Under the pieces are notes generated by a model, which was not told the origin of the DNA, ran no database searches, and saw only the letters and a list, made by a program, of their open reading frames with translations. Positions 1 through 64,000 of a stretch of DNA of 64,000 nucleotides are shown in pieces; within the stretch, counting starts at the first letter, position 1; every line of letters begins with the position of its first letter. The position numbers and the translations under genes are program-made. Source of the stretch: Raja brachyura (Eukaryota); assembly GCA_963514005.1 (NCBI GenBank), contig OY740782.1, forward strand, positions 150,722,001 through 150,786,000, written 5' to 3'.

Positions 1-1304
1 ATTGGGTCACGTCAAGGGTTACCCTCCCCTATAATATTTGTCTGATAAACAGTGGCGAGGGCTTTGCTCAGTATATTAGCAGTACATCCCTCTGCCCTTG
101 TAGAATTGGAACGAGCAATGTTTATGGAGATAACCATGTATTTACCAGTGGTGTCATTGCCCGCGGAGTGACTCCAGCGGATATACCGATAATGCTTAGT
201 GTGATTAAATGGTTAAATCAAGGACGGATTCTATCGGTGCAAAGAAATTGACTTTTGACTGACCTGTCATCGATGTCAGTTCAATAGACATTTTGTAACT
301 TTCTCGGTGCCAGAAACATGGCGACTATTTGTGCATTACCTAGGTGAGGTCTGCTGTGCGATTTTACTAGATTATATGGAAAAATAGAGAAATTCCCTGT
401 ATCTAGCTGCATGTGGCAATAAAGTATCATTGAATCATTGATTTTACTTCGGAGTCACGTGAGTGACTACGTGAAGAAGACCCCGCCTGGCGCTGGAACG
501 GCATTACGTCGACGCTATCGGCAGAGGAAGAGCTGCAGAGCGCAGCTCCAGCACAGCGGTAAGGAAACGGCCCGCAGGTAAGTAAAATTATTTTACTTCC
601 AGGGCGTTTTTCTTAAAACTCCGTAGGCTGGTAGGAAACCAGCAGGAGTTTAAATAAAAATAAAAAATAAAATGTTTTAAAAAGAAAATCGCGGGTAAAA
701 CGTGCGTCCCGGGGTGTAAAAAGTCGGGACAGCAGACTATTGCGGAGCAGGTTCCGGTACCGGTGGCCGATTGAAATACCCGTTAGGGAGCCTTTAGTTG
801 TTCCACAAACAACACTTGAAAACCCAGTGCCTAAAAGTAAAAAGAGGCTTGAAAGGCCTGAGGTTTCTAAAAGATCCTGTAAAGTAAGCCTAAAATTGGC
901 TAAGTATGGATCTAATGGAGGAAATACTCCAAATTATATCAACCAAGGGTCTAAGTACCCAGAATATTCCCAGGCAGCCCCTGAGGGGGTTCCATATCGT
1001 GAATATGGTGCCAATTCGAATTGGGAATTTGAAACCCCAGTGCCTGGGTATGGACTGGAGGAAGTCTCCTTGAACGAGTTTCAGGAGTACCAGGGCTGTA
1101 TGTGACAGACCCTGAAAGTGGTGTTTGTGGTCAGAAGTACCCACCACAATGCAAATCCAGGTGTGTCTGAGGGGCACAAAGTTACTATACCTGGTGGAGG
1201 CGGTGAGGCCATGGAAGGAACCTGGCGGCCAATGTTAATTATATGGTCTCTCACCTGCCTCAAGAAGCTGTTATGGTTGAAACAGCAGATTTGCATTTAA
1301 ACAT

Positions 1305-1370
1305 GTGCTCGCTTCGGCAGCACATATACTAAAATTGGAATAATACAGAATATAATGCATGAAGCATTCT
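1305..1370 (+). ncRNA. RNU6: U6 snRNA fragment (pseudogene) inside the DIRS gag region
   Basis: GTGCTCGCTTCGGCAGCACATATACTAAAATTGGAA (1305-1340) matches vertebrate U6 nt 1-36, then TAATACAGA. TGAAGCATTC (~1360-1369) resembles the U6 3' end, so the copy is internally deleted or truncated. Confidence 0.9.
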
Positions 1371-1819
1371 AAAACACCTTTAAGTAGGTAGCTGGTAAAT
1401 CCGGGTTTTAGGCGCCAATGTCAGCAATTATGCGGGCGCAGGAATTACGATTAAAAGAATCCTCAAACTAATTGGCATCACTGTCTTTTAAGACAAGCTG
1501 GGAAGTTGTGGAATGACTAAAGTTCAGAATGAAACAAAATATGTTAGGTTTATTCTGCAAACTTATTTGAGTTAAATTATATAAATAGAAGATTGCCATT
1601 CGGCCTCTTTTACATCCAAAGATTTACAGGACAAGCAATGTTCAAACTCCTGGTTATTGATTCGGAGAAAATCTGTTTAAGCAAATTAAGTATGGATGAA
1701 GGGGAAGAAACTGTTGGTCTTATGAAACCCTTCAGTTGGCCAGTAGGCTGGTCATATGGAAAAGGGATTTGATTTGAGCCGAGGCAGGAGTATGATAAGG
1801 AAGAATTTCCAGCCAGCAA

Positions 1820-1914
1820 ATCGTTTCTCGGCTTTTTGGCTAAGATTAAGCATGGTATCTGTTCTTATCAGTTTAAATCTGATACGTCCCTTATCTAGGT
1901 ACCATATATTAAAT
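1820..1914 (+). ncRNA. RNU2: U2 snRNA 5' fragment (pseudogene, ~nt 1-95) inside the DIRS gag region
   Basis: ATCGtTTCTCGGCtTTTTGGCTAAGATtAAG...GTATCTGTTCTTATCAGTTTAAATCTGATACGTCCC...ACCATATATTAAAT. Starts at U2 nt 1 and stops just before the Sm site. Confidence 0.9.
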
Positions 1915-1949
1915 AAAATAACGAATGTACACCCACATTTTTGGGTAAG

Positions 1950-4720
1950 GAGGTAATTTCGTCAAACAGTTGGGGAGGTACAAAACTTAATCCTATTTAA
2001 GAAGGATGTTTGGATGAACCTCAGATTGGTGGTAGACTCCAAATGTTGATAATGAAGAGGTATGGATCCATTGGGACACAATAACCTGATCATTCTTCAT
2101 GTTATAGTCTTGGAATAATTCAAATTGACAAAGACGTGAGAATTTGTGTGAGGAAGGAGGTATTGAGAAACAGGAAAGGATCCACAACAATTGTATCAAA
2201 TATTTTCCCCAGGCCATAGAAGATGGGGTTGTACAATCATGTTAGATCTCACACAATTAAATATATTGTCCAGTAAAATTTTTTAAAATGGACACATTCA
2301 ACACTGCAATAGAGCAGGTATCAACAGGTGGTTATGGCTGCAATAAATTGAAGAGATGCATATTTCGGTCCCAATTCACCATAATTTCATAGGTAATTAA
2401 GTTATGGATGAGACAGTTTGTGGTACTACAAGCTTTGCCTTTGAGGATTAAGCCAGCATTTGCACTGCCTTAGGCACAAAAGTACATCGTTATGGCTTAT
2501 CTAGATGACATTTAATTGTCAATGCTAATCAGGAGCCAGGTGGAAAATTAGTCAGTAACTACAAGTTGTTTGAGAAGTTGGGTTCCTGATCCATCCAACA
2601 AATCTAAGTTACAGCAATCCCAAACCATTGAATATCTGGGGTTTGAGATTAACTCAGTTACCATGTTGGTAACTTTACCAATGGATAAGTGTTGGATTTG
2701 ACAAATGTGTGTCAAGACCTGATTTACAAACCTTATCCCTCCATCCGAGAGGTTGCCAAGATTATTGGTAAATTGGCAGCAGCATTTCCAGACAGTAGAG
2801 TTTGGTCGTCTACATTACCAAAATCTTCAAAGGGCAAAAACTCAAGCGCTTATTCAGCGAGCAAGCCATTTGATAGGCCAATGCAATTGCCTAAGGAAGT
2901 TTCATCAGAATTACATTGATGGATTGAGAATGTACCATAAGCTGCTTAGAACTTTTAGTTCATCAGCCAGTAGTGTTTTTGCAAAATGACGAAGTTCTCT
3001 CGGATGGGGGGGGGTGGGGTACGGATAATGAGACCAGCTGTAGAGGCAGATGGGCTGTCCAAGAGGATTTATTGTTCCAAACATATGGTATTAATTATTT
3101 GGAGCTCTTGGTAGCATTTTATGTATTAAAAGCTTATTGCCCTTCATTAAAGGATTTGCATGTCCAAGTACAAATAGATTATACCACAACTGTGGCATAT
3201 ATTAATCACATGGGTGGTGTTAGATCAATATCATGTGATCATCTGGTAAACCAGATGTGCCAATGGTGTATGGCAAAAAATATTTGGCTTTCAGCTATTT
3301 ATCTCTCGGGGAGAGACAATGTTGTGACAGATAAAGATCACAAATATTTGAAGACAATACAGAATGGATGTTTAATCCACACAATTTCAAAATATTGTCA
3401 GTCGGTATGGAGTGCCGGACATTGATCTGTTTGCATCTAGATTGAATCACCAATTGCTCAAATACGTGTCTTGGGGAACACGATCCAGCGGCAGTAGCGG
3501 TGGATGTTTTCTCGCTACACTGGGGAATTTGTTATTTTATGATTTCCCCCATTCTGTCTCATTGGGCAATGTCTCAATAAAAAGCGCAAGACGCTGTCGA
3601 ATGCAATTTTCGTGGTGTCAGATTGGCCCACGCAGTCATGATTCCCATTGATGCTAATATGATTCTTGAACCATGTATGACAATTCCCAGTTGCGACAAT
3701 CTGTTGACACAACCAGTAACAAAAGGAATTCATCCATTGCATGATCATATGTATTTGTTAATCTGCAGGTTCTGACCAGACCATTGCAAGAGTTTGTACT
3801 GTCGGGCAGGACCATGGATGTTATAGTTGCAGCTTGGAGGAATAGCACTAAAACAATATAAGTCGCATATAAGGAAATGGGAAGTGTACACAGTCAAAGA
3901 TATCTTATCATGCTGCAAACATTTCAAATGTATTACAGTTCCTTGCTGGGTTACACTTGATGAGCATTTGAGTATAGTGCCATTAATTGTGCTCGTAGTG
4001 CATTGTCATCCTATTTAGGACAAATTTCAGATCGAGATTCATTGGGTCTCACCCATTAGTATCCCGACTCATGAAAGGAATTTCAATAAAATCATCCCAA
4101 GCCCATATATACAGGAATTTGGGATGTTAGCATTGTTCTCACTTTGTTTAAACAATGGACTCCAATTAATTCAATGTCTTTGCAGAAATTAACATTCAAG
4201 GTGGTAAAGTTAATGGCATTGGTATCAGCTCAAAAAGAGTACAAGCTTTGCAGTTGTACGGTTGGATTGCATGCATGTGACTGCAGATAACATTATGTTT
4301 TATGTTTATGACTTGATCAAACAAAGCAGACCAGGAAGAACTGGAATGAAGGTAATGTTTAAAGCATATCCTATTGATGAAACATTGTGTGTGGTTAAGC
4401 ATTTAACTCAGTACATTGAGGTAACCAAAATCTCAGAGGTTCTGAGAAAGCGTTATTAATAACACACAAAAAGCCACATACAAAAGGTTCAGTTCAAACC
4501 ATTTCTGGATGGTTTGTGTCTAGCAAGAATAGACACTGATGTGTTTAAATCTCACTCCACTAGGGCGGCAGCTACGTCCGTGGCAAAGATACAGGACGTG
4601 CCACTCGATAAAATTTTAGACGCCGCAGGGTGGTCTAGAGAAGAGATTTTCAAAGTTCTAGAATAAACCTGTTGTCACAGTGCCAGGATTTAGACACACA
4701 GTAATGGGTTCTCTTTAATG
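1950..4720 (+). pseudogene. Decayed DIRS RT/RNaseH/methyltransferase and tyrosine recombinase ORFs
   Basis: ORF pieces 2689-2919, 2973-3425, 3412-3651 and 4262-4459 align by eye to the 8166-10175 and 10073-11152 proteins, with many frameshifts and stops. Confidence 0.88.
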
Positions 4721-5311
4721 CTTGCTTTGTTTTATATTATCGATTTATATTATCGATTTATGTTACCATTGACAACATTTATCAATGTATTATGTAATTT
4801 TCCCCTAAGATAGAGGGGTTATTATTAAAAAGTTGTTCTTTTTATGATTAAAGGACTTATTACATAAATTGTAACAATGTCCTAAAATACTATTTACTCA
4901 CTACTGTTTTGACTAAACAGAGAGTCGTATGAAATGAATTTACGACATGAAAAACACAGAGCTTCAAAATCTTCACGTAGTCACTCACGTGACTCCGAAG
5001 TAAAATAGTGAGATTAAACGAGAACTTACCAGTTCGAAGTTTGATCTTTATTTTATGAGGAGTTACGATGAGGGATTACGTGCCCTCCACTCCCAACCCT
5101 CATAATGTAAATGATCATCTGGTAGTTCTAGTCTATTTTGAGCCTTACTATTTTACTTCGGCTATTGGTTTCTGTGTTTTTCATGCCGCTGCTTTGAAGT
5201 ATGCCGTTCCAGCGCCAGGCGGGGTCTTCTTCACGTAATCCCTCATCGTAACTCCTCATAAAATAAAGATCAAACTTCGAACTGGTAAGTTCTCGTTTAA
5301 TCTCACTATTT

Positions 5312-6340
5312 TAGAAACATAGAAACATAGGAAATAGGTGCAGGAGGAGGCCATTCGGCCCTTCAAGCCAGCACCGCCATTCATTGTGATCATGGCTGAT
5401 CGTCCCCAATCAATAACCCGTGCCTGCCTTCCCCCCATATCCCTTGATTCCACTAGCCCCTAGAGCTCTATCTAACTCTCTCTTAAATCCATTCAGTGAT
5501 TTGGCCTCCACTGCCCTCTGTGGCAGGGAATTTGCACAAATTCACAACTCTCTGGGTGAAAGAGTTTTTTCTCACCTCAGTCTTAAATGGCCTCCCCTTT
5601 TTCTAAGACTGTGGCCCCTGGTTCTGGACTCGCCCAACATTGGGAACATTTTTCCTGCATCTAGCTTGTCCAGTCATTTAACCATATAACCATACAACAA
5701 TTACAGCACGGAAACAGGCCCTCTCGGCCCTTCCAGTCCGTGCCGACCTTCCAGTCCGTGACAGTCCTTTTATAATTTTATATGTTTCTATAAGATTGCC
5801 CCTCGTCCTTCTAATCTCCAGTGAATACAAGCCTAGATTTTTCAATCTTTCCTCATATGACAGTCCCGCCATCCCTGGGATCAATCACGTGAACCTACGC
5901 TGCACTGCCTCAATCACAAGGATGTTCTTCATCCTCCAGATGTGGTCTCACCAGAGTCCTATACAACTGCAGAAGAACCTCTCTACTCCTATACTGAAAT
6001 CCTGTTGTTATGAAGGCCAACATTCCATTAGCTTTCTTCACTGCCTGCTGTACCTGCATGCCAACTTTCAGTGACAGGTGTACAAGGACATCCAGGTGTA
6101 CAAGGACTCCCTGTACCTCCCCCTTACCTAACCTAACCCCATTGAGATAATAATCCACCCCCTTGTTTTTGCTGCCAAAATGGATAACCTCACATTTATC
6201 CATATTATACTGCATCTGCCACGCATCTGCCCATTCATTCAACCTGTCCAGGTCACCTCTGCGACCTCCTAACATCCTCTTCACAGTTCACACTGCCACC
6301 CAGCTTTGTGTCATCCACAAACTTGCTAGTGTTGCTCCTA
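5312..6340 (-). mobile_element. CR1 LINE, 3' part (continues at 11637-11970 after the DIRS insertion)
   Basis: RT C-terminal motifs (WQMQYN..KCEVIHFG, LVRPHLE, YSLE.RR.RG) and a (GAAACATA)n tail. A small 3' piece of another CR1 subfamily is nested at ~5680-5760. Confidence 0.88.
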
Positions 6341-7233
6341 ATTTCATTTCGGAGTCACGTGAGTGACTTCGTGAAGAGCCCGCCGGCACGCATGCGCGAC
6401 ATATCGTCGCAACGCATTGCTGCCGACAGCTGGCGGTGGGGCGCGCTCCTCGCCAGCCCTTCAAAAGGAGCCGCTTAGGTAAGTTAAACTAACCTTAAGT
6501 TGGTTGGCCCTTGCTGTCGGTTTTGTCTTTCAGCAAGGGTGCGGTTTGGAGTGTTTGGAAATGTCTGGACGAAGTCGTCGTTTGACCGGCCCGGCGCCAT
6601 CATCGGTTACACCTGGGGCCGGGAAGAGAGCGGGGAAATCATTGCCATCTGCTGCTGCAGGCCGGGACCCGCTGAGTCGCCACAGCTCCGAGGAGGAGTG
6701 CGTGGAGGAGGACGTCGGGGTGCCTCCTGAAAGGGTGGACCCTGCCACAAGTTCGCCTTTGGCGACAACGGGGAAGGGGTCTCGTGCTGCGGCCCGACCC
6801 CCCTCCGCTAGCCCTTCATTAAAAGGCAGCAGAGGAGCCCGTAAGCCTAACCCGGTTCGGGCCAAGGCTCCACCAGCCGCCATGGAGCGGTCTGGTGCAA
6901 CGGCGGGACCTGGGTCGTTAAGGTCTGCTATCCAACTCCCAACCCCCGCTGCCGGGACGGGGGGCTTGGGTACGGTCCCGCCTCGGTCGCCGAGTCCCCC
7001 ATGGACGAGACCATGCGTCGGCACCGTCCAAATTGTGGACAGCCGGCAAGCCCGCGCGGGCGTCGCTCCATGCTTCTGCTGGAGTCGACCCCAAGCCGTC
7101 AGGGCCCTTTGTGGCAACGGCTTCTACTCCTGCCAAGAAGAGGCGGTTGGACACCTTGCCCGCGCGGGACTCGCACGGTTTCGCTGCGGCGGCCTAAAGC
7201 GATCCATTCCGGCACCGAGATCACTTCTCTGAG

Positions 7234-8256
7234 GTGCGGGCCAATGATAGGAGCCCCGGCATGTTTTCTGAGCCAGAGGACTCCGACCATCCAAGTGTTC
7301 AGGATGGGGGGCGTATTGACCGCATCGAGCGGCTGCTGGAGCTGGTACTCCATAATCAACAGCAGTACGCACCCACGGATATCGTCAGGCACAGGGCCAC
7401 CTCGCCGGTTTCCCTCATCAGCGAGCCACAAGGGGAAGAAGGGTTTGACCCCACCCCAACACCGTCGGAGCCACCGACAGCTGAGTTACTGGACGTGGCA
7501 GCCAAATTTGCTGCACCAATTACAACTGGACTTCCGCTCCAGCCAAAGCTGGCAGCAACAGTGGACTTTCTCACGAATCATCGGTTGCAGGAGGAAGTAC
7601 TCTCACAGGCCACTCAGCGCCACAAGGCCCCGTCCAACTGTAATGCCCTCAACGTGCCACTGGTCAATACGCCCATATGGGGCAACATCGGCGTGGCTGT
7701 CCGCCATCAGGAGGTTAAACTCCAGCGGATCCTCAAACTCCTCACGGCCGGTATTACCGCCTTTGCGCGGTCGGTCGATGGAACGGACCTGTCATTGGAT
7801 CAGGAGGATGCGTTAGCACTATTATGTGCCACCCAGCATGAAATCAACGATTTCCGGAAGAACAGCATCCGTCCGTCTATCAACCCAAAATTTGCTGGGT
7901 TGTGTAAGCCACCGCCGCCCCCACCGCCCCGACAACTCTTCGGGGAAGACCTTCCGAAGAGGGTCAAGGAGCTGGACGAGGTAGCCAAAACGGTGGGACT
8001 TATGCGATCTCAGATCGCCCCCAGACCGATGGTGCCAAAAGCTCCCCCTGCTCGACCGCGAGGTCCGGTCGCATCAGCATCAAGACCATATGCTACTACT
8101 CAGCACTACTACCAACAGGGCCAGCAGCAGCGGTCTTTTTTAGGGTCAGGCACACAGCGACCCCAGTGGAAGATGAAGCCATCTTATCGTCAGCCCAACC
8201 CAGCACCTCCTCGGCCACCCAAGTATGTCAGGGACCGCCGGTGGCCATGGAGGTAA
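7234..8256 (+). CDS. DIRS gag-like ORF1, C-terminal conserved part (the N-terminus from ATG 6561 appears disrupted)
   Basis: Position upstream of pol, low-complexity N-terminus and homology to the decayed copy. The same frame has a TAA at 7195-7197 after an AKKRRL NLS-like motif. Confidence 0.75.
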   Translation: MRANDRSPGMFSEPEDSDHPSVQDGGRIDRIERLLELVLHNQQQYAPTDIVRHRATSPVSLISEPQGEEGFDPTPTPSEPPTAELLDVAAKFAAPITTGLPLQPKLAATVDFLTNHRLQEEVLSQATQRHKAPSNCNALNVPLVNTPIWGNIGVAVRHQEVKLQRILKLLTAGITAFARSVDGTDLSLDQEDALALLCATQHEINDFRKNSIRPSINPKFAGLCKPPPPPPPRQLFGEDLPKRVKELDEVAKTVGLMRSQIAPRPMVPKAPPARPRGPVASASRPYATTQHYYQQGQQQRSFLGSGTQRPQWKMKPSYRQPNPAPPRPPKYVRDRRWPWR

Positions 8257-10175
8257 GGCGGTCTGGGTTTCTTTCCCCTGCCCCTTTAATCTCACATGTG
8301 GGAGGGCGACTCCGGTTCTTTGCTAAAGCTTGGGTATCAGTTACTTCGGATAAATTTGTTTTACAAAATATTCGGGGTCATTCTATTGAATTTATTCACG
8401 GCAACATTCCTCCATCCCAGCATATGCCTAAACGGAAGTTTACGCTGTCTGCTGTTGAGCAGGCAGCAGGCACGGCTGAAATTTTTCGTTTGGAACAAAA
8501 AGGCGTGATAGAGAAAACTATTCACGAGCCCATTGAATTCGTCTCCAATATATTTACTAGACCAAAAAAGGATGGAGGTTGTCGGGTAATTATTGATTTG
8601 ACCCAGTTGAATACCTTTGTAACATATACACATTTCAAAATGGACACCTTTGAGACAGCCAAATCACTGATTTCGCATGGTTGCTTTATGGCATGTATTG
8701 ATTTAAAAGATGCATACTATTCAGTGTCTACCCGGAAACATCACCGCAAATTTTTGAAATTTGTCTGGATGGATCAGCTCTGGCAATATCGAGCCTTACC
8801 AAATGGGCTTACTACTGCCCCTAGGCTCTTTACTAAATTACTTAAACCTATTATGGCCAAATTACGCATAGAACATCACATTGTAATGGCTTATTTGGAT
8901 GATATTCTGATTATTGGCAATACTCTGGAAGCAGCTGAAAGCGCTGTTTCAGCAACTGTTACTATATTTCAGCAACTGGGGTTTATAGTTCATCCAGAAA
9001 AATCGAAGTTTCACCCATCCCAGGTTATGGATTATTTGGGTTTCACGGTGGACTCTATTCAAATGAGGGCCACCATTCCATTTCACAAGGTGGAGGATGT
9101 CTCCCTTGCATGTCAGGATCTCGCATCCGCCAGTATACCATCTATTCGGCATACAGCTAAGATAATTGGGAAAATCGTAGCTTTATTTCCGGCAGCCCGG
9201 TTTGGGCCTTTGCATTATCAAAACCTGCAAAGGGCCAAAATTATTGCGTTAAAAAAGAACGCTGGTCATTTTGACAGACCTGTGGAGCTGCCTTCTGATG
9301 CTAAGGTTGAGCTACAATGGTGGGTGTCCAATATTGGTAGGGCATTCAAACCCATTGTTGTGCCCAATCCGGTGGTATATTTGCAAACTGACGCAAGCTC
9401 TCTAGGCTGGGGAGCTGCGGACAGCTCTTCTAGTTGTGGAGGCAGGTGGGATCCCCTTGAAGCTAGCATGTTGCTAATACAAGGGATTAACTATTTGGAG
9501 CTGCTTGCAGCATTTCACGGACTGCGGGCATATTGTGCTCATCTTAGTGGTACTCATGTCCGTCTCCAAATAGACAACACCACAGCGGTGGCATATTTAA
9601 ACCATATGGGCGGTACCAGGTCAGTCTCTTGTGACAAATTGGCTAATACTATTTGGTGCTGGTGTATTGATCGAGATATTTGGATTTCAGCCACCTATTT
9701 GCCAGGTAGGCTTAATACTGTGGCAGACACCAGGTCACGCAAATTCAATGATAGTATTGAGTGGATGCTGCATCCTCAAATATTTGCCCAAATTACAGCC
9801 AAATTTGGCCAACCGGATATCGACCTTTTTGCGTCCCGGTTGAACCATCAGGTACCGACATATGTTTCATGGGAACCAGACCCTGGGGCATTAGCGATTG
9901 ATGCATTCTCGCTAGACTGGGGGAAGTGGTTTTTCTATGCATTCCCCCCGTTTTGCCTCATCAGTCGGGTATTACAAAAAATCAGGATGGATTCTGCCAG
10001 AGGCATTCTTGTCATACCCGACTGGCCTACACAGCCTTGGTATCCGGTGGTCTCTGACATGATTAGTCAACCTTGGGTCCCTCTAGAGGGTTGCCCGCAT
10101 GTGGTTTCTCACCCTGTCTCAGGGGAGTTACACCCCTGCCATGCCTATCTAAAATTACTGGCTTGCAGGTTCTGA
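8166..10175 (+). CDS. DIRS pol: reverse transcriptase, RNase H and DAM-like methyltransferase domain (likely ATG at 8247)
   Basis: IDLKDAYY, LPNGL, YLDD (RT); TDAS, INYLELLA, IDNTT (RNase H); IDLFAS, YAFPPF (MT). Uninterrupted 669 aa. Confidence 0.95.
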   Translation: MEDEAILSSAQPSTSSATQVCQGPPVAMEVRRSGFLSPAPLISHVGGRLRFFAKAWVSVTSDKFVLQNIRGHSIEFIHGNIPPSQHMPKRKFTLSAVEQAAGTAEIFRLEQKGVIEKTIHEPIEFVSNIFTRPKKDGGCRVIIDLTQLNTFVTYTHFKMDTFETAKSLISHGCFMACIDLKDAYYSVSTRKHHRKFLKFVWMDQLWQYRALPNGLTTAPRLFTKLLKPIMAKLRIEHHIVMAYLDDILIIGNTLEAAESAVSATVTIFQQLGFIVHPEKSKFHPSQVMDYLGFTVDSIQMRATIPFHKVEDVSLACQDLASASIPSIRHTAKIIGKIVALFPAARFGPLHYQNLQRAKIIALKKNAGHFDRPVELPSDAKVELQWWVSNIGRAFKPIVVPNPVVYLQTDASSLGWGAADSSSSCGGRWDPLEASMLLIQGINYLELLAAFHGLRAYCAHLSGTHVRLQIDNTTAVAYLNHMGGTRSVSCDKLANTIWCWCIDRDIWISATYLPGRLNTVADTRSRKFNDSIEWMLHPQIFAQITAKFGQPDIDLFASRLNHQVPTYVSWEPDPGALAIDAFSLDWGKWFFYAFPPFCLISRVLQKIRMDSARGILVIPDWPTQPWYPVVSDMISQPWVPLEGCPHVVSHPVSGELHPCHAYLKLLACRF

Positions 10176-11152
10176 CCAGGCCATGGATGCAGTATGGCCT
10201 TACCACCCGGACCATGAACACCATTGGAGCATCATGCCGAGAGTCAACCAGGCGGAGATATCTCTCCCACATCACCAAGTGGGAAGCCTACTGCAGTCGC
10301 TCTCACATCACCTATGACGATGTCTCCATAGCCGACGTCCTGGAATTCCTCGCGGGGTTGCACCATGATGAGCACTTGAGTTATAGTGCCATCAACAGCG
10401 CCAGGAGTGCGCTATCATTCTACCTCAACATCGAGGTAGGATCGAACAGGCTAGTGTCCAGGCTTATGCGGGGAATATTCAATCTGAATCCGCCTACACC
10501 ACGCTACAACATCACCTGGGATGTCAGGGATGTACTTACCCTGCTCAGGTCGTGGTCACCTATGGAAGGGTTACAGCTGGACCAACTCACTATGAAATTG
10601 GTGATGCTACTAGCGCTGACTTCAGCACAGCGGGTTCAGACGCTCCACAAACTACGTATTGACAGGATGACGTCGACCCCTGGAGAAGTAGTCTTTTTCA
10701 TCGATGAGCTACTTAAGCAGCATAGACCTGGGTGCACAGGGCTGCAGCTGAAGTTCCCGGCATACCCTGCAGATGCTCGGCTATGTTTAGCCACTCACAT
10801 CCGTTACTACATCAAGGTGACGAGGAGCATCAGAGGAATGGAGTTGTACCTGCTTGTCACTCACAAAAGACCTCACCATCGAGTGACAGTCCAGACGATA
10901 TCCAGGTGGCTCCGGATCGTCCTGGCTAAGGCAGGTATTGACACTAATGTGTTTAAATCCCACTCCACCAGGGCTGCATCTACGTCGGCGGCGAGGGTCA
11001 TGGAGGTACCCATGGACCATATCCTCGCCACAGCAGGATGGTCGAATGAAGCTGTGTTCCAGCGTTTCTATAATAAGCCTGTTGCTGCTCCCCTTCAGTT
11101 TGCAGAGGCCGTGCTGAACGCCGGGTGTGAACGTGGGGATGTCCCTGATTGA
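10073..11152 (+). CDS. DIRS tyrosine recombinase
   Basis: SAQR, HSTRAAS, GW and FQRFY catalytic motifs; overlaps the end of pol. Confidence 0.95.
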   Translation: MGPSRGLPACGFSPCLRGVTPLPCLSKITGLQVLTRPWMQYGLTTRTMNTIGASCRESTRRRYLSHITKWEAYCSRSHITYDDVSIADVLEFLAGLHHDEHLSYSAINSARSALSFYLNIEVGSNRLVSRLMRGIFNLNPPTPRYNITWDVRDVLTLLRSWSPMEGLQLDQLTMKLVMLLALTSAQRVQTLHKLRIDRMTSTPGEVVFFIDELLKQHRPGCTGLQLKFPAYPADARLCLATHIRYYIKVTRSIRGMELYLLVTHKRPHHRVTVQTISRWLRIVLAKAGIDTNVFKSHSTRAASTSAARVMEVPMDHILATAGWSNEAVFQRFYNKPVAAPLQFAEAVLNAGCERGDVPD

Positions 11153-11636
11153 AAGGGCGTTATTTGTGGTGTTATTAATAAATCTTTTTCTGTTTCAGTA
11201 TAACCTCGTTTCATCAACTTGTTTACTCCAAGCCATCCTTGCTAGTGGTGTGTCCGCATGGACGTTGTCCAGGGCGTGTAATCACAGAAGCTTTGAAGTC
11301 TTCACGAAGTCACTCACGTGACTCCGAAATGAAATAGTAAGATTGAACGAGAACTTACCAAGTTTGAAGGTTGATCTTTATTTCATGAGGAGTTGCGGTG
11401 AGGGATTTTGTGCCCTCCGCTCCCAACCCTCGATCATCTTCAGCTGGTAATTAGAGTCTCTTTAAATCTTACTATGCCAAGTCATTTCTGTTGTTGTTTC
11501 TGTGATTCCACACCGCTGCTTTGAAGAATGTCGCGCATGCGTGCCGGCGGGCTCTTCACGAAATCCCTCACCGCAACTCCTCATGAAATAAAGATCAACC
11601 TTCAAACTTGGTAAGTTCTCGTTCAATCTTACTATT

Positions 11637-11970
11637 CCCTCTTCCAAATCATTAATATATATGGTAAACAGTTGCGGCCCCAACACCGAGCCTTGCGGCA
11701 CTCCACTCGCCACTGCCTGCCATTCTGAAAAGGACCCTTCACTCCTACTCTTTGCTTCCTGTCTGCCAACCAATTTTCTATCCACGTCAACACCCTACCC
11801 CCAATACTATGTGCTCTAATTTTAGTCACCAGTCTCCAGTACGGGACCTTATCAAAGGCTTTCTGAAAGGCTAGTTATACTATGTCCACTGGCACCCCTT
11901 CATCCATTTTACTTGTCACATCCTCAAAAAATTCCAGAAGATTAGTCAAGCATGATTTCCCTTTCATAAA
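11637..11970 (-). mobile_element. CR1 LINE, remainder of the DIRS-interrupted copy
   Basis: [21 protein letters not shown]. Joins 6340 seamlessly (compare the uninterrupted sequence at 39531-39560). Confidence 0.9.
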
Positions 11971-13209
11971 TCCTTTCCTTTCATAAATGTTGTTGTATTG
12001 TGGTGCATTAATTTACTAAAACAAAGTGAAATATACAATTAATGGTCAATTAAATCATAAGGGTTGATAGGTTTAACATAAGCGCATGGCAGTGCATGCG
12101 CCAAAGGAGTATTTCTACTGCACTCAATAGTCAGAAAGAGATAACTGGTGCAGGAAAATACGCGGAGGAACACATGGATCGCAGCATTGGTCGATTTGTA
12201 AAACGTCTGTGTGCTCTGGCTAAAGTACATGGAATCCAGACCCCACTGATCATCCCAGATATGTTTTACATTTTCACACACGCCTACATTATATCACCCA
12301 GTGACCTTCACGCAGAAGCGTTCACTTCATGTACTCGGCTTCAGTGTGCAAAGGGAAACAATGTGGACACCTCTGGCCTTCGCTAAACTGGAAGATAATG
12401 AGCATCCATTCGGTATTTGACTCTGTTTTACTCAGGTCACTATCTGTGTGGTGCGTGACTAGCAATCATACCCACTATATGAACTACCTGATAACTCTGT
12501 GTCAGATAATCTCTAAACAGATTCCATACAGAATCTAAGAGACATTGATCCCACTGTACACGTGAAAGCTAATCCCAATCAAACACAGTAGCCGGGATTT
12601 ACATGATCACAATGTGTACTCCTGACAGTTTAACCAAAATGATGCAGCATGTAACCAATAAGATTGGTAGCTGGAATTTGCGAGATCTGTTGCTAGGTAG
12701 TTTTTTATTTTGTTAGTTGTTATTCACCATCAGAGTTTTCAGTGTTTGAGCAGCAGATTGAAAGTGCCTGATTAATTTAGCAGCACGGCCGACACAGGTG
12801 TTTCCTTTCAGTTACATGGTGAGCTCTTGCCCATCATTCATAATGAAATGGTTTGTCGTCGGCCACAGAAAATGTGGAAGAGGGGGGATATTCTGATTCG
12901 GCAGAATCTTAAATGCATTCATTCCTTACACTATTAGTCATTTTATCATTTATTCAATGTGCATTCTTATGATAACAAAGACCGTTTGTGCAGAGCCACA
13001 TAAACAGAAGCAATTAGAGGGAAGTATGAGGCCTTAATAAAGTTAATTTAGTTTCCCCACATCTATTTAATGGACTACTGTAGTCTTGGAGAAGACACGT
13101 GGAACCTGATCAATATGGCAGCGAGTTGAAATGAATTTGATATAATATAGGAGGACAAAAGGTAACAGATAGATCGCATGAGTGGGCCGTTCGATCTCAG
13201 ATTATGCGT

Positions 13210-15290
13210 TAGAAACATAGAAAGATAGAAAATAGGTGCAGGAGTAGGCCATTCGGCCCTTCAAGCCAGCACCGCCATTCAATATCACCGCTATTGCTGA
13301 TCATCCAGAATCAGTACCCCGTTCCTGCTTTCTCCCCATATCCATTGATTCCGTTATCCCCAGCTAAATCTAACTCTCTATTGAAAATATCCAGTAAATT
13401 GGCCTCCACTGCCTTCTGTGGCAGGGTGAAAATAATTTTCCTCATCTCAGTCCGAAATGGCCTATCCCTTAAAATCTTAAACTGTGACCCCTAGTTCTGG
13501 ATATCCCCAACATCGGGACATTATGCCTGCATCTACCCTGTCCAATGCTCTAAGAATTTTATATGTTTCTACATGATCTCCTCTCATCCTTCTAAATTAC
13601 AGCGAATACAAGTCCAGTCAACACATTCTTTCATCATACGTCAGTCCCACCATCCCGGGAATTAACCTGGTGAACCTACGCTGCACTCCCATAATAGCAA
13701 GAATGTCCTTCCTCAAATTAGGAGACGAAAATTACACACAATATTCCAAGTGTGGTCTCACCAGGGCTCTGTACAACTGCAGTAGGAACTCCTTGCTCCT
13801 AAACTCAAATCCTCTCGCTATGAAGGCCAACACTATGAGCTTTCTTCACTGCCTGCTGTACCTGCATGCTTACTTTCAGTGACTGATGTACAAGCACACC
13901 CAGGTCTCGTTGCACCTTCCCTTTTCCTAATAACAATGACACCATTCCGTTAATAATCTACCTTCCTTTTCTTGCCACCAAAGTGGATAACCTCACATTT
14001 ATCCACATTATGCTGCACCTGCCATGCTTCTGCCCACTCACCCAACCTATACAATATGTGAGGAGGATGCTAGGAGGCTGCAAGGTGACTTGGATAGGTT
14101 GGGTGAGTGGGGAAATGCATGGCAGATGCAGAATAATGTGGATAAATATGAAGTTATCCACGTTGGCGGCAAAAACAGGAAAGTAGACTATTATCTGAAT
14201 GGTGGCCGATGAGGAAAAGGGGAGACGCAACGAGACCTGGGTGTCATGGTACACCAGTCATTGAAAGTGGGCATGCTGGTGCAGCAGGCTGTGAAGAAAG
14301 CGAATGGTATGTTGGCATTCATAGCAAAAGGATTTAAGTACAAGAGCAGGGAGGTTCCACTGCAGTTGTACAGGGTCTTGGTGAGGCTACACCTGGAGTA
14401 TTGCGTACAGTTTTGGTCTCCTAATCTGAGGAAAGACATTCTTGCCATAGAGGGAGTACAGAGAAGGTTCACCAGACTGATTCCTGGGATGGCAGGACTT
14501 CCATATGAAGAAAGACTGGATAGACTCGGATTGTACTCGCTGGAATTTAGGAGATTGAGGGGGGATCTTATAGAGGCTTACAAAATTCTTAAGGGGTTGG
14601 ACAGGCTAGATGCAGGAAGATTGTTCCCGATGTTTGGGAACTCCAGAACAAGGGGTCACAGTTTAAGGATAAGGGGGAAGTCTTTTAGGACCGAGATGAG
14701 AAGATCTTTTTTCATACAGAGACTGGTGTCTGGGGAATTCTCTGCCACAGAAGGTAGTTGAGGCCAGTTCATTGGCTATATTTAAGAGGGAGTTAGATGT
14801 GGCCCTTGTGGCTAAAGGGATCAGGGGGTATGGAGAGAAGGCAGGTACAGGATATTGAGTTGGATGATCAGCCATGATCATATTGAATGGCGGTGCAGGC
14901 TCGAAGGGCTGAATGGCCTACTCCTGCACCTATTTTGTATGATTCCATGATTCTATGCTATAAGCCCAGCAGCTGCATAGCATCTTCCTCGCAGCCCACA
15001 CTGACACCTAGCTTTGTATCACCTGCAAACTTAGAGATGTTACATTTAATTCCCTTGTCTAAATTGTTGATATATATTGTAAACAACCGGGACCTTGCAC
15101 CGAGCCTTGCGGTACCCCACTAGTCACTGCCTGCCATTCTGAAAAGGACCCGTTAATTGCTACTCTTTGCTTCCTGTCTACCAACCAGTTCTCTATCCAT
15201 GTCAATACTCTACCCCCAATACCATGTGCTCTAATTCTGCACACTAATCTCTTTTGTGGGACCTTGTCAAAGGCTTTCTGCAAGTCCAAA
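13210..15290. mobile_element. Nested CR1 LINEs: a minus copy (13210-14054 plus 14958-15290) interrupted by a plus copy (~14055-14957)
   Basis: CR1 RT motifs on both strands; tails at 13210 and ~14950. Confidence 0.85.
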
Positions 15291-15299
15291 GGCTTTCTG

Positions 15300-15812
15300 C
15301 AAGACCAACCCGACCTCCCGGTGGCTCAGCACTTCAACTCCCCCTCCCATTCCGTATCCAACCTCTCGGTCCTGGTCCTCCTCCACGGCCAGAGTGAGCA
15401 ACACCGCAAGTTGGAGGAACAGCACCTCATAATCCGCTTGGGGAGTCTGCATCCTCTTGGGCTTAAACATTGAATTTTCTCAATTCTGTTAACCCTTGAT
15501 GTCTCCTCCCCTTCCCACCTCTCCCTCAGCCCTCGGGCCCTGGCATTCCTTCTCTCTCTATCTCTCCCCCACCCAAGTTGCACTAGCTTCTCATTTTCAC
15601 ACTACGAACAGCTTACAATGGCCTATTTCCTTTATCATCGATACTTTTTTGCATATCTTTCATTCATTGTTCTTTATCTCTCCACATCACTGTCTATATC
15701 TCTCGTTTCCCTGATCCCTAACCAGTCTGAAGAAGGGTCTCGACCCGAAACGTCGCCTATCTCCTTCGCTCCCTAGATGCTGCTGCACCCGCTGAGTTTC
15801 TCCAGCTTTTTG
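15300..15812 (+). mobile_element. Penelope-like element 3' end (GIY-YIG tail and pLTR)
   Basis: PVAQHFNSPSHS...RKLEEQHLIIRLGSLHP, followed by a hammerhead motif. Confidence 0.82.
15722..15760 (+). ncRNA. Minimal hammerhead ribozyme motif (Penelope type)
   Basis: CTGAAGA-A-GGGTC-TC-GACCC-GAAAC-GTC: intact core boxes and a perfect stem II. Confidence 0.75.
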
Positions 15813-16031
15813 TGTACTATCGGTAAATTAAAGTCACCCATGATAACCGCTGTATCTTTGCTGCATGCATCCCTAATTTCCTGCTTGATGCTATCCCCAA
15901 CCTCCATCCTGCTGTTTGGGGTCTGTACACCACTCCAACAAACGTTTTCTGCCCTTGGCTATTTCACAGTTCTACCCATATTGCATCTTGGCAACAAATT
16001 GCAGAATGATCTACGCTGGAATGGTCAGACT

Positions 16032-17007
16032 CATATAACCATATATAACCATATAATAATTACAGCACGGAAACAGGCCTTCTCGGCCCTTCCAGTCCGT
16101 GCCGACCATTTATTTTTCCCCTAGTCCAATCTACTTGCACTCAGACCATACCACTCAATTCCCTTCCCGTCCATATACCTATCCACTTTACTTTTAAATG
16201 TTACAATCGATCCTGCCTCCACCACTTCTGCTGGAAGATCATTCCACACAGCCACCACTCTCTGAGTAAAGAAGTTCCCCCTCATGTTACCCCTAAACGT
16301 CTGTCCCTTAATTCTCATGTCATGCCCTCTTGTTTGAATCTTCCCTACCCTCAATGGGAAAAGCTTATCCACGTCAACTCTGTCTACATCATGTAACAGT
16401 GAAAGCAACAGGTGTCCTAAACTTCCTAAGGCGCAACTTCCATCATTGTTCAGCTTCTGTCAAGGAGAAGCTGTATTTCACCCTCGTTAGACCTCATCTG
16501 GACTACGCAGTTGCCAGAGAATACACAGATAAAAACATTTCATCCATCGAACGTGTCCAAAGACAGGCCGCTCGATTTGTTACTAACACCTACGAGAGAG
16601 AAGCGAGTGTCACCAAACTTCTGAATTCTCTGGGGTGGAACCCTCTCCAAGACAGACGTGAAGCTCACCATTTGACCTGTTTTTACAAAATGTTAAATGG
16701 TCAGCGAAACATAGATCACAAGACCTACACCAACCCCAAACCAATTAGGAGCAGATGAGGGCATTCGATCCAATTTATGGTCCCAGCCTCAAAGACAGAT
16801 GTGTACAGCAATTCGTTCTTTCCACGCACTATTAAAGCAGTGAATAATCTCCACCAAGCCACGGTTGCCCAGCCAGATGCAACTAAATTTAAAGTGGCAC
16901 TTTCTTCCCAATAACCCTCTCTGGCTAAACCCCTCCCTTCACCACCTCCAGTTTAAATTCCAGTTGGAATATTTTGGAGGACCAAGTGACCAAGAACCAA
17001 GAACCAT
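16032..17007. mobile_element. CR1 3' end (minus, 16032-16385) abutting the 3' end of a CR1/L2-group LINE (plus, ~16390-17007)
   Basis: (ACCATATA)n tail; LYFTLVRPHLDYA, ERVQRQAARFV, SFFPRTI; (ACCAAGA)n tail. Confidence 0.75.
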
Positions 17008-17814
17008 ACTGATTTTACAACATCCAAACTAATGTCTCTCCTTGCTATTGCATTATTGCTTATTGGTCGTTCAACTTGATCATGAATGATCGGCCAAAAT
17101 GTTACGTTTTCCCTGCCGCATCTGTGTCTCACTTCATTTTATTAGCCTCAGAACTCACCGTTAAAGCTTAATATTTTTTAATTGAATGGCATTTCATATT
17201 TATTCATATTCCAATTGTTTTCACCTTTCCCCCACATATGATGTGGCTGGAGTCCAACACTCCACCGTTAGCAAAGAGCAGGAGGTAACTGAACGGAAGC
17301 ACCTGTGGATTATTTAGAGAAATGAATGTACTGATTCCAGCCCGATGCACAGAGCTGCTGACTGCAAACTAACAACTCCAAGATCTGCCCAGCAACACGT
17401 GTCTCATACCCTCAACTGGCGACGCAATTGGATAACCAATGGGTCTTTAGGATTCATAATTTAATTGTGCTCTCTGACAGTTTGGACCCAAAGGCACTCT
17501 GGACTCAAAGTGAGAAGTGTAAATGATTAAAAGACCGAATGGACACTCATTACATCCATTCACAAATTTGCTAGATGCAGTTCTTGGAGTTGGAGGGATC
17601 TAATGATATTTGGAAGAATCGGACACATGACCATCAGCAGTGATTGGGTTGAAGGCTGAACCAGTTTTAAGGGCCGAATGGCCTACCTTGCTCCAATCAT
17701 TAATGTTCGTGTCTAGTCATGATCCGTTACTATAATATTTTTCAGTCTACAACACTGTTGTTCATGAAATCGCGTTACAAATATTTCCCTGAAGCATGTC
17801 CCATGCACAATATC

Positions 17815-18262
17815 AATAGACAATAGACAATAGGTGCAGGAGTAGGTCATTCGGCCCTTCGAGACAGCACCGCCATTCAATGTGATCATGGCTGATCATC
17901 CCCAATCAGTACCCTGTTCCTGCCTTCTCCCCATATCCCCTGACTCCGCTATCTTTAAGAGCCCTATCTAGCTCTCCCTTGAAGGTATCCAGAGAACCGG
18001 CCTCCACCGCCCTCTGAGGCAGAGAATTCCACAGATTCACAACTCTCTGTGTGAAAATGTGTTTCCTCGTCTCCGTTCTAAATGGCTGACCCCTTATTCT
18101 TAAACTGTCGCCCCTGGTTCTGGACTCCCCCAACATCGGGAACATGTTTCCTCCCTTTAGCGTACCAAACCCTGAATAATCTTATGTGTTTCAATAAGAT
18201 CCCCTCTCATCTTCTAAACTCCAGAGTTTACAAGCCCAGCTGCTCCATTCTCTCAGCATATG
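17815..18262 (-). mobile_element. CR1 3' fragment
   Basis: MFPMLGESRTRG...FTQRVVNLWNSLP; (CAATAGA)n tail. Confidence 0.85.
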
Positions 18263-18337
18263 ATAAACAGCATAACATGGTGAAAATGACGTCTCAGAGA
18301 GTTTAAATGTGAATAAATTATGATAATTCACCTTAGA

Positions 18338-21072
18338 ACCATATAACCATATAACAATTACAGCACGGAAACAGGCCTTCTCGGCCCTTCCAGTCCATGC
18401 CGACCATTTATTTTCCTCTAGTCCCATCTACCTGCACTCAGACCATACCCCTCAATTCCCTTCCCGTCCATATACCTATCCACTTTACTTTTAAATGTTA
18501 CAATCGATCCTGCCTCCACCACTTCTGCTGGAAGATCATTCCACACAGCCACCACTCTCTGAGTAAAGAAGTTCCCCCTCATGTTACCCCTAAACTTCTG
18601 TCCCTTAATTCTCATGTCATGCCCCCTTGTTTGAATCTTCCCTAACCTCAATGGGAAAAGCTTATCCACGTCAACTCTGTCTATCCCTTTCACTATTTAA
18701 AAAACCTCAATCAAGTCCCCCCTTAACCTTCTGTGCTCCAAAGAATAAAGACCCAACTTGTTCAACCTTTCTCTGTAACTTAGTTGCTGGAACCCAGGCA
18801 CCATTCTAGTAAATCTCCTCTGTACTCTCTCTATTTTGTTGACATCCTTCCTATAATTAAGCGACCAAAATTGTACACCATACTCCAGAATTGGTCTTAC
18901 CAATGCCTTGTACAAATTTAACATTACTTCCCTACTCCTATATTCAATGCTCTGATTTATAAAGGCCAGCACACCAAAAGCTTTCTTTACCACCCTATCT
19001 ACATGCGATTCCACCTTCAGGGAACTATGCACAGTTATTCCTAGATCCCTCTGTTCCACAGCATTCCTCAATTCCCTACCATTTACCATGTACGTCCTAT
19101 TTTGATTTGTCCTGCCAAGATGTAGCACCTCACACTTATCAGCATTAAACTCCATCTGCCATCTTTCAGCCCACTCTTCCAAATGGCCCAAATCTCTCTG
19201 TAGACTTTGAAAATCTACTTCATTATCCACAGCACCCCCTATCTTAGTATCATCTGCATACTTACTTATCCAAGTTTCCACCCCATCATCTAGATCATTG
19301 ATGTACATGACAAACAACAGTGGACCCAACACCGATCCCTGAGGCACCCCACTGGTCACCGGCTTCCAACCTGACAAACAGCCATCCACCATTACTCTCT
19401 GGCATCTCCCATTAAGCCACTGTTGAATCCATCTTGCTACTCCACCATTAACACCCAAAGATTGAACCTTCTTAACCAACCTTCCATGGGGAACCTTGTC
19501 AAAGGCCTTACTGAAATTCATGTAGACAACATCCACTGCTTTACCCTCATTAATTTCCCTTGTAACCTCTTCAAAAAATTCAAGAAGGTTTGTCAAACAT
19601 GACCTTCCAGGCACAAATCCATGTTGACTGTTCTTGATCAGACCCTGTTTATCCAGATGCTTATATATATTATCTCTAAGTATCCTTTCCATTAATTTGC
19701 CCACCACCGACGTCAAACTAACAGGTCTATAATTGCTAGGTTTATTCTTTGAACCCTTTTTAAACATGCGCAGTACGCCAATCCTCTGGCACTATTCCCG
19801 TTTCTAATGACATCTGAAATATTTCTGTCATAGCCCCTGCTATTTCTACACTAACTTCCCTCAATGTCTTAGGGAATATCCTGTCTGGACCTGGAGACTT
19901 ATCCACTTTTATATTTTTCAAAAGTGTCAGTACTTCCACCTCTTTGAATCTCATAGTTTCCATAGCTACTCTACTTTTTTCCCTTACCTCACAGAGCTCA
20001 ATATCCTTCTCCTTGGTGAATACCGAAGTAAAGAAATTGTTCAATATCTCCCCCATCTCTTTTGGCTCTGCAGATAGCTGTCCATTCTGGCTCTCTAATG
20101 GTCCAATTTTATCCCTCATTATCCTTTTGCTATTAATATAGCTGTAGAAACCCTTTTGATTTACTTTCACCTTTCTTGCCAAAGCAACCTCATATCTTCT
20201 TTTAGCTTTTCTTATTTCTTTCTTAAGATTCTTTTTACACTTTATACTCCTCTAGCACCTCATTTACTCCGTGCCTCCTATAATTATTGTAGATATCTCT
20301 CTTTTTTCGAATCAAGTGTCCAATTTCCCTTGAAAACCATGGCTCTTTCCGATTTTAACTATTTCCTTTCAATCGAACAGGGACATAAAGATTCTGTACT
20401 CTTACAATTTCCCCTTTAAATGTCCTCCATTTCTCTTCTACATCCTTCCCATAAAACAAAATGTCCCAATTCACTCCTTTTAAATCATTACGCATTCCCT
20501 CAAAGTTAGCCTTTCTCCAATCAAAAATCTCAACCCTAGGTCCAGTTCTGACTCTCTCCATAATTATATTGTAACTAATGGTATTGTGATCACTGGTCCC
20601 GAAGTGCTCACCAACGCATACCTCCGTCACCTGACCTGCCTCATTTCCTCACAGGAGGTCCAGCACTGCCCCTTCTCTGGTCGATACCTCTACGTATTGC
20701 TGCAAAAAACTATCCTGCACACATTTAACAAACTCCAAACCATCCAGCCCATTTACAGAATGTGTTTCCCAGTCTATTTTTGGAAAATTGAAATCTCCCA
20801 CAATCACTACCTTGTGCTTACTACTAATATCTGCTATCTCCTTACATATTAGCTCTTCCAATTCTCGCTCCCCATTTGGCGGTCTATAATACACCCCAAA
20901 AAGTGTTGCTACACCGTTCCCACTTCTCAGTTCCACCCAAATAGCCTCCCTAGACGAGCCCTCTAATCTATCCTGCCATAGCACTGCTGTAATATCTTCT
21001 CTGACAAGCAATGCAACCCCTCCACCTCTGGTCCCTCCAATTCTATCACACCTGAAGCAACGAAATCCTTGA
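18338..21072 (-). mobile_element. CR1 LINE ORF2 (APE endonuclease and RT), 5'-truncated and frameshifted
   Basis: ORFs 20649-21083 (GVYYRPP, GDFNFP), 20355-20630 (SDHN), 19760-20182 (KSPGPD), 18697-19767 (YRPVSLTS, QGSVLGP, YADD). Confidence 0.93.
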
Positions 21073-21344
21073 CTTAATGTCAAATACTTTCAGAATTTGG
21101 CAGAACCTAGTGACGCTTGAGTGGCTTTACGTCTACAGAGAGTGTTACTGACATGGAGAAATTCAATAGAACAACGGACATTCACGAGGACAATCTCTGT
21201 GACTGAACTCTGCTTTCAGGATCTGTCTGTCTCCATCACAAAAGGTAGACTACGCACAGACGTCCATTAATACCCACTGACTCTCAGTCACTTTGACTGC
21301 ATCCTTCCAATCTGCCCCTTGCAAGGAAGCATCCCTTACTCTCC

Positions 21345-22060
21345 TACACAGTGAATGGTCGGCCTCTGGGTAATGTTGTAGAGCAGAGGGATCTAGGAGT
21401 ACAGGTGCATGGTTCCTTGAAGGTCGAGTCGCAGGTAGATAAGGTGGTCAACAAGGCTTTTGGCTCTTTGGCCTTCATCAGTCGGAGCATTGAGTATAGA
21501 AGTTGGGAGGTCATGTTGCAGTTGTATAAAAAGTTGGTGAGGCCGCATTTAGAATATTGTGTTCAGTTCTGGGCACCATGTTATAGGAAAGATGTTGTCA
21601 AGCTTGAAGGGGTTCAGCAAAGATTTACAAGGATGTTGCCAGGACTAGAGGGTGTTAGCTATAGGGAGAGGTTGAGTAGGCCAGGTCGCTATTTCATGGA
21701 GCGCAGGAGGATGAGGGGTGATCTTATAGAGGTGTACAAAATGATGAGAATAGGGGAATCGAGGACCAGAGGACATGGGTTCAAGGTGAAAGGGAAAAGA
21801 CTTATTAGGAGTACGATGGGTAACATTTTCACACAGAGGGTGATGGGTGGATGGAACAAGCTGCCAGAGGTAGATGAGGCTGGGACTATCCCATCGTTTA
21901 AGAAACAGTTGGACAGGTACATGGATAGCACAGGTTTGGAGGGTTATGGACCAAGCGCAGGCAAGTGGGACAAGTGTAGCTGGGGCATTGTTGGTCGGTG
22001 TGGTCGAGTTGCGCCGAAGGGCCTGTTTCCACACTGTATCACTCTATGTTTCTATGACTC
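21345..22060 (+). mobile_element. CR1 3' fragment
   Basis: ORF 21351-22190 N-terminal part: QRDLGVQVH, LVRPHLEYCVQFW. Confidence 0.88.
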
Positions 22061-22975
22061 TATCTTTCCGTTTCCGCCCCTTCCGCTTTCCGCAGAGACC
22101 ACATTGTCCGCAGTTGCTTGGTCTGCTCATCTCTCCCCACCGAAACCACTCCATTCCCAAGCATTTCCCCTACATCCGCATGGAATGTAACGCCCGGCCG
22201 GACATCTCCTGTTTCACTTCCACCAGCCACGCAGGCAGTCGTCCCAGTTCAGACTGAGATTCACATGCACCTCTGCAGATCACGTGTGCAGCATTTGTTT
22301 CCCGCGATGCTCATTCGTGTACATTGGTGAGACCAAGCGTACACTGGGTGAACGCTTTGACGACCATTTACGCTCTCTCCGTAAGGTTCACAGTCAGTTA
22401 AGCTCTGCTCCCCATTCCCACACCGAGCATCTTCCATTGTCAATCTTGGCCTCACACACAGTGGAGAGCAGCATCTGATGATCCGCTTGGATATCTTACA
22501 ATGGAACAGTATAAACACCGACTTCTCCAATTTAGAATCATAGCCCCCTGCACACGCTCTCTTTCTCATTCTTGTGCACATATTTTACTCCCCAACATCC
22601 AGCTCTCTAGTCACCTTCGTCATTTAAATTTAAAAACTCTACCTCCGCTACATGAACGACTGCATCGGTGCCACCTCCTGCACCAATGCAGAACTCACTG
22701 ACCATTAACGTCACGACCACATTTCCATCCTGCACTGAAATTCACTTGGACCATCTCCGACATCTCCACGCCGACCGTCACCATCACAGGAGACAGGCTA
22801 TCGACTGACATCTATGACAAACCCACTGACTCTCATTGCTATCTAGACTTCTTCCCAGCCTGTTCCCTGTAAAGACTCTCTCCCTACTCCCAATTCCTCC
22901 TCCTACGCCGCATCTGCGCCCACGATGAAGTGTTCCATGCCAGCTCATCCGAGATGTCCTCATTCACGAGATGTC
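22060..22975 (+). mobile_element. Penelope-like fragments (GIY-YIG and RT C-terminus); a related piece lies at ~21200-21345
   Basis: VYIGETKRTLGERF; TDIYDKPTDSH..L; PYSQFL.LRRIC. Confidence 0.78.
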
Positions 22976-35187: not shown

Positions 35188-36981
35188 CGCCCTCCACTCC
35201 CGTTATCCTGGGACCCCGACTCTCACGTCACTTATTCCTTTGCTCCCGAGATGCTGCCTGACCCGCTGACCCCAATTCCCGCCTCTATTCAGTCCTCACT
35301 GACATCCCCTGTGCTCCCCCCCATCTATACATCCTGCACTGATCTCCCTATCCACCTCGCATTGATTCTCCTGCCATCCCCCATCCATCCTACAATGGAC
35401 CCCCAATTCATCCTGCACTGACCCCCTTTCCCATCCATCCTGCACTGCTTCCCCATTCGTCCTGTACTGACCCCCCCCCTCCATTTATCCTGCACTGATC
35501 TCCCAATCCATCCTGTACTGTTCCCCCTCCATTCATCCTGCACTGATCACCCCATCCATCTTGTAATTACCCATTCATCCTGCACTGATCTCCCCATTAA
35601 TCATGTACTGTGCCCCCATCCATCCTGCACTGATCCCCCTCCATTCATCCTGTACTGACCCCCATTCATCCTGCACTGATCTCCCCCATCCATCCTGTAC
35701 TGATTCTTCCCTCCCAATCCATCCCGTACTGATCGTCACTGAAATCCCCCTCGCCCCCCCCATCACAATTTTACCTAATCCAACCGACACGCACTAATTC
35801 CCCTGCCTCAATCCATCCATTCCGCACCGTCTGTGGAATTATCTCCTCAGAGGGCGGTGGAGGCAGGTTCTCTGGATGCTTTCATGAGAGAGCTAGATAG
35901 GGTTCTTAAAAATAGCGGAGTCAGGGGATAGTGGGAGAAGGCAGGGACGGGGTACTGATTGGGGATGATCAGCCATGATCACATTGAATGGCGGTGCTGG
36001 CTCAAAGGGCCGAATGGCCTACTCCTGCACCTATTGTCTATTGATTGCCCTCTCAACCCCCTATCCATCCTGCTCTGATTCATCCACCCACCGACCCTAC
36101 TGTGCTGGAAATGTCTTGAGAGCGAACATTGACGATGTTTGATAGCGGAATACAATCAAGTGTGTTTTAATTCCCAATGTTATTATTTGATTTAATCTAT
36201 TAAGATGGATTATTAAATTGTGAACACGTGAAACATTAAAACTGCAGTGTTCGATTGTCACAGCTACCGTTGACACGTTATTACGGAATTCATTTTAACA
36301 GCAAATCAGTGCTCTTAATATGGAATATCAGTGCTCTAGTTATTTATTGAGCAACATTCACAACTATACGTTGGATTTATCCAGGTTTAACTTCTACAGT
36401 TGGTCATATACATCACAAATTTGATCAGGAAATATTTCAATTGAATATTCCAAAATTCAGGGGCGATATGGGGGTCAAATATGTATATTATTATATATTT
36501 TTATCTTATGGAATCAAAATCAAGAATTATAAATTCACATTTCAAAAATGGTTTCACAATGCAGTAGTACTGATTTTCAGTATTCCATAATGATATTTGA
36601 GAATACATGAGGTTGCATGCAAACCACTGATTTTCAAAAATCTAGTTTCTATGTAGTACGTTCCATTGCATTTAAGTGAGAAATACCGATTTCCTCAACA
36701 AAATACTGATTTTCAGCCATCAAAATATGGAATTTCTCGGTGAAACCTAGCAGCTCTGCAATGATTAATCTTGACTCCACCAAAATTATTTCTGAAATAT
36801 TGGTCATAAATTTGGTGCAAAAATACTCCAAAATAAGGCTCAGAGTGCAACAGATATCATCTAAAACCCCGGCCGCGAGGGCCTTCACGTCGTGATGTGC
36901 TCTGTGCGCACATTACTTCACATACATTATTTGTAACCCTGTCATGCCACCCCCCTTTTTGAAAAGCTTCGTACGGGCCTG
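34211..36981 (+). mobile_element. hAT-like element with a GC-rich 5' region; its 3' ~500 bp is shared with 61048-61542
   Basis: Imperfect TIR CATGGCCGTCCGAAG / CTTCGTACGGGCCTG with subterminal CACCCCCCTTTTT. The other copy of this 3' end follows a hAT dimerisation remnant. No convincing TSD. Confidence 0.55.
35290..35735. repeat. ~24-bp degenerate minisatellite (CATCCATCCTGCACTGATCTCCCC)
   Basis: Visible tandem units. Confidence 0.85.
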
Positions 36982-36983
36982 AA

Positions 36984-37230
36984 TGTGTGCTGCTATGTGT
37001 GTGTGTGTGTTCGTGTGTGTATTTGTGCATGCCTACGTGTGTTTGTTTGTGAATGCGAGTGTGTGTGTGCTGCTATGTGTGTGAGTGTGTATGCATGCGT
37101 ACGTGTGTGTGTGCGCGTTTGTGAGTGTGTATGTGTAATTTTGTGTGTGAGTGTGTGTGCGCGTTTGTGAGTGTGTGTATGTGTAAGTTTGTGCGTGCGT
37201 GTGAGTGTGTGTGCGTAAGTGTATGTGTGT
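36984..37230. repeat. (TG)n-rich microsatellite
   Basis: Direct inspection. Confidence 0.9.
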
Positions 37231-38432
37231 TAATGAAAAGCCTAGAGTGGAGGTGTGGAAAGAACTCGATTCCTCCATTGACCTCACGTGCTTAGACATT
37301 TCTTCAAGTGGAGATTCAAGTGGACAACAAAATAATATTCAAAGTGAATCCGTAATATAAAACCACATCATTTTATTTGAACAAGATGTGATAAAATAAA
37401 CTCCCTCGGAGAATTCCTTTGATTCGCGCCAACTGCCAATATCGTTAAAACATATAATCGCCGTTGATAATTATATCTTCATTGCCTTGTTTGTGTTGCT
37501 CTAAAAATGGCTGGAAACAGAGATGAGCTGATTTAAATAAAGGCTGATTTCAACAGCCCCAGACCCAGGTTCGTTCACTGAAGGACAGAAACAGAATCAA
37601 TGTTTCCCCAGAGGTGGAAAACAGATAAAGTGAGAAAGAAATGCAAATCTCCGAACAGATTACATCAGATACATTTATTTTAAATTGTCAACGTTCTCTT
37701 GTAAAAATAAGGTTGAAGTGCATATGGATGATGTTGGTCAATAATATTTTCTACAAAGCTAGGTTAACTGAGAACATGTATCATATCCCTTTATTTACCA
37801 ACAATGGCTGGGATCAATAACATTCTCTGCATACATATGAATGCTACACGTGACAAATTCACAGATGCATAGAAAATACAATGATGAATTAAAATTCAAG
37901 TCATAGAAGAATACTATGTTGGAACGCGGGAAACTTTAATTGCCCGCATGCACCTTAAATGTTCGACACTCCTCGTGTTTTCCTCACAAATCGGTTAACT
38001 ACTGTTTTTATCTATCTCCTCAGATAGCTCTAGTGGATTCTTCTTCAGATATCTCTATTAGATTTTTCGATACCATCCGCCCAACCAGTGCAGTCTGAAT
38101 CATTGAAACACTATCCAACAAATATGCTCATTGATTGATTGGTTTGAATGTGCCTTCATTCAACTTTGCTCTTTGGAAGCAGCATCTGAAAATCAACACC
38201 GCATGAATCATCCCTAATGCCGATAATTTCTCCAATCACTGCACCGATCTACAATTCCCCTCCTGCACTATGCCATCCATTAATTTCCTTCCGATCTCTT
38301 AATGACATTTTAATAGAATTTTGTGTTTGCTTTGTATCTATTTCCTCTTCTGCCTTTTATGTAACAACTCTCAGTATTGACATTTTATCTGTAGGGCTGT
38401 GTGGTGACCACACATTTCACTGTACCAACTGG

Positions 38433-40090
38433 GACATAGAAACATGGAAACATAGAAAATAGGTGCAGGAGGAGGCCGTTTGGCCCTTCTAGCCAGCACG
38501 GCCATTCACTGTGATCATGGCTGATCGTCCCCTATCGTGAATTCGCCAAGATTGACTGGCAATCAATTCTAAAAGGGTTGACGGTGGATACGCAATGGAA
38601 GACATTTAAAGACTGCATGGATGAACTACAAAAAATGTTCATGCCGGTTTGGCAAAAGAATAAATCAGGGAAGGTAGTGCATCCGTGGATAACAAGGGAA
38701 ATCAGGGATAGTATCAAAGCAAAGGACGATGCGTACAAAGTAGCCAGAAAAAGCAGCATACCAGAGGACTGGGAGAAGTTCAGACACCAGCAGAGGAGGA
38801 CAAAGGGCTTGATTAGGAAAGGAAAAATAGATTATGAAAGAAAACTGGCAGGGAACATAAAAACTGACTGCAAAAGCTTTTATAGATATGTGAAGAGAAG
38901 GAGATTAGTTAAAACAAAGGTAGGTCCCTTGCAGTCAGAATCAGGTGAGTTGATCATGGGGAACAAGGATATGGATATCTCCACTCATACTTCTAAACTC
39001 CAGTGAATACAAGCCTAGTCTTTTCAATCTTTCCTCATATGACAGTCCCACCATCCCAGGGATCAATCCCATGAACCTACGCTGTACTGCCTCAATCACA
39101 AGGACGTCCTTCCTCAAATTAGGAGACCAAAACTGTACACAATACTCCAGATGTGGTCCCACCAGAGCCTTATACAACTGCAGAAGAACCTCTTTACTCC
39201 TATACTGAAATCCTCTTGTTTCGAAGGCCAACATTCCATTAGCTTTCTTCACTGCCTGCTGTACCTGCATGCAACTTCCAGTGACTGGTGCACAAGAACA
39301 CCCAGGTCTCGCTGCACCTCCCCCTTACCTAACCTAACCCCATTGAGATAATAATCTGCCCCCTTGTTTTTGCCGCCAAAGTGGATAACTTCACATTTAT
39401 CTATATTGTACTGCATCTGCCACGCATCTGCCCACTCACTCAACCTGTCCACGTCACCCTGCAACCTCCAAACATCCTCTTCACAGTTCACACTGCCATC
39501 CAGCTTTGTGTCATCCGCAAACTTGCTAGTGTTGCTCCTAATTCCCTCTTCCAAATCATTACTATATATGGTAAACAGTTGCGGCTCCAACACCGAGCCT
39601 TGCGGCACTCCACTCGCCACTGCCTGTCATTCTGCAAGGGACCCATTCACTCCTACTCTTTGCTTCCGTTCTGCCAACCAATTTTCTATCCATGTCAACA
39701 CCCTGCACCCAATACCATGTGCTCTAATTTTAGTCACCAGTCTCCCATGCGGGACATTATCAAAGGCTTTCTGAAAGTCTAGATACATTATATCCACTGG
39801 CACCACTTCATCCATTTTACTTGTCACATCCTCAAAAAATTCCAGAAGATTAGTCAAGCATGATTTCCCTTTCGTCAATCCATGTTGACTTGGACTAATA
39901 CTTTTATTGCTATACAAATGCCCCATTATTGCCTCTTTAATAATTGACTCCAGTATCTTTCCCACCACCGAAATCGGGCTAACTGGTCTGTAATTCCCCG
40001 TTTTCTCTCTCGCTCCTTTCTTGAAAAGTGGGATAACATTAGCGATCCTCCAATCCACAGGAACTCCCCCTGAATCTATTGAACATTGGG
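38433..40090. mobile_element. CR1 fragments (plus ~38545-38972; minus ~38990-40090)
   Basis: PWITREIR..., NYRPVS, QHG..KGKSCLTNLLEFFE, FADDTK. Confidence 0.88.
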
Positions 40091-40333
40091 ATATGGAGGA
40101 CATGTGACAAATACATGTATGTTGATATTGGAATGTGTAGGAAAGAACTGCAGATGCTGCTTCCAATGGAAGCTAGACACAAAATCCTGGAGTAACTCAG
40201 CGGGACAGGCAGCATCTCTGGAGGTCTGAAGAAGAGTCTCGACCCAAAACGTCACACATTCCTTGTCTCCAGAGATGCTGCCTGTCCCGCTGAGTTTCTC
40301 CAGCATTTTGTGTCCACCTAACAATGAAGGCAG

Positions 40334-40408
<75 letters not shown>

Positions 40409-40418
40409 GCTGTCTGTC
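40334..40418. repeat. (TCTG)n microsatellite 440 bp upstream of the VH ATG
   Basis: Direct inspection. Confidence 0.95.
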
Positions 40419-40694
40419 TTTCTTGTTCAAATATTTTTTCTCACCTCCTCTCTCTCACACACGCAAGCACACGCACACCCAGACGCATTTTAATATAAAT
40501 TTGAGAAATTCCGAACATATTTAAAGAAAAACCTGCACTATCTTTCCACCATCTTATTTACAACTATACCATGAGTTTATATTGTGTAAGGGGCGGAAAA
40601 GCACGCTGTTTTATTAACCTCTTGTGCATCTGTATCAGTTAATAGATGTGAAAGCGTGAGTCCATCTTGCTGTTGAGTTGGGAGCCGTGTCTCA

Positions 40695-40770
40695 GCTCCG
40701 CCCGCTGCACCTCTCGGTTTACAAGTCCCGCCCAAAGCCGCACCCTCTTTTGCCGGGTATTTAAATCTCT
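40695..40770 (+). promoter_or_regulatory. Putative VH promoter (GC boxes and TATA-like TATTTAAAT at 40758-40766; no octamer)
   Basis: CCGCCC at ~40698 and ~40728; TATA-like element ~95 bp upstream of the ATG. Confidence 0.5.
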
Positions 40771-40857
40771 CTAAGATGGTCCGAAGTCCAACTTCCTTGC
40801 AGTTGGTTTGTTGCGAGGTTCTGTACAGAAACAAACCGGGTCACACTTCCCAGCGGG

Positions 40858-40903
40858 ATGAGGTCGGCGGTTTCACTGAGCCTGTTCCTGGCGCTAATAG
40901 TCC
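40858..40903 (+). CDS. IGHV: IgM VH leader exon
   Basis: MRSAVSLSLFLALIV plus a phase-1 GTGAGT donor. Confidence 0.93.
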
Positions 40904-41078
40904 GTGAGTAATGAGTTGGACAAATTCCTCACACAAGTTTCTCAGTGGTATATCCACTACACCGTTCCCCTTCTACCCACTCTAGAACCCTCACAATTTA
41001 TTTCCTATTGATAATTAGAGTCGGGGGATTCATGGTCAATAATTTATTCTCACCATTCATGCCTTTTTTAACTTGCAG

Positions 41079-41382
41079 GTGTCCATTCCGATGTCGTTCT
41101 AACTCAGCCCAAGACAGGGACCGCCGTTCCTGGAGGCTCCATCACACTGACCTGTAAAACCAGCGGGTTCACTCTTAGCAACCACCATATGCATTTGGTC
41201 CGTCAGGTCCCCGGGCAGGGGCTGGAGTGGCTGCTTGCTTACCGTGTTTCTTACACCAATTATTTCGCTCCGGGGATAGAGAGCCGATTTACTCCGTCCA
41301 CAGACGATTCGAACAACATGTTCACCGTGATCGCCAAGAACCTGAGGATCGAAGACACCGCTGTCTATTACTGTGCAAGACA
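41079..41382 (+). CDS. IGHV: VH exon (germline, unrearranged)
   Basis: TTGCAG acceptor; VHS-DVVLTQP...LTCKTSGF...MHLVRQVPGQGLEW...EDTAVYYCAR; open frame. Confidence 0.97.
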
Positions 41383-41421
41383 CACAGTGTGAGGGTTCAG
41401 TGTCAGACCCGTACAAGAACG
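41383..41421 (+). other. VH 23-RSS
   Basis: CACAGTG, 23-nt spacer, ACAAGAACG. Confidence 0.93.
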
Positions 41422-41797
41422 GCACGTTGGGAAGTCCAGCTTTTACCATCAAAGACGAGAGGTGAGCAATTATTTAAACAGCTATAATAACAATCGGGAA
41501 ATGGAGTGCAAACTACCATTCACAAATCCAACACGATATTCAAAAATGTAACCAGCGCATTCGTGTGAGGTTTTGTATTCGCTTCACGCATACCGATAGC
41601 GTTGTGCAATATCATAGACCAGGAAAATATGCTCATTCCATTAGGCAAGTGAGATGAAGGGGGATTGTTGGTGTTGTGTACATTTACTGTGTTCTCTGTG
41701 AATTGCTGGACCATTTTAAATCGTGTCGAAGGCCGTTTCAAATGAAACCTGAGTGTGAACTGTATGGGAGGTTTTTGTGCGGGTCTGTCTCACTGTG

Positions 41798-41809
41798 TAT
41801 ACAGTGGGT
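41798..41809 (+). other. IGHD: DH1 segment TATACAGTGGGT (5' 12-RSS 41770-41797; 3' 22-RSS 41810-41847)
   Basis: GGTTTTTGT-12-CACTGTG | D | CACGGTG-22-ACAAAAACC. Confidence 0.93.
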
Positions 41810-42119
41810 CACGGTGCTGCATACAGCGACTTCCCCGTACAAAAACCCCCACACATAGTTTTCTCCTGTTCGAACCCACAAGCACCGTAGGAGAGGCCGA
41901 GTGAAGCAAATTCAAATTCAAAAGCAAAGTTACATGGATTGTTTTGAGAAATGTTCAACTGTCTTCCGACCAATTCACGTTATTTTATATGAGCTTTAGA
42001 AGAACACCATTTAGCTTTAGAAGTGAGAGCCAAGAGTACCCTGGGGACATATCATCTGTGACCAGTACATGCATCAGTTCTTGAAGAGCGAAGTATTTGA
42101 CATGACATGTTTCACTGTG

Positions 42120-42127
42120 TATACTGG
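42120..42127 (+). other. IGHD: DH2 segment TATACTGG (5' 12-RSS 42092-42119; 3' 12-RSS 42128-42155)
   Basis: AGTATTTGA-12-CACTGTG | D | CACAGCG-12-ACAAAAACA. Confidence 0.9.
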
Positions 42128-42522
42128 CACAGCGGTTCCTACCAATACAAAAACATCCACAACCCATAATACTGTGATCTGGGCCAGTATATGATATTTT
42201 CAATTCAATATTTCATACAACAGGACCACAAACATGTCCAGGAATATTTTCGCACATTTTATTGTATAGGTAACTTGAGGTAATTTATATTTTATATGTA
42301 GATGATTCTTATCACATTTTGCTGCCCTGTTTAATACACGGCGCCGTGTTACCTGATTATTGTTGGAAATGATTTTTTTAACGCATTCATTGTTTTCAAA
42401 GAGCAATAAGGCATTCGCCTTAGATGTGAAATACGAATAATTTACAGGAGTTTTGTTCTTTTTTGCCTGCCTGGTGCAGATCATGTTATTGTGTGAAGAG
42501 ACCCATAGAATGTAACACCGTG

Positions 42523-42570
42523 ACTATCTTGACTACTGGGGAGGAGGCACCATGGTGACGGTAACCAGCG
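42523..42570 (+). CDS. IGHJ: JH segment (23-RSS at 42484-42522)
   Basis: TGTTATTGT-23-CACCGTG, then YLDYWGGGTMVTVTS and a GTAAG donor. Confidence 0.96.
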
Positions 42571-42761
42571 GTAAGAAACTTCATCCTATTCAGTATCTAG
42601 ATGTATCCAGTTGTAATTTTACTCGCTATTTCCAATAATTGTATTAAATTGTTCTTCTACATTAATTACCCATTCATTGCAATGTTGGATCGATGTTGTG
42701 ATTTAGAATGTTATGTGATTCCGCTCCAGTGAGATTCCCGATTTAAACTTGCCTTATGACT

Positions 42762-43220
42762 TGGGATGGCATATGAAGAAAGACTGGATAGACTCGGCTT
42801 GTACTCGCTGGAATTTAGAAGATTGAGGGGGTATCTTATAGAAACTTACAAAATTCTTAAGGGGTTGGACAGGCTAGATGCAGGAAGATTGTTCCCGATG
42901 TTGGGGAAGTCCAGAACAAGGGGTCACAGTTTAAGGATAAGGGGAAAATCTTTTAGGACCGAGATGAGAAAATCATTTTTCACACAGAGAGTGGTGAATC
43001 TGTGGAATTCTCTGCCACAGAAGGTAGTCAAGGCCAGTTCGTTGGCTATATTTAAGAGTGAGTTAGATGTGGCCCTTGTGGCTAAAGGGATCAGGGGGTA
43101 TGGAGAGAAGGCAGGTACAGGATACTGAGTTGGATGATCAGCCATGATCATATTGAACGGCGGTGCAGGCTCGAAGGGCCGAATGGCCTACTCCTGCACC
43201 TATTTTCTATGTTTCTATGT
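42762..43220 (+). mobile_element. CR1 3' end in the J-C intron (young, ORF open)
   Basis: YEERLDRLGLYSLEFRRLRG...; (TATGTTTC) tail. Confidence 0.9.
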
Positions 43221-44314
43221 GCTGACGTTCGATCCTTTGACTATGAAACGGATGCGGTTTAGTTCCAAATTAGCGGGAAAATGTGCATCAATTTGCTTTC
43301 ACTGTGCTTTCTAATTGTTTGAGATTGTTGTGGTCCTTGGTCTGTGATGCATCTAACTGTATTTTCTGATCAACAGCAGGTACTTTGTCTCAGTTTGTTT
43401 CTTATCAGCGCATATGAAACAAACAACAGAAACGGATAAATCATGGGTGTAACATTTTCAAGTTTTTAAAGTGCATGTATTAATTGGTGGAATCGCCTTG
43501 CCGCCTTTAATCCAATCGCTAACAAAACTTGCATGGAAGAAGTAAAATGTTCTTGCAGCAAAACACAGAAATGCAAGGCTCAGCGTCAGGGTTAATTGCG
43601 CAGTTATATATCTTGAAGTAGAATGAATAGGAAGGAACTGTGGATGCTGATTTATGCTGGCGATTGACACAAAAAGCTGGAGTAACTCTGCCTGTCCCGC
43701 TGAGTTACTGCAACCTTTTTTTTAATCTATATTGAAGCAGAATGTGTTGGCCATGTGAACCAATGATACAGCAAAGCTAAGTCCGTGAAACGCGATGTAT
43801 AGAATAGCAATGTACCGGGTGTACTAGGGGACAGAGGAACTAGGGTGACGGAGGAACTGAAGGAAATTCACATTATATTGGAATGTTATCTATGTAATCC
43901 ATGTGTATTGTGTTATTCGTCGTTATTTCAACAATGATTGGCGCGGTGGTCATTGGGACAATGAATTTTGGTGGTCTTTGGACAAAGATATTTGGATTTT
44001 TGTGTAGAGTTTCAGCAAATGTGTGTTATGCAATTCATCCCATCGGCGGTATGATTCAGCCGGTCATTGCGGGAGACGATATTGTTGCACAAATTTTACG
44101 TGTTTGTACGTTCAATTCGAGTGGCAGCGACCGGGTATTGCTGTTGTATGAAGTGTCGGATTATGTTATTTCAATAAACGCAAAGAAGATATATGTTTAA
44201 AAATAAAAATAAGAATAAATTACTAGAAATGATAAATAGGAACAGTAAATGTTGCAAACACCTAGAGGGTCACGCAGCCTGTGGCGAAAGACAAATCCCA
44301 TAGAGGGGAGCCAA

Positions 44315-44570
44315 ATGACGGCTGGTAGCGCCAGAGACCCGACATCGTTCCCGAAATCAGGCGCAGACTGTGAGAACTGTGCGTTGTCCCTGTGGTTTCT
44401 TACTGGTGCTCTGCTTTCCACCCACAACCCAAAAGAATGCAGGTTTGCAGGTTAATTGACCCGGGTGATTGACCCTAGTGGGTCGGGGGTGGATGCGATA
44501 GTGTGATAAAGTGGAACGTGTGTCGCCCTGGATTTGGTTGGCAGAAGGATCTATTTCTATGCTATATCTC
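44315..44570 (+). mobile_element. Degenerate V-SINE/HE1-like SINE
   Basis: GGTGCTCTGCTTTCCACCCACAACCCAAAAGAATGCAGGTT resembles the V-SINE core. Confidence 0.5.
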
Positions 44571-46429
44571 TAATCGAAACTGATTTGCCATGGTTTAGTC
44601 TCCCAACGACAGTCGAGCTGGAAAATGCTTCGTTTTCTCTTTCCACAAATGCTGCCTAGCCCAATGACCCCATCGCTCTGTTTATATCAAAGATCACGAG
44701 TTTACCCATTTGGAAAATGCGTTGAATGTAAAATGGGGAGATTTCAGAACAGCTGTAGTTTGGGAATAACTTTTAATCCATGGATTTATTAGAAAGAGAA
44801 TTTGAATTTGTGTTTGTCTCTGGCTCCCAATGTCATTTAAACACAAAATGTTCCTCTATTTAGTAAATTGCTAATGACAAATGGCAGTTTTAGGAATAGT
44901 TACGGTAATAAAATGAAAAATTGGGAAATGGAATGTTGGAAACAAAATGTTCTCTGATATTTTAGACAATAGGCGTAGGAGGAGGCCATTCGGCCCTTCG
45001 AGCCAGCACCGACATTCAATGTGATCATGGCTGATCATCCCCAATCAGTACCCCGTTCCTGCCTTCTACCCGTATCCCCTGACTCCGCTATGTTAATTTT
45101 AATTATAAAACAGGGTATTCTATTAATCCTTGAACAGAGTGAGAATTGAACTCGATGGCTTAAAGGAGGGTTTGAGTGACGTTCAAATTTACATTTTGCA
45201 TTTATTTAATTAAAACATTGATTTAGCAACATTGTGCATTTTCACCATTAAAAGTAGACTTCCTCTATATGAATTAATGCCTTTTCCTATTGAAGTCACG
45301 AAGCAAACTCGGATATTTTTTATAGATTGCAGGTTGTAATTAATAATTGGTATCTTTTTTATTTGTTTCCTATCGGCCAGTGATACAATGTTAATCATTC
45401 GTTCTTCAGTGCCGATGACATTGTAAACGTAAACTCGTTTTAAAGATGCAGGAAACTGAACTGAGCGTCATTACATAAACATTAATTTTAATTGATTATT
45501 ATTGAATTCATTAAGGCAATGGTGCACACAGACAAACATTTAAAACCTGTGCCAATTTATTTAATTACGGAGTATTAACATGTTCTTACAATTTAAATGT
45601 TACATTTAGTTTCCAGAAGTTGTGGTACATAACCTTTATTAATTCAGATATTATATTGAGAGAGTTCTTTGTCATCCTTACCAATGCAATTTCATACATG
45701 TTTTTAATCTGGTATGAATGTAATGTTCTTGTCGGCTGGTTTGCTTTTCGGAATTTACTTGCAATTACTGTCGGCATACAAATGATCGGTATATTTTCGT
45801 GAGTGATGGGGCAACAAAATACAGTTAAAAAAGTGACATTTTAAGTGTGTTATTTGTCGTTAAATAACAGAGCTACCATTTCAATCCCATCCACCGCCTT
45901 AGTTGGTTTCGTTCGATGGACACATTTAAGGGCAAATTTCACGAACAAGATTGTGATTGTTTATTTTGTCTTCTCCCAAATTATGTTCGGGAGCCCGACA
46001 TGGAAAACCCTTTATCCTTCCATTTTCTGTGATTTTATCGTATAATCTCTGAACCATTTATAAAACAAAAACTCTTCCCTCTTCCTCCAAATCAAAAGTT
46101 TGGCCATGGGCACTCTCAATGGCCCAAGCGAAACCTACCTAAATTATTTAATTTTAATTAAATAAATTTAATTTTAATTTAATTAATTTAATTTTAATAA
46201 ATAAATGCAGATGTAATTGTGAACGTCAGTCAAACCCTCCTTTGAACCATTGATTTCAATTCCCACTCTGTTCACGGATTAGTGGGATACCTGTTCTGTA
46301 ATTCAAATAGCAGAGAACATTTTGTTTCCAACATTGCACATCATTTCACCAATTTCCATTTAGTTGGGTACATGGGACAACCCCTGACACAGACTGGCCC
46401 TATCCCCGAACTCTTCGTCCTGTACCCAT

Positions 46430-46830
46430 GCAGAACTCATTGACCTCATTGTCTATAAACTTTGACCATACGATCAAATTCACCGGGTCCATCCCCGACA
46501 CATACCTCCCCTTTGTTGATCTCACCGTCTCCATCGCAGGAGATAGACTACCGACTGACATAAATTACAAATCTACGGACTCCCACAGCTATCAGGACTA
46601 CACCTCTTCCAACCGTGCCTCCTGCAAAGACTCTATGTCCTACTCCCAAATTCATCCGTCTCCGCGCAACTGCTCCCAAGATGAGTTGTTCATACCAGGA
46701 TATCCGAGGTCCTCATTCTTTGGGGAGCGGGTATTCCCCACTTTTACCATAGATGAGGCTCTCACACGTGTCTACACTGTATCCCGCAATTCCGCCCTTG
46801 CTCCATCAAGCCCCAGTCGCAACAAGGGGT
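46430..46830 (+). mobile_element. Penelope RT C-terminal fragment
   Basis: IKFT, LPFVDL, TDINYKSTDSHSY.DY.S. Confidence 0.78.
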
Positions 46831-47192
46831 TTGGTGAGATTGTAACCCATAGGCCAACGTTAGTTATATCCACTGAGCATTGACCATTCCTGAGAAACCC
46901 TGGGAATGTTACAGTAATTAATACTGGAGGCCTATCGATATATTTCCAACTCGAAATTGTGCGTACATTTGACAGTAACTGCCGGATATTGGCACCACAA
47001 GAAGTTTTCAGCCAATGTTTTCCAAGGTGGGAACAAGGAGGAATGATTAACTAATAGTTTATGATACTCAGGTGAAGTTGCATGAAATAGAAAACTGCGT
47101 AACGAATTGCTGTATAATGATTCCTCGCACTGAATATTTTGCAAAACGAGCAAGAGAGAGAGTTTAACATTTATGTGTCCTTTGCCTTGCAG

Positions 47193-47489
47193 CGGCTGAT
47201 TCCGCGCCCAGCCCCTTCATTCTCTTCACCTGCGAGGATCACGGCTCCAGTGGTTCGTTCACCTATGGTTGTTTGGCGTTGGGCTATTCCCCTGCGGGCG
47301 CCAGTGTTTCTTGGAAGAAAGATGATAAACAACTGACCAGCGGAGTGAAGGAATACCCGGCAGTGTTCAATAAGTTGGGAACTTACACCCGGAGCAGCGA
47401 GTTAACCATCACCGAGGCGCAGGCAGGAGGAAGCGACATCTTCTGCGTGGTTCAACACAGCCAACAAGAGTATCAAGTGAAAGTACCAG
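47193..47489 (+). CDS. IGHM: Ig mu CH1 exon
   Basis: 297 nt, phase 1/1; FTC (light-chain Cys), YGCLA..YSP, SW, IFCVVQH. Confidence 0.95.
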
Positions 47490-47524
47490 GTTCGTGTTGG
47501 GGTGCACCGCGAGGCCGACGGTGG

Positions 47525-47960
47525 AGTTGAGAGTCGAGAGTCAAGAATGTTTTATTGTCATATGTCCCAGATAGAACAATGAAATGTTTGCATGTATACA
47601 CGCACACATACTCAAAAAACAAACAATAACAGTGCAATAATAATAATAATAATAGTCTATTGTAGTTCAGAGCATATGAGATTGCAGAGTTTAATAGCCT
47701 GATGGCTGTAGGGAAGTAGCTGTTCCTGAACCTGGACGTTACAGTTCTCAGGCTCCTGTACCTGCTTCCCGGTGGCAGTGGTAAGATGAGTGTGTGGCCA
47801 GGATGGTGTGGGTCTCTGATGTTTGCTGCCTTATTGAGGCAGCGACTGCGATAGATCCCTTTGATGATGGGGGGTCCGAGCCGGTTATGGAATGGGCTAG
47901 TGGTCACAACATTTTGCTATCTTTTCCGCTCCTGGATCTTCAAGTTGCCGAACCAGGCCA
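47525..47960 (-). mobile_element. Rex/Babar-like LINE 3' end
   Basis: DPHHPGH..I.PLP.G.RYRS...SRFRNSYFPTAIRLLN. Confidence 0.75.
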
Positions 47961-48913
47961 TGATGCCGAACCAGGCCATGATGCAATCCATATAATTCGC
48001 GGGATTTGACAATTGAAGATAAGTACTTGACTTAATGTGCCCTGTTTGGTTTTAATCTTCATGTCATACTGGATGTCGAACGCTCATCTGAGCTCCACGA
48101 TCCACCTAGTCAAAGACAGGCAATTCATGTCTATATAGTGATGTGAAAATGCGGCTGCATCCACAGATGTCATGTAACATCTGGAACATTGATGAAACTC
48201 CATCTGAACTTAACTACCAAAGGCTTAAAGTCTCAATAGAAAGTGACACATGCCTTACCCGCCAAATTATTCCAGCCCTTTGTTTCTATTTTGAATCAAA
48301 CAACATCTACTGTTGTTTCGATAAAACGGTGAGTTTTGTTTCCTGGCACCGAGGGGCGAGAGCGATATTCACAATACGGAAGCACTGCCGTATTTCGTTC
48401 TTGGGACGGAACGAAAGGCGGTGCTTCAAATATCGCGACAATTCACCATTTACAAAATCATAAAAAACCCCAAAATTTACCTGTAGAGAGCTTGAAAAGA
48501 GTGCTGGTCAATTTATTATCATCACGAGCACATCCATATAATTCGCGAGGAACTGCTCTATCCGTAGATAAGTTACATTTTAACTCGCGAACAATCGAAG
48601 CGGCTGAGTGCACCATGTTGAGAACATTACAAGAGTATTAAAAGCACAGACACAGTCATAGAGGACAAAGGCAAAACAGTCGGCCCATTACATCCCTGTG
48701 ACAACGAGTTACCGAGCTCTAATTTCCCCATTTACGAGCACTCGATGTACCGTGATAAACAAAGAATATAGCAGCATCTCGGGAAGTCCAGGTGAGTGGA
48801 CGGCTACTTTTAATCAGAAAAGGTGATTGTCTTTTTCTTGGACAAAATATTGGGTGTCTTTATTAATCGACGATAGTTTATGAGCAATTCCAATGAAGTT
48901 TATTTTCTTTCAG

Positions 48914-49231
48914 ATCCCGTACATCATCCTACCCTCGCCATTACCATAACTGCCCTTGAGGAAATCAAGCACAGCAGAAAAGCGACCGCCGTGTGTTTGG
49001 TCAACAATTTCACCCCAGCGAAATTTACTGTGAACTGGCTGAAGGATGGCGAGCCATTGCATTCTGGCATCGTCACCTCTCCCGCCTTCCAGGTGAACGG
49101 TAACGGCAACTTCTCGGCGACCAGCCAGTTGACATTCCCAGCTGCAGAGTGGTTGAGAGGTTCGGTCTACTATACCTGCCAAGTCAACCATGAAAAAGAT
49201 TTGATAAGCCAAAACATCAGTAGGTCTCCAG
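48914..49231 (+). CDS. IGHM: Ig mu CH2 exon
   Basis: 318 nt; AVCLVNNFTP, VNWLK, YTCQVNH; TTTCAG acceptor and GTAAG donor. Confidence 0.96.
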
Positions 49232-50161
49232 GTAAGAAATACATCCGTGGTATGTCTCGGGATATTAGTGTAAACATTAGCGCTCACGGTGGTAGTACTT
49301 CACTGACATTGTGAAAGCCTATGTGTAGAATAGAAGTGCAGATGCTGGTTTGCTCTAAAAATAGAAACATAATTCCCGAGTTCGGCATGGACTTGAAGGG
49401 CCGAGATGGCCTGTTTCCGTGCTGTAATTGTTATATGGTAACAGCGGGTTAGGCATTTGCAGAGAAAAGGAATATGTGACGATTCGGGTCGAGACTCATC
49501 TTCCGACTTGGAATCAGAGGAGAGGGAAACTAGAGGTATGAGAATGTACAAACAAATGAATGAAAAGAACAAATCAAAGCCAGCAACGATGAACAAGGAA
49601 AGGTCGAGGCCACATTGGTCCGTTGTTGCTCTGGAAATGGTGATAACGAGTAGACACAAAGAGTGAAACGAAACAGGACTGCAGTGAAACTAGTCGGATG
49701 ATGAGGGTGGGGGGTGGCCGGAGAGAGATGGAATGCAAGTCCAAGAGGAGGAAGCTAGTGGAGACGGTATACGTGGGTCATCACTGGCAAGGAGGTGGAG
49801 ATCCTTATTTTTTTATTTGTACCTGTTAATACCTGTTAAAGGAGCGTGTGGACCCGAAACGGCACGTATTCATTTTCTGCAGAGATGCTGAGCCGCTGCC
49901 TGACCCGCTGAGATACAGTACTCCAGCATTGTGTGCCTATCGTGCTATAGCCCATGTTGCGATCTCTCATTTCATTTATTGTGTCGTTCACTGCACACAG
50001 ACAAAAGGCAGTTCATGACGATTTACGACCCATGTTCCCAGAATCACTACTCAGAAGGGGTCATGTACATATTAAGGTTTTGGGGGCGGATGCTTGGTGT
50101 AAACCTTCGATCCCGGTTACTCCTGCAAATGCTTATGTTCACATTAATTATTGTGCCACAG

Positions 50162-50464
50162 ATCCTAATTCCTGCCATGAACCGAAGATTACAATCCTTC
50201 CACCACCTGTTGAACAAGAGTTAATGGAGATGACCGTGACGTTAACCTGTTGGGTATCCAATGCACCTTATGGTATCACAGTATCTTGGAACCACAAGAA
50301 GGAACATTTGGAATCAGAGATCCAGCCCACAGAACATGGGGATATCGTAGAGAGCAAAGTCAACATTTCGACTCGTGACTGGCTGAGTGGGGATTATTTC
50401 GAATGCGTGGTGAGCCATGATGATCTGCCGTCTCCAAAAACTGGACGAATCAACTGGAAGAAAG
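50162..50464 (+). CDS. IGHM: Ig mu CH3 exon
   Basis: 303 nt; PNSC, LTCWV, VSW, FECVVSHDDLPSP; CACAG acceptor and GTGAG donor. Confidence 0.95.
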
Positions 50465-51008
50465 GTGAGCCGGGGTAGCTGCAGAGGAGTCCTGTGGGCC
50501 AGAGGTGACTGGTGCACTTTTCTTCTGAGATAAATCTAAATGTAATGATTGAGATCACTCAGTCGGCGAAGCAATATATGCAAAATGAAATAGTGCTAAG
50601 ACTTCACTGAGTCCTTGGTCAGAGCTGGAAAAGAGAGAATACGAGATGACTTTGCATGAATATGAGGTGGGAATTGCGTGAGACAGATGAACCAAGGTAG
50701 AACTGCATTTAGTAATAAATGACAAAAGGAGCAGGAGACAACCATGGTCATCAGAAATAACACGGACCAGAGACGGCGAATAGCTTGATCTTGTGTTGTG
50801 AGTGTGTGAAGTGATTCATACAAATCTTCTGCCGTGCACAGGAGAGACGCACGTTCAGGTGTATATGTCTGAACAAAGGGACAAGTCACAAAAGGGGAAT
50901 GCAATGCCGTTAATACTGTCGGTTGGCAGTTTACTCACGTACGAATATATTAGCTTTTAATCGCTTTAACCGTCTTGTATAATAAACGCCATTTGAATTG
51001 TCCCGTAG

Positions 51009-51400
51009 CTCAACATCTGCTGGCACCGTCCGTCTCAGTCCTTCTGCCGCCGACAGAAGAGATCTCCGCTCACAAGACTATCACCCTCACCTGCTTTGTG
51101 AGAGGATTCTCCCCTCGCAGGGTCTTCGTCACATGGACAGTTGATGACAAGCGGGTGCATTGGAGCAAGTACAGAAACACCGAGGTGGAGGCGGAGAACG
51201 GCAATGACACCTTCTTCACCTACAGCCTGTTATCCGTTGGGGCAGAGCAGTGGGCTAGCGGAGCCTCCTTCTCCTGTCTGGTGGGGCACGAAGCACTCCC
51301 CATGAAGACCATCGTCAGAACGGTCAATAAGTCCAGCGGTAAACCCAGTTTTGTCAACGTTTCCCTTGTATTGATGGACACTGTCAATTCCTGTCAATGA
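51009..51400 (+). CDS. IGHM: Ig mu CH4 exon with secretory tailpiece
   Basis: [22 protein letters not shown]; tail [20 protein letters not shown] with an NVS glycan site and penultimate Cys. Internal donor G|GTAAAC at 51338/51339 for the membrane form. Confidence 0.97.
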
Positions 51401-51427
51401 GAATGAATTCCTTGCAAATTTCTCTGA

Positions 51428-51443
51428 AATAAATACTAATAAA
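51428..51443 (+). terminator. Tandem AATAAA poly(A) signals for secreted mu mRNA
   Basis: AATAAA at 51428 and 51438, ~30 nt after the stop codon. Confidence 0.7.
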
Positions 51444-51799
51444 TATCTTTAACCTCCAATCTTGAGCTGGACACATGGCCACCCAATTAATTATATAAAA
51501 CATTCTGCCAAAATGATGACTATATATTAACGTTGATACTTGAAAATCTTGGCCACAATTCACGGAAAACGGATGCAGACTGCACACACAGTAACAACGG
51601 GGTTTTGGAGATAAGTCACAACTGCACCACTGCACGCATCGCGGACACACTTCAACATTATTGCTCTTGCTGGGCAGATATGGGTCCATGCCTTTGGATC
51701 TCCGTGTCCCTCCTTCTCCTGTTTCCAATCCATTCAGACCCGAGGCAGGATCTCAAACGATTACATCGTGCCATGCACTCAATATATATGAACACTATT

Positions 51800-52001
51800 N
51801 NNNNNNNNNNNNNNNNNNNNNNNNNNNNNNNNNNNNNNNNNNNNNNNNNNNNNNNNNNNNNNNNNNNNNNNNNNNNNNNNNNNNNNNNNNNNNNNNNNNN
51901 NNNNNNNNNNNNNNNNNNNNNNNNNNNNNNNNNNNNNNNNNNNNNNNNNNNNNNNNNNNNNNNNNNNNNNNNNNNNNNNNNNNNNNNNNNNNNNNNNNNN
52001 N
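51800..52001. other. Assembly gap (N run) followed by a CA/CT microsatellite
   Basis: 202 Ns. Confidence 0.99.
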
Positions 52002-54088
52002 TCTCCCTCTCTCTCACACACACTCCCTCTCACACACACACTCTCACACGCACACATACACTCACACACTCCCCCTCTCACACACACACTCACACACACA
52101 CTCACACACACACACAATCTCTCTCACACACATACTCACTCTCTCTCTCACACACACACACGAACGCGCCCAAAAAGAAGGAATGAGAGAGGAACATCCA
52201 TATATTAATGATAAGAGAATGTAACATGATGCACATGATGCAGAATGGCTTCAGGAGCGTCGAGCAGAAACAGCCTGTATCAATTCAATGAAAGTAACGT
52301 AATTCTAAGTACAACTAAGTGGAACCTAAAGAACAAGAATAAAGTGTCACCATTATAGATTGTTCCTATGAAGAAGTGGGCCATTTAACTCCGGGTCGGG
52401 AATGCTGTGGCGTTCAGTTATTAAACGGTCATCACAATGTGTGCAGGCGAATGGTGGGATAACCGCTCTGAGTGACTCGTGAGAACACAAACATAGAGCC
52501 AAATATCAGATGCGGCGAGACATTGAATAACACGCCGGCTGGAGCATTAGACAAGGCCACATCCGTTTCCAGCTCTCCCCCAGATGTTCACGAAGCATAC
52601 TCACCACAAAACATCAGCAAGCGCACAAAAATAAAATCATTTATGGGGTCGCATAGAAACATACATAAAACGCAATTAACGACATGTTTACCCCATAGCA
52701 CATGGACATCCACCTAAACAGACCAGCAATCAAACGTTCTTTGAAATGCAAAATAATAGAAAATAGGCGCAGGAGGAGGGCATTCGGCCCTTCGAGCCAG
52801 CACCGCCATTCATTGTGATCATGGCTGATTGTCCCCAATCAATAACCCGTGCCTGCGTTCTCCCCATATACCTTGACTCCACTAGTCCCTAGAGCTCTAT
52901 CTAACTCTCTCTTAAATCCATCCAGTGACTTGCCTCCACTGCCCTCTGGCAGGGAATTCCACAAATTCACAACTCTCTGGGTGAAAAAGTTTTTTCTCAC
53001 CTCAGTCTTAAATAACCTCCCCTTCATTGGAAGACTGTGGCCCCTGGTTCGCTAAAAGTGCATATTTGCACAAAAACGGTTAGCTAAAAGCACATATTTG
53101 CACAAAAAAACCCAACATTAATACAACACAAATGCATTTAGGCTCTCACTTTAATACCAATGGACTTTCAAAGCAGATTTCCTGTGACAATACACGCTAG
53201 TAGATATATTGGCTCATATTATATTTTTCTTCTTCATAAATGCTGAGTGATGTTGAAATAGATTTTCCACAGCAACGCACGCAGTATATGTGCTCGCACA
53301 CACACACACAGACACGCGCATACACGCACACATACACACACACACACACACACACTCACACACACACGACCATGAACCAATACGAAAAGGATGTTAGAAT
53401 TTGGCAAACTTCTACTTAAAGATGCAAATCTACCTAGTTACAGGCAAAAGGAAGGGCCATTCAGATCATTTAACCAGTAGTTTTCCACGCGTTCCTAAAA
53501 ACTAAGTGTAACCGTAGATCATTCATGCTCCATGTTTTACACTAGAAAGACAATGCCTATAAAATGGTTCAAAGTTATTTTTGTGTACACAAGCCTTCCT
53601 CCATCCCCTAACCGAAAACAGGATACATCAGACAACATGGTTCTAATGAGGGAATGATGGCAAATTATTGGGAGCCAATGTTTGCATTCAGTGAGTTCCT
53701 TCGCCGATCTCCGGTCACCATCTCCAAATAAAGGGTTATCTGATAACATTGTAAGCAATAACCAGCTTCAAGTTTTATACCATCCCAGTTAGTAAATTAT
53801 ATTAATGGGAAGTGGACGTTTCTAGAATGGACAATTAATCCCAGAAATGTACATACACATTGCTTTCTCCAAAACTATTCATAAACGGTTGGTTATTAGC
53901 AGCTGTGTCTACAAGTGGCCTTGATTTTGGATACAATTGTTGAGGATGATCACCTCAACGTAAAAACAGCTCATAGGAAATTAATATCCCTAATATTAAT
54001 GTTCGTATTATTTTGGTAAATAATAAATAAAATTCAATGTTGTATATTAGAATATATTGTGAACGTCTTCGCGTTCTGCTTTGCGTAG

Positions 54089-54216
54089 ATTACGCCGACA
54101 ACGTTCGTCTTGAGGACTATGAGGAAGACAGAGACAATATCTGGACAACCGCTTCCACATTCATTATCCTGTTCTTCCTGAGCATTTCCTACGGTGCTGC
54201 CGTAACTCTGGTGAAG
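54089..54216 (+). CDS. IGHM: Ig mu TM1 exon
   Basis: DYADNVRLEDYEEDRDNIWTTASTFIILFFLSISYGAAVTLVK (CART motif); donor AAG|GCGAGT. Confidence 0.95.
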
Positions 54217-54350
54217 GCGAGTTCATTCCACTTACTTTTCCACCTGATTGAAGAGCACGGCAAAATATCGATTCTCGTACTCTTTGGATGTCCTGGCATC
54301 TAAGTCACAGACTGCTAATACACTTTCATATTCTCTCCTTCTCTTTACAG

Positions 54351-54359
54351 GTCAAGTGA
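54351..54359 (+). CDS. IGHM: Ig mu TM2 exon (VK*)
   Basis: Strong polypyrimidine tract, then TTACAG|GTCAAGTGA, giving the KVK cytoplasmic tail. Confidence 0.92.
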   Translation, partial: VK

Positions 54360-55282
54360 CGATTGAATGATGAAAACCGTGTATTTTTCTGACCGGACTA
54401 TGGACGTCGTTGTAACCAAGGGAAATGTTCAAATCTGAAACGGACAATATCATAAGCAATAGTCCATTCTGTCTATCTGACTTGTTTGATATTGCCTAGT
54501 TGCCTTTAGTATAGCGTTAATGTATCAAACTATTTTAATCGGCATTTGAATATCATGTGAAAAGAAGTCAATTTTCTCAAACGGTAAACGTTTCTTTATT
54601 TATTTTGATCTTTTTTCTATACATTCTCTTTTTCTTTAGCATGGGCCATATTTGTGTCCTTCTGGTGTTGAATGCCGTTGTATAGGAAGTCGGGAACGCT
54701 GTTTGTGTGAGATCGTCAACTTCATGTTAAATTCAGACTCACTATCTATGACTGTCATTATTCTAACAACTTCTACCGGGTCTCCCTTCAACCTCCGACG
54801 CGCCGAAGAAAACAATCCGTGTTTGCCAACCTCTTCTTATAGCTAATGATTCTAACCCCTGCAGCATTCTAGTAAACCTCTTCTGCATCTTCTCCAAAGC
54901 CTCCACATTATTCCTTCAAAGGGACGACCTGACCTCCACACTATACTCCAAGTGCGGCCAAACCGAAAGCCTGTAAATAAAATGTAATGTAAATACATGT
55001 GTAAATACATACCCAACAACCCAACGGGTGCGCACATTCCGCGTATGAGCAAATCTCTATTTACTCCTTTTCTGCTCAATTGTCCTTTCCTTAATTCAGA
55101 GCTGACCTTTGACTCTCGAGCTACATGTTCAATGTACCTGGTCTCAGCGTGGAATTCAGTTGTTTTGACCACTTCGTGTTATGCTGTTAAAAACGTCTCC
55201 GTAATATGTTTCTGTTAAATCACAAATAAAAGCGGAACCACAAAAGCCTGAGCTGGTTTGCCTTGTTCGTTTCTCGAAGGAA

Positions 55283-55750
55283 CCCTGGGATGGCGGGATT
55301 GTCATATGAGGAAAGATTGAAAAGACTTGGCTTGTATTCACTGGTTTAGAAGGATAAGGGGGGATCTTATAGAAACATATAACATTATAAAAGGACTGGA
55401 CAAGCTAGATTCGGGAAAAATGTTCCCAATGTTGGGCGAGTCCAGAACCAGGGGCCACAGTCTTAGAATAAAGGGGAGGTCATTTAAGACTGAGGTGAGA
55501 AAAAACTTTTGAACCCAGAGAGTTGTGAATTTATGTAATTCCCTGCCACAGAGGGAAGTGGAGGCCAAATCACTGGATGGATTTAAGAGAGAGTTGGATA
55601 GAGCTCTCGGGGCTAGTGGAGTCGAGGGATATGGGGAGAAGGCAGGCACAGGTTATTGATAGCGGATGATCAGCCATGATCACATTGAATGGTGGTGCTG
55701 GCTTGAAGGGCCGAATGGCCTCCTCCTGCACCTATTTTCTATGTTTCTAT
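55283..55750 (+). mobile_element. CR1 3' end
   Basis: RGDLIETY, GESRTRGHSL, CR1 tail. Confidence 0.88.
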
Positions 55751-56199
55751 GAACCACCACCTTACGATAAATGTGCTCTCGTATTTCTTTGTGTTCCACC
55801 ATTTCCCTAAATATATTTTCCCTCAGATCATAACTGGCTAGTAGAACAGGAGTGACTTTGATTATGCGACCATTGCGCGCTCGGGTGCCCGATGACGTTA
55901 AGGTCAAATATATTTGAATGCATTTTATGCCAAAGTTCCAGGAGGAGAACAACCACATAGGCTCATTTTGCAACCTCCCCTGATACAGTAGCTATCTTCG
56001 ACAAATAGGTCGTCGTGACGAACTGTTTGCTCCACCAAGCTCTAAGCAATATCACAATACCTTCTTATATTACTGTCGAATATTCCAAAAAATGTTTCAA
56101 AGCAACGAGAGTGCACTTGATACAGCCGCACCGGCAGAGAGATCAGCAAAGTACCTGGGTATGATTCTGGGTATGGAGTCTAGAACGCGCAAGCATAAT

Positions 56200-58548
56200 A
56201 CTAAAGAGGAAGACTTATCAATTATTTCATTGGATGCAGAAAAAGCATTTGACCAGGTGGGATAATCTCTTCAAAGTATTGCAAAAAATTCAAATGGGAG
56301 AGAATTTTATCTTATGGGTAAAATTATTATGTGACAAGATGACTGCTAGAATACTGACTAACAATATATTCTCTTTGAAAATTCAACTATCCTGGGGCAA
56401 TAGACAGGGATGTGCACTATCACCCCTGCTATTTGCTCTTGTGATAGAACCCTTAGCAGAAAGTATAAGAATGCATCCGAACATCCATGGTTATAATACA
56501 AAACATACAAATAATAAAATATCACTATATGCAGACGACGTATTGTTATATATTATAAAATCGCAAACCAGCATACCAAATATATTAAAATTAATGGAGG
56601 AATTTGGATCCTTTTCAGGATATAGAATAAATTGGAATAACTGAAATTATGATGATAAAACCTCAAGAACCGACACACCTTTTAAAATTCCCCTTTAGAA
56701 TTGCTACAGAAAAATGTAAATATCTGGGTATTCAAATTACCAGAAAATATAAATATTTATTCAATGCAAACTACATGCCCTTACTTACTAAATTAAATGT
56801 TCTGATTAAATTTTGGAAAACACTACCGATGTCTTTAATAAGCAGAATAAATGCCATAAAAATGATTTTTCTGCCACAAATCTTATATTTATTTCAATCA
56901 ATACCAATATATTTACCTACATTTTTTTTGTAAAAAGTTGACTCTGATATCACAAATTTCATATGGGACTATAAGTCCCATAGAATTCAAAGCAGACACT
57001 TGTGTAAACCCAAGGAATTTGGCGGACTGACACTACCCAACTTTCTGTACTATCACTGGGCAACGAATGCTAAAAATATAATTTACTTGTTGGACAATTC
57101 TGCCCAACAGGTAGATTGGATAGCAATGGAGAGAGAGGACTGCTCTCCGTTTAATATAGGAGCGATCCTTCTCTCACCGATAAAACTGAATAATACAATA
57201 TACAAGAAAAATCCAATTATTCATCGTACAATACGAACGTGGAAACAAATAAAATTAACTTTCAAATTAAGAAATCTATCGCGTCTCTCTCCTATTGTTA
57301 ATAATCCCTCGTTTAAACCATCTATTATTGATAAAACATTTACACACTGGGAAAGAATAGGAATTAAAACCTTTGGAGAAATGTATGAAATGGGAAATCT
57401 TTTATCATTCCAACAACTACAACTTAAATATAACCTGAAAAGTAACCAGTACTTTAAATATCTTCAAATCCGTGACTACTTGAAAAAACATACAAAAGAA
57501 CATAAAACTTTGACTTCAGATATACTAGATGAAGCTATGAACAGAAAGGCGGATTCTACTAATTTAATATCAAATTTGTATAATATCATTTTAAACATAG
57601 AGATACCACCGTCTGATGCAATCAGAAGCGATTGGGAACAAGAATTATCTATAAATATCTCGAAAGACAGATGGGATAAATATTTTCTATATGTACATAA
57701 ATGCTCGATAAACGTAAGACATACCTTAATTCAATGTAACATTTTACATAGATTATATTACTCAAAAACTAAATGGAATAAAATATTTCCAACTGTCTCA
57801 CCCATCTGTGATAAATGCTTATCTCAAGATGCAACTACAGCACACTCTTTTGTCTTTTGCATAAAACTTCAGAAGTTTTGGAATGAAATTTTCGAAATTT
57901 TTACAAAAGTATTTAAAACAGAAATGAACCCCAATGCAGAATTGATTATCTTTGGAACAATGGAGACCGGCTCTGAGCTGACTTCGTTCCAAGAGAGTTT
58001 CCTTAATTATGGCTTAATAACGGCAAAAAAACTTATATTAAAATTCTGGAAAAATGCACCAACACCAACGCTTAAAATGTGGATTTCAAACATGTCTGAA
58101 TTGTTACACCTGGAAGATATGAGATTGGTCCCAGCAGGCAAATCAGACCAATTCTTAAAGATTTGGTCTCCCTTTATCGATTTATTACAAGCATATGGTG
58201 CAACATAATCCTGAAAATAAACTGTTTCAGAACTGGGTGAGGGGTGCGCAAAGATACGAAGTAGGTATATCCCTTCCAGTTTATTTTCCTTTCATTATCT
58301 TTTCTGTTTTACTTTCCTGTTATTTTTTTTAATTTTATTTTATTTTTTATATCTCTCCTCCTTTCTCTCTTTATCTTGTACTTTTCACGAACGATCACTT
58401 TCACCACTTTACCTAACTTTCTTTTTCTCTCTTTTTGCTTATATTACTTTTTTATTATTAAATTCAAAAACAAGAAGTTGTATCTGAAATGTATCATATT
58501 ATTCTTAATGTACCCTATTGTATATGACTTCTAATAAAAATATTATAA
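56200..58548 (+). mobile_element. L1/Tx1-clade LINE 3' half (RT, CCHC region, 3'UTR)
   Basis: SLDAEKAFD, RQGCALSPLLF, LYADD, KYLG, FGGL.LP, C.KC....H....C; AATAAA at the end. Confidence 0.92.
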
Positions 58549-58717
58549 AGGAGACATTGGTTGGGCCTTTGGCGGCGGGTGAGTGAGATAGTATCGGCCC
58601 CCAAAATAAGAATAGGCCACACGGAGCCACAAAGCCACTCATCCCACTAGTTGGGTTTCCTGGACTACTCTCGGCTGATTCCATTCAGCGCACTATCAGG
58701 GTAACCACGACTAAAGT

Positions 58718-59635
58718 CTTGAGTATAGGAGCAGGGAGGTTCTATTGTAGTTGTGCAGGGCCTTGGTGAGACCACACCTGGAGTATTGCGTACAGTTTTG
58801 GTCTCCTAATCTGAGGAAAGACATTCTTGCCATAGAGGGAGTACAGAGAAGGTTCACCAGACTGATTCCTGGGATGGCAGGACTTTCATATGAGGAAAGA
58901 CTGGATAGACTAGGCTTGTACTCGCTGGAATTTAGAAGATTGAGGGGGGATCTTATAGAAACTTTAAAAATTCTTAAGGGGTTGTACAGGCTAGATGCTG
59001 GCAGATTGTTCCCGATGTTGGGGAAGTCCAGGACAAGGGGTCACAGTTTATGGATAAGGGAGAAGTCTTTTTGGACCAACATGAGAAAAACATTTTTCAC
59101 ACAGAGAGTGGTGAATCTGTGGAATTCTCTGTCACAGAAGGTAGTTGAGGCCAGTTCATTGGTTATATTTAAGAGGGAGTTAAATTTGGCCCTTGTGGCT
59201 ACAGGGGGTATGGAGAGAAGGCAGGAACAGGATACCGAGTTGGATGATCAGCCATGATCATAGACATAGACATAGAAAACATAGAAAATAGGTGCAGGAG
59301 TAGGCCATTCGGCCCTTCGAGCCTGCACCGCCATTCAATGTGATCATGGCTGATCATCCAACTCAGTATCCCGTACCTGCCTTCTCTCCATACCCCCTGA
59401 TCCCTTTAGCCACAAGTGCCACATCTAACGCCCTCTTCAACATTGCCAATGAACTGGCCTCAACTACCTTCTGTGGCAGAGAATTCCAGAGACACACCAC
59501 TCTCTGTGTAAAGAATGTTTTCCTCATTTTGGTCCTAAAGGAATTCCCCCTTATCCTTAGACTGTGACCCCTTGTTCTGGACTCCCCCAACATCGGGAAC
59601 AATCTTCCAGCATCTAGCTTGTCCAACCCCTTAAT
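58718..59635. mobile_element. Tail-to-tail pair of CR1 3' ends (plus 58718-59260; minus 59262-59635)
   Basis: Same CR1 C-terminal peptide on opposite strands. Confidence 0.88.
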
Positions 59636-60231
59636 CATATTTATTTATTTATTTATTTATTTGTTCCGAACAAGTAAAGACATAAATAGGAATAAATAAC
59701 AACAACAAATAGAAATAGTCAACAATTGGACATTCCAGGCAATATTTGCAAAGCAATGAAAAGCATAAAGCAAAATTTAAATGTCCAACACTTTTTCTTT
59801 ACAAGCTCGAAAAGGCGTGAGAAGAAGAATAACTTATTTAATCTCACCCCTTCTCCCCAAACCCTTCTTCCATGTTTAATAATTAATTAATTAATTAATT
59901 ATTATTATCACCATTATTAATAACATTGCTTATAATAATAATAATAATGCTAATGTATCAATAGTAATGTAATATGTAACACAATATACAATACATAATC
60001 TACAATAGCTAATTATTCATTTGAGCTACAATGTAACCGTAGACGTACCCCAGACAATGTTTAGAGATGCATACGGACATATATATACATACAACTGATA
60101 AACACATACAAGTAATATGTATGAAGAAACCAAAAAACATAAATAAATAATAAATAAAATAAATAAATAAACATTAACCCCTGTTTGTCAACCATCCCCT
60201 TCATCCCTGTACCTTGTGAAAACCACCTTAA

Positions 60232-61542
60232 TCCACATTCACTATGACTTTGCCCATAACTTGGATAAGGTTGTGACTAGGTTTGCGCAGTTACATTCTT
60301 GGAAAATGGAACTGGAAAACATGAATTCTGGCTAAATGGCAATATATGCAGGCGTGCCACACGTGTCCGTCACCTGCATCACTACCCAGGACTTCCATGA
60401 GCAATGACAGACTGTCTGCACTCGCCTTAATGTACATTCACTATGCCTTTGCCCATGACTTGGGCAAAGTGGTGACGAGGTTTGCACAGTTACATTCTCG
60501 GAAAATGGAACTGGAAAATGTGATTTATGGCTATATGGCAATATATGCTGGTCTGCCAAGAGTGTTGTCAAAGTCTGTGAGAGGAATCCTGAACTGTCTT
60601 CTAATCCCCTCACACTTTGGGAGCCCAAACAGGGCACTGCAAGAAGAGGTAGAAGTCGGCCTATCTACACCAGTGTACTAGCTGCGGAATGACACAGGCC
60701 TTGGACAGTGTTAACGAACTGAGGACTGCGATTAAAGATAAAGTCACACTTCGGGAGACCAAACATGGCACTGCATGAAGAGGTAGAAGTAGGGCCACCT
60801 ACATCAGTGTACTGCGGAACGACACATGCTTTGACAGCATTAACAAACTGAGGACTGCCATGCTGGATAAACTGGTCTGAGGTGCTATATTCGTGGAACC
60901 AAGAATGGCATATAGGCTAAGGCCAACGAATGCCTTTGCATTAGTAGTAGGGGTAAATGGCAATATACATCCAGGAGCACCTGAATGATTATGCAGCATC
61001 ATGCCAGCATGTGTGATTGTTTGGTAAACTATATGATGAATTGTGAAATGTATGTATATTTTTATGTTATGGAATCAAAATCAAGAATTATAAATTCACA
61101 TTTCAAAAATGGTTTCACAATTCAGTAGTACTGATTTTCAGTATTCCATAATAATATTTGAGAATACATGAGGTTGCATGTAAACCACTGATTTTTCAAA
61201 AATCTAGTTTCTGTGTAGTACGTTCCATTGCATTTAAGTGAGAAATACCGATTTCCCCAACAAAATGCTGATTTACAGCCATCAAAATACGGAAATGCTC
61301 GGTGAAACTTGGCAGCTCTGCAATTATTAATCTTGACTCCGCCACATTATTTCTGAAATATTGGTCATAAATTTGGTGCAAAAACGCTCCAAAATAAGGC
61401 TCAGAGGGCAGCAGAGATCATCTAAAACCCCGGCCGCGAGGGGCTTCACGCTCGTGATGTGCGCTGTACGCACATTACTTCACATAAATGTTTTATAATC
61501 CTGTCATGCCACCCCCCTTTTTGAAAAGCTTCGTACGGGCCT
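60232..61542 (+). mobile_element. hAT transposon 3' portion with a dimerisation-domain remnant (partly duplicated in tandem)
   Basis: RTSMSNDRLSALALMYIH...DLGKVVTRFA...RKMEL. The 3' end is near-identical to 36481-36981. Confidence 0.75.
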
Positions 61543-62627
61543 TCAACTTTACCAGTTTGTAGTACAACAAGAATAGGATTAATCCCGTATAAATAGTTAA
61601 CAGCCTCGTTTAATCCGGGCAGAAAGAGTTTCTATATTACCAATATGTATTGTAACATAAATGTGTGAAACCAAGTATGTCAGGTGACAGGGATAATACT
61701 GTTTTCAAGATAATTCTTGAGTTCGCATCAGGATGCACAGGTCCTGGCACGCTACGGAATGGGACTGTATTGAGCGTTAAAATACAGGGACAATATATTT
61801 TAAGCGCTGTCTGGAGTACATCACATCACTGACATCCTACCTACCCACTCCTTCAGACACCTCCGGCCTCTTCTGGAAAAGACCCCCCCGTTCCCACATT
61901 GGCATGATCAATAATTCTAGGCCTAGAGTGGAAGCACGGTAACCTCGAACACGAATGGCTGCCTGGGAGAAAAGAGACATATGTGGGTACAAATGCGAGG
62001 TAACACGTGATCCGGTATAATAAATATGAAAAAAAATGTATGGCGACATATCGTCTCCCCTCCCCCATCAGGCAAGAGGTAGAGAAGTGTGAAAACGCAA
62101 GACTCCAGATTCAGGAACAATTTATTTCCGGCTGTTATCAGGGAACTGAATGATTCTATCAGCAACGAGAGTGTGGGCCTGAGCTACTCTCTCCCTTATT
62201 GGGGACCCTTGGACTATATTTAAGTGGAGTTTACTGGGCTTTATCATGCACCAAACATCATTCTCTTTATCACGTATCTGTACTCTGTGGATGGCTAGAT
62301 GGTAGTTATGTATAACCTTTCCGCTGAATAGTTAGCACGCAACAAAAGCTTTTCACTATTCCTCTGTAAACGTGACAATAAAGGAAGCTAAACTATGCTA
62401 ACGAAAAAAATATCTGTATCAGTGGCAACCGAGTGGTCATAGCACCATCCTCTGGTCACAGGTAATGTTCGAAATTCAATCTAAATCAAAAACCTGCAAT
62501 ACAAATATGCACCACGAGATGGCAGCAGATGCAGGCTCCCTCTGGGCAACACTGAATGGAAACGCCCCTTGTTGCACGAGATGTAAAGAGTACGCAGGGT
62601 CCTAATGCTCGTATTAAGCTAAAATCA

Positions 62628-63455
62628 CAAGTCAAGTCAATTTTATTTCTATAGCACATTTAAAAACAACTCACGTTGACCAAAGTGCAGGTACTAATGT
62701 GCTACATACAATGGTACATAGATCTAACAATACATACATAAATACATACATACAGCGCTCCCTCAAGAAAGGCTTGAGAGTAGAAATAAGTTTTAAGTGA
62801 CGACTTAAGGGAGTCGATGGATTGGGCAGTTCTGATGAGGAGAGGGATGCTGTTCCACAGTCTAGGTGCTGCAACCGCAAAAGCGCGGTCGCCCCTGAGC
62901 TTAAACCTGGACCGCGGGATAGTCAGTAACCCCAAGTCGGCCGACCTGAGGGACCTGGAGGTAGAATGGTGGGTTAGCAGGTTTTTGATATAGGTGGGGG
63001 CAAGCCCGGTAAGGGCTTTGTATACATATAGGAGGAGCTTGAAATTGATTCTGTACCATACTGGGAGCCAGTGGAGAGAGGCCAGGATCGGGGTGATGTG
63101 GTCCCTTTTACGGGTGCCCGTCAGGAGTCTCGCTGCGGCGTTTTGGACCAATTGCAGGCGGGACAGGGATGATTGGCTAATGCCAGTGTAAAGAGAGTTG
63201 CAGTAATCAAGGCGGGAGGAGATAAATGCGTGGATGATCTTTTCAAGGTCGTTGAATTGGAGGAATGGTTTGATTTTAGCTATCGTCCGAAGCTGGAAGA
63301 AGCTAGCTTTTACCACAGCATTGACTTGTTTGTCAAACTTCAAAGCGGAGTCAAATATCACACCAAGGTTTTGGACGTGCGGTTTGAGTAAGGAGGTTAG
63401 GTTTCCAAGGCTGCCTGCTATCGTTTTGACGGAGTCCGAGGCAGTAATTGAAGAG
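62628..63455 (-). mobile_element. L2 LINE 3' part
   Basis: NLGVIFD, SRLDYCNSL, QNAAARLL, HITPILASLHWLPV, GDRAF; short (CAAGT)n tail. Confidence 0.92.
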
Positions 63456-63524
63456 CGCACCCCCGGAGGTGAGGACTGTACAGAGCTGGTCGGGGGTGTG
63501 GGGGGGGGGGGTGGGGGGGGGGGC

Positions 63525-64000
63525 AGTCTGTAGACTGGGCAATGTTCAGGGACTCGGCAACGGACCTGAATGAATACGCCACAGTCGTTACTGACTTCCT
63601 AAAGATATGTGTGGAGGACTGCATCCCAATAAAAAATGTCCAAGTGTTTCCCAATCAGAAGCCTTGGATGAACTTTGAGATCCGCACTCTTCTGAAGACC
63701 AGACACCGGGCATTCATATCTGATGATACAGTGGTCTACAAGAAGTCCAGATACAACCTTGGTAAGGCCATCAAAAAGGCCAAAAGGGACTTCTGCTCCA
63801 CACTGGAGGATGAGACAGATGTTCGGCAGCTGTGGCGGGGCCTGAATGCAATCACCTCCTACAAGGCGAGATCAGGAGGCAGCTCGAATGTCGGCGTAGC
63901 ATCACTCCCTGGCGAGCTCAATGCGTTTTACGCACGCTTTGATAGGGAGAACACTGATGTGCCTTCTCGAGCCCCCATTCGCTGTGATGGTATTTCAGTC
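63525..64000 (+). mobile_element. Rex/Babar-like LINE ORF fragment (runs off the window)
   Basis: DWAMF...CVEDCIP...FPNQKPWM...LW.GL..IT.YK...LNAFYARF. Confidence 0.8.

What the first reader, a model, noticed from the sequence alone, without database searches (positions are those of the whole stretch)
1299..1920. A DIRS retrotransposon carrying captured U6 and U2 snRNA fragments in its gag region
Seen: a U6 fragment (1305-1370) and a U2 fragment (1820-1914) lie ~450 bp apart inside one DIRS. Both are in the element's sense orientation and both start exactly at snRNA nt 1. The U6 piece interrupts recognisable gag homology (LAANVNYMVSHLPQEAV...HL | LVNP). U2 stops just before its Sm site. Neither has a poly(A) tail. 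Established: LINE machinery makes snRNA pseudogenes and U6-L1 chimeras, and U2 and U6 pair in the active spliceosome. Inference: two independent genomic insertions into a young 5-kb element are unlikely. Capture by template switching during DIRS reverse transcription, followed by family-wide amplification, fits better. I am not aware of snRNA cargo being described in DIRS elements.
Basis: partly seen in the sequence, partly recalled or inferred. Interest (0 to 1): 0.8.

Follow-up and report, generated by a model that had tools for sequence, protein, structure and literature searches.

The report
Old snRNA fragments riding a DIRS
A skate DIRS retrotransposon that can no longer make its own proteins carries decayed 5' pieces of the U6 and U2 spliceosomal RNAs, picked up before its last jump and copied along as passengers; this is a curiosity of known retroelement behaviour, not a new system.

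Summary
Rfam finds U2 nt 1 to about 96 at 1820-1914 (81 bits, gathering score 46). It finds U6 nt 1-43 at 1305-1349 (29.6 bits, below gathering). Both lie in sense orientation in the gag region of a complete DIRS (441-5313), and the other 58.6 kb has no snRNA-like hit.

The element is not simply "young". Its inverted repeats and internal complementary region (ICR) are perfect (0 mismatches in 156 paired nt). Yet pol and the tyrosine recombinase (YR) gene carry 22 stops and at least 5 frame changes, so it is a coding-dead, trans-mobilised copy.

The U2 piece has lost invariant positions, including the branch-site box. On that internal clock the fragments predate the last transposition and travelled with the element. 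That supports "carried cargo".

How they got in is open. Starting at nt 1, 3' truncation and no poly(A) are also hallmarks of ordinary LINE-made "tailless" snRNA pseudogenes. I favour template switching during DIRS reverse transcription (about 0.5) over LINE-made insertions into a progenitor (about 0.3). Reasons: two inserts 450 nt apart, both sense, no detectable target-site duplications (a low-power test).

Another first-reader note (s1-881401, unchecked) reports a U2 5' half at the same boundary in another DIRS of this genome.

The parts
441..5313 (+). DIRS-A: structurally complete, coding-dead DIRS retrotransposon that hosts both snRNA pieces
   Evidence: ITR and ICR geometry. tblastn of DIRS-B gag, pol and YR gives homology in sense orientation with 22 stops and at least 5 frame changes.
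441..504 (+). Left inverted terminal repeat. 441-477 is repeated in the ICR and 468-504 in the right ITR.
   Evidence: 37/37 identity to the reverse complement of 4970-5006 and 37/37 to the reverse complement of 5201-5237. CpG o/e 0.9-1.3.
1222..1296 (+). Gag homology block directly upstream of the U6 piece
   Evidence: tblastn to DIRS-B gag aa 106-130, 36% identity, E 0.073 (marginal).
1305..1349 (+). U6 snRNA fragment, nt 1-43, decayed (ACAGAGA box altered)
   Evidence: cmscan RF00026, 29.6 bits, E 2e-4, model positions 1-43.
1350..1375 (+). Uncertain tail of the U6 insert (possible U6 3'-end remnant) ending in AAAA
   Evidence: By eye and from memory only. Rfam finds nothing in 1351-1420.
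1393..1727 (+). Gag homology between the two inserts (several frames, with stops)
   Evidence: DIRS-B gag aa 161-192 match 1444-1533 (z 5). Weaker tblastn blocks: aa 209-245 match 1589-1690 and aa 247-258 match 1692-1727 (each E 0.094). The LVNP motif at 1393 is by eye.
1820..1914 (+). U2 snRNA fragment, nt 1 to about 96, ending in the single-stranded A-rich stretch before the Sm site. Branch-site box mutated and stem IIb pairs broken.
   Evidence: cmscan RF00004, 81.2 bits (gathering 46), E 2e-14, with 4 non-canonical pairs flagged.
1915..1921 (+). Short A-rich run (AAAATAA) after the U2 piece
   Evidence: Read directly. Compatible with a T/AAAA LINE endonuclease site or with chance.
2200..3772 (+). 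Decayed pol (RT, RNase H, methyltransferase region)
   Evidence: tblastn to DIRS-B pol, E 1e-60, frames 1, 2, 1, 3, 2, with 14 stops summed over HSPs, some of which overlap.
3763..4654 (+). Decayed tyrosine recombinase gene
   Evidence: tblastn to DIRS-B YR, E 8e-44, two frames, 8 stops.
4970..5082 (+). Internal complementary region (circle-junction copy of both termini)
   Evidence: Reverse complement of 441-477 (37/37) plus reverse complement of 5232-5313 (82/82).
5201..5313 (+). Right inverted terminal repeat

Best explanation
DIRS-A (441-5313) belongs to a coding-dead DIRS lineage that proteins of an autonomous relative, such as the intact DIRS-B next to it, mobilise in trans. An ancestor of this copy acquired 5' pieces of U6 and U2 snRNA in its gag region. 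They have since been copied with the element as neutral, decaying passengers.

Most likely route (inferred): while the DIRS reverse transcriptase copied the element's RNA into minus-strand cDNA, it switched onto co-packaged or nearby snRNAs at an internal single-stranded site. It ran to their 5' ends, which forces the next switch exactly at nt 1, and returned to the DIRS RNA close to where it left. This is the 'patch insertion' or LTR-mediated retroposition mechanism, here in a tyrosine-recombinase retroelement.

Shown: both fragments are real, sense-oriented and start at nt 1; gag is co-linear on both sides; the fragments are older than the last transposition; their functional motifs have decayed.

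Inferred: trans-mobilisation, the template-switch route, and presence in other copies.
For: Fragments and orientation.

Carried through transposition: the repeats regenerated each cycle are 0/156 mismatched. The ICR is the template for the termini and DIRS RT acts in trans (PMC7192593). The interior has 22 stops, at least 5 frame changes and CpG o/e 0.1-0.4, against 0.9-1.3 in the termini. The U2 piece has 7 or more changes in 66 near-invariant nt and 4 broken stem pairs. The chance of 0 differences in just the 119 ICR/termini pairs at 8% per-lineage decay is 2e-9.

Termini of DIRS-A and DIRS-B are 89-92% alike, against 66-70% in coding DNA.

Route: both inserts are sense (1 in 4 for independent insertions). 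They are 450 nt apart, while 58.6 kb of flanking window has no snRNA-like hit. No significant target-site duplication at either insert.

Retroviruses package U6 and pre-U2 and patch host RNA into recombinants (PMC4997597). LTR elements capture host RNAs by template switching, sometimes two per event (PMC5131818). The LINE seen locally is CR1-like, with an 8-nt repeat tail (the CR1 assignment is from my knowledge). That is a stringent type, which rarely makes tailless pseudogenes (PMC4476161).

The 901-nt stretch is held at 0.32-0.78 of its 31-mers in 10 coded organisms. An unchecked note, s1-881401, reports a U2 5' half at the gag/RT boundary of another DIRS in this genome.
Against: No second copy could be read, so neither family-wide presence nor junction microhomology was seen.

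The TSD test had only 5-50% power at the implied decay.

Gag is almost co-linear across the U6 site, which a simple insertion predicts more naturally than an out-and-back switch.

U2 ends in its single-stranded A-rich segment and is followed by T/AAAA-like sequence. Published LINE-made truncated snRNA pseudogenes end in single-stranded purine-rich segments next to a TTTT/A-like site.

The 31-mer shares could reflect orthologous loci, or the DIRS parts alone.

The clock assumes a canonical snRNA source and no gene conversion of the repeats.
Confidence: 0.5

Rival explanations
1. Two ordinary LINE-made, 3'-truncated 'tailless' snRNA retropseudogenes inserted independently into a genomic progenitor copy of this DIRS lineage. 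That copy then served as a source for further trans-mobilised copies, including this one.
For: Start at nt 1, 3' truncation in a single-stranded purine-rich segment and lack of poly(A) define the majority class (65%) of snRNA copies in mammals. U2 copies there essentially never have poly(A) (PMC4476161). U2 here ends at ...UUAAAU followed by AAAATAA, a T/AAAA-like site. Gag is co-linear on both sides of U6. A weak 10/13-14 direct match flanks U2: 1803-1816 against 1923-1936.
Against: It needs two independent hits within 450 nt of one 5-kb element, both in sense orientation. No other snRNA-like hit lies in 58.6 kb. No significant TSD: P 0.17-0.33 for U2 and 0.33-0.83 for U6. The LINE visible here is CR1-like and stringent; for stringent LINEs 3'-truncated snRNA copies were not detected.
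Confidence: 0.3
2. The snRNA pieces inserted into this particular genomic copy after it integrated. They would be private to this locus.
For: It is the default for nested repeats. I could not read any other copy.
Against: The element's regenerated repeats are 156/156 identical, while the U2 piece is about 10% decayed at invariant positions. That combination has probability about 1e-9 or less if the decay happened in place. The unchecked note s1-881401 reports a like U2 piece in another DIRS.
Confidence: 0.05
3. The fragments were captured at the DNA level as cDNA filler during double-strand-break repair or recombination in a progenitor copy. Neither DIRS RT switching nor LINE endonuclease would be involved.
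For: No TSD and no poly(A). Gag is co-linear around U6.
Against: There is no direct evidence. It needs two such events, both in sense orientation. It also gives no reason for exact nt-1 ends beyond full-length cDNA.
Confidence: 0.07
4. The snRNA pieces are selected cargo. They might act as a U2/U6 mimic that tunes splicing of the element's own introns, or helps packaging.
For: U2 lies 25-55 nt upstream of a GGTAAG-type 5' splice-site-like motif that both DIRS share. Other first-reader notes propose that these DIRS are spliced (unchecked). A U2 piece is reported at the same boundary in another DIRS (unchecked).
Against: The U2 branch-site box GUAGUA reads GCAUGGUA, 4 stem IIb pairs are broken without compensation, and the U6 ACAGAGA box is altered. 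The intact DIRS-B has no snRNA-like sequence. The host copy is coding-dead.
Confidence: 0.04

Closest known systems
3'-truncated ('tailless', Group III) snRNA retropseudogenes made by L1 template choice (Doucet et al. 2015, PMC4476161)
   Same: They begin at snRNA nt 1. They are cut off at a single-stranded purine-rich segment. They have no poly(A). Both U2 and U6 are affected.
   Different: Those are flanked by target-site duplications and a TTTT/A site in 70-100% of cases. Here no significant duplication is found. Two different snRNAs also sit in one element, both in its sense orientation, in a genome region where the visible LINE is CR1-like.
LTR-mediated retroposition: host retrocopies embedded in LTR retrotransposons by microsimilarity-dependent template switching (Tan et al. 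2016, PMC5131818)
   Same: A host RNA copy lies inside a retroelement, co-oriented with it and without its own duplications. Sometimes there are two parental RNAs in one chimera.
   Different: The host here is a tyrosine-recombinase (DIRS) element, not an LTR element. The cargo is snRNA 5' pieces, not mRNA. The flanking element sequence is nearly continuous. Microsimilarity could not be tested.
Retroviral packaging and reverse transcription of U6 and other snRNAs, and patch insertion of host ncRNA into recombinants (Giles et al. 2004; Hajjar and Linial 1993; both as reviewed in PMC4997597)
   Same: U6 and pre-U2 are among the packaged RNAs. Host ncRNA pieces (7SL) have been found patched into a retroviral recombinant, and packaged snRNAs have been proposed as a source of pseudogenes.
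   Different: Nothing is known about RNA packaging by DIRS gag. The Giles paper itself was not held, so it is cited through reviews.
U6/L1 chimeric retrocopies (Buzdin 2002 and Garcia-Perez 2007, as summarised in PMC4476161)
   Same: An RT template switch ends at the exact 5' end of U6.
   Different: There the U6 forms the 5' end of the whole insertion and is followed by a 5'-truncated L1 with poly(A) and duplications. Here the element continues on both sides.
SINEU: SINEs with U1- or U2-derived heads (Kojima 2015, PMC4494074)
   Same: A U2 5' part is propagated as part of a mobile element.
   Different: SINEU has a SINE body and a LINE-matching tail after the head. Here DIRS sequence resumes within about 30-55 nt and the carrier is a 4.9-kb DIRS.

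Membership tests
DIRS (DIRS1-like tyrosine-recombinase retrotransposon) | Inverted terminal repeats plus an internal complementary region that repeats both outer termini side by side | tested here: met
   441-477 matches the reverse complement of 4970-5006 (37/37). 5232-5313 matches the reverse complement of 5001-5082 (82/82). 468-504 matches the reverse complement of 5201-5237 (37/37).
DIRS (DIRS1-like tyrosine-recombinase retrotransposon) | Gag, RT/RNase H/methyltransferase and tyrosine recombinase genes in that order | tested here: met
   tblastn with the intact neighbour's proteins gives pol E 1e-60 and YR E 8e-44. Gag blocks are marginal by tblastn (E 0.07-0.09), with one local alignment at z 5. 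All lie on the + strand, but with 22 stops and at least 5 frame changes, so the copy is not autonomous.
U2 snRNA (Rfam RF00004) | Score above the curated gathering threshold | tested here: met
   81.2 bits against 46.
U2 snRNA (Rfam RF00004) | Complete functional RNA: branch-site box, Sm site and 3' stem-loops | tested here: not met
   Only nt 1 to about 96 are present. The branch-site box is mutated, the Sm site and 3' half are absent, and 4 stem IIb pairs are broken. It is a pseudogene fragment.
U6 snRNA (Rfam RF00026) | Score above the curated gathering threshold | tested here: not met
   29.6 bits against 44, with model positions 1-43 only. It is a clear homologue of the 5' 43 nt, not a gene.
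LINE-made 3'-truncated snRNA retropseudogene (Group III) | Starts at snRNA nt 1 and is truncated in a single-stranded purine-rich segment, without poly(A) | tested here: met
   Model start is 1 for both. U2 ends at ...UUAAAU before the Sm site. There is no poly(A).
LINE-made 3'-truncated snRNA retropseudogene (Group III) | Flanking target-site duplication | tested here: inconclusive
   The best flanking matches are not above chance (U6 P 0.33-0.83, U2 P 0.17-0.33). The power of the test is only 0.05-0.5 at 10-13% decay.
Template-switch chimera (LTR-mediated retroposition type) | Host RNA copy internal to the retroelement, co-oriented, without its own duplication | tested here: met
   Both pieces are sense, with gag on both sides and no significant duplication. 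The absence of duplication is weak evidence.
Template-switch chimera (LTR-mediated retroposition type) | Microsimilarity at fusion points and a discontinuity of the element sequence, seen against an insert-free relative | not testable with these tools
   No close insert-free relative was available.
SINEU (snRNA-headed SINE) | snRNA head followed by a SINE body and a LINE-derived tail | tested here: not met
   A motif at the gag end that DIRS-B shares lies about 30-55 nt after the U2 piece. There is no SINE body.

The most novel reading that the evidence does not exclude
Skate DIRS elements are reverse-transcribed while their spliced or splicing RNA is still bound to U2/U6, or with these snRNAs packaged. 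So spliceosomal snRNA 5' parts would be captured repeatedly at preferred sites such as the gag/pol boundary, in more than one DIRS lineage. The U2 piece next to the shared 5' splice-site-like motif might then be kept because it affects splicing or packaging of the element.
Probability: 0.05. Interest if true: 0.75.

Novelty: new member of a known kind. Interest (0 to 1): 0.35.

Why it matters
If the template-switch route is confirmed, this would be the first sequence evidence that a tyrosine-recombinase (DIRS) retroelement picks up host small RNAs during reverse transcription. That would say which RNAs are near or packaged with DIRS RNA, a replication cycle for which even the primer is unknown (PMC7192593).

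In practice it matters for annotation. U2 and U6 'pseudogene' counts in skate genomes will be inflated by every copy of this DIRS lineage. The inserts also make handy markers for tracing a non-autonomous DIRS subfamily.

If the inserts are ordinary LINE-made pseudogenes in a progenitor copy, the case is only a nested-repeat curiosity.

Tried and rejected
1. Read laying on 900-2300 with four runs. Local scripts on the closed machine read the window file for the flank statistics and for building the local tblastn target.

3. The search for homologous proteins with the 66-aa ORF that reads through U2 gave no candidate. This is uninformative, because even real U2 genes have no called ORFs there.

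4. Metagenome scans, with the shared ITR pattern and the DIRS-A RNase H ORF, both returned nothing.

6. Rfam on 1351-1420, to confirm a U6 3' remnant, gave no hit.

7. SINEU-type insertion was rejected.

8. A single composite U6-X-U2 insertion was rejected, because 1393-1727 is DIRS gag.

9. One-cycle hypermutation as the cause of the dead ORFs was rejected. There are frame changes and indels, and both C>T and G>A changes.

10. Giles et al. 2004 was not held.
Full report
**What is there**

Rfam scanning of the whole window gives one hit above a gathering score. It is U2 at 1820-1937 (81.2 bits, gathering 46, E 2e-14, + strand, model start 1). The real alignment covers U2 nt 1 to about 96 (window 1820-1914). 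The rest of the model is skipped.

A permissive scan of 1-6000 adds U6 at 1305-1349 (29.6 bits, E 2e-4, model positions 1-43, + strand). This is below the gathering score of 44, because only the 5' 43 nt are present. I see a resemblance of 1353-1372 to the U6 3' end, but only from memory.

No snRNA-like hit at E<0.1 exists in the other 58.6 kb.

**The host element**

Positions 441-5313 form a textbook DIRS, which I call DIRS-A.
- The first 37 nt (441-477) recur as a reverse complement at 4970-5006.
- The last 82 nt (5232-5313) recur as a reverse complement at 5001-5082. So 4970-5082 is the internal complementary region (ICR), holding the circle junction.
- Positions 468-504 are the reverse complement of 5201-5237.
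- All three pairs are 100% identical, 156 paired nt in all.

A second DIRS, DIRS-B (6341-11636), is intact. Its gag is 340 aa, pol 669 aa and the tyrosine recombinase (YR) 359 aa. It has the same repeat geometry and no snRNA-like sequence.

tblastn with the DIRS-B proteins shows that gag, pol and YR of DIRS-A lie on the + strand. So both snRNA pieces are in the element's sense orientation.

Gag homology lies on both sides of the U6 piece.
- DIRS-B gag aa 106-130 match 1222-1296 (E 0.073).
- By eye, aa 145-164 match 1393-1456.
- aa 161-192 match 1444-1533 (z 5).
- aa 209-258 match 1589-1727 (E 0.094).

The stretch 1297-1392 (96 nt) stands for about 14 gag residues (42 nt) of DIRS-B. So roughly 45-70 nt of U6-derived sequence was added with little loss of gag.

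The U2 piece lies in the poorly conserved C-terminal gag region. It sits 25-55 nt upstream of a GGTAAG-type motif that both elements have at the gag end. Its borders cannot be defined against DIRS-B.

The sequence between the two snRNA pieces is DIRS gag. They are therefore two inserts, not one composite insert.

**Age**

That is only half right.

Against DIRS-B, the pol and YR regions of DIRS-A carry 22 in-frame stops (summed over HSPs, some overlapping) and use at least five frame changes. The interior has CpG o/e of 0.1-0.4. The termini and ICR keep CpG o/e of 0.9-1.3.

Yet the repeats show no mismatch in 156 paired nt. In the DIRS cycle the ICR is the template from which the termini are rebuilt at each round. 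The ICR is essential, and the DIRS-1 reverse transcriptase can act in trans on truncated elements (PMC7192593). ICR/termini identity therefore works like LTR-LTR identity as a clock of integration. Taking just the 119 ICR/termini pairs, the 95% upper bound on pairwise divergence is 2.5%.

So this copy integrated recently, from a lineage whose genes were already dead. It is a non-autonomous DIRS.

Its termini resemble those of DIRS-B much better than its coding DNA does. Termini are 89-92% identical over 37-80 nt, and 79% over 369 nt at the 3' end. Coding DNA is 66-70% identical. This fits trans-mobilisation by DIRS-B-like proteins, which is an inference.

**The inserts are older than the last jump**

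Within U2 nt 1-66 the fragment departs from the Rfam consensus at 7 or more positions. Five are highly conserved ones, among them three in the branch-site region, where GUGUAGUA reads GCAUGGUA. Four pairs of stem IIb are broken. In the U6 piece the conserved ...AACGAUACAGAGA stretch is altered.

If about 8-10% decay had accumulated in place after integration, the chance of seeing no difference in even 119 paired repeat positions is about 2e-9 or less. So the snRNA pieces were already in the RNA that was reverse-transcribed to make this copy. This is the best-supported new point, and it argues against a private, post-integration insertion.

Caveats: the argument assumes that the source was a canonical snRNA and that gene conversion does not homogenise the repeats.

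**Evidence from elsewhere is thin**

The run index holds the 901-nt stretch 1150-2050 at 0.32-0.78 of its 31-mers in runs of ten coded organisms, across 12 studies. That fits a widespread, little-diverged family. Orthologous loci, or the DIRS parts alone, could give the same numbers.

Two metagenome scans were empty. The protein word search through the U2 ORF found nothing.

The scan's own notes hold an unchecked first-reader note on another piece of this genome: "U2 snRNA 5' half captured at the gag/RT boundary of DIRS C", s1-881401. It is a lead that agrees with carriage, not a test. Follow-up notes on other windows call the genome a skate.

**How the pieces got in**

In mammals 65% of snRNA copies are 3'-truncated and start at nt 1. 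They are cut in single-stranded purine-rich segments, lack poly(A) (U2: 0% with poly(A)), and are made by L1 'template choice'. In 70-100% of cases they have target-site duplications (TSDs) and a TTTT/A site (PMC4476161).

The U2 piece here ends at ...UUAAAU followed by AAAATAA, which looks like such a junction.

I tested for duplications three ways.
- Ungapped, junction-anchored search with two scoring schemes: U6 P 0.33-0.45, U2 P 0.17-0.33.
- Gapped local alignment against nulls from the DIRS-A interior and from the rest of the window: U6 P 0.79-0.83, U2 P 0.22-0.28.
- Best candidate for U2: 10 matches in 13-14 nt, 1803-1816 against 1923-1936.

Nothing is significant. But planted 10-15-nt duplications decayed by 10-13% per copy are recovered only 5-50% of the time. 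So this is inconclusive.

For template switching by the DIRS enzyme:
- Both pieces are sense, a 1 in 4 chance for independent insertions.
- Two different snRNAs lie 450 nt apart, while 58.6 kb around has none.
- Exact nt-1 ends are what a forced switch at the end of a template gives.
- Retroviruses package U6 (about one per virion) and pre-U2, and host small RNAs get patched into recombinants (PMC4997597).
- LTR elements of flies, fish and birds capture host RNAs by microsimilarity-dependent switching, sometimes two per event (PMC5131818).
- The LINE visible next to the element is CR1-like with an 8-nt repeat tail (the CR1 assignment is from my knowledge). For stringent LINEs, 3'-truncated snRNA copies were not detected.

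Against it:
- The near co-linearity of gag across the U6 site.
- The LINE-like look of the U2 3' junction.

I put template switching at about 0.5 and LINE-made insertions into a progenitor at about 0.3. Break-repair capture gets about 0.07, a private post-integration insertion about 0.05, and selected function about 0.04.

**Function**

The branch-site box, stem IIb and the ACAGAGA box are all degraded without compensation. The intact DIRS-B lacks any snRNA piece. So in this copy the fragments behave as neutral passengers.

**Comparison and novelty**

Full-text searches found no paper linking DIRS elements with snRNA cargo. Both candidate mechanisms are known kinds: tailless snRNA pseudogenes, and LTR or retroviral template-switch capture. 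Doucet et al. already mention snRNA copies associated with LTR elements.

I therefore file this as a new member of a known kind. It is of moderate interest for DIRS biology and for repeat and snRNA annotation in cartilaginous fishes.

Noticed in passing
window 6341-11636: Apparently intact DIRS (DIRS-B). It has gag 7234-8256, pol 8166-10175 and YR 10073-11152 as open frames. Its ICR/termini are perfect (37/37 and 76/76). It is GC-rich and CpG-rich, unlike DIRS-A, and is a candidate autonomous partner for DIRS-A.
   Followed up: partly
window 5314-6340 and 11637-about 12100 (minus strand): A CR1-like LINE is split by the DIRS-B insertion. Its RT motifs continue across the DIRS-B borders. Its 3' tail of 8-nt repeats abuts the right end of DIRS-A, so three retroelements are nested or adjacent here.
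   Followed up: partly
window 438-504, 4952-5313 vs 6341-6377, 11280-11636: The termini and ICR of DIRS-A and DIRS-B are much more alike (79-92%) than their coding regions (66-70%). The termini of dead DIRS-A keep normal CpG content while its interior is CpG-depleted. This suggests selection on cis-acting ends in a non-autonomous lineage.
   Followed up: partly
window 1944-1952, 1975-1981 and 8253-8261; also 575-583 and 6476-6484: Consensus-like 5' splice-site motifs (AG/GTAAG) sit in the leader and at the gag end of both DIRS. Other first-reader notes on this genome propose that these DIRS are spliced. I did not test this.
   Followed up: no
window 40190-40300: An imperfect hairpin gives sub-threshold Rfam hits on both strands (Plastid-psbJ-4, mir-9186). 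It is probably a small palindromic repeat.
   Followed up: no
window 18700-19767 (minus strand): A 356-aa ORF with a reverse transcriptase domain (RVT_1, E 5e-35). It is another LINE-type element.
   Followed up: no
window 51800-52001: A run of 202 N, either an assembly gap or masked. I left it alone.
   Followed up: no
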